Shown: piece by piece, positions 1-64,000 of the stretch | Numbering within the stretch: position 1 is the first letter of the stretch | How the letters are laid out: every line of letters begins with the position of its first letter | Notes under the pieces: model-generated | The model's database searches: none | What the model was told of the DNA's origin: nothing | What the model saw: the letters and a program-made list of their open reading frames with translations, nothing else | Made by a program: the position numbers and the translations under genes | Source of the DNA: Patescibacteria group bacterium UBA6241 | GTDB taxonomy: Bacteria > Patescibacteriota > Minisyncoccia > Phycocordibacterales > Phycocordibacteraceae | DNA length: 64,000 nt | Assembly: GCA_002441425.1 (NCBI GenBank) | Contig: DJWB01000001.1 | Location: 15,087 to 79,086 of the forward strand | Direction: 5' to 3'

Positions 1-626
1 TCAAGGGAACCGGGGTTTACCTGAAGGTGAACTCCGCCCTGAGAGCCTGCGGCTACGATCTCATCCGTGAGATCCAGTTGCGCGACTTGCGGGTCTTCGC
101 TGACCTCAAGCTGATTGACATCAGCGAGACGCTTTCCACGGACGGCGTTCTCTTGCGCGAGGCGAAGCCGGAGCTGCTCACCACCATGTGCGTCTCCGGT
201 GTCACTGCCATGCAGGCTCTGAAAGCTGAACTGCCGGACACGGAAGTGCTCGGCGTGACGGTGCTCACGAGCCTTGCGGACGCCGACACGCAGGCGATGT
301 TCACCTGCCAGACCGAGGAAGCCGTTATGCGGTTCGCCCAGGTCGCGGCAAACGCGAATATCGACGGCCTCATCTCGTCTCCCAAGGAGGTGGAGATGCT
401 TCGGGCAAAGTTTGGTCTCGTTCTGTCGCTCAACACGCCGGCCATCCGGCCGACGTGGGCGATCGTTCCGGGCGATGACCAAAATCCGGAGCGGATCATG
501 ACTCCGGAAAAGGCCATCAGGGCCGGAGCGGATCGCATCGTCGTGGGGCGTCCGATCGTGGGGGCTAAAAGCCCCTATGACGCGGTCATGCGCACCATTG
601 ATGAAATCGCCATGGCTACGTCGTAA
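1..626 (+). CDS. pyrF: orotidine 5'-phosphate decarboxylase, 5'-truncated at window edge (high-GC, GC3-rich codons)
   Basis: Frame is open from nt 3. Motifs DLKLIDI, VGRPI and the C-terminal region match OMP decarboxylase. The N-terminal ~45 aa lie outside the window. GC is far above the downstream DNA. Confidence 0.6.
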   Translation, partial: KGTGVYLKVNSALRACGYDLIREIQLRDLRVFADLKLIDISETLSTDGVLLREAKPELLTTMCVSGVTAMQALKAELPDTEVLGVTVLTSLADADTQAMFTCQTEEAVMRFAQVAANANIDGLISSPKEVEMLRAKFGLVLSLNTPAIRPTWAIVPGDDQNPERIMTPEKAIRAGADRIVVGRPIVGAKSPYDAVMRTIDEIAMATS

Positions 627-757
627 TCGGCGATATCCTTGCTTGCCAGCAGCCCCGTACTCAAAGAGTGCGTGGGCTGTTTTCCTTACTCTGCATTACA
701 AGCCAAAGGTCCATGCCATAATAAATACATACACATTGTACATAAGAGCAAACACCT

Positions 758-1234
758 ATGATTCCAAAAAACACCATTTGCCTCTGGTTTGATAAGGACG
801 CAGAAGAAGCAGCAAACTTTTACGCTGCTACCTTTCCTGATAGCAAAATATCTTCAGTCTTTAATGCGCCGAGCGACTTTCCGAGCGGGAAGAAGGGAGA
901 TGTCCTCACAGTGGAGTTTACTGTTTTTGGCATTCCATGTGTTGGCCTGAATGGAGGTCCAACCTTTAAGCAAAGCGAAGCATTCTCCTTTCAAATTGCA
1001 ACAGACACTCAGGAAGAAACAGACGAGTACTGGAATGCAATTGTTGGAAATGGAGGACAAGAGAGTGTGTGCGGATGGTGCAAGGATCGTTGGGGAGTAT
1101 CTTGGCAGATTACTCCTCGTACCCTCATTGAAGCACTTGCTGCAGGAGGAGCAGAAGCTGAGCGTGCCTTTAATGCCATGATGACCATGAAGAAGATTGA
1201 TGTTGCTGCTATTGATGCAGCACGAAAGGGATAA
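758..1234 (+). CDS. PhnB-like / 3-demethylubiquinone-9 3-methyltransferase-domain (VOC superfamily) protein
   Basis: 158 aa. Motifs ICLWFDKDAEEAANFY and C-terminal CGWCKDRWGVSWQI resemble the PhnB/YjdN family. Confidence 0.5.
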   Translation: MIPKNTICLWFDKDAEEAANFYAATFPDSKISSVFNAPSDFPSGKKGDVLTVEFTVFGIPCVGLNGGPTFKQSEAFSFQIATDTQEETDEYWNAIVGNGGQESVCGWCKDRWGVSWQITPRTLIEALAAGGAEAERAFNAMMTMKKIDVAAIDAARKG

Positions 1235-1241
1235 CTTACCT

Positions 1242-1850
1242 ATGAATCTCAGAAAGTTTTACATGGGCCGTGCAATAGGGTTTTTCATCCTTCTCGCTAT
1301 TGTCGGTCTGGTTGCTGCATTCTATTCATTTAATTCCTATATCTATAACGAGAAACAAGCACCTGCTGCAGCTGATTACAAAGATGCAGAATACAGAATT
1401 GATGGGACGCAAGTTCAGCTCAAAGACGGAGTAGCAGAGGTTGAAGCAGCACCCGGATCTGCTTCAAAGATAACGACTCGCTACTTTGGAAACGAGCACA
1501 AGACAGATATTAACGATGATGGGCGAGAGGATGTTGTCTTTTTGGTAACACAGGAGACCGGCGGAAGTGGGATTTTCTATTACGTAGTGGCAGCGCTCAA
1601 CACAGAACGTGGATACGTTGGTTCAGACGGGTATCTCTTAGGAGATAGAATTGCTCCTCAAACGATCAACGCAAGCCCGAATCCACGACATAAGAATGTT
1701 GTAGTCGCGAACTATGCCGATAGGGCTACTGGAGAGCCAATGACCGCACGACCTTCAGTTGGCAAAAGTGCATATTTGAAACTTGATGAGGCTAGCATGA
1801 TGTGGGGAATCGTTGAACCAGACTTTGAAGGGGAAAGTTCCGGTCTATAA
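1242..1850 (+). CDS. membrane-anchored hypothetical protein (N-terminal TM then extracytoplasmic domain)
   Basis: ATG at 1242 is in frame with ORF 1197..1850. One N-terminal TM is followed by the motif NSYIYNEKQ, which is also present in the 7953..8549 protein. Confidence 0.45.
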   Translation: MNLRKFYMGRAIGFFILLAIVGLVAAFYSFNSYIYNEKQAPAAADYKDAEYRIDGTQVQLKDGVAEVEAAPGSASKITTRYFGNEHKTDINDDGREDVVFLVTQETGGSGIFYYVVAALNTERGYVGSDGYLLGDRIAPQTINASPNPRHKNVVVANYADRATGEPMTARPSVGKSAYLKLDEASMMWGIVEPDFEGESSGL

Positions 1851-1887
1851 AACAAGGAAATAGCAGGGTAAAAGGGCAGATACGTCC

Positions 1888-1916
1888 TTGACACAACCCT
1901 ATATATGGTCTATTAT
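1888..1916 (+). promoter_or_regulatory. sigma70-like promoter TTGACA-N17-TATTAT
   Basis: TTGACA at 1888-1893, 17-nt spacer, TATTAT at 1911-1916. It points into the 2097..3233 gene. Confidence 0.4.
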
Positions 1917-1957
1917 AAGGAAAGAGATCTGGCCTTTGGCAATAGAAACTATCCATG

Positions 1958-2010
1958 TTCGGTTTCAGCTCTAAGTGGCTTACCTAAAGCATTTTAGAGC
2001 TGAAACCGAA
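1958..2010. repeat. 17-bp perfect inverted repeat (TTCGGTTTCAGCTCTAA ... TTAGAGCTGAAACCGAA) with a 19-nt loop, in the leader of the high-GC gene
   Basis: Arms at 1958-1974 and 1994-2010 are exact reverse complements. No U-tract follows on either strand, so it is not a classic intrinsic terminator. Confidence 0.7.
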
Positions 2011-2096
2011 TTCACCGATGGTGAGCGGCCAGCTGATACGCGTACACTGTATCGTGTTTTTCACTCACCATCATAAGAGAAATCTGGAGAGCTAAA

Positions 2097-3233
2097 ATGG
2101 TTAAAGAGACAAAGACCTTGGGCGAAAAGGTCCAGGAAGTCACGAACTGGTCCCTGGTGGACTGGTTGTCCGTGGTCTTCCCGCTGGTGTCGGCGTTCGC
2201 CACCTTCCACGGGGCGAACAAGCTGATCGGCAACAGCCTCTACGCCTTCGGCGTCGCAATCGTCGCCTTCTTCTTCATCGCGGCCTTCTATCGGTCGTAC
2301 CTGAAGTGGTATCCGTCGGCCAACGACAAGCAGAAGCGCAAGCTGCTGCTGCCGATGGTCGTCTTCGGCGTCTTCGCCATATGCCTGACCACACCGTTTT
2401 CGGTGGCCACCTTCGGTGGCGAGGTCGCGCTGCGCAAGGACTTCGAGCGGACGATCGCGACCGCAGAAGCGCGGACGAACCAGCGGATCGGCGACCTGAA
2501 CCGGGAGCTCGCGCTCTCGTCTTCGCTGGGCTCCTATGGTCGGCAATTCTCCGACCTGGCCCAGGCAGAAGCCGCCGGCTCCTTCACGGGCGTCAGCGGT
2601 CGCGGCGACGCGGCGGTCACCTTTGAGACGGTGGGCAGATCCCTGACGGCGATGAGCCGGCAGGTGGAAGCCAACCGTGCGGTCGTGGAGCGCCTGAAGG
2701 AGCAATCCAAGGCGATCATCCGCGACCTCCGCACCATCTCCTACCTGCGCGTCAGCCAGCAGGAGAAGGTCTCGCGGTTCGCCGCACGTCTGAACGATCT
2801 GAACGATCTGTTCGCCCAGATGGACGCCGCCTCAGTCCTGCCGTCGGTCGCGCAATCGGCCGGCAGCCTGGACATGGTCGCGAACCTGCGTTCGGGTGAG
2901 GCGGGCACGGACCTCGGTCAGCGCCAGTCGCAGACCATCGCCCGCGCCGGTGAGCTGGTGACCCGCGCACAGCAGGACATCAGCAAGACCACCGCCGACC
3001 TGACCAACCAGTCCGAGGAGCTGGCTCCGCTCGCCGTCATCGACGAGAGCGAGGCCATCTTCAAATACTGGCAGGTGATCATCTGGGCGTGGGCGGCCGC
3101 CATCGCTCTGGACTTCGCCCCGCTCCTGTTCCTGTTCATGCTCAGCCAATTCCACGGCATCGAGCGGACGCAGCGCCGGAGCGCGAAGAAGCCCAAGGAG
3201 GAGGACGGCAAGGTGACGCACCTGCGTCGCTAA
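2097..3233 (+). CDS. hypothetical membrane protein with a central coiled-coil region (3 N-terminal TMs, ~220-aa helical/coiled segment, C-terminal TM(s), basic tail), ~66% GC
   Basis: It is the longest ORF in a region where high GC opens ORFs in every frame. RBS GGAGAG lies 6 nt upstream, with promoter and terminator flanks. GC is ~20 points above its neighbours. Confidence 0.55.
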   Translation: MVKETKTLGEKVQEVTNWSLVDWLSVVFPLVSAFATFHGANKLIGNSLYAFGVAIVAFFFIAAFYRSYLKWYPSANDKQKRKLLLPMVVFGVFAICLTTPFSVATFGGEVALRKDFERTIATAEARTNQRIGDLNRELALSSSLGSYGRQFSDLAQAEAAGSFTGVSGRGDAAVTFETVGRSLTAMSRQVEANRAVVERLKEQSKAIIRDLRTISYLRVSQQEKVSRFAARLNDLNDLFAQMDAASVLPSVAQSAGSLDMVANLRSGEAGTDLGQRQSQTIARAGELVTRAQQDISKTTADLTNQSEELAPLAVIDESEAIFKYWQVIIWAWAAAIALDFAPLLFLFMLSQFHGIERTQRRSAKKPKEEDGKVTHLRR

Positions 3234-3280
3234 GTCGTCTCCTGCTCCTGTGAACGGATAGCTTCTAACGCCTACAAATG

Positions 3281-3316
3281 CCCCGGGGACCGAAAGGTTT
3301 CCGGGGTATTTCTTTT
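3281..3316 (+). terminator. rho-independent terminator (CCCCGGGGACC-GAAA-GGTTTCCGGGG + TATTTCTTTT)
   Basis: GC-rich hairpin followed by a T-rich tract immediately after the 2097..3233 stop codon. Confidence 0.55.
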
Positions 3317-3362
3317 GAAAACTACTTACATATAGATACATACCCCTGCTATACTCTTTGGT

Positions 3363-5963
3363 ATGAAAAAGGGTGTGCAACTAACTCTGCTTGGACTGCT
3401 CAGCATGTCCTTCTTTTTTAGTGTTGTTCCGCAGGTGTTTGCCGAGTGGGAACTTGCGGGAAGCAACAGTCTTGCAGGCACTACAAACGTAGCACTTCCT
3501 ATTACAGATCTTCAGATAACGGGAAGCGGAACTGAACCAATTCCAGTGAAACTTGTTGTAACAAGTGGGACACTTGCGATGAGCCAAACCACCGGGCTCA
3601 CTTTTACAGGAGGAACCTCAGGATCAACATTGCAATTTAGTGGAACTCAAGCAAACGTAAATGCAGCGCTTGCAACACTTACGTATACAAGGAGTGGCAC
3701 CGGCTCAGATACGTTGGAAGTGTCTTTGGTGCGTCCTGGGGAAGTCTTCTTTGAAGAGAATGGACACTTGTATGAATACATTTCAGATGCGGGTACGTGG
3801 AATGCAGCAAAACCAAAAGCTGAAGCACTCACGAGATATGGGGCAACAGGATATCTTGCAACGATTCTTTCTTCTGCAGAGAATGCATTCGTAACGGCAC
3901 GTCTTCTTGGTGCGGGCTGGATGGGAGCGAGCGATTCTGAATCTGAAGGAACCTGGAAGTGGGTAACCGGTCCTGAGACAGGGACATCGTTCTGGTCAGG
4001 TACTGCAGGGGGAAGCACCATAGGTGGAAATTACGCTAACTGGGGATCAGGGGAACCAAACCAGTCGGGGGAAGAAGATTGCGGGCAGTTTCTCGCGGGA
4101 GGCACAGGCAAATGGAATGACCTTCCTTGTGGAAGTAGCAGCCTTGCAGGATACGTTGCAGAGTTCGGTGCGTCCGGAGCACTTCCTACTGTGGTAGCTA
4201 AGAACATCACTATTACTACGAGTGCACTCCCTGTGGTGAGCACACTCTCTCCAGCAGACAACGCAACTGGAGTAGCTATTAATGCAAACCTCGTAATTAC
4301 TTTTAGCAAAACAGTTTCAACAAGCACCGGGGAGATTGCTATTAGAAAAGTGAGCGATGATTCGCTTGTTGAAAGTATCGCGGTTACGGGTGGACTAATT
4401 TCAGGAAGCGGGTCAAACACCATAACCATTAATCCAAGCACCACGCTCGCAGAGAGTACGGCGTACTACGTAACTATCCCGAACACTGCGTTCAAGGATA
4501 GTCTAGACAATTTCTATACAGGTACTGCTGCGAGTACTACTTGGAATTTCACAACAGGAGACTTTACTGCACCCGCCCTAAGTGCCATTACGGCAACCAG
4601 CACTGCTACAACATCAGTAATATCTTGGATCACTGCTGAGAATGCTTCAACGAAAGTAGTGTTCGGACTCACTACTGCATATGGAACCACAACTCCAGAG
4701 ACAAATACTTCGTCACGTGTCACATCTCACGAAGTAACGCTCACTGGTCTCGTGCGTTGCGCAACATACCATTACGCAGTCGTGTCTAGAGATGCAAGTT
4801 CAAACGCAGCCACCTCAACAGATAGCACACTAAGAACAACAGGCTGTACGGCTGAATCAGCCCCTACTACCGCTACATCAACTGCAATAACAACCTCTTC
4901 AGGAGGATCCTCTCAACTTACTGAAAACAGCACTACTATTACGGTAGATGCACCCGCGGACTTTACTGATGAATCATCCTCAGTTGTTATTCAAGTGCAG
5001 GCAATTGCGGGCGATACAATTCTGGCTTCGCTCGGAAGACCACAGAGCGTTCCGAGAGAAGTTGGGACTATTGTGTTTGATGTAAAGGCAATCATTGATA
5101 ACACTACGGTCCTTGATTCATTTGATAGTCCGGTAACGATTACATACCAATACGCTGATGCAGATACTGCAGGATTAGATGAACCTACTTTTTGGTTGTA
5201 TCACTATCATGACGATGCCTGGGAAGCACTAGATAGTTGTACGATTAATACAGATACAAACACTATTAGCTGTACTACTCCAAACTTCTCCATCTTTGGA
5301 TTGTTTGGACAAGCACTCGCCGCAGACTCCTCTCGTACGCATTCATCTACACGAGTAGGCTGTAAAGATGTTGCTGCTCAGAACTACGATGCCTTTGTCT
5401 CACACCGGCAAGATCTCTGCGTGTACAAAGCAAGCGCTACCCAAGCCCAAACAAGTGCGTTCACTCGAGATCTTACTCTAGGATCAGTAGGTGAGGACGT
5501 GCAGAGACTGCAAGTCTATTTAAACAATCACGGCTTTACGCTTGCAGCTACTGGACTCGGGTCTCCCCAAAACGAGACAACTACATTTGGAGCTCTTACG
5601 AGAGATGCGCTGAGCAAGTTCCAAATAGCAAAGGGAATTACTCCAGCTGTAGGATATTTTGGACCGCTGACTCGTTCATCCATACTGGATATGGTTACAA
5701 CGCCAATAGTACAAAATACTACTTCTGCGCTACGTGATCTTGAAATGGGAATGAATGGGGAAGATGTACGTAAACTACAAGACTTTCTTATATCTAAGTC
5801 TTTCACTATTGCAGCAGGCGCAACAGGATATTTCGGCAGCCAAACAAAGGATGCATTAATTGCGTATCAAAAGGCAAGTGCTATTAGTCCTGCAGCAGGA
5901 TACTTTGGTGCCCAAACCCGAGCGTATATACTACAGACTAATAAGGAATCAGCTTGGTGGTAG
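3363..5963 (+). CDS. secreted multidomain surface protein: signal peptide, C-type-lectin-fold domain, Ig-like/FN3-like repeats, two C-terminal peptidoglycan-binding (PG_binding_1-like) repeats
   Basis: Signal peptide MKKGVQLTLLGLLSMSFFFSVVPQVFA. C-type-lectin signature WMGASD..GTWKW..GEPNQSGEEDC..GKWNDLPC. Ig-like repeat NATGVAINANLVITFSKTV. Tandem PG-binding repeats GEDVQRLQVYLNNHGF and GEDVRKLQDFLISKSF. Confidence 0.55.
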   Translation: MKKGVQLTLLGLLSMSFFFSVVPQVFAEWELAGSNSLAGTTNVALPITDLQITGSGTEPIPVKLVVTSGTLAMSQTTGLTFTGGTSGSTLQFSGTQANVNAALATLTYTRSGTGSDTLEVSLVRPGEVFFEENGHLYEYISDAGTWNAAKPKAEALTRYGATGYLATILSSAENAFVTARLLGAGWMGASDSESEGTWKWVTGPETGTSFWSGTAGGSTIGGNYANWGSGEPNQSGEEDCGQFLAGGTGKWNDLPCGSSSLAGYVAEFGASGALPTVVAKNITITTSALPVVSTLSPADNATGVAINANLVITFSKTVSTSTGEIAIRKVSDDSLVESIAVTGGLISGSGSNTITINPSTTLAESTAYYVTIPNTAFKDSLDNFYTGTAASTTWNFTTGDFTAPALSAITATSTATTSVISWITAENASTKVVFGLTTAYGTTTPETNTSSRVTSHEVTLTGLVRCATYHYAVVSRDASSNAATSTDSTLRTTGCTAESAPTTATSTAITTSSGGSSQLTENSTTITVDAPADFTDESSSVVIQVQAIAGDTILASLGRPQSVPREVGTIVFDVKAIIDNTTVLDSFDSPVTITYQYADADTAGLDEPTFWLYHYHDDAWEALDSCTINTDTNTISCTTPNFSIFGLFGQALAADSSRTHSSTRVGCKDVAAQNYDAFVSHRQDLCVYKASATQAQTSAFTRDLTLGSVGEDVQRLQVYLNNHGFTLAATGLGSPQNETTTFGALTRDALSKFQIAKGITPAVGYFGPLTRSSILDMVTTPIVQNTTSALRDLEMGMNGEDVRKLQDFLISKSFTIAAGATGYFGSQTKDALIAYQKASAISPAAGYFGAQTRAYILQTNKESAWW

Positions 5964-5977
5964 GATAATTCAATTTC

Positions 5978-6682
5978 ATGTTTAAAGCTCTCTTCAACAA
6001 CTTAAAGGAACACGATAAGAACACGGCAATTGAAGGTATCATCCAGCACGCTACGCCCCGACAGGATTTCTTTATGATGCTTGTGTTGTCCGTGGCTATG
6101 GCATCGTTTGGAATTCTCTTACAAAGCACCGTTATCTTGGTGGGGAGTATGCTTATAGCTCCTTTGCTATACCCGCTTCTTTCTCTTGCTCTTGGCGTTA
6201 TTGTTGCAGATGAGAAGTTGCTTGGAAGATCCTTTTATACGCTTGGAAAGTCTATAGTTCTCGCGCTCGGTGCGAGTTTCATCATTGGATTCCTTTTCTC
6301 AGATCATAGTGGAGTAGCGCTCCTACCTCCTGGAGTTATCTCAAACGACTATTCTGCACTCATGTATGCAATTGTTGCAGCAATTGCAGGATTCGCTGCA
6401 GCGTTTGCAATGACGAAGCCACACTTAAACGAAACGCTCCCAGGAGTAGCCATCTCTGTTGCACTTGTGCCGCCGCTCGCTTCAGCTGGTGTTGCGCTCT
6501 CAGTATTTGAGTGGGGAGTGTTTAGCAATGCTCTCATGCTCTTTGTGGTGAACGTAATAGGTATTCTTTTCTCAGCAATGATTGTGTTTGCACTCCTACG
6601 CTTCTCAGTTAAGAAGACAGTAGCGGTTGAGATTATTAAAGAGGAGGAGAAGATTATTGAAGAGGAAAGGAGCGTTGCCTAG
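5978..6682 (+). CDS. DUF389/TIGR00341-like polytopic membrane protein
   Basis: Multiple TM helices with glycine-rich loops and a charged C-terminal tail. Family assignment from motif memory only. Confidence 0.35.
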   Translation: MFKALFNNLKEHDKNTAIEGIIQHATPRQDFFMMLVLSVAMASFGILLQSTVILVGSMLIAPLLYPLLSLALGVIVADEKLLGRSFYTLGKSIVLALGASFIIGFLFSDHSGVALLPPGVISNDYSALMYAIVAAIAGFAAAFAMTKPHLNETLPGVAISVALVPPLASAGVALSVFEWGVFSNALMLFVVNVIGILFSAMIVFALLRFSVKKTVAVEIIKEEEKIIEEERSVA

Positions 6683-6733
6683 TTATCCTCTATCTTCGCT
6701 AAAGGCATCCAAAGCAGTAGTACACTTATAGGT

Positions 6734-6922
6734 ATGAATATCTTTTCCAGAAGCTATACCTATAAGGGATGGCAAATAAGTCTCTTTAAACTTTCACTCG
6801 TTTGTTTTGGAATAATAGTTGGTGCGTATTGGCAAGAATACTTCCTCCAGCACCTGCTTACCCTTGGAGCAATTGCATTAGTTTTTGGGTTGTACATTTC
6901 GTACGTTACGTTTCGCCAGTAA
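6734..6922 (+). CDS. small two-TM membrane protein (hypothetical)
   Basis: 62-aa ORF with two hydrophobic helices, between the DUF389 and EamA genes. Confidence 0.3.
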   Translation: MNIFSRSYTYKGWQISLFKLSLVCFGIIVGAYWQEYFLQHLLTLGAIALVFGLYISYVTFRQ

Positions 6923-6928
6923 AACCAC

Positions 6929-7342
6929 ATGTCCTGGGTTCTCTTGGCGCTAATCGGAGCTATCTTTGCAGCTCTGGTGGCTATATTTGGAAAGATTGGT
7001 CTTGAGGGATTGGATTCAACTGTAGCTACAACTGTCCGTGCAGTTATCATGGCGGTGTTTCTTGTTGCTGTTTCTCTTGGGTTAGGGAAGCTCAGCTTTG
7101 AAGCACTCCCAACTGGAAGACCTCTTCTTTTCATTACACTTTCAGGTATTGCGGGAGCCCTCTCATGGCTCTTTATGTTCTCTGCGCTAAAACTTGGTCC
7201 TGCGCCTGGAGTGTCTGCTCTAGACAGAACAAGTGTGGTCTTTGTACTTATATTTTCTTTGTTATTTCTTGGAGCACAGTTCTCTTGGAAATCTCTGTTG
7301 GGTGCACTTATGATTGCAGCAGGAGCGATGTTGATGATTTAA
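6929..7342 (+). CDS. EamA-domain (DMT superfamily) small 4-TM transporter
   Basis: 137 aa with four TM helices. GKIGLEG and the C-terminal MIAAGAMLMI are typical of a single EamA domain. Confidence 0.45.
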   Translation: MSWVLLALIGAIFAALVAIFGKIGLEGLDSTVATTVRAVIMAVFLVAVSLGLGKLSFEALPTGRPLLFITLSGIAGALSWLFMFSALKLGPAPGVSALDRTSVVFVLIFSLLFLGAQFSWKSLLGALMIAAGAMLMI

Positions 7343-7362
7343 CTTTTGGTACACTAGGGGAA

Positions 7363-7914
7363 ATGAAGCCGAAACAGAAGAAGTGGGCGTATCAAAACAC
7401 GATCCTAGTCCTCATTAGTATTGGACTCTTTATTTTGCTTGCAGATACTCCTGCAGCAAAGCTCGTTATTGAGCACATTGGTTCATATGGATATCTAGGC
7501 TCCTTTATTGCAGGAATATTCTTTGTCTCAACGTTTACAGTAGCCCCCTCTGGTGCAGTTCTTTTCCATTTGGCAGAACAATACAACCCGATACTTATTG
7601 CACTCACGGCTGGAGCGGGAGGAGTTATTGGAGATCTTCTTATATTTAGATTTGTGCGTGGGGACGCGTTCGCAGAGCTTTCTCCAATCCTTGATCGTAT
7701 TAAAAGGCGCCCAGTGTTCGCTCTTTTTAAGAGCCCATACTTCGGATGGTTCACACCGGTACTTGGTGCACTCATTATTGCGTCTCCGCTCCCAGACGAA
7801 GCGGGTATTGGTCTTATGGGTCTCAGCAAGATTCGTGAGTGGCAGTTCATGCTTCTTACCTACGTACTTAATACTACCGGCATTCTTATTATTGTTCTTC
7901 TTACGCAAGCGTAA
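7363..7914 (+). CDS. polytopic membrane protein, possibly YqaA/DedA-related
   Basis: ATG at 7363 with RBS AGGGGA, in frame with the longer ORF 7165..7914. The hydrophobic core has the motif GAGGVIGDLLIFRFVRG. Confidence 0.35.
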   Translation: MKPKQKKWAYQNTILVLISIGLFILLADTPAAKLVIEHIGSYGYLGSFIAGIFFVSTFTVAPSGAVLFHLAEQYNPILIALTAGAGGVIGDLLIFRFVRGDAFAELSPILDRIKRRPVFALFKSPYFGWFTPVLGALIIASPLPDEAGIGLMGLSKIREWQFMLLTYVLNTTGILIIVLLTQA

Positions 7915-7952
7915 GGTACCAATCAGTTTCTCATGAAGGCTTCAGCCTTCCT

Positions 7953-8549
7953 TTGCTATACTTTATCCATATGCTGAAACCATTCCTATATCTTCTTGGG
8001 GCAATTGTTATTTTGGGCGGACTTTTTTACGCTCTTAATACCTATATCTATAATGAAAAACAGGGAGATCAGGGCTTCATTGATCCCAATACAGTCCTTT
8101 CATTTGAAGACTGTGAGGCTGCAGGCTATCCAGTAATGGAAAGTTATCCGCGCCAGTGTAAGACTCCTGATGGAAGGACATACGCAGAAGAACTACCTGA
8201 ACAGATCACGTATCTAAACGCGACTCCAGACATGATCTCTGTTTCTCTCCCGTTTCCTGGAGCAGTTACAGGGAAAGAGTTTGCTGTGCGAGGGGAAGCA
8301 AGAGGGAACTGGTACTTTGAAGCATCCTTTCCCATTACACTCCTAGATAAAGATGGAAAGGTTCTGGCAACCGCAATTGCGACCGCGCAGGGAGATTGGA
8401 TGACCACAGAGTTTGTTCCATTCACTGCACAAATTAAAGTTCCTGAATCATACATAGGTCCAGCGACTCTTGTCCTAAAGAAAGACAATCCATCAGGACT
8501 ACCTGAGAACGACGGATCAATTTCATTCCCAATTACCGTTGAGTATTAA
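7953..8549 (+). CDS. membrane-anchored Gmad2 Ig-like domain protein
   Basis: N-terminal TM plus NTYIYNEKQ. C-terminal motifs ARGNWYFEASFPITLLDKDGKVLA and GDWMTTEFVPF resemble the Gmad2 domain. Confidence 0.5.
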   Translation: MLYFIHMLKPFLYLLGAIVILGGLFYALNTYIYNEKQGDQGFIDPNTVLSFEDCEAAGYPVMESYPRQCKTPDGRTYAEELPEQITYLNATPDMISVSLPFPGAVTGKEFAVRGEARGNWYFEASFPITLLDKDGKVLATAIATAQGDWMTTEFVPFTAQIKVPESYIGPATLVLKKDNPSGLPENDGSISFPITVEY

Positions 8550-8569
8550 AAGGTAGATACGGACCTTCT

Positions 8570-8812
8570 ATGCCTGCCTTTGATCTAAACATTATTTTCC
8601 CCATCCTACTTGGACTTCTCGCACTCTTTATATTGCGAGAAGTACTTGCGTGGTACTGGAAGATGAATAAAGTTATTCAACTGCTTGAGAAGATTGAAGA
8701 GAACACGAGACCCGGTTCTAAACCAAAGGAGGTGCAAAAGCCAAAGAAGACAGGTCCTAGTCTCTTTGCCAACTATCAAGACCAAAACGTAAAGAAAGGG
8801 TTCTTCGGATAA
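8570..8812 (+). CDS. small membrane protein with lysine-rich C-terminal tail (hypothetical)
   Basis: 80 aa, one TM, followed by a bidirectional terminator. Confidence 0.3.
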   Translation: MPAFDLNIIFPILLGLLALFILREVLAWYWKMNKVIQLLEKIEENTRPGSKPKEVQKPKKTGPSLFANYQDQNVKKGFFG

Positions 8813-8814
8813 TA

Positions 8815-8848
8815 CAAAACAGGCGCTCCGAGGAGCGCCTGTTTTGTA
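8815..8848. terminator. bidirectional hairpin terminator (AAAACAGGCGCTCC-GAG-GAGCGCCTGTTTT)
   Basis: Perfect stem flanked by an A-run and a T-run, between convergent genes. Confidence 0.6.
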
Positions 8849-8863
8849 TAGTTTAGCTAAGGC

Positions 8864-9064
8864 TTAAACCTTGCTAACCTTGATTGCGTTTGGTCCGCGA
8901 GGGCTCTCGCCGATTTCAAAAGTAACCTGGTCACCCTGACGAAGATCGTCAAAGTTAACATTCACGAGCTCGTTTGAGTGGAAGAAGAGATCCTTCTCCA
9001 TTCCCTCGCCCTTGATAAAACCAAATCCTTTGTCGGTAAGACCAACGATAGTTCCTGTCTGCAT
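8864..9064 (-). CDS. csp: cold-shock protein (CspA family)
   Basis: GFGFIKGEGMEKDLFFHSNEL...GDQVTFEI matches the cold-shock domain. First ATG at 9064, with a TTG alternative at 9070. Confidence 0.75.
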   Translation of the reverse strand: MQTGTIVGLTDKGFGFIKGEGMEKDLFFHSNELVNVNFDDLRQGDQVTFEIGESPRGPNAIKVSKV

Positions 9065-9257
9065 GTTCAATTTTCTATTCGCACCTAAATAACATCAACT
9101 GCATCACAACCAGAGGAGAGCGAAAGCACTGCTTCTTCTACGCGACTTTGCTATTGATAGCTCTAGTTTGCAACAAGTGGTATTTTTTGTCAATACCCTT
9201 GAGAAATCTACAGAGCAACCAGTCCTGACTTCTTCATGGGTGTATCATTATCTGTAT

Positions 9258-9719
9258 ATGAAAAAGTATTTACCTACAGCCCTGCTTGTAGTATTTGGTC
9301 TCATTATTCTTGCACTTATCCCGCCACCTGAGCGCCTTACACAGCCCCCAGTAGCAATTCCAGTTGAGGGAGGAACATTCGCATACGAAGGAATCACTCC
9401 TTGTGCAGACTGTCCTGGAATTCAGACAAGACTAACGCTTACAAATTCAATAACAGGTGCATCAGGAGGTACGTACGAACTTTCTCTAACCTATCTTGAA
9501 AGAGATGTTGAGCCTTTTGTGACTCAAGGAGAATGGGATATTGAGCGCGGTTCAGCTACAGACCCTGACGCAACTGTTATTGTGCTTGATCCAAATATGC
9601 CAGAGAAGTCTCAGCGCTATTTGCGTGTAAACGACACAACTATTCGTCAGTTAGACAAAGAAGGTAACGAGATAGACACTCCGCTTCCTATGGACCTGAT
9701 GCTCATAGAGAGCAATTAG
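9258..9719 (+). CDS. NlpE N-terminal-domain-like (copper resistance / CutF-like) secreted protein
   Basis: N-terminal TM/signal. CADCPGIQTRLTL CXXC motif and overall similarity to the NlpE N-terminal domain. Confidence 0.45.
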   Translation: MKKYLPTALLVVFGLIILALIPPPERLTQPPVAIPVEGGTFAYEGITPCADCPGIQTRLTLTNSITGASGGTYELSLTYLERDVEPFVTQGEWDIERGSATDPDATVIVLDPNMPEKSQRYLRVNDTTIRQLDKEGNEIDTPLPMDLMLIESN

Positions 9720-9800
9720 TGTTCGTTCATGAAACCTTAATCGGGTTAATGGGATTGTAGTAGGTACGCGGCCGTGCCGCTCTAACCCTATATACAATCT

Positions 9801-10568
9801 ATGATTAAATACGGCACTTTAGCTCTCCTGTGCGCATTTGGAATTGCGCTTTCAGGAGGAGCACTTCAGGCACAGACAATTGATACTGGAACTGCTTTAG
9901 ACGTTAACGTTGGAGCCGGATCAAATGGCACTTCTGGAAATGCAGATGTGTCTGGTTCAGTGGATACGTCAACTTCAGTAGACTCTGAAGGTGAAACAAC
10001 AATGGAAGAAGATTCCACAACCACCTCTGCAGACACATCAGGCATTTTCGGATTTAGTCTCATGCGAGATTCTCTAGATGTTGATGTGAGCGGAGACGCG
10101 ATGATACAAACTGCAGCTGACGTAAGCACAAATGAAACTTTCCGCGCGTACGCAGAGAACTCTTTACAGAGCGATGCTCGCTTTGAAGGAGTAGTAGTCA
10201 ACGAGAATGGAATGGATCTTACGTATAAACGAGATGCCCGATTCCTCGCACTGGTTCCTTCAGAGATGACTGTACGAGTACACATTGATGACAGTGGCTC
10301 AGTTGAAGTTAAGTACCCTTGGTATGCATTTCTTATGACCTCAGGGGAGAGTCGTGCAGATCTAGAAGCGAGAATCGCTGACGAGATCGCATCAGTTACG
10401 AGCTCCTTGCAGGCTAATGCCTCTGGAGACGCAGCAGCAGGTACTGAGGGTGCCTCAGCATCTGGTTCAGCATCAGCAACTGCTTCTGCTGATATAGAAC
10501 GATGGGCGCTTATCCTTGAACGTGTTCAGGCAGCACTCGCAGCTGATGCTTCAGTAGAAGCTTCCTAA
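9801..10568 (+). CDS. secreted acidic low-complexity protein (hypothetical)
   Basis: Signal peptide, then S/T/D/E-rich and Ala/Ser-rich low-complexity segments. Confidence 0.4.
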   Translation: MIKYGTLALLCAFGIALSGGALQAQTIDTGTALDVNVGAGSNGTSGNADVSGSVDTSTSVDSEGETTMEEDSTTTSADTSGIFGFSLMRDSLDVDVSGDAMIQTAADVSTNETFRAYAENSLQSDARFEGVVVNENGMDLTYKRDARFLALVPSEMTVRVHIDDSGSVEVKYPWYAFLMTSGESRADLEARIADEIASVTSSLQANASGDAAAGTEGASASGSASATASADIERWALILERVQAALAADASVEAS

Positions 10569-10582
10569 AGAAAACTAGTTCT

Positions 10583-10629
10583 CCATAACAAAAGACCCGG
10601 GACATGCCGTCTCGGGTCTTTTGTTATGG
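10583..10629. terminator. bidirectional terminator: 17-bp perfect inverted repeat CCATAACAAAAGACCCG ... CGGGTCTTTTGTTATGG
   Basis: Arms 10583-10599 and 10613-10629 are exact reverse complements. It lies between convergent stop codons. Confidence 0.6.
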
Positions 10630-13600
10630 CTAGTCTTTGAACTGCTCGCGGATTTCTTTTCCAGGCCAGCGATGATACAGGACAGGAATAAGGATAAGCG
10701 TTAGCACCATTGAGAAGGCAAGCCCGAACATAATTGAGAAGGCGAGTGGTCCCCAAAGCGCAGAAGCAAATGAGAGCGGAATCATACCCACTACAGTTGT
10801 TATCGTGGTGAGGAGGATAGGACGGAAGCGGGACGCAGATGCCTCAACAACTACATCAGTAAGGGAGCGGCCTGCTGAAGATTTACCAATGCGTGCCATA
10901 GAATCCATGAGAATAATTCCATGGTTAATAATCACGCCGGCAAGCGCAATAACTCCAAGCATAGAAGGGAACGAGAGTGGTGACCCTGTAATCATGAGGC
11001 CCGCAAAAACTCCAATAAGTGAGAGCGGAATAATCGCAAGGAGATAGAGAGAGTGTCTGAACGAGTTGAACTCAAGAACTAAGATAGCGAGCATGAGTGC
11101 AGCTCCTGCAAGTAGAGCGAGTCCCATCTCAGCAAAAGATTGATTAACATCTTCGCTCTCTCCACCAATCTTCATGGTTACTCCTTCTGGAAGCTCCACA
11201 TCCTTTATCTGCTTCTGGAACTCACTCACTGCGGCAAGCGCATTTCCGCCCTTGGTTACATCGCTCGTGAGAGTTCCGGTGCGATATCCGTCTTCGTGCC
11301 TAATAACAGCATTTGCTGGTTCGTAGGTAATGGTTGCAATAGTTGCGAGAGGTACAGGACCCTGTGCGCCAGGAATTGAGAGTGCTTGTACAGATTCAAT
11401 AGTGGTATGTGTAGTCTCTGAAGGATCTCTGTATCCTTGATTAAGATCTAGTTTCATACGCACCTCAATATCGTCAGTACCGGTGCGAATGTCTGTAGCT
11501 TTTGCTCCATAAAGTGCAGTGCGCAGGGTGTCTGCAACAGTAAGCGGAGACACGCCGAGCTGCACAGCTTTTGCAGTATCAAGGCGCACTACGAACTCAG
11601 CGCCATCATCCTTCATTGAAGAAGAGATGTTTGTAGTATTCGGTACTTCAGAAAGCACACGCTCACCGATACGAAGTGCCTCTTCAATCTTCGCAAGATC
11701 ATCTCCAACAAATGTTACCTGCACGGGAGCGCTCGTAGGAGGACCTCCTGCTGGTTCTGAGACGGTAACTTTTGCTGAGGTAACAACCTCCAAATCCTTG
11801 CGCAGGTCTTCTACGATTTCTGAACTCGTCTGTTTGTTATTCTCTTTGAAGTTAACCGTTATGTTTGCTGCCTTGCTTCCTGAAATTCCGCTTCCTCCAA
11901 ACGCACTTCCTGCACCCACTTCAGACACGAATGATTCAATGCGGGTATCGGCATACAAGATCTCTTCTACTTCACGCACTGAAAGATCAGTATCAGACAA
12001 ATCAGTTCCCTGAGGCTTTTCAACTTCTACGTATACAAACTCTGAGTCCTCGCCAGGGAAGAATGCAACTTTAACTGCTCCAACCATAGGAAGCGCAAGT
12101 GCAAGCACAAAGAGACCAATCATGAGCCAGATAAACTGGTTCTCCTTTTTGCGGTCTCCGAGAATTCCTCGTAGGAATCGCTCATACCACGCCTGTGCAG
12201 CTTCGTTGTACTTCTCCTGACGCTCAGCAAGCTTTGAGGTTGAGGGACGTAGTCCGTATATAGCAAGAAGGGGAACCAATCCAAGCGCTACAAAGATTGA
12301 TGCAATAAGTACAAAGATAACCGTGAACGGAATTGAGGCGATGAACTTCCCAACAATACCTGAGAGGAAGAAGAGGGGAACAAACACCGCAACTGTAGTA
12401 AACGTTCCCGCAACAAGTGGCCACGCGTACTCTTTAATAGCAGCTATAGCAGCAGCTTTCTTGTCACCTGTCTTTGCAAGACGTGTATGAATTGCTTCAA
12501 CCACAACGATTCCAGAATCAACGAGAATACCAATCGCAAGAATCAGTGAGAACAGCGATATGAAGTTAATGGTGTTTCCGCTCGCTGCAAGACCAATGAA
12601 CGCAATAAGGAATGAAAGGGGAATTGAAGCAGCAGCAACTAAAGACTCACGCCATCCAATAGTAAGGAAGAGCATGATCATAACGAGCACTACAGTTTCA
12701 ATACCTACACGGGTGAGCTCAGTTAGGTCGTGTGCAATATCATCCGCAGCATCATAGGAGATAACTGTCTCAGTTCCAGAGAGCGGACCTTCTGATAGCT
12801 TTTCAAGTGTCTCTCTTACATCTTTGCCTGTCGCAAGGATATTTCCTCCGCGACTTTTAAATACTGAAAGGGTGAGCGCAGGGGCAGAAGGGTTTCCTTC
12901 AACAGACACGCGAGAAAAGGTCGTTGCATCTGAGAGTCCATCAACTACTTGCGCTACATCACGAACACGAAGGACTGCGCCGCCAGGTCCTTGTAGAGAA
13001 ATATTTCCAACTTCCTCAGTTTCGGTGAGGCCTGCCTCAAGGCGAATGGCGTACTGAATATCGTTAATCGTGATACTTCCTGCAGGGGAAGCAACGCCTG
13101 AGGCACGAATTGCATTTGTTACATCAGATACTGAAATGCCGTACTGACGAAGTTTTGTTTGTTCAACAATAACCTGCACTTCTCGCTCGCGTACTCCAGA
13201 AAGTGCAACAGAAGAAACTCCAGGGACTCGCTCAACTTCCTCCTGTACTGTTTTGCCAAGCTCAGTAAGTTCTGCAGGCGCAAGATCTCCCGCAATAGAG
13301 ATGATGAGAATTGGTTGGTCTGCAAAGTTAACGTCTGTAACGCGCGGATCCTCAGCCTCAGCGGGAAGCTCTATCTTTGCTTTATCAACCTCATCTTTAA
13401 GAAGCTGAATAGACTTATCAATGTCTGCACTCGCCTCAAACTCAACAGTAATAGAAGAGGCTCCTGAGCCTGATGTTGAAGTAACCTTAGACACGCGTTC
13501 AACTCCAAGCACCTTGTCCTCAAGCTTGTCAGTAATAAGGCGCTCCACGTCTTCAGCGGACGCACCAGGAAGCACAGTCGTGATAATTCCAACTGGAATC

Positions 13601-13725
13601 TGCACCTCAGGAGATGACTCCTTAGGAATACTTATTGCAGCAACAATACCTGCAAGAATAAGCACTGCAGCAAGCAGGGCAGTGAAATGGTTCTTCTTAA
13701 TGAAGAATGTCCAGAAGGAAGTCAT
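10630..13725 (-). CDS. RND-family efflux transporter permease (AcrB/HAE1-like)
   Basis: 1031 aa with 12-TM architecture and two large periplasmic loops, typical RND length and layout. Confidence 0.8.
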   Translation of the reverse strand: MTSFWTFFIKKNHFTALLAAVLILAGIVAAISIPKESSPEVQIPVGIITTVLPGASAEDVERLITDKLEDKVLGVERVSKVTSTSGSGASSITVEFEASADIDKSIQLLKDEVDKAKIELPAEAEDPRVTDVNFADQPILIISIAGDLAPAELTELGKTVQEEVERVPGVSSVALSGVREREVQVIVEQTKLRQYGISVSDVTNAIRASGVASPAGSITINDIQYAIRLEAGLTETEEVGNISLQGPGGAVLRVRDVAQVVDGLSDATTFSRVSVEGNPSAPALTLSVFKSRGGNILATGKDVRETLEKLSEGPLSGTETVISYDAADDIAHDLTELTRVGIETVVLVMIMLFLTIGWRESLVAAASIPLSFLIAFIGLAASGNTINFISLFSLILAIGILVDSGIVVVEAIHTRLAKTGDKKAAAIAAIKEYAWPLVAGTFTTVAVFVPLFFLSGIVGKFIASIPFTVIFVLIASIFVALGLVPLLAIYGLRPSTSKLAERQEKYNEAAQAWYERFLRGILGDRKKENQFIWLMIGLFVLALALPMVGAVKVAFFPGEDSEFVYVEVEKPQGTDLSDTDLSVREVEEILYADTRIESFVSEVGAGSAFGGSGISGSKAANITVNFKENNKQTSSEIVEDLRKDLEVVTSAKVTVSEPAGGPPTSAPVQVTFVGDDLAKIEEALRIGERVLSEVPNTTNISSSMKDDGAEFVVRLDTAKAVQLGVSPLTVADTLRTALYGAKATDIRTGTDDIEVRMKLDLNQGYRDPSETTHTTIESVQALSIPGAQGPVPLATIATITYEPANAVIRHEDGYRTGTLTSDVTKGGNALAAVSEFQKQIKDVELPEGVTMKIGGESEDVNQSFAEMGLALLAGAALMLAILVLEFNSFRHSLYLLAIIPLSLIGVFAGLMITGSPLSFPSMLGVIALAGVIINHGIILMDSMARIGKSSAGRSLTDVVVEASASRFRPILLTTITTVVGMIPLSFASALWGPLAFSIMFGLAFSMVLTLILIPVLYHRWPGKEIREQFKD

Positions 13726-13730
13726 AGGTA

Positions 13731-15272
13731 TTAGTTAGCTGCACTCGCCACCTCTACACTCTGTCCCTCAGAAAGTCCTCTCGCATCGCGTACGATACGA
13801 AGCTCGGGGGAAAGCTCGCTAAGAATCTCAATATGATCTCCGCGCACTTCTCCTACGGTAACTGAAACTGCTACAAGACGACTCTCTTCGTCAACGGTGT
13901 ATACGATGCGATCTCCCGCACGAAGCTTAACTGCTGAGAGAGGGAGGAGAATAGGCCCTTCGGTCTCAGGAAGCTCATTAGTCTCTGCAGCAAGATCTGG
14001 GAATGAAACATGAACAGACTGTCCGTTTACGAGCTCGCTTGCTCCTGTAACTGCAACATGAACTTCAATCTGCTTGGTAACAGGATCAAGAGCAGGAGAG
14101 ACAGAAGTGATAACTCCCTCGTATGTGTCTTCAACAAGTACTGCGCTGCCCGCGGCAAGGAGGTCGCGATCATTCTCAGATACGTACACTACAATTTCCA
14201 ATGCGCCGTTCTGCGCAACAGTAGCTACGTGTGTAAATGCTGTTACATAATCTCCAACACGGATAGGAAGGAAGTTAACTTGTCCGCCAATAGGAGCGCG
14301 TACTACCGTACGCTCAAGGTTTGCTTGTGCGGCACGTAAGCTTCCGAGTGCCTGCTTAACTGAAGCATCTGCGCTTGCAGTAGCGCCGGTACTTCCACTG
14401 CGGTAACTACTCTTTGCAGTAGTAATGCTAGAAAGCACGCCCGCAACATTAGCGCGTGCAGTTGCGAGTGCTGAGAGCTGTGCACTTGTAGCGCGTGAGT
14501 TGTTTTGATTTGCCGCTGCAGCAAGCTCGTTCAAGAAAGTCTCAATAGTACGAGTGTATGTCTCTGCTTCTGAAAGAAGAGTCTGTGGGTCACGACTGTC
14601 TACAGAACCCAAAGAGGATTCCCATTGGCCCATAAGAGTCTGAATGCGTGCGCGCTCTCTGGAAAGATGCACTGCAGTGTCATGATCTGGATACAAAAGA
14701 AGATCCGGACCAACAGCTGTTGGGTTTCCATAGAACGTATCAACGTATAGCTCAAGAGAGGTGTCTACAGTTGTGTATGCACTGCGGTATGCATTTCGTG
14801 CAGTTATCTGAGTATCAGGAAGAGATTGTGCACTGCGAGCTGCAACAGCTGCTTCATATGCTCCTTCAGCCTGCAATACACTTGCGCGCTCTGCAGCATT
14901 CTCAAGTTCGGCAATAACAAATCCTGCAGGAACACTCTTTCCAAGAGCAGTACGTACGGCACGTACGGTTCCTCCGGTCTGTGCGAGGATGTTTGCCTCA
15001 GTTACGGAACGAACAGTCCCGATAAGGTTAACGGAACTACCGCCACCAGAAAGCTCGCGTACAGTCTGAAGTGTAACGGTGCGCCCCTTTGCAGAAGGTG
15101 CATCAGTTGCGCCTGAGCGCGCGAAGGCAACACCCCCAATAAGAAGTATGAGAAGTAAGGCAGCAATAGCTACCTGCTGCCAAAGACGAAGTGAGCGATA
15201 GCGCTTCCAGAGCGCCTTACTTCGTGTGGGAATGCTAGTAACAAAAGGCCGTATACGCGATAAGATAGACAT
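13731..15272 (-). CDS. RND efflux periplasmic adaptor (membrane-fusion protein, HlyD-like)
   Basis: N-terminal TM, coiled-coil hairpin region and beta-barrel/lipoyl-like segments. Tightly coupled upstream of the RND gene. Confidence 0.65.
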   Translation of the reverse strand: MSILSRIRPFVTSIPTRSKALWKRYRSLRLWQQVAIAALLLILLIGGVAFARSGATDAPSAKGRTVTLQTVRELSGGGSSVNLIGTVRSVTEANILAQTGGTVRAVRTALGKSVPAGFVIAELENAAERASVLQAEGAYEAAVAARSAQSLPDTQITARNAYRSAYTTVDTSLELYVDTFYGNPTAVGPDLLLYPDHDTAVHLSRERARIQTLMGQWESSLGSVDSRDPQTLLSEAETYTRTIETFLNELAAAANQNNSRATSAQLSALATARANVAGVLSSITTAKSSYRSGSTGATASADASVKQALGSLRAAQANLERTVVRAPIGGQVNFLPIRVGDYVTAFTHVATVAQNGALEIVVYVSENDRDLLAAGSAVLVEDTYEGVITSVSPALDPVTKQIEVHVAVTGASELVNGQSVHVSFPDLAAETNELPETEGPILLPLSAVKLRAGDRIVYTVDEESRLVAVSVTVGEVRGDHIEILSELSPELRIVRDARGLSEGQSVEVASAAN

Positions 15273-15352
15273 AGCTATAAATTATAGCATATATGGGTGT
15301 GTGTCAATCAACACCCCTTTTCTTCAGGGTTAAAGTGGTATTCTAGAAGCAT

Positions 15353-16171
15353 ATGCAGATTCACAAACACGCCACACAGCACCATGCTTTTATGTATCTG
15401 TGGATTTTGGGTGCAGTCGTAGTGCTTGGAGCACTCATATACTCCTATATAGGTACGCACCCTCAGGGAGTGCTTGATGGAGAGCACGAAGGAGATGTGC
15501 GTGCGTTGGTGCAGTCTTTCAGCAATCAGCAGGATAACGTATCCCTTCTTGCACCAGATGCAGCAGAGACTATCAGAGAGGTGTACACACCTTATGTAGC
15601 ATCTGCACTTATTGATGCGTGGGCAGCTGATCCACTCAATGCGCCAGGACGTCTTACTTCAAGTCCTTCACCTGACTATATTGATATTCAGTCTGTGACA
15701 AAGTTAGATACAGGAATTTATGAAGTAACTGGAGAAGTTGTACTTGTAACCAATATAGGAGAGGCAGGAAGAATTCCTGTGTCTATTACGGTTGAAACTA
15801 TTGAGGGAAGACTCCTTATAACGCGCTATGTGGAAAGCGAGACCGGAGAGGTTGTTGAGCTTGAAGGAGTATCTGTCATAGCACAGCTGAATGAACGTGT
15901 TGAAGCGTGGAGTGTGTCTGTACAGCCCACAGAGATTCTTGAAGACAGTAGGTGTCCAACAGATGTGCAGTGCATTCAAGCCGGAACTGTACGTGTACAG
16001 ACAACCATTACTGATGGACTTGGAACAAGTACGAATGAGTTCACTCTTGGAACGACCATAACGACTGAAGCATTCAGTGTGACCCTCACTGACGTAGCTC
16101 CTACAAAGGTATCAACCACACCAATTGCTGATGCTGACTATCGGTTTACATTTCGTATTGAGCATCGGTAG
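15353..16171 (+). CDS. membrane-anchored hypothetical protein
   Basis: N-terminal TM (LWILGAVVVLGALIYSYIG), then a ~230-aa extracytoplasmic domain. Its stop lies 3 nt before the helicase start. Confidence 0.4.
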   Translation: MQIHKHATQHHAFMYLWILGAVVVLGALIYSYIGTHPQGVLDGEHEGDVRALVQSFSNQQDNVSLLAPDAAETIREVYTPYVASALIDAWAADPLNAPGRLTSSPSPDYIDIQSVTKLDTGIYEVTGEVVLVTNIGEAGRIPVSITVETIEGRLLITRYVESETGEVVELEGVSVIAQLNERVEAWSVSVQPTEILEDSRCPTDVQCIQAGTVRVQTTITDGLGTSTNEFTLGTTITTEAFSVTLTDVAPTKVSTTPIADADYRFTFRIEHR

Positions 16172-16174
16172 GGC

Positions 16175-17848
16175 ATGACACAACAGGACGCACTCTCCAT
16201 ACTTAAGACTGGCGCAAATGTATTCCTTACCGGAAGTCCGGGAAGCGGAAAAACACATACCGTTAACGAATATGTTTCCTGGCTACGGTCTCATTCCATT
16301 GAGCCCTCTATAACTGCATCAACAGGAATTGCAGCAACGCATGTGGGCGGAATGACGCTTCATGCGTGGAGTGGTATTGGCATTAATGATCACCTAACTC
16401 CACAGTTGCTGGATGCTATTGCTCACAAAGAACATGTGGCAAAGCGCATTCAAAAAACAAAGGTCCTTATTATTGACGAGGTATCAATGCTTTCAGGGAA
16501 TGTGCTTTCAATGGTTGATGAAGTTGCAAGAACAGTACGCCATGAGCCAGACCGCGCGTTCGGGGGACTACAGGTAGTACTCGTAGGAGACTTTTTCCAG
16601 CTCCCACCAATTTCACGGGGAGAAACAGAATTTGCGTTTGAATCTCCCGCATGGAGATCGTTGAATCCGTTGATTTGTTATTTAACAGAACAACATCGCC
16701 AAGACGATCCTGGATTTCTTGAGATACTGAGCGCTATACGTGAGGGCGAGTGGGACCACACACATGTGTCTCGCATTATGGCGAGAGAGTCTGACTACGA
16801 TAGTTATGGCGAGGATACGCCGCAGCTATTCACACATAATGCTGACGTAGACCGAATAAATCGGGAACGGCTGGATGCGCTTCCCGGGAAGGCCCATCAA
16901 TTCGCTATGGAAACGTCTGGGTCTCAGACACTCGCGCAGGCGCTTATACGTGGATGTCTGTCTCCAGAGCAGCTTGTTCTTAAAGAGGGAGCCATTGTTA
17001 TGGCAACGAAGAACAACCCTGCAGCAGGATATTCAAATGGAACACTCGGAGTTGTTATTGGCTTTGAAGTAGGAACTGGATACCCGATTGTTGAGACGAG
17101 AGACGAGCGAGAGATAACCATTGCTCCTGCGGACTGGGCAGTTGAAGAGAACGGCAAAGTTCGCGCAAAGATCTCTCAGATTCCGCTTCGTCTTGCGTGG
17201 GCCATAACCGTACACAAATCCCAAGGCATGAGCATGGATGCAGCTGCCATTGACCTCTCGCGTGCGTTTGAGCACGGACAAGGATATGTTGCGCTCTCCC
17301 GTGTGCGGAGGCTTGATGGAGTGTACTTGCTCGGGTGGAGCGAGAACGCACTTTCAGTACATCCGCGTGTAGCAGAGCGTGACAGAAGTTTTCAAGAAGC
17401 CTCTGAAGCAGCTGCATTAACATTTGCAGCGCTTGATGCTGCGGGAGACCGCGAACTTATGGAGCAGAACTTTATTAAAGCGTCCGGAGGATCTCTAAAG
17501 GCTGTAGCGGTTACAGAAAAGAAAAAAGCACCAAAGAAGAGCACGCATGATGAGACGCTTGCACTTCTTATAGATGGAATGCCACTCACAGAGATTGCTC
17601 TGGAGCGCTCACTTACGCTTGGAACCATTTGCGATCATGCAGCAAAGCTTCTTGAGGCAAATCGTATAACTGAGGACACGCTTCTGGAGCTTATTCCAGA
17701 ACGACTTCAGGATGCACTCCCAAAGATTTATGAAGCCTTCTCAAAGAAGGGCTCTGACAAACTTGCTCCTGTAAGAACATTTTTGAAGAATAAGTTTTCG
17801 TACGACGATCTTACGCTTGCACGTGCGCTATACCACAAGCAAGCGTAA
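16175..17848 (+). CDS. PIF1/RecD-like ATP-dependent DNA helicase with C-terminal helix-turn-helix domain
   Basis: Walker A GSPGSGKTH, Walker B LIIDEVSML, motif VLVGDFFQLPP. A C-terminal ~90-aa HTH-like tail. Confidence 0.7.
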   Translation: MTQQDALSILKTGANVFLTGSPGSGKTHTVNEYVSWLRSHSIEPSITASTGIAATHVGGMTLHAWSGIGINDHLTPQLLDAIAHKEHVAKRIQKTKVLIIDEVSMLSGNVLSMVDEVARTVRHEPDRAFGGLQVVLVGDFFQLPPISRGETEFAFESPAWRSLNPLICYLTEQHRQDDPGFLEILSAIREGEWDHTHVSRIMARESDYDSYGEDTPQLFTHNADVDRINRERLDALPGKAHQFAMETSGSQTLAQALIRGCLSPEQLVLKEGAIVMATKNNPAAGYSNGTLGVVIGFEVGTGYPIVETRDEREITIAPADWAVEENGKVRAKISQIPLRLAWAITVHKSQGMSMDAAAIDLSRAFEHGQGYVALSRVRRLDGVYLLGWSENALSVHPRVAERDRSFQEASEAAALTFAALDAAGDRELMEQNFIKASGGSLKAVAVTEKKKAPKKSTHDETLALLIDGMPLTEIALERSLTLGTICDHAAKLLEANRITEDTLLELIPERLQDALPKIYEAFSKKGSDKLAPVRTFLKNKFSYDDLTLARALYHKQA

Positions 17849-17872
17849 CCGAGTACGGTACAATACCTATCC

Positions 17873-18886
17873 ATGCACGCTCCGTTCCTTGAAACAGTTC
17901 GCAGACACCGTCCTTCGCGAAAACTAACCCTATATATAGGAATAGGAGCTATTGTTTTCTTGTTTGCGTTCTTCTTGGTATACGCCAGATACTTTGGTCC
18001 AGTTGATCGTTCGGCTCCAATGAAGGAGTTAATTGTTATGCCTGACGAGACGTTTGAAGAAATCGCGAGCGATCTTAAAACTGAAGGATACATTCGCAGC
18101 ATAACTGCATTTCGCATTGCGTATGCGCGCACAGGGAACCTGAAAGGCATTGCAGAGGGAGGATATCGCATTAGTCCAAGCATGGATGCGTGGACAATTG
18201 CAGAAGCACTTACCGAGCCCCCATACCTTGCCTGGATTACATTTCCGCCCGGCTGGCGCAAAGAACAAATTGCAGACCTTCTCGCAAAGAAACTTCGGTG
18301 GACTGACGAGCAGAAGGCAAATTGGATCGCTGTAGATACTGCTCCTTCACTCGCACAGATTGAGGGTGTGTATTACGGAGACACGTATCTCATTCCTTCA
18401 GACCAGGCACCCGCGCAAGTTGCTGCACGCTTACGAGGACGCTTTGAAGAAGTCTTTGCAAAGTACGCACCTCAAGCAGCAGAGAAGAATGTTTCGTGGA
18501 CCGAGGTACTTATTATGGCGTCCCTAATTGAGCGAGAGGCGGCAAAGGACGACAAACGTTTAGTCTCCGGAATTCTATGGAACCGTATTAATGACGGTAT
18601 GCGCCTTCAAGTTGATGCGTCGCTGCAGTACATTCGTGGAGAAGAGGGGAACTGGTGGCCAGTGCCAACTCCTGAAGATAAGAAGCTGGAATCTCCATTC
18701 AATACCTATAAGTATGCGGGACTCCCTCCACATCCAATAGCAAACCCCTCTTTAGAGTCTATTGAAGCTGCACTTAATCCGCAGAAGACTAGTTGTATCT
18801 ATTATCTGCATGATAGTGATGGGGAAATACACTGCTCGGCCACCTACGCAGGACACCTTTCAAACGTACAAAGACATCTAAAATAG
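17873..18886 (+). CDS. mltG: endolytic murein transglycosylase MltG (YceG-like)
   Basis: N-terminal TM and YceG-family motifs (YYGDTYLIPSD, LIEREA). Confidence 0.65.
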   Translation: MHAPFLETVRRHRPSRKLTLYIGIGAIVFLFAFFLVYARYFGPVDRSAPMKELIVMPDETFEEIASDLKTEGYIRSITAFRIAYARTGNLKGIAEGGYRISPSMDAWTIAEALTEPPYLAWITFPPGWRKEQIADLLAKKLRWTDEQKANWIAVDTAPSLAQIEGVYYGDTYLIPSDQAPAQVAARLRGRFEEVFAKYAPQAAEKNVSWTEVLIMASLIEREAAKDDKRLVSGILWNRINDGMRLQVDASLQYIRGEEGNWWPVPTPEDKKLESPFNTYKYAGLPPHPIANPSLESIEAALNPQKTSCIYYLHDSDGEIHCSATYAGHLSNVQRHLK

Positions 18887-18963
18887 TACGCCGCTGATTG
18901 ACGGTATACCTATATATACGGTACGGTGTAGAGAACAGCCCTCGGGGCATTTATTTTTACCTT

Positions 18964-20748
18964 ATGGAAATCAGGAATATAGCTATTATCGCGCACGTGG
19001 ACCACGGGAAGACTACTCTTACCGATGCCATTTTGAAGCAAACAGGTGCTGCTGCTGAGGGTGTCTCCATGGACAACAACTCCATTGAACAGGAGCGTGG
19101 TATTACCATTTACTCAAAGAATGCTGCCGTTGAGTATAAGGGCACTAAGATCAACATCGTTGATACACCAGGCCACGCAGACTTTGGTTCTGAGGTGGAG
19201 CGCGTACTTCGCTCAATTGACTCAGTGCTTCTGATTGTGGACGCACAGGAGGGTCCAATGCCTCAGACTCGTTTCGTACTTAAGAAGTCTTTGGAGCTCG
19301 GGCTTAAGCCTATCGTTGTGCTTAACAAGATTGATAAGCCGGCAGCAGACCCAGCGAGAGCTGAGGAGCAGGTTCTTGAACTCTTCTTGGAGCTTGGTGC
19401 TTCAGACGAGCAGGCAGACTTCACTACTGTTTATGCTATTGGACGCGAGGGAGTTGCAATGAAGAAGCTTGATGACGAGCGCACAGACCTCACACCGCTT
19501 TTGGACACCATTCTTGAACTCGTTCCTGTTGCAGGAACTCCAGAACAAGTTGAGAAGCCACTACGTCTCCAGGCATTCAACTTAGCGTATGACAACTTCT
19601 TGGGACGCCTTGCAATTGCACGCGTATACGAGGGAGTTGTTAAATCAACCGACAACGTCATTGTAAAGAAGCCAGATGGAGCAACTCGTTCAGGAAAGCT
19701 CACTAAGATGTTTAGCTTTAAAGGTCTTGAGCGTGTTGAGGCTACTACCGCTCAGGCCGGAGACATCGTTATTATTGCTGGACTTCCTGACATCTTCATT
19801 GGAGAGACGGTTACTACCGATCCGAATGCAGAACCACTTCCAGCAATTGCAATTGATGAGCCAACCATCACCCTTAACTTCCTCGTTAACAACTCTCCAT
19901 TTGCAGGACGCGAAGGAAAGTACGTAACGAGTCGCCAGCTCCGCGAGTATCTTGAGCGCGAGCTTGAGGTTAACGTAGGACTTAAGGTTGATTTCGTATC
20001 TCCTGATGCGTTTAAAGTTTCAGGACGTGGAGAGCTCCACATCGCTATCTTGCTTGAGAACATGCGCCGTGCAGGATACGAAATGCAGGTTTCTCAGCCG
20101 CAGGTAATTGTGCGCGAAGAGGAAGGAGTAAAGATGGAGCCGTATGAGGAAGTGATTATTGATACACCTAGTGAATACCAGGGAGCCATCATTGAGCGTC
20201 TTGGCACACGCAGCTTCGTGCTTCAGAACCTTACACAAGACGGAGACATCGTACGTCTTACACTTGAGGGACCAACACGAGGTCTTCTTGGATACCGCAG
20301 CCAGTTTGTTATTGATACAAAGGGAGAAGGAATCCTCTCTTCTCGCGTACTTGGCTTTAAGCCATACGCAGGAGAAATCAAGAAGCGCCAGGTTGGTTCT
20401 ATGATTTCTATGGCAACAGGCAAGGCCCTTGGCTACGCCCTCTGGGGTCTTCAGGAGCGCGGTATCTTGTATATCTCTCCAGCAACTGAAGTGTATGAAG
20501 GAATGGTTATCGGAAACACGTCTAAGGGAGAGGAAATGACGACTAATCCTACAAAGGGGAAGAATCTTACCAACGTGCGTTCTTCTGGAAATGATGAGGC
20601 AATTAACCTCTTCCCTCCATACACGCTTACTATTGAGCGCGGACTTGAAGTTATGAGCGAGGACGAGTATCTGGAGATTACTCCCGAGAGTGTACGTTTG
20701 CGCAAGCAACACCTTACAGACAGCGAGCGCGCAAAAGCACGTCGCTAA
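18964..20748 (+). CDS. typA: translational GTPase TypA/BipA
   Basis: [20 protein letters not shown]1 motif, [13 protein letters not shown]. About 595 aa, the EF-G-like BipA length. Confidence 0.85.
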
Positions 20749-20754
20749 CAAAAC

Positions 20755-20779
20755 AAACGCCTCCTTCGGGAGGCGTTTT
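20755..20779 (+). terminator. rho-independent terminator (AAACGCCTCC-TTCG-GGAGGCGTTTT)
   Basis: Perfect hairpin plus T-run just after the typA stop. Confidence 0.7.
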
Positions 20780-20883
20780 GCGTTTCCCATACAGTTTGTT
20801 AGGGTACACGCATTCTTTGACAGAGATTGGACATAAGAAGGAGTGGGGAAGACCTCATTCTAGGATTTGAAGGGAAAGCAACA

Positions 20884-21237
20884 ATGCTGGGTACTCATGA
20901 GACACAAGCGTTCCTGGGGCGAGTCGCTGCTGTGGCTGAAGAGCTCGGCATCGGTTTCCCGCTTCAGGAGGACGGGCTCTCAATCAGGGAGCTGACCTTC
21001 GTGAATATGTTGGAGGACAGATATCCTCTGTTCGGCTCGGAGGACAACAAGGCAAGCCGTGCCCTCGTCCAGCTGCTCGTGGGAAACTCGCATGAGCTGG
21101 ATCTGGACGACGAATCCGTTCTGGAAAGGATGGAAATCTTCTTCGGTCCCATTTGGCACGAAGACGTTGGAAGCGGACGGCACAAGTTCGTTGACCTCGT
21201 GAAGCAGAGTCAGAAAATTCTGGTCGGCTTCAAATAA
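20884..21237 (+). CDS. hypothetical cytoplasmic protein, moderately GC-rich relative to neighbours
   Basis: ATG at 20884 preceded by GAAGGGAAA. A TTG-initiated longer version starts at 20827. No recognised family. Confidence 0.35.
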   Translation: MLGTHETQAFLGRVAAVAEELGIGFPLQEDGLSIRELTFVNMLEDRYPLFGSEDNKASRALVQLLVGNSHELDLDDESVLERMEIFFGPIWHEDVGSGRHKFVDLVKQSQKILVGFK

Positions 21238-21357
21238 TCCTGGAAGAGGCTGCGTGCACTGCACACTTCCTCCTCCATTCCTTCTTGTATCTACTTCATT
21301 AATTCTCCACCTGTACAGAGGTACTGTTAAGAATTATTGATCTTAACGAACACATGC

Positions 21358-21510
21358 ATGCTCTACACCATCGCTGTTATCTTACTCGTGCTCTGGCTTC
21401 TCGGACTTGTAACCTCCTATACGCTCGGCGGCTTCGTACACCTTCTTCTCGTAGTCGCTATCATCATGGTGCTCATCCGTCTCATTCAGGGAAAGAATCC
21501 TGTTGCGTAG
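21358..21510 (+). CDS. lmo0937-family small membrane protein
   Basis: 50-aa MLYTIAVILLVLWLLGLVTSYTLGGFVHLLLVVAIIMVLIRLIQGKNPVA matches the lmo0937-like small-protein pattern. Missed by the >=60-aa ORF track. Confidence 0.5.
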   Translation: MLYTIAVILLVLWLLGLVTSYTLGGFVHLLLVVAIIMVLIRLIQGKNPVA

Positions 21511-21513
21511 CCT

Positions 21514-21693
21514 ATGCCTCGCGGAGACAAATCTGCGTATACCGATAAGCAGAAACGACAGGCAAAGCATATAGAGGAAGGATACGAAAAGAAGGGCGTA
21601 TCTAAAGATGAAGCGGAAAAGCGCGCATGGGCAACGGTAAATAAGGAATCAGGAGGAGGGAAGAAGTCTGGGTCAGGAAGAGGAAAGAAATAG
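21514..21693 (+). CDS. small basic conserved protein (MPRGDKSAYTDKQKRQAKHIEEGYEKKGVS... family, often annotated plasmid-stabilisation/stress protein)
   Basis: 59-aa ORF 4 nt after the previous stop. The N-terminal motif is recognisably conserved across bacteria, with a glycine/lysine-rich tail. Confidence 0.45.
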   Translation: MPRGDKSAYTDKQKRQAKHIEEGYEKKGVSKDEAEKRAWATVNKESGGGKKSGSGRGKK

Positions 21694-21704
21694 GAAACAA
21701 CTTA

Positions 21705-21741
21705 CAAGAGAGCACTGTGCCAGGGGCACAGTGCTCTCTTG
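21705..21741. terminator. 17-bp perfect inverted repeat hairpin (CAAGAGAGCACTGTGCC-AGG-GGCACAGTGCTCTCTTG), probable terminator
   Basis: Begins 12 nt after the stop of the small basic ORF. No clear U-tract. Confidence 0.45.
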
Positions 21742-21907
21742 CGTTAAATCACGGTTCTGGTATACTTGTATTACAACAGTTGCTCCACGGATCGCCGTCT
21801 TGAAGAGAATTCAAGACCAGGCACCGCGCAGACGCGCATCGCTTGAGACTCTCGAGAACGGTTGAGCCAATTTTGGCGCCTTATAATTTACAAGGCACGG
21901 CGGACCC

Positions 21908-23344
21908 GTGCTCAGCATTCTCAACATGGATACAAAGAAAGATACGCGTTCACGCGGCCCACGCCGTACGAACGCACCCCAGCGCTCTCGTTTTGGAGGA
22001 CGCGATACTAGAACTAACCCTGCATACGAGGCAGGCATGCGCTTTGCGCTTGAAAACGGCTTTAAGCGTCCTATGACCGCTGCTGTTGAACAGCGCCGTT
22101 CAAGTGGAGGCTCTCGTGGTACTGGCCCTCGCCGCTCAAGTGGTGGACGCCCAGAACGCGGAACTGGCTCACGCCCAGAACGCTCTGGAAGTGCTCGCCC
22201 TGCACGTGGTGGAGGTCGTGGATACCAGGAGATGGCAGTAGACCTCTCAAAGCTCGTGAACAAAGCTCAGCCAGCTGAGGAGGTGGAGGCATATGCATCA
22301 ACACATGCATTCGCAGACTTTGCTATTGATGAACGCCTTAAGGCGAACATTGCGAGCAAGGGATACATAACCCCTACTCCAATTCAGGATCAGTCAATCC
22401 CACACGTACTTCTTGGAAAGGACGTAGTTGGTATTGCAAACACAGGAACAGGAAAGACTGCAGCATTCCTTATCCCCCTTATTGATAAAGTACTTAAGTT
22501 CCGTGCACTAGGAAATGATGAGCGTGTGCTCGTTATGGTACCTACACGTGAGCTTGCGATTCAGATTGAGTCTGAGTTCTTTGGCTTTGCTAAGGGACTT
22601 GGTCTTGCGTCTGTAACCTGCGTTGGTGGAGCAAACATTGTTCCCCAGATTCGTGTACTCAAGCGAAACCCAGCATTTGTAATTGGAACTCCAGGACGTC
22701 TTAAGGACCTTATGGAGCGCCGTGATCTAGACCTCACACACTTCGGAACTGTTGTGCTTGATGAGGCAGATCGCATGCTAGACATGGGATTCATTGATGA
22801 CATGCGCTTTATCCTAAGCAAGATGCGCAGCGAGCGTCACACACTCTTCTTCTCCGCAACAATGTCTCGCGACATTCAGGCACTCATTGGTGCTTTCCTA
22901 AAGGATCCTATAGCAGTGTCTGTTAAGACCCGTGAGACATCACACACAATTGATCAGGACGTAGTGAAAGTGCATCACTCACAGAAGTTTGATCGTTTGG
23001 TTGAGCTCTTGAAGGAGCCAGAGTTTGAAAAGACTCTCGTCTTTGGACGTACCAAGCATGGTGTTGAGCGCATGGCGAAAGACTTGCGACAGCAGGGCAT
23101 TCGCGCTGACTCTATTCACGGAAACAAGACACACAGCGCTCGCCAAAAGGCTCTCATTGCCTTCAAGCGTAACGATGTTCGTGTTCTTGTAGCAACTGAT
23201 GTTGCTGCACGTGGTCTAGACATCTCTGGTGTAACACACGTGATTAACTACGACCTCCCGTCTACGTACGAGGACTATACACACCGTATTGGCCGTACAG
23301 GACGCGCAGGAACTACTGGAAAGGCACTTACCTTCATTCCGTAA
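21908..23344 (+). CDS. DEAD-box ATP-dependent RNA helicase with Arg/Gly-rich N-terminal extension
   Basis: Q-motif region, AxTGTGKT, PTRELA, DEAD (VLDEADRMLDMGF), SAT, HRIGRTGR. N-terminal ~120 aa low-complexity R/G/S. Exact start uncertain. Confidence 0.8.
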   Translation: MLSILNMDTKKDTRSRGPRRTNAPQRSRFGGRDTRTNPAYEAGMRFALENGFKRPMTAAVEQRRSSGGSRGTGPRRSSGGRPERGTGSRPERSGSARPARGGGRGYQEMAVDLSKLVNKAQPAEEVEAYASTHAFADFAIDERLKANIASKGYITPTPIQDQSIPHVLLGKDVVGIANTGTGKTAAFLIPLIDKVLKFRALGNDERVLVMVPTRELAIQIESEFFGFAKGLGLASVTCVGGANIVPQIRVLKRNPAFVIGTPGRLKDLMERRDLDLTHFGTVVLDEADRMLDMGFIDDMRFILSKMRSERHTLFFSATMSRDIQALIGAFLKDPIAVSVKTRETSHTIDQDVVKVHHSQKFDRLVELLKEPEFEKTLVFGRTKHGVERMAKDLRQQGIRADSIHGNKTHSARQKALIAFKRNDVRVLVATDVAARGLDISGVTHVINYDLPSTYEDYTHRIGRTGRAGTTGKALTFIP

Positions 23345-23365
23345 ACAGAGCCTTCATACGAAGAC

Positions 23366-23398
23366 CCAAACCCCCGCCACTTGCTGGCGGGGGTTTGG
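23366..23398 (+). terminator. rho-independent terminator (CCAAACCCCCGCC-ACTTGCT-GGCGGGGGTTTGG)
   Basis: GC-rich perfect stem after the helicase stop. Confidence 0.6.
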
Positions 23399-23471
23399 TA
23401 TACTAGGGACATAGCATCTAAATTAGGGATATATACCAGGTATGGAAACGAATGCACAAGGAGGAGGATTT

Positions 23472-24170
23472 ATGGAAAAGTACCTCACACCCGTTGCGGT
23501 TGTGTTGGGCTGTGTGATTATTGCGGTCGCAATTGCGTTTGGCCAGGGGGGTGCAAAGAATGCACCACCAGATGGACAGGCGGTAGCAGTTGATATCAAA
23601 GACGTAGACACGGACTCAAGTCCATACATTGGAGAGAAGAACGCTCCCGTTACTATGGCTGTGTGGTACGACTATCAGTGCCCATTCTGCAAACAGTTTG
23701 AACTTACAACAACTGCAGACGTGTACGAGAACTATGTTAAGAGCGGGAAAGTTAAGATTGTGTTTAAGGACTTCCAATTCCTTGACGAGTACTCAAAGAA
23801 CCCAGATCGCAGCGAGGATTCTATGAGTGCAGCAGTATTTGGCCGAGCTGTATGGGATGCACATCCAGATCGCTTCTATGATTGGTTCCGTGCAATGGCA
23901 GAAAGCCAGGACGAAGAGTTTGATGGCTTCGGCGACTTTGCAAGTATTGAGGCGCTGACACGAACAATTTCAGGAATTGATACTGATCGTGTTCTTTCAC
24001 TCATAAACGACAAGCGTGATGAGTATGAGGCTGCAATTGCTGCAGATCGTGCAGAAGGACAAGCACTCGGTATCAACGGAACCCCAAGTATTGTCATTGG
24101 CACAACGCTCCTCTCAGGCGCGCAGCCATATGACGCTGTTAAGGCTCTGATTGACGCAGAACTTAAGTAA
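23472..24170 (+). CDS. membrane-anchored DsbA-like thiol:disulfide oxidoreductase (thioredoxin fold, CPFC active site)
   Basis: Strong SD AAGGAGGAGG before ATG 23472. TM anchor. WYDYQCPFCKQFE. Confidence 0.65.
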   Translation: MEKYLTPVAVVLGCVIIAVAIAFGQGGAKNAPPDGQAVAVDIKDVDTDSSPYIGEKNAPVTMAVWYDYQCPFCKQFELTTTADVYENYVKSGKVKIVFKDFQFLDEYSKNPDRSEDSMSAAVFGRAVWDAHPDRFYDWFRAMAESQDEEFDGFGDFASIEALTRTISGIDTDRVLSLINDKRDEYEAAIAADRAEGQALGINGTPSIVIGTTLLSGAQPYDAVKALIDAELK

Positions 24171-24178
24171 GAGAATTA

Positions 24179-24745
24179 GTGTTTGAAAAGCGGACTCTCT
24201 TAGGAGGGTCCGTTTTTCGTTTATACTTGATGTATATGCGTCCGGTTACGGTAGTGGTTTCAGACAGTATGCAGCGAGGGTATACGTATGTACGTACAGA
24301 ACCAATGGGAGAGAACTTCTCACCTGAATTCACACCAGACCTTACTCCTAAAGAAATGCTCGCGCTCGGTGTATTTGGAGGGAAGTATATGACCGATTGC
24401 AAAGAAGAGTTCCCTGCAGATTGGTTTATACATGCCCGCATGTCTCCGGGAGGACATGACAGATCCTGCAATTACTATGGTGTTGATGCTTCGCAATCTT
24501 TATCAGTTTGGAGAGCAAAGGGATGGATTTTTAAGGATGATCCAAGGGGATGGTTCCAATGGTACTGTCGGTATTTCAGTGGGAGACGTCTGCCAAAGGA
24601 GGATGAGCGACAGATAAAGAGATGGAAACAAATGGTACGACATGTAGCACAGGTGCGCCATGCCTGTAGGACGGGTGATGAAACCTGTCACACACGACAA
24701 CGACAGGCACTACTGCACTGGGCGTATGATAGTAGGAAATTATGA
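24179..24745 (+). CDS. conserved hypothetical protein (Trp-rich motif GWFQWYCRYFSGRR, C-terminal Cys/His cluster)
   Basis: 188-aa ORF. The motif block looks conserved but I cannot name the family with confidence. True start may be an internal Met. Confidence 0.4.
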   Translation: MFEKRTLLGGSVFRLYLMYMRPVTVVVSDSMQRGYTYVRTEPMGENFSPEFTPDLTPKEMLALGVFGGKYMTDCKEEFPADWFIHARMSPGGHDRSCNYYGVDASQSLSVWRAKGWIFKDDPRGWFQWYCRYFSGRRLPKEDERQIKRWKQMVRHVAQVRHACRTGDETCHTRQRQALLHWAYDSRKL

Positions 24746-25335
24746 CCAAAACACAAAGCGCATCATTCTTGGGCTTTCTATTTATTGTACTTACGTATTG
24801 TGCGTGGCAATTTCCTGAAGCACTCCGTGCCATAGATATTCCTATCGCATATGCGCTAGCCCCGCTTCAAACACTTGCAAGTATTCAGTTGTTTTTAGTT
24901 ATTACTGCACTTGCGGGAGTGCTTGGCACATTTCTTATTGCTGCGGGCGCAGTTTATTTCCTGAGGAACCATCTTCGCTATGCGCGATTCCTCGTGTATG
25001 TATTGCTTGGGAGTACTCTCAGTGCAAATTTAGTAAAAATACTCATTGCACGAATAAGACCAGAGCCGCTTCTCTGGTTTGATCCACTTCTTACATTCTC
25101 TTTTCCAAGTGGGCATGCAACGTCCGCGATGGCACTTTTTGGATCTATTGCTTTTATCAGCTCCCGGCTTGCGAGAGGGTACACACGTATATTTGTGTGC
25201 ACCGTCTCTCTTGCACTCGTAGTACTTATTGGTCTCAGCAGACTTATGCTGGGAGCGCACTTCTTCTCAGATGTGCTTGCGGGCTACATACTCGGCCTCT
25301 TTTGGATTGTGTTGTTCCTCCCAAAGAAATCTTAA
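24742..25335 (+). CDS. PAP2-family (type 2 phosphatidic acid / undecaprenyl-PP-like) phosphatase
   Basis: KxxxxxxRP (KILIARIRP), PSGH, SRxxxxxHxxxD (SRLMLGAHFFSD) motifs. Six TMs. Confidence 0.7.
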   Translation: MTKTQSASFLGFLFIVLTYCAWQFPEALRAIDIPIAYALAPLQTLASIQLFLVITALAGVLGTFLIAAGAVYFLRNHLRYARFLVYVLLGSTLSANLVKILIARIRPEPLLWFDPLLTFSFPSGHATSAMALFGSIAFISSRLARGYTRIFVCTVSLALVVLIGLSRLMLGAHFFSDVLAGYILGLFWIVLFLPKKS

Positions 25336-25997
25336 TCTTCTTTCTCCTTAACGCCGCGCAAGAATAGAAGCGCACCAGCTCCAACGATAAGCGCACCAGC
25401 TAACGGCACACCAACTGCAATAAAGAGAGAAGAGTTTGAAGGATCAAGCAGAGACCCAAACAGCACTGCTGCAGAGGAGACTGCTATTGATATTGGGAGG
25501 TACAAGAGTATGAACTTCCAATACGGAAGAGAGGAGAGACCTGCGCCGTAGGCGATGAGCTCAGGAAGCGCAAAGCAGGTAAGGCACATGTGGATGAAGC
25601 CCTTAGTCGTTCCCACATGGCGCACTACCTTTGCCAGAGTGCTTCGCTCCTTTCCAACTATAAAGCGGTTAACCATAGGGTATCCGAATATGCGGCTTAT
25701 GGTGAAAGCAATAGTTATGCCTAAGAAATCTCCTGCAACGATATATAAAATACCTGGCCAGAATCCGAACAAAAGCCCTACTAACGGATAGAGTGGGGAA
25801 CCCGAGAGAGGTGCAACAACAATAGTTGATGCCTTGAGTGCAATAAGAATGAGCGGAGCAACAGCGCCTGAGGTAAGCACCAGCTCCTGTAGCTGCTTAA
25901 TATCAACAAAGACCGTAAGGAGGAGGAGCAATGCAACGGTTATTCCAATACCAATAACGTTTAGCTGCTCGGTTACTTTTGCTTTGAGTTGTTCCAT
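25332..25997 (-). CDS. TVP38/TMEM64 (DedA-like) family membrane protein
   Basis: VAPLSGSPLYPLVGLLFGFWPG and the overall DedA-like topology. Confidence 0.55.
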   Translation of the reverse strand: MEQLKAKVTEQLNVIGIGITVALLLLLTVFVDIKQLQELVLTSGAVAPLILIALKASTIVVAPLSGSPLYPLVGLLFGFWPGILYIVAGDFLGITIAFTISRIFGYPMVNRFIVGKERSTLAKVVRHVGTTKGFIHMCLTCFALPELIAYGAGLSSLPYWKFILLYLPISIAVSSAAVLFGSLLDPSNSSLFIAVGVPLAGALIVGAGALLFLRGVKEKED

Positions 25998-26032
25998 GTC
26001 TGCTGATTATACGGTAGTGAGTGTGTAAAAAC

Positions 26033-26068
26033 ACGTAGACCGAACTCGCAGTGAGTCCGGTCGGGAAA
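26033..26068 (-). terminator. rho-independent terminator on minus strand (GACCGGACTCACTGCGAGTTCGGTC + TACGTGTTTTT)
   Basis: Hairpin plus T-run downstream (minus sense) of ORF 26080..26295. Confidence 0.5.
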
Positions 26069-26079
26069 GAGATAGGGCA

Positions 26080-26295
26080 CTACTTGATTGGCGTAGCTTG
26101 TGGAAGAACAAATGGTTCTTGAGAGAACTCAACTGTTCCAACACTTGCTGCAAGATCCGTAGCAACTAATGCGGATGTTTGCGCGCCTTTCAAGAAGATA
26201 AGGGCAGTGTGCTCTAGCTCTGTAAGAATCTCGGGGACAAGAAGCTTAAGGACGAGGATACATATTCCAAGCCCAATCGCCTGAAAAATAGGCAT
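26080..26295 (-). CDS. small membrane protein (hypothetical)
   Basis: 71 aa, one TM and a hydrophilic tail. Followed by a terminator. Confidence 0.3.
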   Translation of the reverse strand: MPIFQAIGLGICILVLKLLVPEILTELEHTALIFLKGAQTSALVATDLAASVGTVEFSQEPFVLPQATPIK

Positions 26296-26420
26296 AGAAT
26301 AATTGGGTTAGGTATATAAGTCATAGACAAGTGAATGCCAATGACGAGTGCGCTCCTGCGCTCTCGGTATCTCGCTGTAAGGTTCTGCCCCTCCACCCAC
26401 TAGAACCGGGGACCCAAGGC

Positions 26421-26834
26421 TTAGGTTTCAGGTTCCTCTGCGCCCTCCTCAAATTCAAGACAGACCGAATTGATGCAGTATCTTTTGCCTCCAGCGTCTT
26501 GAGGCCCGTCTGAAAATACATGCCCCAGATGCCCGCCACAGTTTTTACAGAAAACCTCAGTACGGTCCATGCCATGACTCGTGTCCACACGTGTGCCCAC
26601 GTTCTCGCTCACTGCAGGATCAGTGAATGAGGGCCAGCCACTTCCTGAGTCGTACTTCTTTGTTGAGTCAAAAAGTACAGCATTGCATGCTTTGCAGCGA
26701 TATACACCCTCTTCATGGTTGTCTACGTATTTTCCAGTAAAGGGAGCTTCGGTGCCGCCCTTACGTAATACTTCGTATTCTTCAGGTGTTAGTTTCTTCT
26801 TCCATGAGTCTTCTGTTTCAGGCGTGTGGTCCAT
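26421..26834 (-). CDS. msrB: peptide-methionine (R)-S-oxide reductase MsrB
   Basis: CxxC...CxxC zinc motifs ([21 protein letters not shown]) and SGWPSF. Start taken at MDHTPE (26834). Confidence 0.8.
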
Positions 26835-26888
26835 ATGTGGGTAAGTATACCAACTATGATTGCTGGGGAACCCAGTGCAGGGTACGAT

Positions 26889-27323
26889 ATGAAAATGCAT
26901 CGCACCGCAGTACTTGTTTCTCTTTTTGTATTATTGCTCGCAGGCCTTTCAGATTCTTGGTATCTCTACCAAAGTGCAATTACGGACACTGCACTTACCT
27001 GTGAGATTGGGGGAGTGTTGGACGGATGCAATATTGTTGCGCAGAGCCCGTATTCTCAGCTGTTGGGAATACCTCTGGCACTGTATGGAATCTTCTTTTA
27101 CGCATTACTTTTTGTACTCGTAGCCATCTGGACGCTTTTCCCTAAGAAAATCCTTTGGCAAGGCATCCATCTCCTGGCCCTAGGAGGCGTTGCTGCCTCA
27201 GCAGTATTTGTAGGAATACAACTATTCCTCATTAAGGCAATTTGTGTGTATTGCTTAGCTTCTGCGGCAATTGCAGTTATTTGCTGGTGGCTCATATATG
27301 GTCTGCGAAAGAGCGATTCTTGA
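26889..27323 (+). CDS. vitamin K epoxide reductase (VKOR)-family membrane protein
   Basis: [10 protein letters not shown] loop cysteine pair and the CVYC active-site motif in a TM helix. Start at MKMHRT (26889). Confidence 0.6.
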
Positions 27324-27344
27324 CGATATTTCTATTGTGGTACT

Positions 27345-28520
27345 ATGGACATCATGAAGAGATCTCGCATAGCAGCAGCCATCCTTTTGATGCTCTTGCT
27401 CACTCCTGGAGCGGTTTCTGCTGCAACACTCGCGAGCGCACGTACGCTTGTTATATCTGAAGCACCTGCAGAGAACCTATATCTTGCGGGCACAGACATA
27501 ACCGTTACGGTGCCACTCCCAGCAGATCTCCTTGCCCTTGGAGGCACCCTCTCGCTCTCTGCTCCTGTTGCAGGAGATGCATTGCTTGGAGGAGGAACAG
27601 TCTCTGTACTGCATCCTGTAGAGGGAGACGTGCGTGCTGTTGGCGGACAGATTACGGTCTCTGCGCCTATCACTGGAGACCTCATGCTTGCGGGAGGCTC
27701 AGTTGTTGCATCAACTACGGCAAGAGATACACGCATTATTGGTGGCACGGTGCGACTCACTGGGTCAGGAGGACCGGTAGTTATTTATGGTGCGGACGTT
27801 ACTCTTTCTGGAAATTTTGATGGAGACGTAGAAATTATTGCATCAGATCGCATCACTCTTGCAGAGGGAACACGTATTGCAGGAACCTTTGAGTACGATG
27901 CTCCACAACAGGCAGCGATCCCAGCATCAGCTGAAATTACGGGAGCAGTTACGTATATTGGTGATTCTTCCTATTTGCCAACTATTGAACAAGCAAAGAC
28001 TTTTGCACTTGCAGGAGCGAGTGTGTTGTTTGTAGTTAAAGTTATTGCAGTGCTAATTCTTGCAGGACTCTTTGCAGGACTCTTCCCGGTATTTTCTCAG
28101 AGAGTTGCAGACAAAGCGCTCTCACGAACACCCGGACGTTTCGCACTTCTTGGACTACTTGGATTCGGAATGGTATTCGCAACACCAATGCTCGTACTCT
28201 TGCTGATGGTTTCGTTTGTGGGTATTGGCGTAGCATTCTTCCTTGGTACTGCGTACATACTTCTCCTCATGCTTGGATACATATATGCAGGTATTCTCGC
28301 AGGAGCAGCACTATCTCGCGGACTTATGAAGCGAACTCAGGTAACTTGGAAGTTTGCACTTCTTGGTATGCTCGCGTTGTATCTAATTAGCGTAGTACCT
28401 GTTGTTGGCGGACTCGTATCCTTCGTACTCTTCCTTGTTGCAACAGGATCTATAATTTCAATCCTCTTTCACTTTGCATTTACCCGTGAGACTCCTGAGG
28501 AACCGTTAGAAATTGAGTAG
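27345..28520 (+). CDS. secreted beta-helical repeat (bactofilin/DUF342-like) domain fused to a C-terminal polytopic membrane domain
   Basis: Signal peptide. ~180 aa of repeating G/A/V/T-rich beta-strand repeats (LAGGSVVAS, IIGGTVRLTG, IYGADVTLSG), then 5-6 TM helices. Confidence 0.45.
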   Translation: MDIMKRSRIAAAILLMLLLTPGAVSAATLASARTLVISEAPAENLYLAGTDITVTVPLPADLLALGGTLSLSAPVAGDALLGGGTVSVLHPVEGDVRAVGGQITVSAPITGDLMLAGGSVVASTTARDTRIIGGTVRLTGSGGPVVIYGADVTLSGNFDGDVEIIASDRITLAEGTRIAGTFEYDAPQQAAIPASAEITGAVTYIGDSSYLPTIEQAKTFALAGASVLFVVKVIAVLILAGLFAGLFPVFSQRVADKALSRTPGRFALLGLLGFGMVFATPMLVLLLMVSFVGIGVAFFLGTAYILLLMLGYIYAGILAGAALSRGLMKRTQVTWKFALLGMLALYLISVVPVVGGLVSFVLFLVATGSIISILFHFAFTRETPEEPLEIE

Positions 28521-28523
28521 GTC

Positions 28524-28991
28524 ATGGCTCGTCCCTCCGTTGGTTCCAAGGCTCCTGACTTCACACTGCTAGACCAAGACGGAGTAGCGCACACACTCTC
28601 TGCGTATCGCGGGTCAACAGTGCTTCTGTATTTCTATCCAAAGGACGATACACCTGGATGCACGAAGGAAGCATGCATGCTCCGTGACTCTTTTCCTAAT
28701 TTCTCTCAGAAGGAGGCGGTTATACTTGGGATTTCTCCAGACTCTGTGAAGAGCCATAAGAAGTTTGCTGAGAAGTATTCGCTCCCGTTCACACTGCTCG
28801 CTGATTCAGAAAAGGAGGTGGTTTCTCTATACGATGTGTGGGGGAAGAAGAAGTTTATGGGACGTGAATATGATGGAGTCTTCCGCACCTCGTTCCTTAT
28901 AAATCCAGAAGGAGATATAGCTAAGGTATACGAGAATGTGCGCCCAGAAGTGCATGCTGCAGAAGTGCTTGAAGATATTTCGCATGGCTGA
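28524..28991 (+). CDS. bcp: thiol peroxidase / peroxiredoxin Bcp
   Basis: YFYPKDDTPGCTKEAC peroxidatic cysteine motif, 155 aa. Confidence 0.8.
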   Translation: MARPSVGSKAPDFTLLDQDGVAHTLSAYRGSTVLLYFYPKDDTPGCTKEACMLRDSFPNFSQKEAVILGISPDSVKSHKKFAEKYSLPFTLLADSEKEVVSLYDVWGKKKFMGREYDGVFRTSFLINPEGDIAKVYENVRPEVHAAEVLEDISHG

Positions 28992-29664
28992 GCTTTTTGA
29001 AGATCCACATACACAAGAGCGAAGAGATCGTGCACAGAAGATCGTTCAGTATCTGAAACGAACGTATCCAGAACCTAAAACTGAGCTTGCGTACGAAACA
29101 CCATTCCAGCTGGCTGCAGCCGTTATATTGTCTGCGCAGTGCACGGACAAGAAAGTGAATGCAGTAACAGAAACGCTCTGGAAAAAGTATAGAACAGTTG
29201 ACGACTTCGCTGCTGCGTCTATAGCAACCTTTGCAAGAGAGACTGCATCCATAACGTTCCATCAATCAAAGGCAAAATACATTGTGTCTGCTGCACAAAT
29301 GATTCGCGACTCATTCAATGGAGAGGTGCCTCAAACAGAGAAAGAATTAGTACGGCTTCCGGGAGTGGCGTATAAGACTGCACACGTAATTCTTGGCGAA
29401 TTGTTTAGTATTTGGGAAGGTATCCCGACAGATACGCACGTCCGCAGGTTTGCCATACGTTTTGATCTTACTGACCGTATTGAACTTACGAAGATTTCCA
29501 AAGACCTTGAGAACCTCATACCAAAAACAGACTGGAAGTACGTTAATAACGGGTTTGTCTTGTATGGCAGATATGTCTGTCCTGCGCGCCCGCATCCCTG
29601 CGAAGAACACTCTTTGACCAAACTCTGGCCTCCTGCCGCTCATAGATGGCCTAAGGCGAAATAG
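28984..29664 (+). CDS. nth: endonuclease III (Nth) homolog lacking the full [4Fe-4S] Cys4 motif
   Basis: HhH-GPD motifs (LPGVAYKTAHVILG). The C-terminus has CPARPHPC followed by EEH instead of CxxCx5C. Overlaps bcp by 8 nt. Confidence 0.65.
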   Translation: MAELFEDPHTQERRDRAQKIVQYLKRTYPEPKTELAYETPFQLAAAVILSAQCTDKKVNAVTETLWKKYRTVDDFAAASIATFARETASITFHQSKAKYIVSAAQMIRDSFNGEVPQTEKELVRLPGVAYKTAHVILGELFSIWEGIPTDTHVRRFAIRFDLTDRIELTKISKDLENLIPKTDWKYVNNGFVLYGRYVCPARPHPCEEHSLTKLWPPAAHRWPKAK

Positions 29665-29678
29665 GGTACCATAGGGGT

Positions 29679-30362
29679 ATGAAGCGCCCTGTTGCAGTAT
29701 TTGATATAGACGGCACTCTGTACCGCTCATGCTTGCTCGCACAGCTTATGGAGGAGCTTGTTTCCCGCGAGCTCATGCCTAAGAGCGCACGTGCGAGTTT
29801 TGAAGGACTGATGTATGAGGATCTACATGCAAGCGACCACGCGCGCCTTATGAAAAAGGCAGTACGAGCTTTTGCATCTCATGCAAAAGGACTTTCATAC
29901 GGAGAGGTTGCTGACGTAGCGGGGGAGATCATTGAACGGGAACAAAAGAATGTCTTCAGATACACGAGGGATCTTGTGCATGAGCTAAAGGCATCTGGAC
30001 ACTTTCTTCTTGCCATTTCGCATTCACCTAAATTTATTGTTGACGGATTTGCGTACGAGCTTGGGTTTGACAAGTCATACGGGATTTTTTATGAGACGGG
30101 GGCAGCTTCTCGGTTTACGGGAGAGATAGAAGACGAACATGTAATTATGAACAAGGCATCAGTACTCACACGTGCACTTGAGAAAGAGGATCTTTCTTTA
30201 AACGGATCTGTAGGTGTGGGCGGATGGGAGAGCGATGTATCTATGCTTGCAATGGTTGAAGACGCTGTTGCGTTTAACCCGGATAGTCGCTTGTATAGGC
30301 ATGCAAAATCCAAGCTCTGGAAGATCATTGTTGAGCGAAAGGATGTCATTCACGAGTTTTGA
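29679..30362 (+). CDS. HAD-superfamily hydrolase (IB-like)
   Basis: VAVFDIDGTL motif I, downstream motifs consistent with HAD. Confidence 0.55.
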   Translation: MKRPVAVFDIDGTLYRSCLLAQLMEELVSRELMPKSARASFEGLMYEDLHASDHARLMKKAVRAFASHAKGLSYGEVADVAGEIIEREQKNVFRYTRDLVHELKASGHFLLAISHSPKFIVDGFAYELGFDKSYGIFYETGAASRFTGEIEDEHVIMNKASVLTRALEKEDLSLNGSVGVGGWESDVSMLAMVEDAVAFNPDSRLYRHAKSKLWKIIVERKDVIHEF

Positions 30363-30374
30363 TATACTACCTCT

Positions 30375-30590
30375 ATGAAAAAACTAACGAGAAGCAGAAC
30401 AGACTGTATGATCGCGGGAGTTCTCGGAGGGGTTGGGGAGTACTTACATGTTGATGGAAACATCGTACGCCTCATTTATCTACTTGTTATGCTCATAACA
30501 GGAATTGTTCCAGGTGTACTCGTCTACATACTTGCGTTCTTCATTCTCCCCGATGCACCAGTTTCAGTGCATGACTCCGCAAAAGTTTAG
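30375..30590 (+). CDS. PspC-domain membrane protein
   Basis: RSRTDCMIAGVLGGVGEYLHVDGNIVRLIYLL matches the PspC domain. Confidence 0.6.
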   Translation: MKKLTRSRTDCMIAGVLGGVGEYLHVDGNIVRLIYLLVMLITGIVPGVLVYILAFFILPDAPVSVHDSAKV

Positions 30591-31380
30591 AACGCTAGTC
30601 TTCGCGCACTACAAACGAGAGGGTAGGCACACCTTGCCCTGGAGACAGACGCAAGATCCGTACAACATTCTGGTCTCAGAAACGATGCTCCAGCAGACAC
30701 AGGTTGAGCGAGTTATTCCGTACTACCTTACATTTATAGAAACTTTTCCAACGGTTACGGACCTTGCAAAAGCTCCTTTATCTGAGGTCCTGCGTCTGTG
30801 GCAGGGACTTGGATATAACCGTCGTGCAAAGTACTTGAGAGACGCTGCTCAAGCAATCGTTGCGCACCATGGAGGAGTATTTCCAGACACTCCTGAAGCA
30901 CTCCAAGCACTCCCAGGCGTAGGACCCTATACGGCGCGTGCTGTATGTGCCTTTTCTTTCAATACAGACGTTGTATGTATTGAGACCAATATTCGTACCG
31001 CAGTTCTGCACCATTTCTTTTGCGACAAAGAGCAGGTATCAGACGCGGAAATCCTCGCGATTCTTGAGAAGGCGTTTCCTAAAGGAAGATCACGTGAATG
31101 GTATGCAGCGCTTATGGATTACGGGGCACACCTTAAACGAACAGGAAAATCCTTGAATACAAAGAGCAAAACGTATACTAAGCAAAAACCCTTTAAGGGA
31201 TCTCTAAGAGAAATACGGGGGAACATATTGCGTACGCTTGCGAATGCTCCGCAAACTAAGAATTCATTGCGTGCACTCTTTCCAGAAGATAGGACGCAAG
31301 AAGTAGACGCAGTGCTAGACGCACTTGTTGCTGAAGGATTGCTCAAAAGAAGCAAAGCAAAATATGCACTCGCTGATTAA
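30571..31380 (+). CDS. MutY-like adenine DNA glycosylase N-terminal (HhH-GPD) domain without Fe-S cluster loop or NUDIX-like C-domain
   Basis: LPWRQTQDPYNILVSETMLQQTQVERVIPYY...WQGLGYNRRAKYL...LPGVGPYTARAV is a strong MutY N-domain match. No Cys in the region where the cluster loop should be. Confidence 0.6.
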   Translation: MTPQKFRTLVFAHYKREGRHTLPWRQTQDPYNILVSETMLQQTQVERVIPYYLTFIETFPTVTDLAKAPLSEVLRLWQGLGYNRRAKYLRDAAQAIVAHHGGVFPDTPEALQALPGVGPYTARAVCAFSFNTDVVCIETNIRTAVLHHFFCDKEQVSDAEILAILEKAFPKGRSREWYAALMDYGAHLKRTGKSLNTKSKTYTKQKPFKGSLREIRGNILRTLANAPQTKNSLRALFPEDRTQEVDAVLDALVAEGLLKRSKAKYALAD

Positions 31381-32597
31381 CGGATGTCGTGGATCGCAAT
31401 AGCACTCACGACACCAAGGGCAATTATGAGAGCTCCAGAGAGAATGAAGAATATAAGATAGCTGCCAGAGAAGAGCACGAGACTTGCAAAGAGGGGAGCA
31501 AGCAGAGCTGCGAAAGGGCGCGTCATGCGAAAGACACTAATAGTATTCGCGTCTCGCTCGGTAACGCGTCTAAAGAAGTGTCCCTCAATCATGGCCTCAA
31601 CAAGTGCTGCGCCAATACGAGACATAAACAGAATCGCTGCAATAAGGAGAAGAGGAGTTGCAGCAGTTACGAATGCAAGCAGAGAGAAGAAGAATCCCGT
31701 AATAACAAATCCTGCCATAAGGAGTTCTTTGTCTCCAAGCCAGCGGTCTGCAATGTAGCCAGCGGGATATTCAACAAATACAAACGGAAGCAGCATGATT
31801 GCAAATATCCATCCCAGATCGCTCCAGGCAATACCAAGTGCAGTGTGCAAGTACAGGGACGTGTAGAGCGGTGCGAGATGGTAAAAGAACTGAAGCACAG
31901 CGTTTCCAATAGCAGCAGCACGCAAATCCTTATCTGCCCAAATACAGCGGCAGGTAAGTGCAACCTTCGTTGCGTCATGTGGCTTTGGCTCAGGTGCACG
32001 CTCAAAGAGAAACAGTGTTATGAAAGGAGCTAAAAGAATAGCTGCCGCTAGAAATACACGAGAGTAGTTTTCCGTACCGTCTAGCAAAAGCCCGATGGCG
32101 AGTGGCGCAAGCACTAGTGCAAGATTCGCTGCAGTGAGAAACAGGGTGCGTACACGGCCAGTAGTTGCTTCTTCCTGTACCGTTGCTTCAAGCAGCAAAT
32201 CAAGCTGGTACCCAATGAAAGGTGCAATCGCACATGCACTTGCGATAAAGATAATCGCGGGAATGAGTCCTGGACTAACTGCAAGGCTCGCAAGAATAAC
32301 TGCCTCAAGAGAGGTAAGTACAAGGGCAACACGACGAGCTCCAAACCGTGTCGTTATCTTTGGCATTAAAGGGAACAGTGCAAGCGTGAACACTGCACCG
32401 AGTGAGACCACTAGTCCTGTTTGTGCAGCGGGCATGTATAGCGCTAAATACGGCGCAATAATATATACAATCAAAAAGAAATGCCCGGCTGCGAAGAAAT
32501 TGCCGATAGAAAGAACTAAGCGAGGGCTCATGATAAAAGATTGTAGCACCCCTAAACAACAAACTGCCGCATTGCTGCGGCAGTTTGTTTGCTTCAA
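31377..32597 (-). CDS. MFS transporter
   Basis: 406 aa with 12 predicted TMs. Confidence 0.55.
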   Translation of the reverse strand: MKQTNCRSNAAVCCLGVLQSFIMSPRLVLSIGNFFAAGHFFLIVYIIAPYLALYMPAAQTGLVVSLGAVFTLALFPLMPKITTRFGARRVALVLTSLEAVILASLAVSPGLIPAIIFIASACAIAPFIGYQLDLLLEATVQEEATTGRVRTLFLTAANLALVLAPLAIGLLLDGTENYSRVFLAAAILLAPFITLFLFERAPEPKPHDATKVALTCRCIWADKDLRAAAIGNAVLQFFYHLAPLYTSLYLHTALGIAWSDLGWIFAIMLLPFVFVEYPAGYIADRWLGDKELLMAGFVITGFFFSLLAFVTAATPLLLIAAILFMSRIGAALVEAMIEGHFFRRVTERDANTISVFRMTRPFAALLAPLFASLVLFSGSYLIFFILSGALIIALGVVSAIAIHDIR

Positions 32598-32609
32598 GAA
32601 TCTGTTTTC

Positions 32610-34541
32610 CTAAACTCCGATGAGAACAGGAATAACCATAGGCGCCTTGTTGGTTCTCGTGAAGAGATATCCGGCCATGGTGTCTGAGAGTGCGTTCTTT
32701 ACGTAATCCAGATCAACCGGGTTCATACCTTCAGTTGAATCCTCAACCGTCTTCTTAATCAAAAGACGAGCCTGGTTAAGCATTTCCTGATTCTCACGAA
32801 GATATACGAATCCGCGAGAGATAATATCTGGAGACTTGCGAAGCTTTCCTGTCTTAAGGTTAACGGTTGCGATGATAACAAACATACCGTCCTTGGCGAG
32901 CATCTGGCGGTCACGAATAACCACCTCCTGCAGGTCGCCAATAGAGAATCCGTCCACTACAAGTGGTGCTGAAGGCACCTTCTGCTTGTGGTAGTTAAGC
33001 TTCTCTCCACCTTCCTCAATATCAATAACCATACCGTTATCGGCAAGGATGATTGATTCGCGAGGGCGTCCTGCTTGCTCAACTGCACGCGCATGACTTG
33101 CAGTCATTGAGTAGTAGCCGTAGGCAGGCATGAAGTACTTAGCGCCAACTTGCTGGTTAATCCAAATCAGCTCGCCAGTGTTTCCGTGTCCTGTTGAGTG
33201 CACGTCACTTGAGCGGTAGTGAATGAGGGTTACACCGTTGCGGTACAAGTTGTCCTTTAGCTTCTGCACTGAGATTTCGTTCCCAGGAATAACAGAAGAG
33301 GAAAGCACGATAGTATCGCGGTTGTTCAGCACAATGCTTTTGTGCTGCTTGGTTGCAATACGCATAAGCGCAGCAAACTCTTCTCCCTGAGCTCCGGTTG
33401 AGAGAATAACAATTTTGTCTGGAGGATAATCTCCAATCTCCTGAGAGCTGATGATCGTGTCCTTCTTAACAGTAAGAAGTCCTGTCTTCTGTGCAATCTC
33501 AAGGTTGGTCTTAATAGATCGTCCTTCAGTGATTACTTTCTTTCCTAGTGACTCAGAGATCTCAATGATGCGTACCATGCGCTCAAACTGAGACGCGAAG
33601 GTTCCGATAATGAGTCGCCCCTTAACGGTACGAATAATCTCTTCAAGAGTCTCATGCACTTTGCGCTCAGGCACTGAGAATCCGTCACGTTCAGCGTTAG
33701 TTGAGTCTGCAATGAAGAGCAAGTTCTTTTGCTTTCCAAGTGCTCCCCATTTCTTTGCTTCAGTTTCGGTTGGAATACCGTTCTCATGGTCAAGCTTAAG
33801 GTCTCCTGTTGCAATAACGTTTCCGTATGGTGTCTCAATCGCAATACCCATTGAGTCTGGGATTGAGTGTGTAACCGGGAAGAACTGCACTTTTGTGGAG
33901 CCAATAGTCATGGTTGATCCAGGCTCAACAGTCACAATATTTAGTTCTGGTTGATCAGGATATTCTTCCTGTCGCTTCTTGATCATCACTGCAGAAAGGT
34001 TCTGCGTGTAGATGGTCGGATTACCCATACGATTCATAAGGAAGGGAATACCTCCAATATGGTCTAGGTGTCCGTGTGTGATGAATACTCCGCGAATGCG
34101 GTCTTGGTTCATCTCAAGGTAGCGGGTGTTTGGAAGGACGTAATCAACGCCAGGAGAGGTGTCCTCAGACACAAACTGGAATCCAACGTCAAAGACAAAG
34201 ATGTCGCCATTGGTTTCAATGGTGAACATGTTGCGTCCAACCTCTTCAACTCCTCCAAGAGGAACAACACGGACCACGTCCTTTCCAGGAGCCTCAGGGA
34301 AGTAATCCGGAGCCTTCTTAACAGGAGCAGGATGATTCCCGGTCTGTGGACCGCCTGGGCGGCGCATAGTGCGCTTGGCTGGTCGTCCGCTGCGAGGAGC
34401 CCCTCCTTCTTTTCCTCGTGTACGAGGACGTTGAGGGCGGGCACCATCAGTGCGTCCCTCTGTGCGAGGAGCGGCACTTGGTGCAGAGTGCGCTGCGCGG
34501 CCGTGTGGGGCAGGCGCCGGCGCTGGTGCGGGTGCTGACAT
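32610..34541 (-). CDS. rnj: ribonuclease J (beta-CASP metallo-beta-lactamase RNase) with Ala/Pro/Arg-rich N-terminal extension
   Basis: HGHLDHIGG motif, beta-CASP motifs, C-terminal domain. The N-terminal ~100 aa are low-complexity. Confidence 0.8.
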   Translation of the reverse strand: MSAPAPAPAPAPHGRAAHSAPSAAPRTEGRTDGARPQRPRTRGKEGGAPRSGRPAKRTMRRPGGPQTGNHPAPVKKAPDYFPEAPGKDVVRVVPLGGVEEVGRNMFTIETNGDIFVFDVGFQFVSEDTSPGVDYVLPNTRYLEMNQDRIRGVFITHGHLDHIGGIPFLMNRMGNPTIYTQNLSAVMIKKRQEEYPDQPELNIVTVEPGSTMTIGSTKVQFFPVTHSIPDSMGIAIETPYGNVIATGDLKLDHENGIPTETEAKKWGALGKQKNLLFIADSTNAERDGFSVPERKVHETLEEIIRTVKGRLIIGTFASQFERMVRIIEISESLGKKVITEGRSIKTNLEIAQKTGLLTVKKDTIISSQEIGDYPPDKIVILSTGAQGEEFAALMRIATKQHKSIVLNNRDTIVLSSSVIPGNEISVQKLKDNLYRNGVTLIHYRSSDVHSTGHGNTGELIWINQQVGAKYFMPAYGYYSMTASHARAVEQAGRPRESIILADNGMVIDIEEGGEKLNYHKQKVPSAPLVVDGFSIGDLQEVVIRDRQMLAKDGMFVIIATVNLKTGKLRKSPDIISRGFVYLRENQEMLNQARLLIKKTVEDSTEGMNPVDLDYVKNALSDTMAGYLFTRTNKAPMVIPVLIGV

Positions 34542-34652
34542 AGCAATAATAATTAATTTTAAATAATAAACATTAGATGCACACCGTGTTTTGGTGTCAG
34601 TGCGCAGTAGATAATCGGGAGAACGGAATTCTCTAAACTATCAACTGAGCAC

Positions 34653-36368
34653 TCACTGAGAAACAAGAAATGGCCACACGAGTTCGCTTCGGCGGTACCA
34701 CGTATGGACAGCAGCGAAACGGTCTGCGGGTGCGGTTATCTGTACAAGACGGATACCCTGCACGCTTTGAGGCACAGCATACAGGAAGTCAGGGGCATGC
34801 GTAAAGGCCGCTGGGTATTCGCTTGCTATAAGATCTGATAGTTTCTGCAGATCTGCTCGCGCAATCTCTGGATTTAGCTCAACGCGAGCACTCTCAAGCA
34901 ACGTATCAACGCTGCGGTTCGCATACCCTGCGATGTTAAGACCAGGATCGCTGCGCTCTCCTGAATCCCAGAACGCAAAGAGGTCCTGGTCTCTGCCGAT
35001 AACCATGCCAAAGAGAAGTACTTCGTATGCACGTGGGCGAATAACAGATGAAGTAAGATCTCCTGGCTCGTACAATTCAATCTCTGTATTTACTCCGAGA
35101 CGCTCCCAGTCACTTTCAATGCTTGCAGCAACTGCCTTAAGCTCAGGAACATTTGAGGTCTTAAGCGTTACGCTCTCAAGTGTGAGTTTCTCCTTGGTAT
35201 TCTCCCAGACTCCTGTTTCTGAATCCTGCTCCCAACCATTCTCTTCAAGAAGCTCTGTTGCAAGCAATACACCGTCTTCAACCGGAATCTCAGGCTGCGT
35301 AATGCCGCTGCCGGGAGGGACCGGACCAAAGAGCGGAGTTGCGTTTCCTCCGAGTGCGGAATCAACAAGTGTTTTGCGATCAATGGCGAGTGAGAGCGCT
35401 TCACGCACTTCAATCTGAGCAAACACTGGATTTTCATCTGCATTAAAGAACGCACCAAATACACGAGAGTAGGGAACACGAAGTGCACCCGGAGTGTTTA
35501 TGCCGTACGCACTTTCAACAACTCCTCTGCGGTATGCACTTGCGAGTGCTTCTGTGCTGTCGTAAAAGCGTAGCAAGATACGATCTAGGTACGGGCGCCC
35601 AAGTGCGTATTTAGAAAACGCACGGAGTTCGTAACTTGTAATAGTGCCTTTCTTTCCGCGTGTCACATTCACCACCTGGAAAGGACCTGCACCAACAGGC
35701 TCCGTCATGAGGGGAGAGAAGGGGAACTCCTCAACAGGAATGTTTCTCCACAAATGAGCAGGAAGAACTCCGAGTGTTGTGTCTACGAGGAAGGGTGCGT
35801 ACGGCTTCGGAAGCAAGAAGCGTACGGTACGCGCGTCCACAATCTCTGCCTTAATGTTTGCCCAGTTCGCAAGCTCAGGACTCTTAAGTGTGGGATCCTG
35901 TGCTTTCTCAACCGTAAAGACAACGTCTTCTGCAGTAACGGGTGTGTTGTCAGAGAAGCGCGCATTAGAGCGGAGTGTGAAAAGGTATTCCTTTCCGTCT
36001 TCAGAAACACTGTAGCTCTCTGCAAGTACGGGGATCAGTGTCCCATCTGGTGCAACTCCCATAAGGCCTGCGTAGGTGAGTGCAGTAAGATCGCGGTCTG
36101 CATCAGTGAGTGCGAGAAGGGGATTCACAAAACGAGGTGAGCCAACAATACCCTCAGTTAGGCTTCCTCCTCGTGCGGGGACTTCAACTAACAGAGAGCG
36201 CTCAAGTGCGTACAACCCAAGAAGACTTGAAGCTAATACAAAGATTCCCAAGATGCTTACGATGAGCTTGTCTCCGTAGGAAAGGGAACGGATATGTGCT
36301 GAAAGCGCCTCAAGCCAAGGGATAGGCTGGCGAGTACGCAACAGGGTAAAGAGGGAAGAAAGTCGCAT
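34653..36368 (-). CDS. ABC transporter substrate-binding protein (family 5, peptide/nickel type) with N-terminal membrane anchor
   Basis: 571 aa. Family-5 SBP-like size and motifs. N-terminal TM. Confidence 0.5.
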   Translation of the reverse strand: MRLSSLFTLLRTRQPIPWLEALSAHIRSLSYGDKLIVSILGIFVLASSLLGLYALERSLLVEVPARGGSLTEGIVGSPRFVNPLLALTDADRDLTALTYAGLMGVAPDGTLIPVLAESYSVSEDGKEYLFTLRSNARFSDNTPVTAEDVVFTVEKAQDPTLKSPELANWANIKAEIVDARTVRFLLPKPYAPFLVDTTLGVLPAHLWRNIPVEEFPFSPLMTEPVGAGPFQVVNVTRGKKGTITSYELRAFSKYALGRPYLDRILLRFYDSTEALASAYRRGVVESAYGINTPGALRVPYSRVFGAFFNADENPVFAQIEVREALSLAIDRKTLVDSALGGNATPLFGPVPPGSGITQPEIPVEDGVLLATELLEENGWEQDSETGVWENTKEKLTLESVTLKTSNVPELKAVAASIESDWERLGVNTEIELYEPGDLTSSVIRPRAYEVLLFGMVIGRDQDLFAFWDSGERSDPGLNIAGYANRSVDTLLESARVELNPEIARADLQKLSDLIASEYPAAFTHAPDFLYAVPQSVQGIRLVQITAPADRFAAVHTWYRRSELVWPFLVSQ

Positions 36369-36390
36369 ACGCGACGAAAGGGTCTAAAGG

Positions 36391-36621
36391 TTAGACAAAG
36401 AGTCCGGCAATAGCCGCAAGCACAAATAGCACTGCAAGCACAATGGTGGCATTAAAGAGAAACTTCTCAGCGCCACGACGCTTGTAAAACGTTGAGGCAA
36501 AGTTGTCGCCACCAAAAGCTCCTCCAAGGGAAGCGCCGCGATTTTGCAGCACGATACCTGTTATGAGTAGCAAGGCGAGTGCTATTTGGATGTAGGGCAG
36601 ATATGCCAAAAGAGTCTCCAT
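36391..36621 (-). CDS. secG: preprotein translocase subunit SecG
   Basis: Two TMs flanking the glycine-rich loop LQNRGASLGGAFGG. Confidence 0.6.
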   Translation of the reverse strand: METLLAYLPYIQIALALLLITGIVLQNRGASLGGAFGGDNFASTFYKRRGAEKFLFNATIVLAVLFVLAAIAGLFV

Positions 36622-36711
36622 CGGTGCCTTGGAGAATAGCATGTGGACGGGTACTGGGCAATGGACTTCTGTATAATTTGTTTAGGAAACAAAAGGAGAC
36701 TTGAGTCAAGT

Positions 36712-36739
36712 TTGACGCTATATGCTCGCGCTCTATACT
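36712..36739 (+). promoter_or_regulatory. sigma70-like promoter TTGACG-N16-TATACT upstream of groES
   Basis: Hexamers at 36712-36717 and 36734-36739. No CIRCE inverted repeat was recognised. Confidence 0.35.
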
Positions 36740-36820
36740 GTGGATAACTTTGGGCGAGGGAACTCGCACCAAGTGAATGGGTGTTTTGTTAACAGAACCG
36801 CATAAGCGAATACTTTTCCT

Positions 36821-38801
<1,981 letters not shown>

Positions 38802-38821
38802 GAAACACACAGGCAAGAAAA

Positions 38822-38853
38822 AACGCCCTGGTCCGAATGTGGACTGGGGCGTT
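38822..38853 (+). terminator. hairpin terminator after groEL
   Basis: ACGCCCTGGTCC-GAATGT-GGACTGGGGCGT followed by a T-rich stretch. Confidence 0.5.
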
Positions 38854-38876
38854 TGTGATTTGGTGTTGGGGTGCGA

Positions 38877-39035
38877 CTACTTGTTGTTGCTCTTGGTGCT
38901 GTCTATGTGCCGCACGAAAGCTTCCAGGACTCCGATCGCAATCACGATCGCAAACGCTATGTAGCAGATCGCAGGGACAGCTGCCAGCACCATGTCAGCC
39001 AGGTGGTCGGTAACCCCGTCCAAATTAATGTGCAT
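38877..39035 (-). CDS. small hydrophobic protein (52 aa) in a locally GC-rich patch
   Basis: Minus-strand ORF MHINLDGVTDHLADMVLAAVPAICYIAFAIVIAIGVLEAFVRHIDSTKSNNK with SD GAGGAGG 7-12 nt upstream. One TM. Confidence 0.3.
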   Translation of the reverse strand: MHINLDGVTDHLADMVLAAVPAICYIAFAIVIAIGVLEAFVRHIDSTKSNNK

Positions 39036-39127
39036 GTTCCGCTCCTCCTCGCTCAAGACCCTACACCCAACCATAGGGTTCTGTAAACCGCTTGCATACA
39101 TTTTGTAGCGCTCTACAATGTAGGTAT

Positions 39128-39688
39128 ATGACTATTCTTTATATTGTATTAGGGCTTCTCGTACTCATCGTGCTCTGGGTAGTAGTTTCCTATAACGGAT
39201 TTATTAGCCTACGCAATCGCGCGAAGGAAGCATGGTCTGATATTGAGGTTCAGATGAAAAGGCGCTATGACCTTATCCCTAACCTTATTGAAACAGTTAA
39301 GGGATATGCAACGCATGAGAGCGGAACATTGCAACAGGTAACTGAGGCAAGAACTGCTGCTATGAATGCAGGGACAGTAGAGCAGCATGCTGCTGCTGAG
39401 AATATGCTCACCGGAGCACTTAAGTCTCTCTTTGCAGTGTCTGAAAGCTATCCAGACCTTAAGGCAAATACAAACTTCTTGGAGCTACAGCGCGAGCTCT
39501 CTGACACCGAGAACAAGATCATGGCTTCACGCCGCTTCTACAACACTACGGTGCAGACCCTTAACACTGCGATTGAGCAGTTCCCGGGGAATGTTATTGC
39601 CGGCATGTTTGCCTTTAAGCAGATGAGTTTGTTTGAACTCACTGAGGGAGAGGAGGCTGCACGCGAGCCCGTTAAAGTTGCCTTCTAA
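39128..39688 (+). CDS. lemA: LemA family membrane protein
   Basis: N-terminal TM plus GFISLRNRAKEAWSDIEVQMKRRYDLIPNL, characteristic of LemA. Confidence 0.75.
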   Translation: MTILYIVLGLLVLIVLWVVVSYNGFISLRNRAKEAWSDIEVQMKRRYDLIPNLIETVKGYATHESGTLQQVTEARTAAMNAGTVEQHAAAENMLTGALKSLFAVSESYPDLKANTNFLELQRELSDTENKIMASRRFYNTTVQTLNTAIEQFPGNVIAGMFAFKQMSLFELTEGEEAAREPVKVAF

Positions 39689-39693
39689 AACTC

Positions 39694-40005
39694 ATGCTTA
39701 AAGACGCCCAGAAACAAATTGATGACTGGGCACAGGGATTTAAGGATCCGTACTGGCCACCGCTCGCACAGCTTGCTGCACTCACTGAAGAAGTTGGGGA
39801 AGTTGCTCGTCTCCTAAACCACATGTACGGGCCCAAGCAAAAGAAAGCAGAGGAAGCTGCGCAAGAACTTGGAGAGGAGATCGCAGACGTCATGTTTGCT
39901 GCTATGTGCCTTGCAAACAGACATGGAATAGATCTGGACGCTGAGTTCGCAAAGAAGATGGACAAGTGCTACGGACGAGACAAGGATAGGTTTGAAAAGA
40001 AGTAA
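39694..40005 (+). CDS. MazG-like nucleotide pyrophosphohydrolase (YpjD-type)
   Basis: EELGEVAR...EExADVMFAAMCLAN EExxE/D motifs and ~100-aa length. Confidence 0.65.
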   Translation: MLKDAQKQIDDWAQGFKDPYWPPLAQLAALTEEVGEVARLLNHMYGPKQKKAEEAAQELGEEIADVMFAAMCLANRHGIDLDAEFAKKMDKCYGRDKDRFEKK

Positions 40006-40027
40006 GAACATAACCGTCTATATAGCT

Positions 40028-40921
40028 ATGGCTGATTTGTATCAAGAGAGATCGCATAACGTGTTCAAGACCTACCTACTCATGGGAGTGTTCTTGATTG
40101 TAGTTATTGCCATTGGATGGGCAGTCTCTTGGTACTACAACTCCCCTGCTATTTTGTACGGAGCTGTTATCTTCTCAGTGCTCATGAATGTGGGGAGCTA
40201 CTGGTTCTCAGACAAAATAGCGCTCTCAATGAATGGGGCGCACCCTGCAACTCGTGAAGAGCATTTTGATCTCTATACCGTTACGGAGAATCTCTCAATA
40301 ACAGCGGGGATGGCTATGCCGAAGTTGTATGTGATAGAGGATCCAGCGCCGAATGCGTTTGCTACCGGAAGGGATGAGAAGCATGCAGTTGTTGCCGCAA
40401 CAACAGGACTTTTGTCTTTGCTTACGCGTGCAGAACTTGAGGGAGTTATCGCGCACGAGCTCTCACACATTCGCAACAAAGACATGCTGGTTATGACCGT
40501 TGCTGTAGTGCTTGCGGGCTTCATCGCCATAATTGCTGACATCTTCCTTCGCATGTCTTTGTTTGGAGGCGGGGACAGAGGAGACAACAAGAACGGAGCA
40601 CTCTTTTTGGTGCTTGCGCTTGTTGCGGCAATCCTGGCTCCCCTTGCAGCACAGTTGATCCAGATGGCTATCTCACGCCGTAGAGAGTTTCTTGCAGATT
40701 CTTCTGGTGCACTCCTTACGAGATACCCAGAGGGACTTGCCTCCGCACTTCAGAAGATTAGCGGGTACGCGCAGCCCATGAAGCGCGCAAATCATGCAAC
40801 AGCACACCTGTTCATCGGAAATCCCTTTGGAAACCAGGCAGGTAAGTTTATGAATCGCATGTTCTCAACGCATCCTCCTGTTGAAGAGCGCGTTGAAGCA
40901 TTGCTTGGAAAGGGCGCGTAG
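40028..40921 (+). CDS. htpX: zinc metalloprotease HtpX (M48 family)
   Basis: HELSHIRNKD HExxH motif, four TMs, typical of a LemA-HtpX pair. Confidence 0.8.
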   Translation: MADLYQERSHNVFKTYLLMGVFLIVVIAIGWAVSWYYNSPAILYGAVIFSVLMNVGSYWFSDKIALSMNGAHPATREEHFDLYTVTENLSITAGMAMPKLYVIEDPAPNAFATGRDEKHAVVAATTGLLSLLTRAELEGVIAHELSHIRNKDMLVMTVAVVLAGFIAIIADIFLRMSLFGGGDRGDNKNGALFLVLALVAAILAPLAAQLIQMAISRRREFLADSSGALLTRYPEGLASALQKISGYAQPMKRANHATAHLFIGNPFGNQAGKFMNRMFSTHPPVEERVEALLGKGA

Positions 40922-40954
40922 CGAACAGGAATTCGTGGTATAACAGCCACGCAC

Positions 40955-41041
40955 GGAGGCGTCGCATAGTGGTCTAGTGCACCGCCTTGGAAAGGCGGCA
41001 GGCCTGAAAGGGTCTCGAGAGTTCGAATCTCTCCGCCTCCG
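40955..41041 (+). tRNA. tRNA-Ser (anticodon GGA)
   Basis: Manual fold: 7-bp acceptor GGAGGCG/CGCCTCC, anticodon loop TTGGAAA, long variable arm, T-loop GTTCGAATC. CCA not encoded. Confidence 0.75.
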
Positions 41042-41090
41042 CACTAAAAACCTGTTATCGGCAGACCCGAGTGCCTGATATAATGGTCAT

Positions 41091-41615
41091 ATGGTATCGG
41101 CTTTCGTTATATCTCAAATATTGGTGGGAGGGGCACTGGTTTTGAACCTACTCTCCTTCCAATTCAAGAGGCGAGTGGTCGTCATTACACTACTCGCTCT
41201 CTCGACAGCTCTTGTCGCAGGCCAACTTTATTTCCTCGGACAAGCAACTGCTGCCCTCCTCGTTCTCTACGCTGTTGTCTATTTTCTTGTAAGTCTCAAG
41301 ACTATCGATCGCCGCGTAATGGCCTTGTTTATGCTTGGTGCGGTGGCGATATTCGTCACGCGCTACTCGTCTTGGCTCGACTGGTTCATGGTTGTCTCAA
41401 GTCTTCTTACTCTGCTTTCCTTGTACAACCCAAGTCAGAAGCGAATGCGTGAGTTCCAATTCGCAGGAACTTCCGTCCGTATCGCGTATTACAGTATTTT
41501 GTTCTCACCTGTCGGCATTCTCCTTGAAGTCGCCTTGCTCATTTCCAATATAACGAGTTATTGGCGTTTTTATGTAAAAAGTCAGCCGACCCACAGACCT
41601 CGGCAGGTTCCATAG
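41091..41615 (+). CDS. YgjV-like inner membrane protein
   Basis: 174 aa polytopic. Motif resemblance to the Imp-YgjV family. Slightly higher GC and a different codon flavour from its neighbours. Confidence 0.4.
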   Translation: MVSAFVISQILVGGALVLNLLSFQFKRRVVVITLLALSTALVAGQLYFLGQATAALLVLYAVVYFLVSLKTIDRRVMALFMLGAVAIFVTRYSSWLDWFMVVSSLLTLLSLYNPSQKRMREFQFAGTSVRIAYYSILFSPVGILLEVALLISNITSYWRFYVKSQPTHRPRQVP

Positions 41616-41751
41616 AAATGCCCCAGAATACCCTTGTGGGGTCTCACCGCTCTGGTACTGAACCCGACTGTCCCGCCTGAAGTGCTTAGTATCGGAAGAG
41701 TTCGCCATAACCTATCTTGTTGAAGACCACACTTAATGGGATAATAAATGT

Positions 41752-42213
41752 GTGTCCAGGTATTTTCAAAACAAGCAACTTTGGCGATGGATAGGTCTCA
41801 TTCTCGTGGGAGGACTAGTCTTGGTGTCATGGTGGGCAGGGTGGTTTCAAATTGTTTTCTATATTTTGGGGTTGTATGCGGCCGTTTATATAATTTCCTA
41901 TCTTTTTAGGACTACTGCAGTAATAGGTTTCCTGCTCGCGATTGGGGGAACGATTTTGTATATAGGATCACTGCTGCTCGGTCTTTACCTACTTTGGCAA
42001 ATTTTAACGATGATGTTCACTGGAAGCTTTCTACTAGGTTTTCTTTTTCTGTTACTTCTTGGAGCATTTGGTAGTTTCGTACCAATGGCAGTCGGCATGA
42101 CCCTAGGCTACCCTCTATTGTTCATATCAGAAGATATTGAAAGGAGATTCCCTTCGGTTGAATCACCCCAACCTAAAAAAGTTGAGTTTACAGAAATAGA
42201 AACAGGGGAATAA
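41752..42213 (+). CDS. 4-TM small membrane protein (hypothetical), low GC
   Basis: 153 aa, W-rich TM helices, acidic C-terminal tail. Confidence 0.4.
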   Translation: MSRYFQNKQLWRWIGLILVGGLVLVSWWAGWFQIVFYILGLYAAVYIISYLFRTTAVIGFLLAIGGTILYIGSLLLGLYLLWQILTMMFTGSFLLGFLFLLLLGAFGSFVPMAVGMTLGYPLLFISEDIERRFPSVESPQPKKVEFTEIETGE

Positions 42214-42214
42214 A

Positions 42215-42559
42215 ATGACAATAAGCAAAAGAAAAAATACCGTACTGTTAGCTGCAGTTATTTTTCTTTTCCTCGCCTTATTTGATGGGTGGCAGTATGG
42301 ATTTTTTACTATGCTGCGCTTCGTTGTTTTTGCAGCGACTGCGTATGTTGCCTGGTTAGCCTATAAGGGGCAAAAAGAGAAATGGGTTTGGGTTTTTGGA
42401 TTTATTGCTGTGCTTTTTAATCCTCTCATCCCTATATACCTCAATCGTGAAACTTGGACGACGATCGATCTTATCGTAGGTCTATTTCTATTACTATCAA
42501 TACATTTCTTTAAACTGAAAGAAGAAATAACTTTAGGTACTTCTTCAAGCAATACCTAG
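42215..42559 (+). CDS. 3-TM small membrane protein (hypothetical), low GC
   Basis: Start 1 nt after the previous stop, so translationally coupled. 114 aa. Confidence 0.4.
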   Translation: MTISKRKNTVLLAAVIFLFLALFDGWQYGFFTMLRFVVFAATAYVAWLAYKGQKEKWVWVFGFIAVLFNPLIPIYLNRETWTTIDLIVGLFLLLSIHFFKLKEEITLGTSSSNT

Positions 42560-43155
42560 TCCCTTTTCTTAAGTGTCTCGTACACATGCTCCCCAAGCTG
42601 AAACTTCTGTTGAAGCCCTTGAACAGATCCAGCTTCAAACCATTCTGAACTGAGGTCCAAAGCAACAGGATCTTCGCTACGATATGTATTCCAACCCAAA
42701 AGAAGCGTTGCGCCTGGCTTCATAATCTTAGCCATAGCTTTAAATGCTTCTCGCTGTCCTTCAGCAGTATTGATACCCCATCCAAATACGCCATTGCAGA
42801 ACACAACATCAAATTCATTCGTAGGGAACAACTGGTCTGCCTTAGTTAAGTCTCCTATTACATGACGTCCTGGATTCCCCCAGCGAGCCTGGTCTGCTTC
42901 TAGCTCAAGTGTCCAGCAAGTGCCCTCATTCTTTTCTAGAAGTTTTGAATATGTGCGTGTGTACCGCTCACACCCAACCCACAACATGGTGCCGCCATTC
43001 TTTGCGAACAAGGGAAGTATCTTCTTAACTAGAAAGACGCGATCCGGACTGCGCATTGCCCAGAAATACCCGAAGAGTTTCTTCTGCATCTTCTTTGGAA
43101 GAAGAGCAACTGACTTTTTGAAGAGGGTACGGAAAGGTTTCGTAAGGGATTCCAT
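42556..43155 (-). CDS. putative class I SAM-dependent methyltransferase
   Basis: Motif-I-like GTMLWVGCE and post-I DVVFCNGVFGW. Start taken at MESLTKPF. Confidence 0.4.
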   Translation of the reverse strand: MESLTKPFRTLFKKSVALLPKKMQKKLFGYFWAMRSPDRVFLVKKILPLFAKNGGTMLWVGCERYTRTYSKLLEKNEGTCWTLELEADQARWGNPGRHVIGDLTKADQLFPTNEFDVVFCNGVFGWGINTAEGQREAFKAMAKIMKPGATLLLGWNTYRSEDPVALDLSSEWFEAGSVQGLQQKFQLGEHVYETLKKRD

Positions 43156-43241
43156 ATTGCAAAAGTATTCGCTATTTACGAGCCTGGAGCAAGTTCCGTG
43201 TGTGTTTTGGGAGATGTACAAATACAGCTACAATATAAGGT

Positions 43242-43685
43242 ATGAACAAGATAGCTCTCGCCCTCCTCATAGGCACAGGATTAGTTCTTGCTGGAATATT
43301 CTATGCAACGAAAGCGTACGCACCTATTGAGGAGACTCCACAGCAAGCAGAAGAGAACTTTACGTATGAAGTTGTAGATACAGATGCAACACGTGAGCAA
43401 GGACTGAGTGGGAGAACGAGCATCCCAGAAAACTATGGAATGCTCTTTGTGTTTCCAAAGAAAGACCTGCACGGCTTTTGGATGAAAGACATGCAGTTTG
43501 CAATAGATATGATCTGGATCAATGAAGAGGGAATTATTGTAGGAATAGAAAGGGGAGCAACACCTGAATCTTTCCCGCAATCCTTCTTCCCTCCTGAACC
43601 AGTTCCTTATGTGCTTGAAACCGTGCCCGGAGAAGCAGAAAGACAGGGCTGGAGTGTTGGGACACAGCTTGTATTGCCACTCTAG
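43242..43685 (+). CDS. DUF192 (COG1430) domain protein with N-terminal anchor
   Basis: GLSGRTSIPENYGMLFVFPK...MKDMQFAIDMIWINEEG matches the DUF192 pattern. Confidence 0.55.
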   Translation: MNKIALALLIGTGLVLAGIFYATKAYAPIEETPQQAEENFTYEVVDTDATREQGLSGRTSIPENYGMLFVFPKKDLHGFWMKDMQFAIDMIWINEEGIIVGIERGATPESFPQSFFPPEPVPYVLETVPGEAERQGWSVGTQLVLPL

Positions 43686-43715
43686 CGAATATAGCCATAT
43701 CGTGGCATAATCTTT

Positions 43716-44050
43716 ATGGACCGGTCCAGACGGTTGCTCTTGCGTGTTTACACGCTGGAGAGGAAAGTCCGAACACAGGCAGCATCTGCTGCAGACAGGT
43801 AGCGGGTAACGCCCGTCCGCCGAAAGGCGCGAGGTGCGAACAGAAACGCTCAATTCCGAAAGGATAGAGACTCTTTCAAAGAGTGTCCTGAAGGCGACTT
43901 CAGGCTGAAACGGCTAAATCCTTACCCCTGTGCAAGGCCGTGCCCGTCATTGTGCGGGAGCGCCGCTTGAGGGTGTTGGTAACAACACTCCCAGATAGAT
44001 AACCATCCTCTTCTTTGAAGGGACAGAATTCGGCTTATCGGACCGGTATC
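43716..44050 (+). ncRNA. rnpB: RNase P RNA (bacterial type, reduced ~335 nt)
   Basis: GGAAAGTCCG (P4 5' strand), GGTAACGCCCG, ACAGAAACGCTC and the 3' ACAGAATTCGGCTTATCGGACCGG, which pairs with the 5' GGACCGGTCC. Boundaries are approximate. Confidence 0.65.
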
Positions 44051-44177
44051 CATCATTCGTGCAAAACCCGCCCTAACCGGCGGGTTTTGCCTATGTATGT
44101 CCCCACCTTTATAGAGGGGTGCTCATGCGTGCGCGGTATACTGAGGATATTACCAGGGCCGTTTTTAATTATATCTA

Positions 44178-46603
44178 TGCACGAGAATTCAACTGGAGTA
44201 CGACCAGCACGCACAAAGCGTCTGTCATTTGATGTTGCCACAAGCTGGGCAGCAGTGCTCACGCTTGCACTAGGCGTTGTAGCGTTTATCCCTGTCATTA
44301 CTATTCCGTTTCTGTATACGAAAGTAACGATCATTGCACTTGGTGCACTCGTTACGCTTGCGCTCTTCATCCTTGCGCGACTTACACGTGGAAATGTTAT
44401 TGTGCCGCCGCTTCCTCTTCTAGGAGCGCTCTGGCTTGTACCACTTGCATACCTCCTCTCATCTCTATTCTCAGGAGTAGGTATTCAGAATGGATTCTTT
44501 GGTACGGAGCTTGAGACAGATACCTTTGGATTTGTCTTAATCCTCGCTGCGCTCGCAACGCTGACGGCCCTCGCGTTCCGCCGCACACAAAGCTACCAGA
44601 CCTTCTTTAAGGTTGGGTCTATTGTCTTTGGAATTACGCTAGTTGCGCAGGCGTTAATTCTTATCGTTGGCCGCATTGCGCCTAACTTCATTTCTCCAAC
44701 AACTAACCTCATAGGTTCATTCTCTGACTTTGGTATGTTCGTTGGTCTTGGAGTTGTGTTGAGCTTGCTCGCCATTCGCTTGCTTCCTGTTACTGGACGC
44801 AACCGCACCCTTCTTCTCGTAGGGGGAGGTATTGGATTGCTCATGCTTGCACTCGTGAATTCAACACTCGTGTGGTCACTCGTGGCGCTTGTATCACTTG
44901 CGCTCTTTATTGAAGCCATTATGCGTCGTCGCCCGAGTGCTGATGATTCAGATCTAGATGGCGTTGCGCTTATGCTCGCGGAAACAGATTCTGAGGATGA
45001 TGCAGGTTCTTCTCGCTCTCTAGCAGCACCGCTTGCCACACTCGCTATCTCCCTCTTCTTCCTCATTGGAGGATCTACGATAGGGAATGCGCTCGTTACT
45101 GCACTTGGAACGAACGTTATTGATGTACGTCCATCATGGCAGTCCACCTTTGAAATTGGAGGACACACCTACGCATCTTCACCACTCTTTGGTTCTGGTC
45201 CTGGAACCTTCGGATCTCAGTGGACACAGTTCAAGGATCGTAGTCTGAACGACACCATCTTCTGGAACATAGACTTCACTTCTGGTATTGGATTTATTCC
45301 TTCATCATTCGTAACAACAGGTCTCGTTGGAGCTCTTGCATGGATTGGATTCATTGGGCTCTTCCTCTTCTTTGGTCTTCGTATGCTTTTGCTGCGTTTG
45401 CCACAGGACCCATTCATCCGCTTTGTATCTGCAGCATCCTTTACCGGTATGGTGTACGTGATTGCGCTCGCCATATTCAACGTGCCAGGTCCGCTTGTCT
45501 TGCTCGCTGGATTCTTGCTCGCAGGTTTGTTTGTGTCCTCAACAAGGTACGGCACACATGCACGTGAATGGGGAGTTATCTTCGCACGCAGTCCTCGCAT
45601 TGGATTCATCATCGTGTTTGCACTTACCCTGCTCTTGCTCGCATCTATCGTTGCTGCGTATGTAGTTATTGAGCGCTACCTTGCAAGCGTTGCGTACACA
45701 GAAGCAACAGCTGCACTCTCAGCTGGAAATCTAGCAGAGGCAGAGGCAGATATCTCTCGCTCAATTCTCTTTGCTCCTTCAGATCGTGCATATCAACTCG
45801 CTGCAGGTATTGGAATTGCACGCATGAATACTATTGCGTCTGACGCATCTCTTGCTGCAGCAGATGCGCAGCAGCAGTTCCAGCAGGCACTCTCAGGAAG
45901 TATTGAGGCTGCACTCACTGCAACACGCCTTGGCCCAAACAACTACCAGAACTGGGCAATCCTTGGAAACGTGTATCAGACCGTTGTGCCGCTTAACATT
46001 GAAGGAGCATATGACAATGCTAAGGCAGCGTACGACAAAGCGGTTGCACTAAACCCAACGAACCCTACATTGCCATTCGTACTTGCTCAGCTTGAGATTG
46101 CGAACGAGAATCCTGAGGCAGCAGGAGAGAACCTTATGCAGGCAATTAACCTTAAGCGTGATTACACGGAAGCTATCTTCCTCCTCTCACAGCTTGAGGT
46201 TCAGCAGGGACGTGCACGAGAGGCGCTAGAAGCAGCACAGGCAGCAGCGTACTTTGCGCCAAACGATCCTGTTATTCTCTTCCAGGTTGGTATCTTGCGC
46301 TCAGCAAACGGAGACAACCCAGGAGCTATTCAGGCACTTGCACGTTCTGTTGAACTCAATCCTCAGTACGCAAACGCTCGTTTCTTCCTCGGCGTTATGT
46401 ACGGTATTAGTGGCCAGTACGATCGTGCTATTGCAGAACTTGAGGCAGTTGCAGCACTCTCTCCAGAGAACGGAGAGGCAATTGCAGCAGACCTTGCAGC
46501 ACTTCGTCAGGGAAGGAATCCATTCCCACCGTCTCGTCTTGGAGCATTGGGAATTCCACAGGGCTCTCTTAACGAGTCTGCAACTAATCCGACCGGACAG
46601 TAG
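44178..46603 (+). CDS. O-antigen ligase/Wzy_C-like polytopic membrane protein with C-terminal TPR repeats
   Basis: ~12 TMs with a large external loop. The C-terminal ~300 aa carry TPR-like repeats (AYDKAVALNPTNP, ALARSVELNPQYANARFFLGVMY). The table start at 44015 overlaps rnpB, so the start is set at 44178. Confidence 0.5.
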
Positions 46604-46618
46604 TTCTCACGGGCGTAC

Positions 46619-48301
46619 ATGGTTCGCGCAATATTAAAAACACTTTCAGCACCGGTACGCGGCCTTCATCAGGCCGCGTACGTGCTTGCTGGGCTTACGC
46701 TTGCTTCCCAGATACTTGCACTGCTTCGCGACAGGCTCTTTGCACATAGCTTTGGAGCGAGTGAAGTCTTGGATCTGTACTATGCAGCGTTCAAGGTTCC
46801 TGATCTTGTATTTGCGCTCGTGGCATCTCTCGTATCTGCGTATGTGCTCATTCCGCGTATTGTAGGAGGAAACAAAGAGCACAACAGGCAATTACTTTCA
46901 CAAACAACATCCTTCCTTCTTATTGGAGGAGGATTCTTGTGTCTTGTGCTCGCCTTGTTTGTGCCTTCGTTTATCTTTGTGCTGTTCCCGAATGCTGCAA
47001 ACACAGAGCACTCAGAATCATTTGTATTGCTAACGAGATTGCTTCTCATTCAGCCAATACTGCTCGGTCTTTCTGGAATCGTAACGAGCGTAACGCAGGT
47101 AAGTAGAAGGTTTGTATTGTTCGCACTGTCTCCGGTTCTCTATAACTTGGGAATTATATTCGGGACGGTAGTGCTGTATCCAATCTACGGTCTTGTGGGT
47201 ATTGGAATGGGTGTGCTTTTAGGAGCACTCGCGCACCTTGCAGTGCATATCCCCGTGCTTATGCATGCAAAGCTTCTTCCGCGGCTTACGCTCCCATCCT
47301 TCACTGTATTGTGGCCTGTTGTTCGGGACTCTGTACCACGCTCTTTAGCGCTTGCGATGGGTTCTGTAACCACATTGCTTCTTACTATCCTCGCTGCACG
47401 CACCGGGGAGGGAAGCATTGCAGTGTATACGCTTGCAAGCAACTTACAGGCAGTCCCGCTTTCACTTATTGGAGCCTCGTATGCAACGGCAGCATTCCCC
47501 GTTCTTGCTGAATCTATGGAAGCAAAGAAGTACGAAGCATTTAAGTCTACGCTTTCAGCAGCAGCCCGGCACATTATCTTCTGGTCTGCGATTGTTGCAG
47601 TGCTTACTCTTGTATTGCGCGCACATCTCGTACGCATCGTACTTGGTACAGGTGCCTTTGATTGGAATGCAACAAAGTTAACTGCTGCGATTCTTGCGGT
47701 GCTTGTTTCAGCACTTATTGCGCAAGGCTTAGTCTTGCTCGCGTCTCGTGCCTTTTACGCGGCACAGAAGTCTTGGAACCCACTTATTATTCAGGCAATA
47801 GGTGCGGTTATTTCTGTCTTCTTTGCGTGGGGAGCCCTGCAATTGGCGGAAGCAATGCCCATGTTCAAGTACTTCATTGAGGCACTCTTCCGTATTGAGG
47901 ACACTGCTGGTTCTGCAATTCTTCTCATAGCGCTTGGTGCAGCACTCGGGCAGCTTGCTACAGGAGCTATTGCACTCCTTACCCTTAAGAGTGTTGCGCC
48001 TGGTGTAGCACGAAGTTTGCTCCGCCCTTTGTTTGAGGGGCTTGGAGCAGCGATTCTTGGAGGCGCTGCTACATACGGAGTGCTCTCCTTTACGGCGTCG
48101 CTGGCTCCCGCAACGACACTTCTGATCGTCTTTGCCGAAGCTGCGCTTGCTGGTATGGTGGGACTTACGGTAGCGGCAGCAGTTCTTGCCCTTCTTGCCA
48201 ATCAAGAATTCAAAGATCTCGTTGCCTCTCTGCGGCGTTTGAAACTAGGGACCGCACTTAAGCCATCTGGCCCAGTGCTCTCAGATCGTTCAGACGCGTA
48301 G
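46619..48301 (+). CDS. murJ: lipid II flippase MurJ (MviN)
   Basis: N-terminal region LASQILALLRDRLFAHSFGASEVLDLYYAAFKVPD. 14-TM length. Confidence 0.75.
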   Translation: MVRAILKTLSAPVRGLHQAAYVLAGLTLASQILALLRDRLFAHSFGASEVLDLYYAAFKVPDLVFALVASLVSAYVLIPRIVGGNKEHNRQLLSQTTSFLLIGGGFLCLVLALFVPSFIFVLFPNAANTEHSESFVLLTRLLLIQPILLGLSGIVTSVTQVSRRFVLFALSPVLYNLGIIFGTVVLYPIYGLVGIGMGVLLGALAHLAVHIPVLMHAKLLPRLTLPSFTVLWPVVRDSVPRSLALAMGSVTTLLLTILAARTGEGSIAVYTLASNLQAVPLSLIGASYATAAFPVLAESMEAKKYEAFKSTLSAAARHIIFWSAIVAVLTLVLRAHLVRIVLGTGAFDWNATKLTAAILAVLVSALIAQGLVLLASRAFYAAQKSWNPLIIQAIGAVISVFFAWGALQLAEAMPMFKYFIEALFRIEDTAGSAILLIALGAALGQLATGAIALLTLKSVAPGVARSLLRPLFEGLGAAILGGAATYGVLSFTASLAPATTLLIVFAEAALAGMVGLTVAAAVLALLANQEFKDLVASLRRLKLGTALKPSGPVLSDRSDA

Positions 48302-48307
48302 TACGCC

Positions 48308-50098
48308 ATGAACATACGAAACTTCAGCATCATCGCCCATATTGACCATGGGAAGTCTACTCTCGCAGATAGGCTTCTTGAGCGTACCGGAACTATTGAA
48401 GCGCGAAAGATGCGTGATCAGGTTCTGGACAAGATGGACTTGGAGCGTGAGCGCGGCATCACTATTAAGATGCAGCCTGCGCGCATGCAGTACCGTGCTA
48501 AAGACGGAACTGCATACATTCTTAATCTCATTGATACACCTGGGCACATTGATTTTGCCTATGAAGTGTCTAGAGCACTTTCAGCGGTTGAGGGAGTTAT
48601 TCTTCTCGTTGATTCAACTCAAGGAATTCAAGCGCAGACACTTACAACACTCGGCATGGCACGCAGTGCGGGGTGTGTGATTATTCCAGTTCTTTCCAAG
48701 ATTGATGCACCTGCAGCGAGAGTTGAGGACGTAACGCTTGAGCTCGCAGAACTTTTAAATATTGAACCTGAGACTGTGCTTGCAGTATCGGGACGCACTG
48801 GAGAGGGAGTTGAAGAGCTTCTTGAAGCAGTTATTGCACGTGTGCCTGCTCCGCGCGCAAGCGAAGCAGGAGATTCTCGTGCGCTTATTTTTGATTTCTC
48901 TTTCACTCCACATCGCGGCATTGCAGTCTTTGCGCGCGTGTTTGATGGCACGTTTAAGAAAGGAGATGTGCTGCGTTTTGCTGCAGCTGAGCAGAAGTTC
49001 ACCGCGCTTGAGACAGGTATTTTCATGCCAGACGAACTGCAGACTGAGAGCCTGTCTGCAGGAGAAATTGGTTATATCGTAACGGGAGTTAAGGAGGCCG
49101 GAGTGGTTGCGGTTGGAGACACGATCCTCACCGATAAAGGCCCTCGGAAGGCCCTGGGAGGCTTTGAGAGGCCACGTCCGGTGGTATGGGCCTCTGTATA
49201 CCCTGAGAGCCAGGATGACCTTACAGAGCTTCGTCAGTCCTTGGAGCGTTTGCGCCTTTCTGATTCATCTCTTTCCTTTGAAGAGGAATCTTCAGGAGTA
49301 TTGGGTCGCGGATTCCGCTGCGGGTTCCTTGGCATGCTGCACCTAGAAATTGTGACTGAAAGACTCAAGAGAGAATTCAATCTATCTCTCATAGTTACCA
49401 TTCCAACAATTGCCTACATTGTTACGGCAAAGAATGGCAAGCGTGAGACGGTGTACACACCATCTAAGTTTCCTGCGTTCGGAGACATCCAAGCAATTGA
49501 GGAGCCGTGGGTAAAAGTGGTGCTCATAACACCAGCAGAGACACTCTCTTCAATGATCCAACTTTTCCATGACCATGAGGGAGCGGTGATGGATACAGAA
49601 ACACACATGGATGGCCGCATTGAACTTGCTGCTGAGATGCCGCTGAGAGAGCTTATGCGAGGATTCTTTGACAAGGTTAAGAATGCTTCCTCCGGCTATG
49701 CATCACTCTCCTACGAATTCCTTGATGAGCGACCTGCAGACGTGGTGAAGCTTGAGATCTATGTAGCTGAAGAGCCAGTACCCGCATTTGCCCGCGTGGT
49801 ATCTCGGAGACGCGTTGAGGAGGAGGGGCAACGTATGGTTGAGAAGCTTGAAAAGATACTTCCAAGGCAAATGTTCGTACTTAAGATTCAGGCACATGCC
49901 CTTGGTCGCATTATTGCGTCTAAGTCTATTTCAGCACTGCGTAAGGACGTAACCGGATACCTCTATGGAGGAGATATTACTCGTAAGATGAAACTTCTAG
50001 AAAAGCAGAAGAAAGGAAAGAAGCGCCGTGGAGAGCACGCAAAGATGGACATCCCACAGGATGTATTCATGAAGATGGTGCAGGATAGCGATCGCTAG
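48308..50098 (+). CDS. lepA: elongation factor 4 (LepA)
   Basis: NIRNFSIIAHIDHGKSTL, DTPGHIDF, and the LepA-specific C-terminal domain (GDITRKMKLLEKQKKGKKR). Confidence 0.9.
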   Translation: MNIRNFSIIAHIDHGKSTLADRLLERTGTIEARKMRDQVLDKMDLERERGITIKMQPARMQYRAKDGTAYILNLIDTPGHIDFAYEVSRALSAVEGVILLVDSTQGIQAQTLTTLGMARSAGCVIIPVLSKIDAPAARVEDVTLELAELLNIEPETVLAVSGRTGEGVEELLEAVIARVPAPRASEAGDSRALIFDFSFTPHRGIAVFARVFDGTFKKGDVLRFAAAEQKFTALETGIFMPDELQTESLSAGEIGYIVTGVKEAGVVAVGDTILTDKGPRKALGGFERPRPVVWASVYPESQDDLTELRQSLERLRLSDSSLSFEEESSGVLGRGFRCGFLGMLHLEIVTERLKREFNLSLIVTIPTIAYIVTAKNGKRETVYTPSKFPAFGDIQAIEEPWVKVVLITPAETLSSMIQLFHDHEGAVMDTETHMDGRIELAAEMPLRELMRGFFDKVKNASSGYASLSYEFLDERPADVVKLEIYVAEEPVPAFARVVSRRRVEEEGQRMVEKLEKILPRQMFVLKIQAHALGRIIASKSISALRKDVTGYLYGGDITRKMKLLEKQKKGKKRRGEHAKMDIPQDVFMKMVQDSDR

Positions 50099-50115
50099 TT
50101 GGTATACTGAGAGGA

Positions 50116-50478
50116 ATGCCACGCAAAGCAACGAAGCAAAGAGTTGGACAGTATGCACTGGCGGCCCTGCTTGCGCTGCTGTTGCTGTGGCTTATGTTTT
50201 TAGTGTGGGGAATTGCGCGAAAGGAAGAGATTGCTCGCAAGGCTGTTAATGATCGGAAAGCTGAGCTTGCACTCCTTACAGAACGCCAAGGAATTCTACA
50301 GCAAAACATAGACGAGCTTTCAACAATGCGCGGGCATGAAGCAACACTCCGACAGACCTACGGAGTAGCTCGCCCGGGAGAGGAGGTGATTATCGTAGTT
50401 CCTCCAAAGGAGGTGCCAGTCGTTGAAGAGAAGCGTTGGTATGAAAAGCTTTTTGAAGGGGTAATGTTTTGGAAATAA
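50116..50478 (+). CDS. FtsB/DivIC-like septum formation initiator
   Basis: One TM followed by a coiled coil (LALLTERQGILQQNIDELS). Confidence 0.4.
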   Translation: MPRKATKQRVGQYALAALLALLLLWLMFLVWGIARKEEIARKAVNDRKAELALLTERQGILQQNIDELSTMRGHEATLRQTYGVARPGEEVIIVVPPKEVPVVEEKRWYEKLFEGVMFWK

Positions 50479-50482
50479 TTGT

Positions 50483-51025
50483 ATGAAAAGAATAGTTGTC
50501 GCATCAAAGAATCCCGTAAAGATAAATGCAGCACAGCAGGCCTTTGAGGCTATGTTTCCCGAGGAGGAGTTTGAAAGTACGGGTGTCTCTGTTGTGTCTG
50601 GAGTATCAGATCAACCGCTGAGCGATGAAGAAACATATACAGGAGCACTTAACAGAGCAACTGCTGCAAAAGCAGCGGAACCCTCTGCAGATTACTGGGT
50701 TAGTTTTGAAGGTGGAGCTGAAGATAAAAATGGAGAGATTGAGGCGTTCGCGTGGGTATTGATTGAGGACCGTACAGGTTTGATAGGCAAGGGAAGATCA
50801 GCCACTTTCTTCTTGCCCCCTGCAGTAGCTGAGCTCATGCGGGAGGGGAAAGAACTCGGAGAGGCAGACGATATTGTATTTGGACTCACCAATTCAAAGC
50901 AGAATGATGGAACTATTGGGTCCCTCACTGGGGGACTCGTTACGCGCACCAGCTACTATGTAGACGCTGCAGTGCTTGCCCTCATTCCATTTAAGAATCT
51001 TTCCCTATACCGCCCTGAAGCCTAA
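50483..51025 (+). CDS. yjjX: inosine/xanthosine triphosphatase (YjjX-family non-canonical purine NTPase)
   Basis: Matches E. coli YjjX along its length (VVASKNPVKINAAQQAF...SDQPLSDEET...WVSFEGG...KGRSATFFLPP...VLALIPF). Confidence 0.7.
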   Translation: MKRIVVASKNPVKINAAQQAFEAMFPEEEFESTGVSVVSGVSDQPLSDEETYTGALNRATAAKAAEPSADYWVSFEGGAEDKNGEIEAFAWVLIEDRTGLIGKGRSATFFLPPAVAELMREGKELGEADDIVFGLTNSKQNDGTIGSLTGGLVTRTSYYVDAAVLALIPFKNLSLYRPEA

Positions 51026-51060
51026 ATGCTATACTAAACAGACCTAAACAATATAAATGT

Positions 51061-51318
51061 ATGGACAAGACAGTAACAATTTACACCACACCAACCTGCC
51101 ACTTCTGCCAGATGAGCAAGGAATTCTTTAAGGAGAATAATGTTGCATACACTGAGTACAATGTTGCACAGGACATGGAGAAGCGTCAGGAAATGATTGA
51201 TAAGAGCGGACAGATGGGTGTCCCTGTTATCTTCATCGGAGACGAGATGATCGTTGGATTTGATAAGGGGCGCTTTGTTTCAGCGCTCGGTTTGGGAGGC
51301 GAAGCACCTCAGGCATAA
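51061..51318 (+). CDS. glutaredoxin-like protein (CHFC active site)
   Basis: TIYTTPTCHFCQMSKEFF...GVPVIFIGDEMIVGFD. Confidence 0.65.
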   Translation: MDKTVTIYTTPTCHFCQMSKEFFKENNVAYTEYNVAQDMEKRQEMIDKSGQMGVPVIFIGDEMIVGFDKGRFVSALGLGGEAPQA

Positions 51319-51330
51319 GGAAGCGCACAT

Positions 51331-51361
51331 AAAACCCCGTAGCAGAAAGCTACGGGGTTTT
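51331..51361 (+). terminator. rho-independent terminator (AAAACCCCGTAG-CAGAAAG-CTACGGGGTTTT)
   Basis: Perfect stem and T-run after the glutaredoxin stop. Confidence 0.7.
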
Positions 51362-51380
51362 ATGCTAGTCTCGTATTATT

Positions 51381-51452
51381 CCCCTCGTAGCTCAATGGAT
51401 AGAGCATCTCACTCCTAACGAGACGATGTAGGTCCGATTCCTGCCGAGGGGA
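51381..51452 (+). tRNA. tRNA-Arg (anticodon CCT)
   Basis: Manual fold: acceptor CCCCTCG/CGAGGGG, D-arm GCTC/GAGC, anticodon loop CTCCTAA, 4-nt variable loop, T-loop TCCGATT. No encoded CCA. Confidence 0.65.
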
Positions 51453-51498
51453 CAAATGAAAAGACCGCCTTTTTTTGGGGCGGTCGGAGAAGATGTCG

Positions 51499-51642
51499 TT
51501 ACTTCTCTTCCGGTCTCAGGTCGCCATTGCGACCCTCCAAAAGAGCGTCCACGACGTCTCGTTGCGCTTCCGGATCCTGGACAGGTTCCGGAGCAGGCGG
51601 CGGCGAAGGTTCTCGCGGTCCGTCAAACACAGGTTCAGTCAC
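51499..51642 (-). CDS. GC-rich micro-ORF, GTG-initiated 47-aa Pro/Glu-rich peptide (VTEPVFDGPREPSPPPAPEP...). A diverged copy is at 56817..56945
   Basis: I translated it codon by codon by hand. SD-like GAGGGA 11 nt upstream. DNA-level similarity to 56817..56945 (GTGAC..GACGGACC..ACCTTCsyCsCCsCC). The plus-strand ORFs in the table at 51456-51768 appear to be GC artefacts. Confidence 0.3.
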   Translation of the reverse strand: MTEPVFDGPREPSPPPAPEPVQDPEAQRDVVDALLEGRNGDLRPEEK

Positions 51643-51749
51643 TTTGTTTCAGCTCCCTCGTGCATACTTCGCATCCCGAGTGGACACGAAGAATATAGTT
51701 TTAGCCAAAATGGTATTTTTGTAAACCCCGATGCTATACTTTCTTATAT

Positions 51750-52043
51750 ATGCCCCCACAGGAACTAGAGCGACTCGTTAAAGAAACACGCCAGCTTGCA
51801 GAAGATAATAATCGTTTGCTCCGCCGCATTCGCAGAGATGCATTGCTTGGGTTTGTGGCAAAAATTGTGCTCTGGCTTGTTGTTCTTGGAGTCCCGCTCT
51901 TCTTCTTGGGCACATATCTTGGACCTATTATGGACGCTTTGTCAGGGTCTGGAAGTGAGAGCTTTAAGCCGGGACTTTTTGGCCTTCCCTCAGAGGAGCA
52001 AGTTAACAAGCTCATAGAGCAGTACCAGTCTCAGTACCAATAG
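51750..52043 (+). CDS. small membrane protein (hypothetical)
   Basis: 97 aa, one TM (IVLWLVVLGVPLFFLGTYLGPI), between two tRNAs. Confidence 0.4.
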   Translation: MPPQELERLVKETRQLAEDNNRLLRRIRRDALLGFVAKIVLWLVVLGVPLFFLGTYLGPIMDALSGSGSESFKPGLFGLPSEEQVNKLIEQYQSQYQ

Positions 52044-52081
52044 GTGGAAAGGTTTCCCTGATGTGCTAAAATCGTGCCATT

Positions 52082-52157
52082 GCTTGGGTAGCTCAGTTGG
52101 TAGAGCATTCGCCTGAAGAGCGAAGGGTCACCGGTTCGACCCCGGTCCCAAGCACCA
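52082..52157 (+). tRNA. tRNA-Phe (anticodon GAA), CCA encoded
   Basis: 76-nt cloverleaf GCTTGGG...anticodon loop CTGAAGA...GGTTCGACC...CCCAAGC-A-CCA. Confidence 0.85.
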
Positions 52158-52181
52158 AAAAGAGGGGTGTATAGTGTACAC

Positions 52182-53267
52182 ATGAAGACCGTGCGAAAGG
52201 TACTTGCTTGGGCGCAAAGAAATGAACGACACCTCGGAGGGATCGTTTTCTTCTTTGGTTTCCTTACAGACCTCCTCACATTCACGCTGCTAGATATTTC
52301 TATACTGAACTTTGTGTTCGGAGGTTATTTGGTTGCCACATACATTGCAGTCTTTTTAGTGCATCTTGTTTCTAAGGAAGTTGCTCGCCCTTCAGTCTTC
52401 AGGCGCTCAGTGCGAGTTCTGTTGCCGCTTGTTGCGCAGTACCTAATTGCAAATATGCTCTCTGGGTTTCTTATCTTTTATACAAAGAGCTCTGTGCTCT
52501 TTGTATCTTGGCCGTTCATTATTCTCCTCGGTCTCGTATTCCTCGGAAACGAATGGTTCAGGACATACAAGGATCGCTTGATATTCCTTGCAACACTTCT
52601 TTTCTTTACCACATACGCATATACAATCTTTGCGCTCCCGCTTTTTGTACATACGCTAGGTCCCTTGGTATTCCTTGGAAGTACTGCAATTTCAGTTGGT
52701 ATCTTTGCCGCATTTCTTTTCCTTCTTTGGAGGACAGGACCAAAGCGATTGCAGGGAAGTCTCTTGCCTACGATTGGAACTTCGCTTGCCGTTCTGATTG
52801 TTATGGTCTCAAGCTATTTTACGGGTCTTATTCCTCCAATTCCCTTAACACTTAAGGAGTCCGGTATATATCACACACTTACCCGATCCGAGGGTTCCTA
52901 TGTCTTGCATGGAGAGAAGAATAAAGAGTGGTGGGATCCAAGACCACAGACACTGCATGTTATTGAGGGAGAGACGGTCTATGCATATACAGCAGTATTT
53001 GCACCTATACAGTTTGGTACTTCAGTAGTGCACCGATGGGAATACTACGATCAGAGTACGAAGAAATGGACATCTCGTGGAATCATTAGCTTTCCTATTG
53101 CAGGAGGACGAGCGGGAGGATACAGAGGATACTCTGAACAAACTAATCTAACGTCAGGGAGTTGGCGTGTCCGTGTTGAAACCTCAAACGGGCAAACAAT
53201 CGGGCAGATACCTTTCTCTGTAGAGCGTGTGCCAGCGTTGCCTCCGCTTCGTAAAGAGGTGAAATAA
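52182..53267 (+). CDS. polytopic membrane protein with C-terminal extracytoplasmic beta-rich domain (hypothetical)
   Basis: ATG 52182 with RBS AAGAGGGG. ~7 TMs, then a ~150-aa soluble domain. Confidence 0.45.
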   Translation: MKTVRKVLAWAQRNERHLGGIVFFFGFLTDLLTFTLLDISILNFVFGGYLVATYIAVFLVHLVSKEVARPSVFRRSVRVLLPLVAQYLIANMLSGFLIFYTKSSVLFVSWPFIILLGLVFLGNEWFRTYKDRLIFLATLLFFTTYAYTIFALPLFVHTLGPLVFLGSTAISVGIFAAFLFLLWRTGPKRLQGSLLPTIGTSLAVLIVMVSSYFTGLIPPIPLTLKESGIYHTLTRSEGSYVLHGEKNKEWWDPRPQTLHVIEGETVYAYTAVFAPIQFGTSVVHRWEYYDQSTKKWTSRGIISFPIAGGRAGGYRGYSEQTNLTSGSWRVRVETSNGQTIGQIPFSVERVPALPPLRKEVK

Positions 53268-53298
53268 GAAAAGACCCGCGATGTGCGGGTCTTTTCTT
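53268..53298. terminator. bidirectional terminator (AGAAAAGACCCGCG-ATGT-GCGGGTCTTTTCT)
   Basis: Perfect hairpin flanked by A- and T-runs, between convergent genes. Confidence 0.65.
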
Positions 53299-53803
53299 AT
53301 CCTGCCTTAACGCGCAGCTTTGTTTGCCTTGCCTTATCTAGCTTCGGAAGAATGATGGAGAGCAACCCGTCCTTAGCTCCTGCAGAAGAGTTGTCTACAT
53401 CAACTTCTTGGGGAAGGAGAATAGTTCGTGAGAAAGATCCCCAGAATAGTTCGCGGGTGAAGTAGTCTGAATCAAGTACCGAGTCTCGCTCGTCTCGTGA
53501 GCCCTCAATAACAACCATATCGCGGCTTATAGATACATTGAGCTCGTCTGGGCGCACCCCTGCTACGAATGCGCGAATGACGATCTCATTAGGAGTCTGA
53601 TACACATCAACTGGAAGCTGACCCTCGCTGTGCTCTTCTTCAACAGTTGAAAGAATACTGCGAGAAGGCAGGTCTGAAGAGACAGCAGTGCGCACAGGTG
53701 CTTGCATGCCTGACTGCATTGGCAAGTCGTCATCAAAGCCATCGTACTGGTCATCCATAGGAGCGGAGCCAGAGAGTCTATCGAAGAATGATCGTTTTTT
53801 CAT
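53297..53803 (-). CDS. Hsp20/alpha-crystallin family small heat-shock protein
   Basis: Alpha-crystallin domain motifs (VDVYQTPNEIVIRAFVAGVRPDEL..., GLLSIILPK). Confidence 0.75.
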   Translation of the reverse strand: MKKRSFFDRLSGSAPMDDQYDGFDDDLPMQSGMQAPVRTAVSSDLPSRSILSTVEEEHSEGQLPVDVYQTPNEIVIRAFVAGVRPDELNVSISRDMVVIEGSRDERDSVLDSDYFTRELFWGSFSRTILLPQEVDVDNSSAGAKDGLLSIILPKLDKARQTKLRVKAG

Positions 53804-53812
53804 AAGAGGAGT

Positions 53813-54520
53813 CTAGCAGGTATTTTTAGGTAAACGGTGATAGCGAATGTACTTTAGTAGTTCAAAGAGAGCGAAGAATACAACAGCTCCGCTCCACACC
53901 ACAAAGAACGCAAACAGCGTGTATGAGCCGTTACCATCAATTATAAGGAAGTTGAAAAGGGCATGCAATGCAATTGCAAGGATAAGTCCTATGGTTGTAT
54001 AGATCGTGCGCACCCAACGAGGCTTCATGAACGCGAATGCCATGGCAAATCCGATGGTTGATGAAGCTACTACATGAAGCAATGTGGACCCAACGAAGCG
54101 TAGGTTTCCTGTAAGAAGCCCCTCAAGAATGTTTCCTCCGGAGAAAGGAGCAATAAGGAAAAGCACGTTCTCAAGTGCTGCAAACCCAAGTGCAACCGTG
54201 AGCATGTAAATAACCATATCTACAGACTCGTTAACTGACTTGCGCCAGAGTACAACGAGCGCTGCAAGGCCGTACTTAATAGTTTCTTCAATTGCCGCCC
54301 ACGCAATAATAACGGGAACTCCTGCAGGAAGTGCGAGGATGGCAAGACGCTCTAAAGGAAGTACTAAGGGTACAGAGAGCGCTCCGGCAATAACCGCAAG
54401 CATAATCATGGTCTTAGGTTCAGGACACCTAGAATCCTCCTTAAGGAGGAAATACAACCATATCATTGCAGGCAAAACACCTCCCAGGAAGGCGAAGAGT
54501 GCTGTCTCTGTTGAGATCAT
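53813..54520 (-). CDS. prsW: PrsW-family intramembrane metalloprotease
   Basis: AIEETIKY (EExxK), FAALEN (FxxxE) and HALFN motifs, ~7 TMs. Confidence 0.7.
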   Translation of the reverse strand: MISTETALFAFLGGVLPAMIWLYFLLKEDSRCPEPKTMIMLAVIAGALSVPLVLPLERLAILALPAGVPVIIAWAAIEETIKYGLAALVVLWRKSVNESVDMVIYMLTVALGFAALENVLFLIAPFSGGNILEGLLTGNLRFVGSTLLHVVASSTIGFAMAFAFMKPRWVRTIYTTIGLILAIALHALFNFLIIDGNGSYTLFAFFVVWSGAVVFFALFELLKYIRYHRLPKNTC

Positions 54521-54524
54521 TCCC

Positions 54525-56708
54525 TTATTCTACACTGCCCGTACCCGGCCAAGGACTAATCATGAGGAAAGGAGCCTCTGGCTTAAGAGACTTCCATATT
54601 TCTTCTGTAACAAACGGCATAAATGGGTGAAGTCCTGCGAGTACGTCTGAAAGCAGACTATGCAGAAGCGCTTTGCGGGAAGCGTGTGCTTTCGCATCGT
54701 CTGAAGCAAACACCTGCTTAGAGTCTTCAATAAGCTCGTCAGCGAGACGATGCCATGCATAGTGATATAGCTTTTCAGCTACAAGGTGTATACGGTAGTT
54801 CTCAAAATCGTTAGTTACATCTTTAAGAATCTCGTCCAATTCAACGCCTAGCGCGCGATCTGCAACCGTTAGTTCAGCGGTGAGGTCAGCACCTTCGGTT
54901 TCTGAGAGAATATATCTCGCAATATTCCAAAGCTTGTTCGCAAAGTTCTTGTATCCCTTAACTTTGTTCTCATCAAAGCGGACATCGCTTCCTACTGCAG
55001 CACCAACTAAAAGACCCATGCGAAGTGCATCAGCTCCAAAGCGGTCTATCATGTCTATAGGATCAATACCGTTTCCAAGTGACTTGCTAAACTTCTGTCC
55101 CTTAGAATCGCGCACGAGTCCGTGGATCAACACGGTCTTGAAAGGTACTTGTCCCAAATGAAATCCACTCATAAGAATCATGCGAGACACCCATAGCGGA
55201 AGAATCTCATACGCAGGAGACATAAATGAGGTTGGATGGAATGTACGTAGGTCTCTCGTATCTTCTGGCCAGCCAAGTGTTGAGAACGTCCAAAGCGCAG
55301 AGGAGAACCACGTATCAAGTACATCGGGGTCTTGAGTCCAACCATCTCCCTCGGGTGCAGTCTCCTGGCATACAATTTCATCTCCTCGGTACCACACTGG
55401 AATACGGTGCCCAAACCAAATCTGTCTGCTGATGCACCAGTCATGAAGATTGGTTATCCAGTGCTGGTATATTTTCTTAAAGTTTTCCTGAGGCATTGAA
55501 ACCTGCCCGCTTTCAACTGCCGCGCGCATAACTTCTTTCAAAGTAACGGTATCTCCGGTGGTAATACCTGGAATCTCAGAGTGGGGAATTGCAAAAGGTG
55601 TATTAACACCAACAAACCATTGCAACTTTGGAAGAGGCTCAATAATACCTCCGGTGCGCTCAGCAGTAGAAACATTCTGGGAGATGCTCTCCTCTGAGAC
55701 CATAAGTCCCTCTTCTCGCAGCCACGCGGCAACTGCCTCTCGTGCGTCGTTAACCTTAAGCCCAGACACACGACCCTCTGCAGTCATCTTCGCGTACTCA
55801 TTAATAACTATGCGGTCCTTAGGAAGATTGTGTCGCTCTGCAATATCCCAGTCTATTTGGCTGTGTGCAGGAGTAACGCCAAGCGCTCCAGTTCCAAATT
55901 CAGGATCAACTTCTGTATCTGCAACTATGCGTATTGAAAGAGGGATATCGCAAAACATAACTTCGTATGTCTTGCCAACGAACTCTTTGTACCTAGGATC
56001 GTCAGGGTGTACCGCAACAGCTACGTCGCCAACTTTTGTTTCAAGGCGTGTGGTCGCAACAGGAATAGGGAAATCCTTGCTGTACTTAAATGTGTAGAGA
56101 GTTGCAGTTCGCTCTTCATGCACAATCTCATCATCTGAAATTGTTGTCTGACCCTTTGGGTCCCAGTTAACGATACGGTTGCCGCGATATATAAGTCCTG
56201 CATCGTACATGCGTTTGAATGCAGTAAAGACAGCTTTGTTGCGGGTATCGTCTAGGGTGTATGCGTACCGAGACCAATCAAGAGAGGCGCCCATACGACG
56301 TACCTGAGAAAGAATGGTTGCCTCGCTTGCTTTTGCGAACTCCCCAACACGACGAACTAACTCCTCACGCCCGATATCATGTCTGCTCTTACCCTCTTCC
56401 TTCTGTATATTCTTTTCAACTCGTGCCTGCGTTGCAATTGCTGCTGAGTCAGTGCCTGGAATCCAAAGCGCTTTCTTTCCGCGCATGCGGTTAAAGCGGA
56501 TTACACTATCCTGCAACGAATCCTCGTACGCGTGCCCGAGATGCAGCACTCCAGTTACATTCGGGGGAGGGAGCACAATAGTAAAAGGCTCCTTTGAATC
56601 TGCATCCGGTAGATTGTCCGGATTAAAATATCCACTCTCTTCCCATTCAGTATATATACGCGCTTCTGTTGCGCTTGCGTCATAGGGCTTTAAAAACTTC
56701 TCGTCCAT
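54525..56708 (-). CDS. valS: valine--tRNA ligase
   Basis: HLGH (PNVTGVLHLGHA) and KFSKS (KMSKS) motifs, editing domain. Start taken at MDEKFLKPYD. Lacks a long C-terminal coiled coil. Confidence 0.9.
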   Translation of the reverse strand: MDEKFLKPYDASATEARIYTEWEESGYFNPDNLPDADSKEPFTIVLPPPNVTGVLHLGHAYEDSLQDSVIRFNRMRGKKALWIPGTDSAAIATQARVEKNIQKEEGKSRHDIGREELVRRVGEFAKASEATILSQVRRMGASLDWSRYAYTLDDTRNKAVFTAFKRMYDAGLIYRGNRIVNWDPKGQTTISDDEIVHEERTATLYTFKYSKDFPIPVATTRLETKVGDVAVAVHPDDPRYKEFVGKTYEVMFCDIPLSIRIVADTEVDPEFGTGALGVTPAHSQIDWDIAERHNLPKDRIVINEYAKMTAEGRVSGLKVNDAREAVAAWLREEGLMVSEESISQNVSTAERTGGIIEPLPKLQWFVGVNTPFAIPHSEIPGITTGDTVTLKEVMRAAVESGQVSMPQENFKKIYQHWITNLHDWCISRQIWFGHRIPVWYRGDEIVCQETAPEGDGWTQDPDVLDTWFSSALWTFSTLGWPEDTRDLRTFHPTSFMSPAYEILPLWVSRMILMSGFHLGQVPFKTVLIHGLVRDSKGQKFSKSLGNGIDPIDMIDRFGADALRMGLLVGAAVGSDVRFDENKVKGYKNFANKLWNIARYILSETEGADLTAELTVADRALGVELDEILKDVTNDFENYRIHLVAEKLYHYAWHRLADELIEDSKQVFASDDAKAHASRKALLHSLLSDVLAGLHPFMPFVTEEIWKSLKPEAPFLMISPWPGTGSVE

Positions 56709-56816
56709 TACGTTTGAATATAACAAATAAGCGCTTGAAAGGCTTCTCTTGTAGACATTGATTGATGAGTAGTTTTGTGTTACTATTTACGTACACACTC
56801 TTGAAAGGAGGTGCTT

Positions 56817-56945
56817 GTGACGCAGACCCCCCAGGATCAATACGACGGACCCATGGAGGACCTTCCTCCGCCCCAAGGGCCGCCTTCCAATGAAAAGGGG
56901 CACGAGCAACCCTCACCCGAGGGAGGCTCACACTACGGTGAGTAA
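56817..56945 (+). CDS. GC-rich micro-ORF, GTG-initiated 42-aa Pro/Glu-rich peptide (VTQTPQDQYDGPMEDLPPPQGPP...). A diverged copy is at 51499..51642
   Basis: Near-consensus SD AAGGAGG 5 nt upstream of GTG 56817. ~62% GC in an otherwise AT-richer intergenic region between valS and tsaD. Shares DGPxExxPPP and nucleotide blocks with the 51499..51642 copy. Confidence 0.35.
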   Translation: MTQTPQDQYDGPMEDLPPPQGPPSNEKGHEQPSPEGGSHYGE

Positions 56946-56979
56946 GATCTTTCCGCCCGCGTCAACTGATGCGGGTTTT

Positions 56980-58155
56980 TCATACCAACGATAGGTTTCC
57001 GTCAGCAGATAAAGACGCAGGATCTGAATACTTACCTTGAAGCGCACGATAGTATCCTGCGATTCCTATCATAATTGCATTGTCTGTTGTGAACATCGGA
57101 GCAGGAATACGCAGTTCAACCTCTGGGTGCTCTTGTGCGCACTTTTCTGTGAATACGCGTTGAATATTTGTGTTTGCTGAAACACCTCCTCCAAGTACGA
57201 GTGTCTGCGCATTTGTTTGGAGGAGCGCTCTGGAAGTTTTTGCAAAAAGCACATCAGCAACTGCATCTTCAAACTCTCTTGCGAGACCCTTCTTCTCAGA
57301 TTCAGAAAGCTCCGGGTGTGCCTTTAGGAAATACAGAACTGAAGTCTTGAGACCGGAGAAGGAGAAGTCTGTATGCGGGTCATGAATCATGGGACGGGGA
57401 AGGGTAACAGGAGCTTGGATATCTTCAGCTCTCGCTGCCTCTGCGAGACGCGATACCTCAGGTCCGCCTGGATAGGGTAGCGAAAGCATACGCGCTACTT
57501 TGTCGTATGCTTCTCCAACAGCATCGTCTCGTGTATGCCCAATCAATTCATATGAGAGCCAATCACGCATAGAAATAAGTTCCGTGTGTCCTCCAGAAAT
57601 AAGAAGTGCGAGCACAGGCAATTGAAGCTCTGAGATTACAAACTCTTCTCCCTCCGTACGCACCAGTCCAGACAAGAGATGTCCTTCCATGTGATTCACC
57701 CCGATAACAGGAATATCCCACAGTATAGAAAGAGCACGTGCGAAATTAACTCCAACCCATAGTGCAGGCGCAAGGCCAGGACCATGCGTAACTGCTATAG
57801 CGTCAACCAAAGGCTTGGCTGTGGTTTCAAGAAATGCAGTGAGCGCAGCGTTTAGCTCTGGTTCGCGAACAAGAAGTTCAGAGAGTTCTGCTTTCTGGTC
57901 CTCTGACAAAGTATTTGCATGAGACTCTAGGAGTCCTGCCTGAGAAAGTGCTTCGTGTAGAAGCGGCACAAGATTCTTTGCATGTTCTCTTTTAGCAAGT
58001 GCGGGGAATACCCCTCCGTATTCGCGGTGTATATCTACTTGAGACAAAAGTGCATTCCCAAGAATACGAAAACGCGCTGAATCTACTGATCCTTCAGCGT
58101 TAAGTATTGAGACCGCAGTCTCGTCACAAGATGTTTCAATCGAGAGGAGCTTCAT
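56980..58155 (-). CDS. tsaD: tRNA N6-adenosine threonylcarbamoyltransferase TsaD (Kae1/YgjD family)
   Basis: MKLLSIETSCDETAVSIL N-terminus, metal-binding HxxGH (VNHMEGH), C-terminal Gly-rich motifs. Start overlaps the upstream DHH gene end by 20 nt. Confidence 0.8.
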   Translation of the reverse strand: MKLLSIETSCDETAVSILNAEGSVDSARFRILGNALLSQVDIHREYGGVFPALAKREHAKNLVPLLHEALSQAGLLESHANTLSEDQKAELSELLVREPELNAALTAFLETTAKPLVDAIAVTHGPGLAPALWVGVNFARALSILWDIPVIGVNHMEGHLLSGLVRTEGEEFVISELQLPVLALLISGGHTELISMRDWLSYELIGHTRDDAVGEAYDKVARMLSLPYPGGPEVSRLAEAARAEDIQAPVTLPRPMIHDPHTDFSFSGLKTSVLYFLKAHPELSESEKKGLAREFEDAVADVLFAKTSRALLQTNAQTLVLGGGVSANTNIQRVFTEKCAQEHPEVELRIPAPMFTTDNAIMIGIAGYYRALQGKYSDPASLSADGNLSLV

Positions 58156-58987
58156 CAATCTTTTCCCAAGGGAACGGTCCCTCGCGAGGAATAAGGAATC
58201 CAGCAGAGTTTGGATGTCCGTTTCCTCCATACTTCTGTGCAATCTTTGCGACATCAACAGACCCGTCGCCACGAATAGAAACGCCATATCCGCTTGGATG
58301 AGCGGTCACGGTTAAAGAGAGCGGTCCCTTCTTTTTAACAAGCATGTTTCCAACCAATGACTTCATTGGCTTGATTGGGTGCGCAGTACCGAAGTAGCAC
58401 TCGTATCCTTCAAAAGAAACTAGCTTTGCTTGGTCTGCAGCAACGGTTGCGAGAAGCTCAAAGTATTCCGCATATATGCGTGCCTTTGAGAAAAGCACCT
58501 CGCTTTTCTCAGGATCGTCCAAGATCTGTGCGATCTCGTCCCACACTTCAAATTCAAAGGGGCGCACCTCAAGGTACGAAAGGAGTGGGCGAGTATCTGA
58601 AAGAGAGAATCTAAACAGATCATCATCCTCAATGTGTGTGAGGAGTGTAGGTATCTTTGTATCTGGATGAAAGAAGCTCCATGCGATAGTTGCTCCTGAT
58701 CGGTCTGAGTCAAAAACATACTTCGGCATGCTCTCCACGACATCCCGTACTCCCTCATGGTGATCCAGAACGGTAACTGATGCAGCTGCTGCTACAAACG
58801 TATCCATGATTTCTTTAGGGAAGCTGAAATCAATAAAATACACATCAGCACCCGTTACGTCTTCTTCAGGGACAGAGCCATGACGCAATCCTATGTATTC
58901 TGCAGAATCGCCAAACTTCTTCCAGGCACTATATGCGCCCCCAAAGCCGTCAGGGCAATGTCCGTGATAAAAGACAATCGTTCGCAT
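58136..58987 (-). CDS. DHH-family phosphoesterase (NrnA-like)
   Basis: DHH motifs (HGHCPDGFGGAYS, LDHHEG) and a DHHA1-like C-terminus with GGNGHPNSAG (GGGH). Confidence 0.6.
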   Translation of the reverse strand: MRTIVFYHGHCPDGFGGAYSAWKKFGDSAEYIGLRHGSVPEEDVTGADVYFIDFSFPKEIMDTFVAAAASVTVLDHHEGVRDVVESMPKYVFDSDRSGATIAWSFFHPDTKIPTLLTHIEDDDLFRFSLSDTRPLLSYLEVRPFEFEVWDEIAQILDDPEKSEVLFSKARIYAEYFELLATVAADQAKLVSFEGYECYFGTAHPIKPMKSLVGNMLVKKKGPLSLTVTAHPSGYGVSIRGDGSVDVAKIAQKYGGNGHPNSAGFLIPREGPFPWEKIDEAPLD

Positions 58988-58990
58988 AGA

Positions 58991-60265
<1,275 letters not shown>

Positions 60266-61201
60266 CTAGAGAGGCCAGGCTTCGCCATAGGAGGCAGTAA
60301 ATCGCTCGGCAAGCGCTTCTTTTGAAGGCGCGTGGTGCTGTCCGCCGTGTGATTCAACTGCGTAGGCAGCAAGGGTAGCTCCTATACGTGCACAGGTCTC
60401 GTTGGAAAGACCTTTTATATATCCTGCAAGGAAACCAGCACGAAAGGCATCGCCTGCGCCTGTTGGGTCAACTGCCTCTGCCTGCACTGCTGGAACATGC
60501 ACAGTCTCTTCTTTTGTCTGAATTCGTGCTCCCTTTGATCCGAGCGTTACCACTAAGAAAGAGACTCGCTCAAGAATGTCTGCTTCGGTCCATCCAGTTT
60601 TCTGCAATACGAGCGCCAATTCGTAGTCGTTAACAAAGAGCGCATTAGATAAAGAGATTGCTTCCTGGAGTGATTCTTTAGAAAAAGCAGGAATCTGTTG
60701 TCCTGGATCAAAGAAGCAAGGCACACTAGCCTCGGCACTAAGCTTCACAAAAGAATTCATGTCTTCAATGTTGGTGGGAGATACGAGAACCGCTTTTCTT
60801 TCTGAAAGATCTATTTTCTCTGCGTAGGGAAGTCCTCCAGCTCCGGGAGCAAACGAAGTTATCTGATTGTTGTGCATGTCTGACATGATGTACGCGCCTG
60901 CTGTCAGAAGCTCATCATTTGTTGCAATAGTGTCTGTGCTAATGCTGTGTGCGTGTAGGTGCTCCTCGTATGACTGTCTGTCCTTTCCAAGGGATGCAAC
61001 ACAATCTGCTGAAAGCCCGAGCAATGAAAGGTTGTAGGTAATGTTTCCTGCAGTACCTCCAAATTCCTGGGTAACCGTATCAATCAAAAAGCCCACACTC
61101 AGCTGGTGCAGTTTCTCAGGAAGGAAGTGATCTCCAAAAGAGCCGGAGAACTGCATAATTCGGTCATACGCGAGCGATCCCACGAGTACTATTTCATTCA
61201 T
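60266..61201 (-). CDS. PfkB-family carbohydrate/nucleoside kinase (adenosine-kinase-like)
   Basis: DPTGAGDAFRAGFLAGY anion-hole motif, N-terminal GG motif region. Confidence 0.7.
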   Translation of the reverse strand: MNEIVLVGSLAYDRIMQFSGSFGDHFLPEKLHQLSVGFLIDTVTQEFGGTAGNITYNLSLLGLSADCVASLGKDRQSYEEHLHAHSISTDTIATNDELLTAGAYIMSDMHNNQITSFAPGAGGLPYAEKIDLSERKAVLVSPTNIEDMNSFVKLSAEASVPCFFDPGQQIPAFSKESLQEAISLSNALFVNDYELALVLQKTGWTEADILERVSFLVVTLGSKGARIQTKEETVHVPAVQAEAVDPTGAGDAFRAGFLAGYIKGLSNETCARIGATLAAYAVESHGGQHHAPSKEALAERFTASYGEAWPL

Positions 61202-61258
61202 TGCGTTCAGCGTACCACGTCAATGAAAGCTTCATAGATCGCGGTATACTATGTCTCT

Positions 61259-63034
61259 ATGAGAACTATGTGGAGAGATGATTTACCGCAAACTACTAAT
61301 CCGTTGCGGTTTTTCCTATTTGCCACCAAGCCCCACTGGCGCATGGCAGTACTCGCCACGTTCTTTGTGGTACTCGCGAGTGTTGCGCGAGCCCTCGTCC
61401 CATTCATATATAAGGTCATCGTAGATACGGCAACAACGCTTACAACAACAGGCAGTTACGAAACCCTCTGGAGTGCCGTTATTTTCTTTCTCATAATTTC
61501 GCTCGCGAGCAATTTGCTATGGCGAGCAAGCGGATTCTCTGGCATGCGCTGGGCAACAGGTGTCCGTGCTACAGGCCGTGCAGCGCTCACTTCATACCTA
61601 ACATCCCATAGCCATCAGTATTTCTCTGATCGGTTCGCAGGTTCGCTTTCAAACAAGACAAAGCAAGCAGGAGATAGCTTGCGTGATTTTACAGAAGCAT
61701 GGCTCTGGCAGTTCCTCGCATTCTTTATCTCAGTTATTGCGAGTTTCATCATTGTCTTTGCAACAAGCCCAATTGTCGGGTTTATTCTGCTCGGACTTTT
61801 TGTATTCATCACGCCGTTAAACATTTATCTAGCACGCAAGCGTATCCCGCGCTCCGTTGCTGCTCAGGCATCAGAGACAAAACTTAATGGAGCATCAGTA
61901 GATCTCATAACAAACATTACGGCTGTGCATGAGTATGCACGCAGACCGTTTGAGATGCTTCGCCTCAAAGAGCTTATTAATGAAAGAAGGGAGCTCGGCA
62001 TGCGTAACTGGCGCTTTGGCGAGTGGGTACTCGTTGGCAATAACCTCATTCAAGCAATATTCACAGGAGGAATGTTGCTGGTTTCTGTGTACCTCGCTAC
62101 ACAGGGAATTATTACTGCAGGAGACGTGATCCTCTTCCTTACTATGGTTGCGCTACTAGAGGACCAACTTACCTTTATTGGAAGCCAGTTCAATAGCTTT
62201 GCTGAAAGCTGGGGAACTCTAGAGGATAGTCTTACAGAAATTACTGAGCCGTACGATGTCGCAGACGTCCCAGGAGCAGCACCCCTCCCTATTAAAGATG
62301 GATCAATCTCTCTTGAGGATGTGTCCTTTGAATATGCAGCTGGCCCCGTGTTTACGAATCTCACGCTCCATATACCTGCAGGGCAGAAGGTAGGTGTTAT
62401 AGGAAGAAGCGGTGCGGGCAAGTCTACCCTTATGAAGTTGTTGCTTCGTCATTACGACCTTCCACAGGGCAAGATTCTTATTGATGGACAGGATATTACG
62501 AGCGTTACTAAAGAAAGTCTGCGTGCTGCTGTTGCCGTTGTTCCGCAGGAGCCTGCACTCTTCCATAGAAGCATTAGTGAGAATATTGCATACGGAAAGG
62601 CCGATGCAACACGAGAAGAAGTTGTACATGCTTCGCTTCAGGCTCAGGCCCACGAATTCATTGAGACTCTCCCGCAAGGCTATGACACAACCGTAGGAGA
62701 GCGTGGCGTTAAGCTTTCAGGAGGACAGAGACAGCGTGTTGCAATTGCGCGCGCACTCTTAAAGGACGCTCGTATTCTTCTTTTGGACGAGGCTACCAGT
62801 GCGCTTGATAGCGAAAGCGAGGTGCTCGTACAAAAAGCACTTCTTACGCTTATGGAAGGACGTACGGTTATTGCAATTGCACACCGCCTATCTACGCTAC
62901 GAGCGATGGATCGTCTGATTATCTTTGATAAGGGAGAAATCGTTGAAGACGGAACGCATGACGAGCTTATCGCAAAGGGAGGACTATATGCAGACCTTTG
63001 GAATCACCAAGCAGGCGGATTCCTAGAAGAGTAA
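61259..63034 (+). CDS. ABC transporter fused permease/ATP-binding protein (MsbA-like exporter)
   Basis: 6-TM N-domain, then Walker A GRSGAGKST, signature LSGGQRQR, Walker B LLLDEATSALD. Confidence 0.8.
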   Translation: MRTMWRDDLPQTTNPLRFFLFATKPHWRMAVLATFFVVLASVARALVPFIYKVIVDTATTLTTTGSYETLWSAVIFFLIISLASNLLWRASGFSGMRWATGVRATGRAALTSYLTSHSHQYFSDRFAGSLSNKTKQAGDSLRDFTEAWLWQFLAFFISVIASFIIVFATSPIVGFILLGLFVFITPLNIYLARKRIPRSVAAQASETKLNGASVDLITNITAVHEYARRPFEMLRLKELINERRELGMRNWRFGEWVLVGNNLIQAIFTGGMLLVSVYLATQGIITAGDVILFLTMVALLEDQLTFIGSQFNSFAESWGTLEDSLTEITEPYDVADVPGAAPLPIKDGSISLEDVSFEYAAGPVFTNLTLHIPAGQKVGVIGRSGAGKSTLMKLLLRHYDLPQGKILIDGQDITSVTKESLRAAVAVVPQEPALFHRSISENIAYGKADATREEVVHASLQAQAHEFIETLPQGYDTTVGERGVKLSGGQRQRVAIARALLKDARILLLDEATSALDSESEVLVQKALLTLMEGRTVIAIAHRLSTLRAMDRLIIFDKGEIVEDGTHDELIAKGGLYADLWNHQAGGFLEE

Positions 63035-63072
63035 ATCCCTGAAGATTTAGTTCAGGGATGTACTGTGTGGGG

Positions 63073-63145
63073 TGGGCGATACAGGATTCGAACCTGTGAC
63101 CCTCTCAACGTCAATGAGATGCTCTACCAACTGAGCTAACCGCCC
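63073..63145 (-). tRNA. tRNA-Val (anticodon GAC)
   Basis: Reverse complement gives GGGCGGT-TA-GCTCAGTTGGTAGAGC-A-TCTCA-TTGACGT-TGAGA-GGGTC-ACAGG-TTCGAAT-CCTGT-ATCGCCC-A. Confidence 0.8.
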
Positions 63146-63189
63146 GAGAACGCTCGCACTATACCGGAATTATAGGTACCATTCAAGAC

Positions 63190-63810
63190 ATGGAACAGGT
63201 ATCACTCACGCCGCAAACACAAGAATCTCTTATACAAAAGGCAGTTGAAGTTCTCTCACAAGGAGAGATTCTCCTGTACCCAACAGATACCGTGTACGGA
63301 CTTGGTGTTGATGCTACGGACGAAGATGCTATAGCAGCACTTAGGGATTTAAAGGGAAGAGATGAGAAGAAGCCTATTCTCATTATGCTCCCTTCAGTTG
63401 AGTCTATTGAAGACTATGCAGAAATGAATGAGGAAGCGTACCGGTTGGCGGAAGCATTTCTCCCAGGACCCCTAACACTTGTACTCCCTGCAAAGAAGTC
63501 TGTGTCCTATTCAGTTACGTTCAACAGAACTGTTGGTATACGAATTCCAAACGATCCGTTTTGTCTTGCGCTCTCAGCTGCGTTTGGGAAACCTATAACA
63601 ACAACGAGTGCAAACAGAAGTGGAATGGATCCAAAAGATACGGTGCCTGAGATTCTTTCTCAGTTTGGATTCCATGCTGAGTCCATAAGCCTTGCAATAG
63701 ATGCAGGTGCGAAAGGAAAGTCGCAGCCTTCAACTATTGTTTCAATAACAGACAGTGGCACCACCGTACTTCGCGAGGGAGCGCTCTCAAGAGAAGTCCT
63801 GGGACTATAG
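63190..63810 (+). CDS. tsaC: L-threonylcarbamoyladenylate synthase (TsaC/YrdC family)
   Basis: LLYPTDTVYGLGVDATDEDA...TTSANRSG, characteristic YrdC motifs. 206 aa. Confidence 0.8.
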   Translation: MEQVSLTPQTQESLIQKAVEVLSQGEILLYPTDTVYGLGVDATDEDAIAALRDLKGRDEKKPILIMLPSVESIEDYAEMNEEAYRLAEAFLPGPLTLVLPAKKSVSYSVTFNRTVGIRIPNDPFCLALSAAFGKPITTTSANRSGMDPKDTVPEILSQFGFHAESISLAIDAGAKGKSQPSTIVSITDSGTTVLREGALSREVLGL

Positions 63811-63865
63811 AAAGAAGCCCCGGGGTGTAAGTCCGAGGCTTGTGTTGTTTGTTGGTCGCCCTGAT

Positions 63866-64000
63866 TTAGGCGGCCGGGTTGCAGGTGGCGCCGGAGACGG
63901 TGAATTCCAGGGCGTCTCCGCCGGTCACCTGGCAGGCCCAGCGACGGCCGTCGTCCAGGCGGACGATGTAGCTCGTCGCGCTGCCCATGCCGTGCTTGGT
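63866..64000 (-). CDS. partial high-GC ORF (C-terminal 44 aa ...YIVRLDDGRRWACQVTGGDALEFTVSGATCNPAA), gene continues beyond the window
   Basis: I translated the minus strand by hand. The stop complement TTA is at 63866-63868. GC is >65% after the ~47% tsaC region. Confidence 0.3.
   Translation of the reverse strand, partial: TKHGMGSATSYIVRLDDGRRWACQVTGGDALEFTVSGATCNPAA

Follow-up and report, generated by a model that had tools for sequence, protein, structure and literature searches.

The stretch 1888-3320 of the window (the whole 64-kb piece of DNA that was analysed) is a genuine one-gene expression cassette on the chromosome of a Paceibacteria (Patescibacteria/CPR) bacterium. In our preferred reading, to which we assign a probability of about 45%, this cassette encodes an unannotated four-TM protein, its conserved leader and 5'/3' pairing belong to UTRs that would act as RNA, the unit would have been transferred from promoter to terminator out of a GC-richer lineage, and exchange would proceed via homology arms. 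A first-pass annotation had described the high-GC gene, its promoter, palindrome and terminator, but missed the conservation of the whole leader, the complementarity of the 5' and 3' UTRs, the cargo swap in a sister lineage and the family-wide GC3 excess. The features of the cassette are as follows.

1888-1916, + strand: sigma-70-type promoter, TTGACA (1888-1893), 17-nt spacer, TATTAT (1911-1916), 11/12 matches
1923-2096, + strand: structured 5' UTR of about 175 nt, start inferred from the -10 box; MFE -64.6 kcal/mol, z = -6.0
1937-1960, + strand: 5' element complementary to the 3' UTR, core TAGAAACTATCC (1943-1954)
1957-2011, + strand: P2, long leader hairpin containing the perfect 17-bp inverted repeat; -33.7 kcal/mol, z = -8.2
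2017-2072, + strand: P3 helix, GAUGGUGAG (2017-2025) / CUCACCAUC (2064-2072); -23.4 kcal/mol, z = -3.9
2086-2091, + strand: Shine-Dalgarno (SD) sequence GGAGAG, 5 nt before the ATG, read from the sequence
2097-3233, + strand: ORF of 378 aa, predicted four-TM membrane protein with a helical ectodomain of about 225 aa, unannotated family
3251-3273, + strand: 3' UTR element complementary to the leader, core GGATAGCTTCTA (3256-3267)
3276-3320, + strand: intrinsic terminator, 16-bp stem (3276-3291 / 3296-3311), then UAUUUCUUUU

Promoter, terminator and composition

The 378-aa gene is monocistronic and enclosed by its own promoter and terminator. The earlier description of a self-contained transcription unit was thereby borne out: the TTGACA-N17-TATTAT promoter, the terminator with its 16-bp stem and the high-GC outlier ORF were all present, each within a few bases of where it had been placed. 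The promoter scores higher than any other site in the first 8 kb, and a perfect TTGACA together with a TATAAT-like -10 box was found at the same place in the homologous loci L004, L005, L006, L064, L065, L066 and L068. Promoter-like sites in the first 8 kb were no more numerous than in shuffled sequences. On the minus strand, no promoter-like site was predicted within 1888-3320. At the 3' end, a G+C-rich stem-loop (3276-3311) is directly followed by a U-tract, as is characteristic of intrinsic terminators; the 87-nt 3' UTR segment bearing it folds at -31.8 kcal/mol, and homologous terminators occur in L004, L005 and L006.

The ORF has a GC content of 0.646 and a GC3 of 0.887, compared to a GC content of 0.483 for the window. 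Calculation of GC and tetranucleotide z-scores, as proposed by the first-pass annotation, identified it as the top outlier among 629 windows of 1137 nt (GC robust z 9.8, tetranucleotide z 11.9), with none of those not overlapping it being equally deviant. Its GC content shows a period of three (GC1 0.61, GC2 0.44, GC3 0.89), and antisense ORFs have a GC3 of 0.57-0.60 versus 0.887 in the frame of 2097-3233. In one public annotation, two spurious antisense ORFs were called instead of the real GC3-rich gene, a point of practical relevance. Another high-GC ORF of the window (34068-34538) was rejected as an opposite-strand artefact, the other strand encoding the Arg/Gly-rich N-terminus of RNase J, and a second high-GC island (pyrF) has neither a cassette-type promoter nor a leader. 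The neighbours of the cassette gene encode a 202-aa protein without assigned function and a lectin/PG-binding protein. RNase J1 and a CshA-like helicase are also encoded in the window, in which an Rfam scan at gathering thresholds found RNase P RNA and tRNAs only. The host GroEL is 96-97% identical to that of Patescibacteria MAGs and 86-90% identical to that of Paceibacterota/Parcubacteria MAGs.

The first-pass annotation had also considered an assembly chimera, i.e. a GC-rich fragment of another organism mis-joined into a low-GC contig, for which the sharp compositional break is the sole point in favour. We regard this as next to impossible. Cassette and neighbours are identical in JGI 3300001594 (52-kb contig), ENA ERZ27315056 (608-kb contig) showed 0 mismatches over 8.6 kb and the same neighbours, and the cassette including both junctions is also present in ENA ERZ23486821. 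Three assemblies that are independent in sample and pipeline thus reproduce both junctions, and promoter, leader and terminator are host-like in GC and homologous to those of the relatives of the gene.

The encoded membrane protein

As described earlier, the 378-aa protein has three N-terminal hydrophobic segments, one C-terminal segment and a basic tail; the coiled coil assigned to its middle part was not confirmed, as in the AlphaFold2 model (pLDDT 92) long helices form a bundle that connects TM3 with TM4 and is no classical coiled coil. From the positive-inside rule, both the N and the C terminus are predicted to be cytoplasmic and the helical bundle of about 225 aa to face outward. The family comprises 224 representative clusters (at least 224 at 50% identity) that align over the full length, and a Gly-rich loop (E158..G161..SGxxG168xG170) and an Asp (D339) within the last TM helix are invariant in it. 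The full-length alignment of the 224 clusters, the pLDDT of 92 and the period-3 GC establish a real gene on the correct strand.

By sequence comparison, the protein belongs to no characterised family, in agreement with the first-pass annotation. Nothing above noise was obtained for the query in Pfam, NCBIfam, PADLOC and PHROG, or for 59 family members in Pfam. The suggested membership in DUF4407 or ZorA-like families was not found either: hmmscan gave no match to DUF4407 (PF14362) for the query (E ≤ 0.1) or the 59 family members (E ≤ 0.01), PADLOC returned 0 families for the query at E ≤ 1, and Pfam gave no MotA_ExbB match for the query or the 59 members. Like the 378-aa protein, DUF4407 and ZorA/MotA-type proteins combine TM helices at the N terminus with a long helical domain and one more TM helix, but neither matches the query or any of the 59 family members in sequence. 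In addition, the tail of ZorA is cytoplasmic, whereas the helical domain of the 378-aa protein is predicted to be extracytoplasmic, and no gene for a ZorB/MotB/ExbD-like partner subunit adjoins the monocistronic unit. A fold search gave no informative match for the protein, and the source names of 10 family clusters read 'hypothetical protein' only. Profile searching of a 5.8-billion-protein set, in which candidates saturated on low-complexity words, added one cluster (P0154). Judged from the modelled topology, this large family is a candidate for a role in the envelope or in the host contact of episymbiotic bacteria.

A conserved structured leader

The palindrome corresponds to P2, the main hairpin of a conserved mRNA leader, and is predicted from its pairing pattern to be an RNA structure rather than a terminator. 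Its perfect 17-bp inverted repeat (1958-1974 / 1994-2010) was found as described in the first-pass annotation and extends to 24-nt arms with 88% complementarity; no U-tract follows on its 3' side, and the suggested search for further copies revealed no second occurrence of the arm sequence in the 64 kb. Folding of the whole leader, likewise suggested, gave the MFE of -64.6 kcal/mol (z = -6.0). Helix P3 encloses a conserved box GGUGAGCGGCCAGC, which recurs in L004, L006 and L064, as well as a small hairpin (2031-2058) and a U5 run (2057-2061). As this U run starts 3 nt past the stem, it is not a canonical terminator, and the terminator scan lists none there.

In the leader alignment, which comprises only three independent sequences, 85% of the aligned cells were paired compared to 34-48% with the partners slid, and 8 pairs were changed on both sides compared to 1-2 in the slid controls (0/500 shuffles). 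P2 accounts for 24 aligned pairs, 5 of them changed on both sides and 88% of cells paired, and P3 showed double changes in 3/10 pairs. A further compensatory change (CGAGU/ACUCG to CGGGU/ACCCG) distinguishes the leaders of L004 and L041. Of the earlier proposal of an operator or RNA structure instead of a terminator, the RNA structure is thus favoured by pairs that covary across homologous leaders, and the exclusion of a terminator stands. Covariation alone is no proof of an RNA role, since repeats bound by one DNA-binding protein or recombinase would co-evolve likewise. G-U pairs are absent from the leader helices, and hence the strand is not discriminated.

A covariance model of the leader (R1) matched the window (1923-2077), L004, L041, L006 and L031, and nothing else in 158 kb. 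Rfam has no family in the leader (1917-2096) at E ≤ 10, as determined by cmscan of 1700-3500. Two stretches are invariant, the base of P2 (CGGUU..AGC / GCU..AACCG) and the box GGUGRRCGRNCAGC; the homologous leaders differ in the apical loop of P2. L005 is without P2 and P3, yet keeps the 5'/3' pairing described below. When metagenome contigs were searched with a leader DNA pattern, 53 loci were obtained, three of which are real (L031, L041 and L054), the others being chance matches in coding DNA. Two candidate elements were discarded, namely a leader peptide MFGFSSKWLT (ATG at 1955), not conserved in L004 or L006, and a pairing between the region around the start codon and the 3' arm of P2 (repeat I15), not conserved in L004.

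Complementarity of the 5' and 3' UTRs

The leader element 1937-1960 and the 3' UTR element 3251-3273 form a predicted duplex of 18 pairs with -19.8 kcal/mol, and 0/500 shuffles were as good. Pairing was assessed as ungapped complementarity plus local duplex folding, unrestricted RNAduplex over whole UTRs being uninformative. Pairing with the respective own 3' UTR was also observed at the homologous leader position in L004, L041, L005 and L006, with sequences that differ between the loci. It is perfect over 15-16 nt in L004 and L041 and over 12 nt in L005, reaches 11/12 in the window and consists of 7+5 nt with a bulge in L006. The elements occupy homologous positions, the 5' one 24-31 nt away from the inferred start of transcription and the 3' one 0-25 nt past the stop codon. 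In 4/5 units, the duplex energies (-18 to -26 kcal/mol) were unmatched by any of 500 shuffles; the pairing of L006 is weak, with 77/500 shuffles as good. In the distant homologues L063, L064, L066 and L007, pairing is absent or non-homologous.

As the 3' element sits between stop codon and terminator in all five units, it would be transcribed together with the gene, and both partners lie within the predicted transcribed region in every unit. Complementary and conserved segments, as expected for an intramolecular 5'/3'-UTR interaction, were found in 5 units with 12-18 pairs. The 5' partner is located about 150 nt upstream of the SD sequence in the close clade and only in L068 near it, 27 nt before the ATG. 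The pairing covaries between loci, with transcript ends and long-range pairing predicted from the sequence.

Homologous loci, cargo swap and probable transfer

The four close homologues reside in four different genomic neighbourhoods, and the flanking genes in the genome of the closest one (81% identity) have 59-62% GC. Over the 192 nt that precede the promoter, strain L002 differs from the window by 6 SNPs, and over the following 1553 nt by none, the shared SNP-free tract starting at 1885, 3 nt before the -35 box; the two strains thus have an identical cassette despite 3% difference directly upstream. A search with two short TM-segment peptide patterns found no close homologue in 185,579 GTDB species representatives (partly incomplete MAGs), relatives with 96-97% GroEL identity included, and the family is absent from the phage and viral collections searched. 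Homologues adjoin rpsT/ruvA, secE-nusG-rplK and ftsH, and the gene order at rpsT/ruvA common to L006 and L063 argues for some vertical inheritance.

The unit looks acquired because of the sharp compositional break, the lineage-specific neighbourhoods and the identical cassette in strains that diverge upstream. It was probably acquired horizontally, in our preferred reading from a GC-richer Paceibacteria lineage. Its composition is that of a horizontally acquired gene (GC z 9.8, tetranucleotide z 11.9), with a GC3 excess that is family-wide. The family gene exceeds its neighbours in GC3 in 9/9 loci, ribosomal protein genes included, by +0.05 to +0.49 and in hosts of 37-60% GC, those of 37-40% GC among them. 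The recently acquired single-gene module of the first-pass annotation is hence supported by the compositional break, the differing neighbourhoods and the SNP-free tract, but weakened by this family-wide excess. A single transfer does not account for a GC3 excess over the neighbours in 9/9 loci.

Exchange of the gene itself was seen in a sister lineage. L151/L041 and L004 have the same DsbA, promoter, leader, 3' element, terminator and Zincin_1 frame with 91-98% identity, but different cargo. The replaced segment begins directly after the P3 helix and extends up to the 3' element, with 5' junctions (slash) of ...CCACCATCA/ACCCG in L004 and ...CCACCATCA/CAAAC in L041 and 3' junctions of ...CAGGCC/GGAATACC and ...GTGAACT/GGAATACC. 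The swapped 511-aa cargo was rejected as a family member (hhalign probability 2.7%) and has no homologue apart from itself; like the pyrF island, it is also GC-rich. In all eight contigs, the gene has the same orientation.

Alternative explanations

The leader might also be a riboswitch or a protein-dependent transcription attenuator, with P2 and the conserved box binding a ligand or protein and the small hairpin and U run in P3 terminating transcription unless the local hairpin UCACC-GAU-GGUGA or helix P3 forms. A long, conserved and strongly structured 5' UTR with invariant stretches would fit, as would the hairpin and following U3-U5 run kept with compensatory change in the window, L004, L041 and L006, the two mutually exclusive partners of GAUGGUGAG, and the occurrence of the same leader in front of unrelated cargo in L041, as known from riboswitch classes. 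We consider it unlikely, however, as Rfam gave no match even at E ≤ 10, the U run lies 3-4 nt past a short stem with 2-3 G-C pairs only and is omitted by the terminator scan, the apical loop of P2 is not conserved, the leader is associated with one gene family and one swapped cargo, and L005 has the 5'/3' pairing without P2/P3. That the 5' and 3' elements are inverted DNA recombination sites, either for flipping a phase-variable gene or as a cassette-exchange platform and non-integron analogue of attI/attC, appears improbable to us. Only one orientation occurs across eight contigs, the genes called up to 10 kb to the left and right of the cassette include no recombinase, integrase or transposase family, the repeats match at 11/12 positions in the window and carry a bulge in L006, the 5' swap breakpoint lies about 130 nt downstream of the 5' repeat, and inspection by eye revealed no integron-type GTTRRRY core at either junction. 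What speaks for such sites is the arrangement: inverted repeats flank the remainder of the leader and the cargo with the promoter outside, they are perfect over 15-16 bp in L004/L041, the replaced cargo extends exactly from the end of P3 to the 3' element, and assembly graphs break within the leader, where L031 ends and L003 and L041 start. It is likewise quite unlikely that promoter-leader and 3'-element-terminator constitute a reusable expression frame in Paceibacteria, between the P3 end and 3' complementary element of which GC-rich membrane-protein genes would be swapped, either independently of a recombinase or with an unrecognised one; the elements would then control the mRNA and set the borders, and the GC3 excess of the whole family could result from frequent exchange accompanied by GC-biased conversion.

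With respect to the product, the first-pass idea of a defence or abortive-infection effector found no support: PADLOC and PHROG gave no match, no recombinase or defence gene lies within 10 kb of the cassette, homologues stand beside housekeeping genes, and PADLOC-DB 2.0 contained no component match for the query, the swapped cargo proteins or the operon partners of a distant homologue. A toxic membrane effector (abortive-infection or type I toxin) with an mRNA kept inert by a hok-like fold-back of its 3' onto its 5' end is very improbable. In line with it are the membrane nature of the protein and its conserved intramembrane Asp, a 5'/3' pairing that formally resembles the end pairing of hok mRNA, and a sporadic, strain-variable and swappable gene of foreign composition; against it stand the lacking PADLOC, PHROG, phage and viral matches, a length of 378 aa with a large ectodomain, unlike toxins of <60 aa, the absence of a predicted antisense promoter, the consensus promoter and exposed SD sequence, and the homologues among housekeeping genes. 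Whether the high GC3 is a property of the gene family, caused by selection against AU-rich RNase sites or by recombination-driven GC-biased gene conversion, appears doubtful. The excess in 9/9 loci (+0.05 to +0.49) from hosts of 37% to 60% GC, the rpsT/ruvA synteny of two distant members that suggests vertical descent there, and the directly seen cassette-level recombination are in favour of it, and in bacteria recombination is linked to GC3. However, +0.49 is far above usual codon-selection effects, the unrelated swapped cargo and the pyrF island are GC-rich too, and the neighbourhood is different in every close homologue. A family property and horizontal transfer are not mutually exclusive.

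Proposed mechanism

According to our preferred reading of a transferred cassette with RNA-acting UTRs, the consensus promoter, strong terminator and UTRs would together ensure that an envelope protein is expressed robustly yet under control. By analogy to hbs of B. subtilis, the clamp between the UTRs and the hairpins at the 5' end may shield the transcript from RNase J/Y-type decay or gate its translation. The cassette would have entered the genome of about 46-48% GC from promoter to terminator by horizontal transfer from a GC-richer (about 60%) Paceibacteria donor, without amelioration so far. The conserved leader and 3' element may double as homology arms for cassette-level exchange, cargo replacement included.

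Comparison with known systems

Long structured 5' UTRs are found on the mRNAs of abundant envelope proteins such as E. coli ompA and S-layer genes. The cassette resembles these in that an envelope-protein gene is preceded by a long 5' UTR that forms stable hairpins and by a promoter close to consensus, but it shows no homology to them, and we know of no 3' UTR partner described for ompA or S-layer mRNAs. In hok/sok type I toxin mRNA, the 5' and 3' ends pair by fold-back, and both systems concern a membrane-protein mRNA with paired ends. The hok/sok product is, however, a peptide of about 50 aa accompanied by an antisense RNA, whereas the cassette product has 378 aa and a large ectodomain and an antisense RNA gene is not evident. 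The combination of a <60-aa toxin and a cis antisense RNA that defines type I toxin-antitoxin systems was thus not found (378 aa, no minus-strand promoter within 1888-3320). Integrons resemble the cassette in their fixed promoter-proximal platform with interchangeable cargo and a folded palindromic element, the cassette cargo having a GC above that of the flanking genes. They differ in possessing an integrase (no integrase or recombinase occurs among the Pfam assignments of all genes up to 10 kb before and after the cassette) and in the RYYYAAC ... GTTRRRY cores of attC with G/TT recombination, a core not seen by eye at the cassette junctions. Moreover, each cassette unit has a single cargo, its palindrome is 5' of the cargo and transcribed, and the gene keeps its promoter, leader and terminator from one lineage to the next.

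Matching 5' and 3' ends of an mRNA are an uncommon arrangement in bacteria. In B. subtilis hbs mRNA, a 14-bp 5'/3'-UTR interaction controls the access of RNase Y/J1 (PMC5737220), and in S. aureus icaR mRNA, the 3' UTR pairs with the SD region and forms an RNase III substrate (PMC3868564). RNase J is encoded in the hosts of both hbs and the cassette; the hbs product, though, is a small abundant DNA-binding protein and not a 378-aa membrane protein, and the UTRs have no sequence or structural homology, the cassette interaction being a prediction from sequence. For icaR as for the cassette, intramolecular 5'/3' UTR pairing is proposed as post-transcriptional control, but the icaR 3' UTR masks the SD sequence, while the 5' partner of the cassette lies about 150 nt upstream of it in the close clade. 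In CPR/Patescibacteria, whose genomes are tiny, hardly any regulation is known to have been characterised by experiment. For this radiation, the covarying leader and 5'/3' clamp would count as one of the first mRNA architectures with a cis-regulatory role to be described, and the swapping of cargo between fixed RNA elements, combined with the GC3 excess of the whole family, would represent a case of accessory surface-gene exchange in reduced genomes. Next to hbs and icaR, the cassette would add a third, evolutionarily conserved member to the very short list of bacterial 5'/3'-UTR interactions.

Organization of the gene unit

The first-pass annotation had described a promoter, a 17-bp inverted repeat, a high-GC ORF and a terminator, and all of these elements were found in place, forming a monocistronic unit (cassette, window 1888-3320).

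Elements of the cassette (P2 and P3 from the leader alignment, duplex partners from complementarity, terminator from sequence and fold, all others read from the sequence)
1888-1893 and 1911-1916, +: promoter, TTGACA, 17-nt spacer, TATTAT
1937-1960 and 3251-3273, +: partners of the local 5'/3' duplex
1957-2011: P2, long hairpin containing the palindrome
1958-1974 / 1994-2010: perfect 17-bp inverted repeat
2017-2025 with 2064-2072: P3, 9-bp helix of GAUGGUGAG with CUCACCAUC
5 nt 5' of the ATG at 2097, +: GGAGAG
2097-3233, +: ORF, 378 codons, no interruption
3276-3311, +: terminator, 16-bp G+C-rich hairpin, then UAUUUCUUUU

The promoter scored 11/12 and is the top site within the first 8 kb, where promoter-like sites are in total no more frequent than in shuffles, so that the match alone is no proof. 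With a GC of 0.646 and a GC3 of 0.887 (window GC 0.483), the ORF was the most deviant among 629 same-length windows in the proposed composition check (GC robust z 9.8, tetranucleotide z 11.9). Cassette and neighbours are identical on a 52-kb JGI contig and a 608-kb ENA contig (0 mismatches over 8.6 kb), and a third assembly also contains the cassette together with both junctions, which rules out the suspected assembly chimera as far as possible without reads.

A structured leader and complementary mRNA ends

The closest homologues of the 378-aa protein, all from other metagenomes, are P0002 (81% identity), P0003 (55%) and P0004 (46%), and each is preceded by a perfect TTGACA -35, a TATAAT-like -10 and a long 5' UTR. 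Folding of the window leader, as suggested earlier, led to -64.6 kcal/mol (z = -6.0), and the palindrome, for which an operator or an RNA structure instead of a terminator had been considered, lies inside P2. Inside P3 lie a conserved box (GGUGAGCGGCCAGC), a small hairpin and a run of U. In an alignment of the leaders from the window, L004 (P0002 locus), L041 and L006, 85% of cells are paired vs 34-48% with slid partners, and pairs changed on both sides number 8 (1-2 in slid controls), values reached by 0/500 shuffles. Comparison of L004 with L041 adds a compensatory change from CGAGU/ACUCG to CGGGU/ACCCG, located in the small hairpin. By sequence comparison, the leader proved conserved and structured, the covariation among only three independent sequences being supportive, not conclusive. 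An Rfam search of the leader gave nothing even at E<=10. A covariance model derived from the aligned leaders found no further copy, either in the window or in related loci totalling 158 kb; the leader is therefore not a dispersed repeat. The locus of the more distant homologue P0007 (34% identity, L064) shares the promoter type, has a long hairpin in the corresponding position and carries a box GGUGAACGACCAGCAAG, which makes parts of the leader old.

Every close-clade unit has, 24-31 nt from the inferred transcription start, a leader stretch whose reverse complement recurs 0-25 nt past the stop codon, and the sequences of these segments are unlike between loci.

Complementary 5' and 3' segments of the close-clade units
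L004: 5' CAATAGAGGTATTCC; 3' GGAATACCTCTATTG; 15 nt perfect
L041: 5' as L004; 3' as L004; 16 nt perfect
L005: 5' CAAGTTTATTTC; 3' GAAATAAACTTG; 12 nt perfect
Window: 5' TAGAAACTATCC; 3' GGATAGCTTCTA; 11/12
L006: 5' GCACGGGTATCA; 3' TGATACC..CGTGC; 7+5 with bulge

The local duplexes comprise 16-18 pairs (-18 to -26 kcal/mol) and were matched by 0/500 shuffles in 4/5 units, the duplex of L006 being weak (77/500 shuffles as good). The partners always lie between promoter and terminator and are therefore on one transcript. Local folding leaves the 3' partner of L004 and of L005 single-stranded. The distant members L068 (9 nt) and L065 (8 nt) have shorter complementary stretches, at leader positions that are not homologous, and none was seen in the other distant members checked. 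Within the close clade, the 5'/3' complementarity of the cassette proved conserved.

Exchange of the cargo

A scan of metagenome contigs with a DNA pattern of P2 gave 53 loci, 3 of them real and all from the sample holding the closest relative of P2, the P0002 locus. On L031, a DsbA-like gene is followed by the promoter and by the leader, within which the contig stops. L041 and the independent 7.4-kb contig L151 have these three elements as well; membrane proteins of 511 and 357 aa then stand in the place of P0002, and beyond them the arrangement is again that of the P0002 locus, with its 3' complementary element, terminator and Zincin_1 gene. Between the P0002 and swapped versions, identity is 98% in the leader and 91-93% in the flanking genes; the two part directly after P3 (...CCACCATCA) and rejoin at the 3' element (GGAATACC...). 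The alternative cargo (GC 0.635 and 0.677) has no family matches and no relation to the 378-aa family. The frame of promoter-leader and 3' element can carry different cargo, which would be of higher interest if general. The P0002 strain (L003/L004) also lacks a 429-aa ORF that follows Zincin_1 in the strain with swapped cargo (L151 5884-7173 / L041 3384-4673), so that gene content differs twice within 3 kb.

Host and gene product

GroEL of the window is 96-97% identical to that of two Patescibacteria MAGs and 86-90% to that of Paceibacterota/Parcubacteria MAGs, which places the host within Paceibacteria, in the CPR. On the plus strand the ORF is the real gene, as an exhaustive HMMER search (E<=1e-3) led to 224 representative clusters with full-length alignment (20-55% identity), AlphaFold2 gave a mean pLDDT of 92 and GC is strongly period-3 in its frame. 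In ENA ERZ27315056 (locus L154), two antisense ORFs of 214 and 169 aa are called on identical DNA (L154 4820-5464 and 5591-6100, both -; window 2061-2705 and 2832-3341), so that the true gene is absent from this annotation; such calls are an artefact typical of GC3-rich genes.

Four hydrophobic segments and the basic tail noted earlier are present. Charge counts (K+R vs D+E) of 6 vs 1 in the TM2-TM3 loop and 9 vs 4 in the C tail indicate an N-in protein by the positive-inside rule. In the AlphaFold2 model combined with this topology, TM3 is predicted to extend into an extramembrane bundle of ~225 aa with helices of 35-45 residues, from which TM4 returns. Conserved in the family are G39, GG107-108, E158, G161, the loop SGxxG168xG170 and D339, the latter inside TM4 (AWAAAIALDFAPL); the invariant Asp and the Gly-rich distal loop are obvious candidate sites for function. 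No family in Pfam, NCBIfam, PADLOC or PHROG matched the query or 59 relatives, in line with the initial failure to assign the product, no source names a member (10 clusters give only 'hypothetical protein'), and the family was not found in phage and viral collections. Most likely, the gene encodes an envelope protein exposed at the surface, with strong but controlled expression.

A distant copy (449 aa, 25% identity, 95% of the query) is present on the Rhizobium sp. BG4 megaplasmid pRPC1 (1237172-1238257 region; L150 5962-8566). Its gene shares 4 nt with a 269-aa ORF that weakly matches a Clp-protease fold; this ORF, a possible conserved partner beyond CPR, is followed by a 150-aa ORF. At L007 (1161-5001), a distant homologue with 33% identity, GC3 0.61 and no leader stands third after ORFs of 716 and 160 aa, neither with family matches and the shorter with a hydrophobic N-terminus.

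Origin of the high GC content

The compositional break at the cassette is sharp, four close homologues lie in four different neighbourhoods, and the genes flanking the nearest homologue in its host genome have 59-62% GC. A search of 185,579 GTDB species representatives with two peptide patterns, including near host relatives and incomplete MAGs, gave no close homologue. In a second strain (L002), six SNPs in the 192 nt 5' of the promoter are followed by none in the next 1553 nt, indicating a recombination edge at the -35 box. All six (window 1693-1884 vs L002 1-192) fall at the 3' end of a 202-aa gene. Together these data are evidence for horizontal acquisition of the window copy. In 9/9 loci, the family gene has a higher GC3 than its neighbours, rpsT and rplK included (+0.05 to +0.49; hosts 37% to 60% GC), and two distant members share rpsT/ruvA synteny, which suggests that this position is ancestral in part of Patescibacteria. 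These two (L006 960-3353 and L063 4083-6854; 46% and 35% identity to the query) adjoin rpsT (S20) and ruvA. The family-wide excess and the synteny argue against a simple single-event transfer. Each of three processes could contribute: recurrent transfer from GC-rich lineages, selection on the mRNA, and GC-biased conversion where a locus is prone to recombination.

Elsewhere, a second high-GC island (window 1-626, continuing upstream; L001 7049-8530; GC ~0.60-0.62) holds a 238-aa ORF and pyrF (GC3 0.79), a gene unusual in CPR genomes. Unlike the cassette, it showed neither a TTGACA promoter nor a structured leader, and is probably another acquired segment. The product of the RNase J1 gene (32610-34541, -) has an N-terminal extension of ~90 aa that is rich in Arg, Gly and Pro and encoded by GC-rich DNA (34270-34541); it appears in a naive ORF scan as a 'high-GC ORF' (34068-34538) on both strands. 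After the cassette, the most deviant and most AT-rich stretch is ~41500-42700 (GC 0.405-0.417), between tRNA-Ser (40955-41042) and RNase P RNA (43718-44053).

Possible function and comparison with known systems

We give a probability of about 45% to the whole package, in which the UTRs would act within the mRNA. The specific RNA mechanism is more tentative still: with the 5' hairpins in place and the two ends clamped together, RNase J/Y-type nucleases would have less access to the mRNA, or its stability would be tied to translation. Among the window's own genes are those for RNase J1 and a CshA-like helicase. In B. subtilis, hbs achieves such control by a structured 5' UTR and a 14-bp 5'/3'-UTR interaction (PMC5737220), and a comparable pairing in icaR stops translation and makes an RNase III site (PMC3868564).

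Among rival readings, the U run in the leader might point to a ligand- or protein-dependent attenuator; as it starts 3-4 nt past a short, weak stem and was not called in a terminator scan, it is not taken as an established one. The exact borders of the exchanged cargo would suit a DNA inversion or cassette-exchange site. Paired mRNA ends and a membrane product may also recall a hok-like masked toxin mRNA, and intrinsic GC3 selection could be invoked for the family-wide excess. Features of type I toxin systems, integrons, ZorA/MotA, DUF4407 and all Rfam families were looked for and not found, including the DUF4407 and ZorA-like relationship suggested by the first-pass annotation.

Returning to UTRs acting within the mRNA, we rate the cassette as a horizontally moving gene unit with mRNA-level control architecture and an unannotated protein family in an unstudied phylum. 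In its mode of action it would come closest to 5'/3'-UTR interactions of the hbs and icaR type, and it resembles integron cassettes only in its fixed platform with exchangeable foreign cargo.

Follow-up and report, generated by a model that had tools for sequence, protein, structure and literature searches.

Two probable small-protein genes with strong Shine-Dalgarno sites in a conserved gene block of Patescibacteria

Results

Organization of the p1 and p2 loci

The DNA analyzed here, hereafter the window, is a stretch of 64,000 nucleotides from Patescibacteria group bacterium UBA6241 (GCA_002441425.1, DJWB01000001.1:15087-79086), numbered from its first letter. At positions 51499..51642, a 47-codon open reading frame (ORF) that starts with GTG and ends with TAA is present on the minus strand (p1), and its deduced product, MTEPVFDGPREPSPPPAPEPVQDPEAQRDVVDALLEGRNGDLRPEEK, is a hydrophilic peptide with a pI of 4.2 and a proline content of 21%. 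An earlier note on this DNA had described a GTG-initiated minus-strand ORF at these positions, lying in a GC-rich patch of about 145 bp and preceded by an SD-like GAGGGA, and all of these features were found to be present. The peptide quoted there matched exactly, the G+C content of the 144-nt patch was 60.4% in comparison with 48.3% for the window, and the hexamer was part of GAGGGAG, which was read from the sequence as the Shine-Dalgarno (SD) site of p1 (51653..51659, minus strand; 10 nt upstream of the GTG). In every p1 orthologue, the corresponding site was either GAGGGAG or CAGGGAG, and the start codon, GTG or ATG, was located at one aligned site.

Downstream, p1 converges with the plus-strand gene for tRNA-Arg(CCT) (51381..51453; identified by ARAGORN and scored at 60.1 bits with Rfam), the 3′ end of which is separated from the p1 stop codon by 45 nt. 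This interval accommodates a predicted intrinsic terminator of p1 (51455..51485, minus strand), which is composed of a stem at 51463-51485 and then a U-run at 51459-51462, abuts the 3′ end of the tRNA, and folds with an energy of -13 kcal/mol (z = -3.4). The terminators of the orthologues of both genes were folded one by one, outside the alignment. A hairpin with a U-run was found at the equivalent position in every p1 orthologue with differing stem sequences, and the stems of two related loci, L084 and L092, folded no better than their shuffled sequences.

On the other side of the SD site, the 5′ leader of p1 contains a predicted hairpin (51667..51691, minus strand) with a 9-10 bp stem and a 5-nt loop, which is situated between the SD site and a promoter-like block. 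RNAalifold analysis with five orthologues gave nine pairs for this hairpin, none of which was broken and four of which were supported by compensatory double changes. Since the G-U pairs of the hairpin correspond to C-A mismatches on the other strand, the structure belongs to the p1-sense RNA. The promoter-like block (51692..51725, minus strand) was conserved in a seven-locus alignment and includes a putative -35-like hexamer, TTTACA (51720-51725), and a putative -10-like element, AACACTATAT (51692-51702), both on the minus strand; this block and the promoter of p97, the neighboring gene, share a divergent spacer of 108 nt. With the conserved TATATT as the -10 element, the transcription start would fall inside the 5′ arm of the hairpin, and the promoter assignment of p1 is thus uncertain.

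The second ORF (p2) is located on the plus strand at 56817..56945 and comprises 42 codons from a GTG start to a TAA stop. Its deduced product, MTQTPQDQYDGPMEDLPPPQGPPSNEKGHEQPSPEGGSHYGE, is also hydrophilic, with a pI of 4.2 and 21% proline, and has been called as a 42-aa gene (protein P0003) in the related locus L002. A putative SD site, AAGGAGG (56805..56811, plus strand), was read from the sequence 5 nt upstream of the GTG and is conserved in L004 and L018. Farther upstream, a conserved block contains an extended -10-like box, TGtTACTAT (56778..56786, plus strand), which appears as TGtTTAAAT in L004 and TGtTACAAT in L018 and has a putative role as a promoter. A terminator scan identified an intrinsic terminator at 56955..56981 on the plus strand, consisting of a 9-bp G+C-rich stem and then TTTTT, immediately adjacent to the stop codon of tsaD, a convergent gene. 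It folds with -16.1 kcal/mol (z = -4.3), and an equivalent hairpin with a U-run is present in L004 and L018.

Reading the two sequences by eye revealed neither a signal peptide-like nor a membrane-like hydrophobic stretch in p1 or p2. AlphaFold2 predicted a helix at residues 24-38 of p1, which covers part of a conserved C-terminal motif (described below), and coil elsewhere, with a mean pLDDT of 76; for p2, no secondary structure was predicted.

Conservation of p1 and p2 and selection on their products

Scans with the neighboring ValRS and DUF2914 proteins yielded 88 related loci, and look-ups of the p97 neighbor and of two proteins, P0001 and P0002, added 11 more, giving 99 in total. The closest relatives of the window were all labelled Patescibacteria or Paceibacteria. 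Orthologues of p1 with 45-47 aa were found at the same syntenic site, namely between tRNA-Arg and p97, a conserved gene for a 97-aa membrane protein, in L003, L004, L018, L084, L092 and L098, whereas those of p2, with 42-44 aa, were found between valS and tsaD in L004 and L018. The resulting sample was small, with six distinct sequences for p1 and three for p2; all of them were intact, every indel being codon-sized.

Conserved in the p1 sequences are an N-terminal M-T-E and, close to the C-terminus, D-x-V-[DE]-x-L-L-[EN]-G-R-N-G; the Leu and Gly codons of the LLEGRNG motif differ synonymously among species. The very C-terminus is variable (EEK, ED or DE). In p2, DGPMEDLPPP and the terminal G-S-x-x-G-E are invariant among the window, L004 and L018. 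As regards a PPP or PPX motif for polyproline (EF-P-dependent) stalling, PPP is invariant in the p2 orthologues and is not kept in p1, which reads SPPPA in the window, LPPA in L004 and APPQ in L084 and has no such stretch in L018.

The substitution patterns were in good agreement with coding function in the proposed frames. The window and L003 share 94% identity overall, and three of the four substitutions that separate them inside p1 were synonymous. The dN/dS ratios were 0.11-0.28 for p1 and 0.15 for p2, with dS saturated in the distant pairs, and the ratio of 0.73 obtained for p1 of the close pair L084-L092 was uninformative. At p1, 38 of the 43 third codon positions were variable, versus 27 and 25 at the other two; at p2, the numbers of variable sites at codon positions 1, 2 and 3 were 18, 14 and 36 out of 42. 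For both genes, the proposed frame had the lowest dN/dS among the six frames in every informative pair. The antisense frame that shares the wobble positions also gave ratios below 1 (0.30-0.47), and the strand assignment thus rests also on the SD site, the G-U pairs, the start codon and the terminator. As judged from these comparisons of sequence, the predicted p1 and p2 proteins are under purifying selection.

Base composition and SD strength

The G+C content of p2, 62.0%, likewise exceeded that of the window (48.3%), and 3% of the 144-nt segments of the window were as GC-rich as the p1 patch. The G+C content at the first codon position was 0.83 for p1 and 0.74 for p2, in comparison with 0.60 for long genes; the excess lies mainly at this position and thus reflects the codons for Pro, Glu, Asp, Gly, Ala and Arg.

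The pairing energies with the anti-SD sequence were calculated for the 48 genes of the window, with their start sites assumed. Among these genes, p2 ranked first (-13.2 kcal/mol) and p1 second (-8.2 kcal/mol), whereas the median was -2.9 kcal/mol, which is about the background level. In 13 of the 48 genes, a TAnnnT box occurs 4-13 nt before the start codon, an arrangement like that of leaderless mRNAs. The strong and conserved SD sites suggest that translation of p1 and p2 would be initiated in a mode unlike that of the neighboring genes. That the two strongest SD sites belong to p1 and p2 also supports a common origin or a common regulation of the two genes.

Family searches

No Pfam family matched p1 or p2 even at E ≤ 10, and profile searches against NCBIfam and PDB with the two proteins gave no family; the PDB profile matches were sums of weak repeat matches and were rejected. 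With Rfam at E ≤ 1, only the two tRNAs of the window passed and nothing was found at either locus. Direct protein search with p1 gave no candidate. Profile searches over 5.8 billion proteins retrieved only P0001 and P0002 for p1 and only the window's own protein for p2, and when 1.84 billion cluster representatives were scanned exhaustively with an HMM, the p1 family was retrieved together with three proteins that were rejected as homologues. The two that were inspected are repeat proteins: LLEDREGRIW occurs repeatedly in P0005, a propeller-repeat protein, and P0006 carries five 44-aa tandem repeats. The third, P0004, matched in 11 stretches. The absence of p1 from exact-match records is explained by gene calls on the opposite strand.

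Sequence relationship between p1 and p2

The similarity between p1 and p2 is confined to an N-terminal T-E-x-P-x-[FY]DGPxE..PPP motif, and their C-terminal halves are unrelated. The best peptide alignment covered 15 residues (FDGPREPSPPPAPEP versus YDGPMEDLPPPQGPP), and 35 of 2000 shuffles scored as well (p ~0.02). In the profile-profile comparison with hhalign, 23 N-terminal columns were aligned with P = 6e-4 and a probability of 29%. When all six frames of the window were surveyed, [FYW]DGP occurred in the ORFs of p1 and p2 only.

Syntenic context

About 80 Paceibacteria loci share the conserved block DHH-tsaD-valS-prsW-hsp20-DUF2914-p97-tRNA-Arg-grx-lepA. The tsaD-valS spacer is 40-60 nt in most of these syntenic loci, and the distance from tRNA-Arg to p97 is about 25 nt in L036, L039, L086 and L087. 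Because the distant relatives keep the synteny and lack p1 and p2, both genes are lineage-specific gains of about 270 nt each. The outgroup spacers of L042, L005, L006 and L014 had no precursor sequence similar to the p1 or p2 insert. In other lineages, the same spacers hold quite different inserted genes, and they are thus gain-prone spots in a rigid backbone. Taken together, the gain of p1 and p2 took place within a single narrow clade of Paceibacteria (Patescibacteria), and their positions have been fixed since.

Discussion

Nature of the two loci

Our analysis indicates that p1 and p2 are, with good probability, two independent monocistronic small-protein genes with predicted products of 47 and 42 residues. 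Since each is followed by its own terminator and then by a convergent gene, they would be monocistronic and have no downstream gene to regulate. A leader peptide or attenuator was rejected, given that each ORF is followed at once by a terminator and the convergent tRNA-Arg or tsaD. In a genome that measures about 600 kb, the retention of both under purifying selection points to a real function. The earlier note had offered an unannotated small-protein family as an alternative to a mobile element. This proposal was right as to the coding of small proteins; however, p1 and p2 constitute two distinct families or, at most, far-diverged paralogues with an N-terminal motif in common, and not copies of one element.

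Two other readings concern the coding capacity itself. The frames at p1 are all fairly open, and a promoter-like block, a conserved hairpin and a terminator together resemble a small-RNA unit, so that the loci might be non-coding and specify small RNAs or antisense/terminator modules, the open frames arising as a side effect of the high G+C content. This appears quite improbable, given that the substitutions show three-nucleotide periodicity with minimum dN/dS in one frame, that a conserved SD site is properly spaced from a conserved start at which GTG and ATG interchange, that the indels among orthologues are multiples of three, and that the amino acid motifs are preserved across synonymous changes. 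In addition, Rfam gave no match at either locus, and the conserved structure amounts to two simple hairpins flanking the ORF, in the 5′ leader and in the terminator, the folding having covered the flanks. The frames at p1 are open because the stretch is GC-rich, and their openness carries no information on the strand. The same caution applies to an 80-codon ORF on the plus strand (51456..51698) that overlaps p1 and appears in public gene calls, in which it is probably spurious. It has an ATG start, is longer than p1, and is annotated as an 80-aa protein in L001 and L002, the two assemblies identical to the window, and an antisense reading is partly open in L004. As the true gene at the first locus, this ORF is extremely unlikely. 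It begins within the terminator hairpin right after the tRNA without an SD site, a 1-nt deletion in L003 falls 14 nt past its ATG, and its second codon positions are the most variable. In the two antisense frames whose wobble positions differ from those of p1, one of which is that of the ORF, dN/dS was about 1.1 and 2.5, and the identity to L004 was 47% in its frame versus 65% for p1. In the L084 lineage, moreover, the gene callers pick the p1 strand, as P0001 and P0002.

The remaining two readings concern the origin of the genes. The earlier note had favored the view that p1 is what remains of an integrated element or is a small mobile repeat, with a second copy at p2. The second ORF does exist at the stated position (56817-56945, plus strand), but its description as a copy of the same element found little in its favor: the best DNA alignment of the two loci spanned 30 columns and was equaled by 16 of 500 shuffles, and the peptide alignment was marginal too. 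The claim that p1 and p2 are copies of a DNA repeat is thus not supported. As for an element integrated at the 3′ end of tRNA-Arg, p1 is situated directly at that end, the next gene in the outgroups lacking p1 lies within about 25 nt of the tRNA, both spacers vary elsewhere and hold different inserted genes, and the G+C content and SD usage of p1 and p2 are atypical for the genome. However, even when as many as three mismatches were allowed, the last 15-21 nt of the tRNA were found at a single place in the window, and no flanking direct or inverted repeats, including terminal inverted repeats, were found at the loci. Neither an att repeat nor an integrase was found, and the insert is only about 270 nt with p1 as its sole gene. 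An HMM search of 40,574 six-frame ORFs from the 99 related loci (about 1.5 Mb) revealed no additional copies, and scans of viral contigs with both alignments gave no relatives. The substitutions point instead to purifying selection at the protein level, and an inert integration scar would not show dN/dS of 0.11-0.28 at fixed syntenic sites. Position being its only support, an integrated element is not supported, and we consider such remnants or mobile repeats very improbable. Whether p1 and p2 descend from one gene is a closer question, and there is about an even chance that they are very diverged paralogues. They might also be unrelated genes that resemble each other through a shared acidic, proline-rich composition, a reading to which we give slightly less than an even chance. 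It is favored by the unrelated C-terminal halves, by the hhalign probability of just 29%, by the marginal DNA alignment, and by p1 of the L084 lineage, in which the FDGP/PPP motif is missing and whose comparison with p2 revealed no similarity (p = 0.35-0.83). Against it stand the score of the window p1 with the L018 p2, which was reached by none of 2000 shuffles, and the restriction of [FYW]DGP within the window to p1 and p2. When the HMMs were searched against the 40,574 ORFs, moreover, the best non-self matches included the other family (E 0.2 to 9). The two genes also share an odd architecture: each starts with GTG and has its own terminator, and their SD sites are the top two among 48 genes. 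They co-occur in the same clade wherever this is checkable.

Possible mode of action

If p1 and p2 are small-protein genes as proposed, their products would be cytoplasmic, acidic and largely disordered microproteins that may bind partner proteins via short conserved motifs. For p1, the likely binding motif would be the C-terminal helix with D-x-V-[DE]-x-L-L-[EN]-G-R-N-G, and for p2 the invariant [FY]DGPMEDLPPP, a possible polyproline-II ligand. By analogy with the 5′ stabilizers of Firmicutes, the leader hairpin probably shields the p1 mRNA from 5′-end-dependent decay, a role that would hinge on the true transcription start. A gene for RNase J is encoded in the window.

In a further reading, which we regard as unlikely, p1 and p2 would be recently born or acquired microprotein genes of an ultra-small CPR genome that follow a separate SD and GTG route of translation initiation in an otherwise SD-less, largely leaderless background, and whose conserved linear motifs, [FY]DGPxE-LPPP and DxVDxLLEGRNG, dock on a conserved partner. 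A candidate for such a partner is the neighboring small heat-shock protein, the N-terminal YDGFDDDLP of which resembles [FY]DGPxE-LPPP; another would be a host protein. The comparison of p2 with the Hsp20 N-terminus gave p = 0.0017 for the window p2, and those with the p2 of L004 and L018 were not significant. Docking of this kind, if true, would provide a tractable case of gene birth and motif mimicry in an episymbiont.

Implications

The present results have a direct bearing on annotation, inasmuch as the public annotation has, at p1, an 80-aa ORF on what is probably the wrong strand and misses p2 in some assemblies. They also add two new probable small-protein families to a phylum of reduced genomes rich in lineage-specific unknowns. 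Furthermore, p1 and p2, with their strong SD sites amid SD-poor and leaderless-looking neighbors, offer a testable handle on translation initiation in Patescibacteria. Beyond these points of annotation, family and SD usage, p1 and p2 are ordinary orphan small genes.

Comparison with known systems

The AGNOSTOS study (PMC9132574) reported 54,343 lineage-specific clusters of unknown function in the phylum, mostly genus- or species-specific, along with 12,313 high-quality clusters whose proteins do not exceed 50 aa, 66% of these clusters being of unknown function. Like those orphan clusters, p1 and p2 are short genes without a Pfam family and are approximately genus-restricted in a lineage of the CPR. 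A difference is that p1 is uncalled in the lineage of the window, in which the opposite strand is called.

As regards initiation, p1 and p2 resemble the rare SD-led genes in genomes where SD sites are otherwise unused, as exemplified by rpsU in Bacteroidia: their SD sites are the strongest in the window and conserved among orthologues, with the genes around them at the background level. In contrast to rpsU, p1 and p2 have no link to ribosomal proteins.

Among small proteins, Pup and UBact are prokaryotic ubiquitin-like tags with a C-terminal G-G-Q/E. The p1 and p2 proteins are comparably short, acidic and, by prediction, disordered, p1 has a predicted C-terminal helix, and p2 ends with G-E in three species. 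However, the terminus of p2 is [HY]-G-E and not G-G-Q/E, and that of p1 is variable. A tag of this kind was rejected, no Pfam family having matched at E ≤ 10 and no ligase being present in the annotated neighborhood within 10 kb.

Sda (46 aa) and MciZ (40 aa) of Bacillus subtilis are small regulatory proteins that bind partners. Although p1 and p2 have no sequence or structure similarity to these proteins and are far more acidic, proline-rich and mostly disordered, they are of similar size, would be soluble and monocistronic as well, and are too short for an enzymatic domain. Sda and MciZ may serve as the working model for how p1 and p2 act.

The ORF Antisense to p1 and Possible Likenesses of p1 and p2

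The public gene calls place an 80-aa ORF (window 51456-51698, + strand) antisense to p1, the 47-codon GTG ORF next to tRNA-Arg, and the same call is made in the identical loci L001 and L002 (9707-9949). This ORF is probably spurious, as indicated by the way substitutions fall in it and by the loss of 1 nt from the 80-aa frame in L003, a locus with a p1 orthologue. P0006, a 341-aa protein returned by the exhaustive search with the p1 family, was revealed to consist in part of five 44-aa tandem repeats (IEPFEGDERREPH...HDAVDAV). Their length, together with two short motifs, bears a loose likeness to p1 (E = 6e-6 as the sum of four stretches); as a p1 relative, however, it was judged to be a low-complexity or repeat artefact.

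For p2, the 42-codon GTG ORF between valS and tsaD, a likeness was found to the N-terminus of the small heat-shock protein Hsp20 (53297-53803, - strand), residues 16-32 of which carry a motif that is class-wide in this protein, KKRSFF[DE]RLSG...[YF]D[AGS]F[DE]D[DE]. The version in the window, DDQYDGFDDDLPMQSG, resembles QDQYDGPMEDLPPPQG of p2, with p = 0.0017 for the p2 of the window; the similarity of the p2 orthologues in L004 and L018 to the same motif was not significant.

Translation Starts and the p97 Gene

Among the 48 gene starts scored across the window (for example 3363, 13731-15272, 17873, 25332-25997, 41091, 51750, 58991-60247, and 61259), most lacked a Shine-Dalgarno (SD) site, and the median anti-SD pairing energy of -2.9 kcal/mol was about background level. 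Even the start of groEL, though operon-internal, had no SD site; p1 and p2 were exceptions to this SD-poor pattern. In 13 of the 48 genes, the start codon follows 4-13 nt after the end of a -10-like TAnnnT box, which suggests that leaderless or very-short-leader mRNAs are widespread in the window. Likewise, the mRNA of p97, the neighbor of p1 (51750-52043, + strand), is probably leaderless, because its ATG lies 9 nt past an extended -10 box (TGCTATACT). This predicted 97-aa membrane protein matched no family in Pfam or NCBIfam and is conserved in many Paceibacteria; in outgroups, tRNA-Arg is followed by p97 within about 25 nt.

Inverted Repeats and GC-Rich Blocks

Of two perfect 16-bp inverted repeats, each with a 5-nt loop and A/T-rich shoulders, one follows grx (51328-51364) and the other separates DUF2914 from hsp20, two genes that converge on it (53264-53300); both look like bidirectional terminators. 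GC content reaches as much as 74%, vs 48% overall, in strongly GC-rich blocks at 20-664 and 2106-3313, which take in a gene of the OMP-decarboxylase family and an ORF of 378 aa (2097-3233) having no match in Pfam; this DNA may be foreign or of unusual composition. Other GC-rich patches correspond to low-complexity N-terminal extensions of RNase J (34247-34566, - strand; MSAPAPAPAPAPHGRAAH...) and of a DEAD-box helicase (22017-22292, + strand), the latter being Arg-rich.

The p1 and p2 Spacers in Other Paceibacteria

In other Paceibacteria, the two spacers that house p2 and p1 were occupied by different, lineage-specific inserts. Those in the tsaD-valS spacer were found in L010 (9373-9885), L042 (4602-5081), L045 (1639-2139), and L049 (8922-9488), and those in the grx/tRNA-Arg-p97 spacer in L030, L046, L098, L010, L012, L045, and L090; they include unrelated-looking ORFs of 160-190 aa as well as an ORF of 212 aa and another of 150 aa. 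The tsaD-valS and tRNA-Arg-p97 spacers are gain-prone spots within an otherwise rigid syntenic block.

Follow-up and report, generated by a model that had tools for sequence, protein, structure and literature searches.

A fast-evolving, acidic, proline-rich microprotein gene led by a Shine-Dalgarno site at the tsaD-valS junction of a narrow clade of Paceibacteria

Introduction

The bacterial small proteins that have been characterized are mostly hydrophobic membrane helices. The Pup and UBact modifiers are small, acidic, disordered proteins of about 60 to 70 amino acids with a conserved C-terminal Gly-Glu. With regard to translation signals, a described case that bears on the present one is rpsU (bS21) of the Flavobacteriia, a rare Shine-Dalgarno (SD)-bearing gene of an SD-poor genome, whose SD site serves autoregulation. 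Domains that read proline motifs (EVH1, SH3, and WW type) belong to eukaryotic systems as far as we are aware, and we know of none in the organisms considered here. The Patescibacteria have tiny genomes in which a large share of the genes is of no known function and small open reading frames (ORFs) are mostly unannotated. Literature searches on small proteins in Patescibacteria, on UBact in Parcubacteria, and on leaderless translation in CPR turned up no work that bears on the gene described below.

Here, we examined a small ORF, p1, that lies in a 64,000-nucleotide stretch of patescibacterial DNA (the window). A preliminary description of this DNA, made from the letters alone, had pointed to the strong ribosome-binding site of p1 and had offered a regulatory leader peptide, a small secreted or intrinsically disordered protein, or the coding remnant of a mobile element as possible explanations. 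The relatives used for comparison were 80 valS loci from GTDB species representatives, plus loci fetched through PrsW homologues, and they are designated by L numbers where they need to be told apart.

Results

Location and expression signals of p1

The p1 ORF occupies positions 56817 to 56945 of the plus strand, begins with GTG, ends with TAA, and encodes a peptide of 42 amino acids, VTQTPQDQYDGPMEDLPPPQGPPSNEKGHEQPSPEGGSHYGE. It is held in a spacer of 271 nt between valS (54525 to 56708) and tsaD (56980 to 58155), both of which are on the minus strand; valS matched the NCBIfam valS equivalog with 860 bits (cutoff, 704 bits), and tsaD matched the TsaD equivalog. The SD site, AAGGAGGTG, at 56805 to 56813 on the plus strand, is a 9-nt match to the complement of the canonical anti-SD sequence, with AAGGAGG at 56805 to 56811 and 5 nt separating GGAGG from the GTG codon. 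Our translation and coordinates thus agree with the preliminary description of a 42-codon GTG ORF placed 5 nt from its SD site on the plus strand between valS and tsaD, and the GC contrast reported there (about 62%) was also found, with a measured GC content of 63% for p1 versus 48% across the window.

Upstream of the SD site, we infer a promoter for p1 from a putative −35 hexamer, TTGATT (56758 to 56763, plus strand), and a putative extended −10 element, TGT-TACTAT (56778 to 56786, plus strand). The −35 hexamer does not vary among the window, L002, and L016 and is located 16 to 17 nt upstream of the −10 box; it falls under the 9/12 threshold of the promoter consensus scan. At the −10 element, TTGTGTT is invariant, and the hexamer is TACTAT, TTAAAT, or TACAAT (window, L002, and L016). 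Transcription from this promoter would start near 56793 and give a 5′ untranslated region of about 23 nt. At the other end, an intrinsic terminator on the plus strand (56955 to 56981) consists of a 9-bp stem and a 4-nt loop followed by TTTTT. Its hairpin (56955 to 56976) begins 9 nt past the stop codon of p1, and the tsaD stop codon (56980 to 56982, minus strand) adjoins it. In L002 and L016, the stem is kept intact through changes from G-C to G-U and from G-U to A-U, and both the distance from stop codon to hairpin (8 to 10 nt) and the sequence of this gap, ATCTTTCC, are conserved. The left bound of the cassette is the extended −10 box of valS, TGTTATATT, at 56717 to 56725 on the minus strand, whose reverse complement, ATAACAAATA, reads identically in L002, L016, and the window. 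This box ends 8 nt ahead of the valS ATG (56708), and the valS mRNA is predicted to be leaderless or near-leaderless. With a terminator after the p1 stop codon and with tsaD, the gene that comes next, in convergent orientation, the regulatory leader peptide proposed earlier is unlikely. Of the structures expected of a leader or attenuator, a simple terminator alone was predicted at p1, with no antiterminator.

Comparison of p1 with its orthologues

Three other ORFs of 40 to 83 amino acids overlap p1 on both strands and, since the DNA is GC rich, the open frame of p1 by itself is not beyond chance; it is the comparison with orthologues that places it above chance. Annotation of the gene was uneven: JGI called p1 as a gene (P0001) in one metagenome only, and the orthologues in three NCBI metagenome-assembled genomes were left uncalled. 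The window sequence was also found on a 608-kb ENA contig (ERZ27315056 k141_820366). The window belongs to the Paceibacteria/Parcubacteria group, its valS having its best GTDB matches in metagenome-assembled genomes named Patescibacteria, Parcubacteria, or Paceibacteria. In the relatives, we found p1 orthologues in four distinct sequences of 42 to 44 amino acids, namely, those of the window, of the near strain L095 (VTQPTQDQHDGPMEDLPPPQGPPSQEKGHEQPSPEGGSHYGE), of L002 (valS identity, 92%; VTQAPEQPFDGPMEDLPPPDLPRTQEVQEHPPNAVNGSHHGE), and of L016 (valS identity, 88%; VTHRTEEPFDGPMEDLPPPDLPPAMERSSVGIPSQTSEGSQHGE); the p1 sequences of L092 and L093 were identical to that of L016. All four versions retained the GTG start, the SD site, the frame, the stop position, the terminator, and a likely promoter (TTGATT and, 16 to 17 nt further on, TGT-TAnnAT); GAAAGGAGG of the SD site was unchanged throughout, and the length differences (42 versus 44 amino acids) were in-frame. 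The invariant residues are M1, T2, D10 to P19 (DGPMEDLPPP), P22, E26, G37, S38, G41, and E42. The codons of the DGPMEDLPPP core extend from 56844 to 56873 on the plus strand and encode the same peptide in all four orthologues, with synonymous changes at D10, G11, P12, D15, and P19.

The distribution of the changes was that of a coding sequence. Among the three species (window, L002, and L016), variable sites at codon positions 1, 2, and 3 numbered 18, 14, and 36 of 42, respectively, and synonymous divergence was saturated (pS, 0.72 to 0.83) against a pN of approximately 0.3. The pN/pS ratio was 0.18 between the window and L002, 0.21 between the window and L095, and 0.40 between the window and the L016 lineage, values that rest on approximately 42 codons and four distinct orthologues of one narrow clade and that are flattered, because the codons of the divergent C-terminal half were aligned with the protein as guide. 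Between the window and its near strain L095, pS was 0.25 and pN was 0.05 (hand-calculated Fisher test on the counts, approximately 0.004). For the same pair, the ratios of tsaD, prsW, and hsp20 were 0.00 to 0.06, and the pN of p1 was about 10 times that of the neighboring housekeeping proteins. The antisense and shifted frames of p1 either carried stops or were open in different frames in each species. The reading frame was kept while the nucleotides diverged, above all at third positions and in the C-terminal half, and for this reason the comparison indicates that p1 codes for a protein and is under purifying, if relaxed, selection. We also looked in the relatives for a conserved nucleotide patch in which the frame had been lost, as would be expected of an RNA or DNA element, and saw the opposite. 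A few of the closest genomes were enough to validate a gene of 42 codons.

Origin of p1 and inserts at the tsaD-valS junction

The order tsaD-valS-prsW-hsp20 is general in these bacteria. The tsaD-valS spacer was no longer than 100 nt in 39 of 76 related loci and exceeded 200 nt in 36 of them; from the short spacers, it follows that the p1 cassette is a clade-specific insertion. Among the related loci compared, p1 was confined to the small clade of the window, which is a narrow one within the Paceibacteria (Patescibacteria/CPR). The spacers longer than 200 nt house lineage-specific ORFs, nearly always antisense to tsaD and valS, that in other lineages range from 50 to 1,600 amino acids and are unrelated to p1. 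Seven of these inserts were compared and were mutually unrelated, 9 of 10 scanned had no Pfam domain, and SD-like motifs were present in 12 of 22 inserts of other lineages. The nearest sister lineage, L087/L088 (PrsW identity, 87%), has at the same site an SD-led (AGAAGGAGGTG), terminator-bearing ORF of 48 to 50 amino acids that is acidic and proline rich, ends in DDFYS, and has no PPP. Neither BLAST nor hhalign detected similarity to p1 in the same-site ORFs of L087, L088, L090, and L034, and the DNA of p1 and of the sister ORFs aligned at the SD site only. The L087/L088 ORF may be a diverged orthologue of p1 or an independent insertion, and its dissimilarity may mean that the sequence of the peptide is of little importance. 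SD-led acidic ORFs at one and the same site in sister lineages carry peptides with no detectable relationship.

Such a junction raises the question of whether p1 is a young ORF, arisen de novo or recently acquired, that has little or no function and stays open owing to the youth of the clade and the scarcity of stops in GC-rich DNA. Its occurrence in one small clade, its fast evolution (with the 10-fold excess in pN over its neighbors), its atypical codon usage, and its position in a hotspot of lineage-specific orphan ORFs would all suit this explanation. However, the start, frame, stop, SD site, and 10-residue core are intact across three species whose synonymous sites are saturated, pN/pS is well under 1 even in the near-strain pair, and the alternative frames were not kept, and we regard a young ORF of this kind as decidedly improbable. 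The preliminary description had also offered the remnant of a mobile element, to which a remnant of a larger gene once present at the junction can be added. The insertion hotspot with its unrelated ORFs and the elevation of GC and third-codon-position GC (GC3) in p1 over the genome average are in keeping with such a remnant, but p1 had no terminal inverted repeats, and its flanking direct repeats were no longer than 9 nt. Furthermore, phage (INPHARED), plasmid (PLSDB), and IMG/VR collections gave no match, the larger inserts showed no similarity to p1, and p1 has a complete set of conserved expression signals. A remnant origin of either kind is extremely unlikely.

The gene is single copy in the window. 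One candidate source within the window was the 5′ end of hsp20. The Hsp20 protein (53297 to 53803) has an N-terminal motif, DDxYDxFDDDLP, that is conserved across Paceibacteria, and DQYDGPMEDLPPPQG of the window p1 matches DQYDGFDDDLPMQSG of Hsp20 at 9 of 15 positions, with the conserved Phe of Hsp20 replaced by Pro in p1. An origin of p1 by duplication of the hsp20 5′ end was rejected because the DNA identity was just 24/45 and because the DQY part is strain specific: DQY was found in the window only, with EQPF or EEPF in L002 and L016 and DQH in L095.

A palindrome within the p1 ORF

Codons 13 to 18 of p1 include a perfect 15-nt palindrome, GGAGGA-CCT-TCCTCC (56855 to 56869, plus strand), in which an SD-like arm pairs with an anti-SD-like arm and which is predicted to fold as an RNA hairpin. 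Across the species it has the form GGAGGA-yCT-TCCTCC, and it occurs once in the window and was otherwise found only in p1 loci. In the E14-to-P18 block, the window, L002, and L016 share four of the five codons, and the only one that varies is that of D15, whose third base is in the hairpin loop. At each of the nine other conserved residues of p1, the codon differs between species (hand-calculated Fisher test, approximately 0.005), and the estimated chance of four identical codons, derived from codon usage and taking the species as independent, was approximately 3 × 10−4. The frozen synonymous sites imply that the mRNA or DNA of p1 is also constrained at this position, and a functional hairpin is probably present in the mRNA. 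A second structure, a helix predicted to sequester the SD site in the window p1 mRNA, was rejected as it was not conserved in the orthologues. The GC3 of p1 (0.67 versus 0.42 for the genome) and the frozen palindrome both point to constraints other than those on the protein.

These features also bear on a different explanation, in which the function of p1 is mainly at the level of RNA or transcription and the ORF, although translated, is secondary. The structured transcript of about 190 nt, antisense in orientation between tsaD and valS, would then act as a small RNA, as a dual-function RNA with the CCUCC/GGAGG hairpin as its active element, or as an insulator, in which convergent transcription and the terminator would shield valS from tsaD read-through. 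Synonymous sites that are frozen in GGAGGAyCUUCCUCC and variable at every other conserved residue are what an active RNA element would leave, the transcript folds better than its shuffles (z = −2.9), and GC3 is elevated. Additionally, the L087/L088 counterparts retain the SD site, orientation, and terminator with another peptide, and the junction inserts are nearly always antisense to tsaD and valS. On the other hand, the 18/14/36 codon pattern, together with pN/pS values near 0.2, reveals selection on the amino acids of p1. RNAalifold predicted no unbroken helix beyond the palindrome and the terminator, with an unfavorable covariation term (+1.78), the predicted SD-sequestering helix was not conserved, and no Rfam family matched: with Rfam 15, the gathering score returned tRNAs and RNase P alone in the window and nothing at p1 or p2 (a second small ORF in the window, described below), and a relaxed search of both ORFs (E up to 10) gave a 17.7-bit terminator-like match as its best result, plus noise. 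We consider a predominantly RNA-level function unlikely.

The SD site of p1 among SD-less genes

To place the SD site of p1, the starts of 63 neighboring called genes (loci L001, L082, and L086) were examined. None of the 63 had an SD 5-mer or longer, which leaves p1 alone among 64 starts, and over approximately 60 kb no other gene has a classical ribosome-binding site. An SD 4-mer at −17 to −5 was present in 2 of the 63 genes, compared with 6 in the control region. The starts were mostly ATG (58 of 65, counting p1 and p2), and TANNNT boxes peaked at −14 to −12 of the start in 22 of the 63 genes, over a background of about 1 per position. This peak is a signature of leaderless mRNAs, and many of the neighboring genes appear to be leaderless. 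The preliminary description had called the strong ribosome-binding site of p1 unusual; with the rest of the region devoid of SD sites, it is more so than could have been known from p1 itself. Judging from its conservation, the SD site of p1 would work through the canonical anti-SD sequence.

The rpsU gene of the Flavobacteriia resembles p1 in having a perfect, conserved SD site on one small gene among SD-less genes. The two cases differ in that p1 is no ribosomal protein and in that the anti-SD sequence is sequestered in Flavobacteriia, whereas SD poverty accompanies leaderless promoters in the region of p1. By analogy, the perfectly conserved SD site could be what the locus is for, and the cassette a sensor of translation mode that titrates, or reports on, those ribosomes whose anti-SD sequence is free, with the peptide largely incidental; the internal GGAGGA/UCCUCC hairpin would then mimic the pairing of SD with anti-SD. 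We regard such a sensor as quite improbable.

Properties of the p1 product

The p1 peptide has a net charge of approximately −7 and 10 prolines among its 42 residues. AlphaFold2, run on the single sequence, gave a pLDDT of 64, a pTM of 0.16, and almost no secondary structure, and the product is predicted to be intrinsically disordered. Of the two kinds of small protein offered in the preliminary description, an intrinsically disordered one fits the low pTM and the acidic, proline-rich composition, and a secreted one is unsupported because the sequence has no hydrophobic segment and no signal peptide. For detection in metaproteomes, the suitable peptides are MTQTPQDQYDGPMEDLPPPQGPPSNEK and GHEQPSPEGGSHYGE.

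Database searches returned p1 itself and little else. A word-indexed search of 5.8 billion proteins, with p1 or with the p1 and p2 alignment, and an exhaustive search of 1.84 billion representative proteins recovered only the identical JGI call P0001. Degenerate-peptide and degenerate-DNA scans of metagenomes for the p1 core gave no match. In Pfam and NCBIfam (E up to 10; ten family members), the sole result was a subthreshold match to XRN1_DBM. A PDB profile match to the beta-gamma-crystallin motif of protein S (E = 0.72) was rejected, the hydrophobic core residues of that motif being absent from p1. As regards a binding mechanism, these searches found no homologue, domain, or partner.

The invariant core and the conserved ends of p1 each suggest a specific function. 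The PPP(D/Q) sequence could make p1 a translational sensor, with ribosomes stalling there when EF-P or prolyl-tRNA is limiting and with their position near the terminator deciding between termination and antisense read-through into tsaD. An invariant PPP core, a conserved gap of 8 to 10 nt with ATCTTTCC between stop codon and hairpin, and a strong SD site are as such a sensor would have them, but no codirectional gene is present downstream of p1 and no alternative antiterminator pairing was predicted. Moreover, a stalling sensor has no need of the conserved N- and C-terminal residues, and the L087/L088 counterpart is without PPP. We consider the stalling sensor very unlikely. The C-terminal Gly-Glu, which is invariant in the four orthologues (all end in Y/H-G-E, not in GG[QE]), together with the disordered and acidic nature of p1, recalls Pup and UBact and would allow ligation to lysines. 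However, its 42 amino acids contrast with the approximately 60 to 70 of Pup and UBact, and no helical C-terminal half was predicted by AlphaFold2. The Pfam and NCBIfam searches (E up to 10) gave no match to a Pup or UBact profile; Pup ligase (PafA), Dop, Mpa, and the proteasome were absent from the Pfam-annotated genes of the 64-kb window; and the positional counterparts end in DDFYS. A Pup-like modifier is therefore hardly credible.

A second small ORF, p2

The preliminary description had presented p1 as the second of two paralogous copies. The first, p2 (51499 to 51642, minus strand), encodes 47 amino acids, VTEPVFDGPREPSPPPAPEPVQDPEAQRDVVDALLEGRNGDLRPEEK, and has orthologues in L002, L016, L087, and L089 with the invariant pattern MTE.V...L.GRNG. 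Variable codon positions were 17/19/34 of 45, with a dN/dS of approximately 0.2, and an 80-amino-acid ORF called by JGI on the other strand does not stay intact in L002 and L016. By this comparison, p2 is a real, separate conserved small gene. A GAGGGAG sequence is located 13 to 16 nt from its start, too distant for a canonical SD site. The architecture of p2 is in part that of p1: p2 has a GTG start (in the window), is acidic and proline rich, has its own terminator, and is antisense to its flanking genes. The two peptides are alike at 8 of 15 residues, a similarity that tblastn detected within the window (E = 0.02). Reciprocal hidden Markov model matches among 31,056 ORFs had E values of 1.5 and 2.9, hhalign gave a P value of 0.0018 and a probability of 15%, and the FDGP..PPP stretch shared with p1 is missing from the p2 orthologues of L087/L089 and L002. 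The link between p1 and p2 is weak, and their paralogy is no more than possible.

Discussion

The explanation that we favor, and that we hold to be somewhat more probable than all else, is that p1 is expressed on its own and translated from its SD site, and that its product is a disordered acidic microprotein in which the invariant DGPMEDLPPP core serves as a linear binding motif. That p1 is a gene stands on the comparison of orthologues; binding to a partner through DGPMEDLPPP, like the promoter, is what we infer. According to this explanation, a cassette of approximately 230 bp, lying between tsaD and valS on the strand opposite to theirs, would comprise its own promoter, a 23-nt leader, the SD site, the ORF, and the terminator. 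It would form a stand-alone gene whose product of 42 to 44 amino acids holds MT, DGPMEDLPPP, and GS..GE constant while the remainder evolves fast. The acidic polyproline core would dock on a partner protein and modulate it. Translation of p1 would follow an SD-dependent route, unlike that of the 63 neighboring genes examined, which implies either that p1 is under another translational regime or that its product is in high demand. The palindrome would add a constraint at the nucleotide level, consistent with a hairpin in the mRNA that is probably functional.

By itself, p1 is an orphan in an uncultured lineage, and its immediate impact is small. The wider interest is in the contrast, within one genome, between core genes that have no SD site and often look leaderless and an accessory small ORF that is SD led. 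If this contrast is genome-wide, it would make accessory or recently acquired genes easy to pick out, and it would raise directly the question of how the ribosomal anti-SD sequence is used in these organisms. The same contrast, together with the frozen palindrome, hints at a role at the level of translation.

Comparison with described proteins places p1 as follows. The XRN1 DCP1-binding motif (PF18245), a ligand of the kind read by EVH1-, SH3-, and WW-type domains, has in common with p1 that L-P-P-P comes after an acidic residue. We take this for a resemblance and not for membership, as the match was to one orthologue, that of L002, with an E value of 0.04 and 14.3 bits against a cutoff of 27. 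In contrast to the membrane helices that predominate among characterized bacterial small proteins, p1 is soluble, carries a charge of approximately −7 and 10 prolines, and is predicted to be disordered. With the bacterial microproteins of 50 amino acids or fewer, it shares its own promoter, ribosome-binding site, and terminator, a length of about 40 amino acids, and restriction to a lineage; these proteins, too, escape most annotation pipelines, and p1 presumably also binds a larger protein. Overall, p1 is a previously undescribed, fast-evolving, acidic, proline-rich microprotein within the known class of bacterial microproteins.

Translation-start signals in the genome region

Start signals were counted over the whole window for 63 genes from three loci, L001, L082 and L086. 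No gene in this set carried a 5-mer Shine-Dalgarno (SD) motif upstream of its start, and a 4-mer SD was found in 2 of the 63 genes, compared with 6 in a control region. Boxes resembling a -10 element (TANNNT) peaked at positions -14 to -12 relative to the start (22/63 genes), a strong preference for T was seen at position -1 (35/63), and the start codon was ATG nearly throughout. Judged from these sequence patterns, the genome region appears to lack SD motifs and to be mostly leaderless.

The tsaD-valS junction and SD-led small ORFs

The tsaD-valS junction, which corresponds to positions 56709 to 56979 of the window, is a variable hotspot among the related loci (L002 to L095). The spacer was at most 100 nt long in 39 of 76 loci and exceeded 200 nt in 36 of 76. 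The inserts ranged in size from 50 to 1600 amino acids, were nearly always oriented antisense to tsaD and valS, and in about half of the cases were accompanied by SD-like motifs. The seven inserts that were compared showed no similarity to one another and were mutually unrelated, and 9 of the 10 scanned had no Pfam domain. In the window, a 9-nt direct repeat (CTTGAAAGG; 56734-56742 and 56800-56808) lies on either side of the divergent promoter region, and its second copy extends into the SD of p1, the 42-amino-acid ORF at this junction. A shorter TGAAAGG/AAAGG pair was present again in L002 and L016, which carry p1 orthologues; the repeat may be due to chance.

Additional SD-led ORFs of 33 to 47 amino acids were located approximately 2.3 kb upstream of valS in relatives (L006, 3492-3617; L009, 3638-3739; L010, 3745-3849; L012, 3671-3814; and L007, 1038-1175). 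All five encode single-pass hydrophobic peptides, e.g., MPGIIPAWIGVGVPSALILVALIACKLHKLFRK, and they may represent a further unannotated family of small proteins.

Annotation of the 51499-51642 locus and RNA genes

The JGI gene call at the 'copy 1' small-ORF locus of the window is an 80-amino-acid ORF on the plus strand (51456-51698). This frame is broken in L002 and L016, and the 47-amino-acid minus-strand ORF (51499-51642) is kept in at least four species. The current gene call has probably been assigned to the wrong strand. The gene at 51499-51642 has a terminator that adjoins the 3' end of tRNA-Arg(CCT) (51381-51453, plus strand). This tRNA, together with tRNA-Ser(GGA) (40955-41042, plus), tRNA-Phe(GAA) (52082-52157, plus), tRNA-Val(GAC) (63071-63145, minus) and the class A RNase P RNA (43718-44053, plus; 130 bits), is an ordinary RNA gene.

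GC-rich blocks and protein extensions

The block at positions 1 to 3300 has a GC content of 60 to 73%, and the GC at third codon positions (GC3) reached 0.79 in ORF 27-626, which lies at the 5' end of the window, and 0.89 in ORF 2097-3233, a 378-amino-acid orphan, versus a genome average of 0.42. By its composition, this block looks like recently acquired foreign DNA. At the other end, the last 190 bases (63809-64000), directly after a Sua5/YrdC-like gene (63190-63810), reach 74% GC, with no obvious long ORF completed before the window ends.

High GC was also found in two N-terminal extensions, that of RNase J (34264-34541, minus strand; ~80 amino acids, low complexity, rich in Ala, Pro and Arg, e.g., MSAPAPAPAPAPHGRAAH, up to 75% GC) and the RG-rich one of a DEAD-box helicase (21908-22260, plus strand; ~110 amino acids). 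In both, it is caused by codon positions 1 and 2, and GC3 is normal. In the small heat-shock protein Hsp20 (53297-53803, minus strand), the N-terminal extension is disordered and contains two motifs that are conserved in approximately 75 Paceibacteria orthologues, KKRSFF[DE]RL[ST]G and the acidic [DE]Dx[YF]Dx[FY][DE]D[DE], the latter of which resembles the p1 core (DGPMEDLPPP) at the peptide level only.
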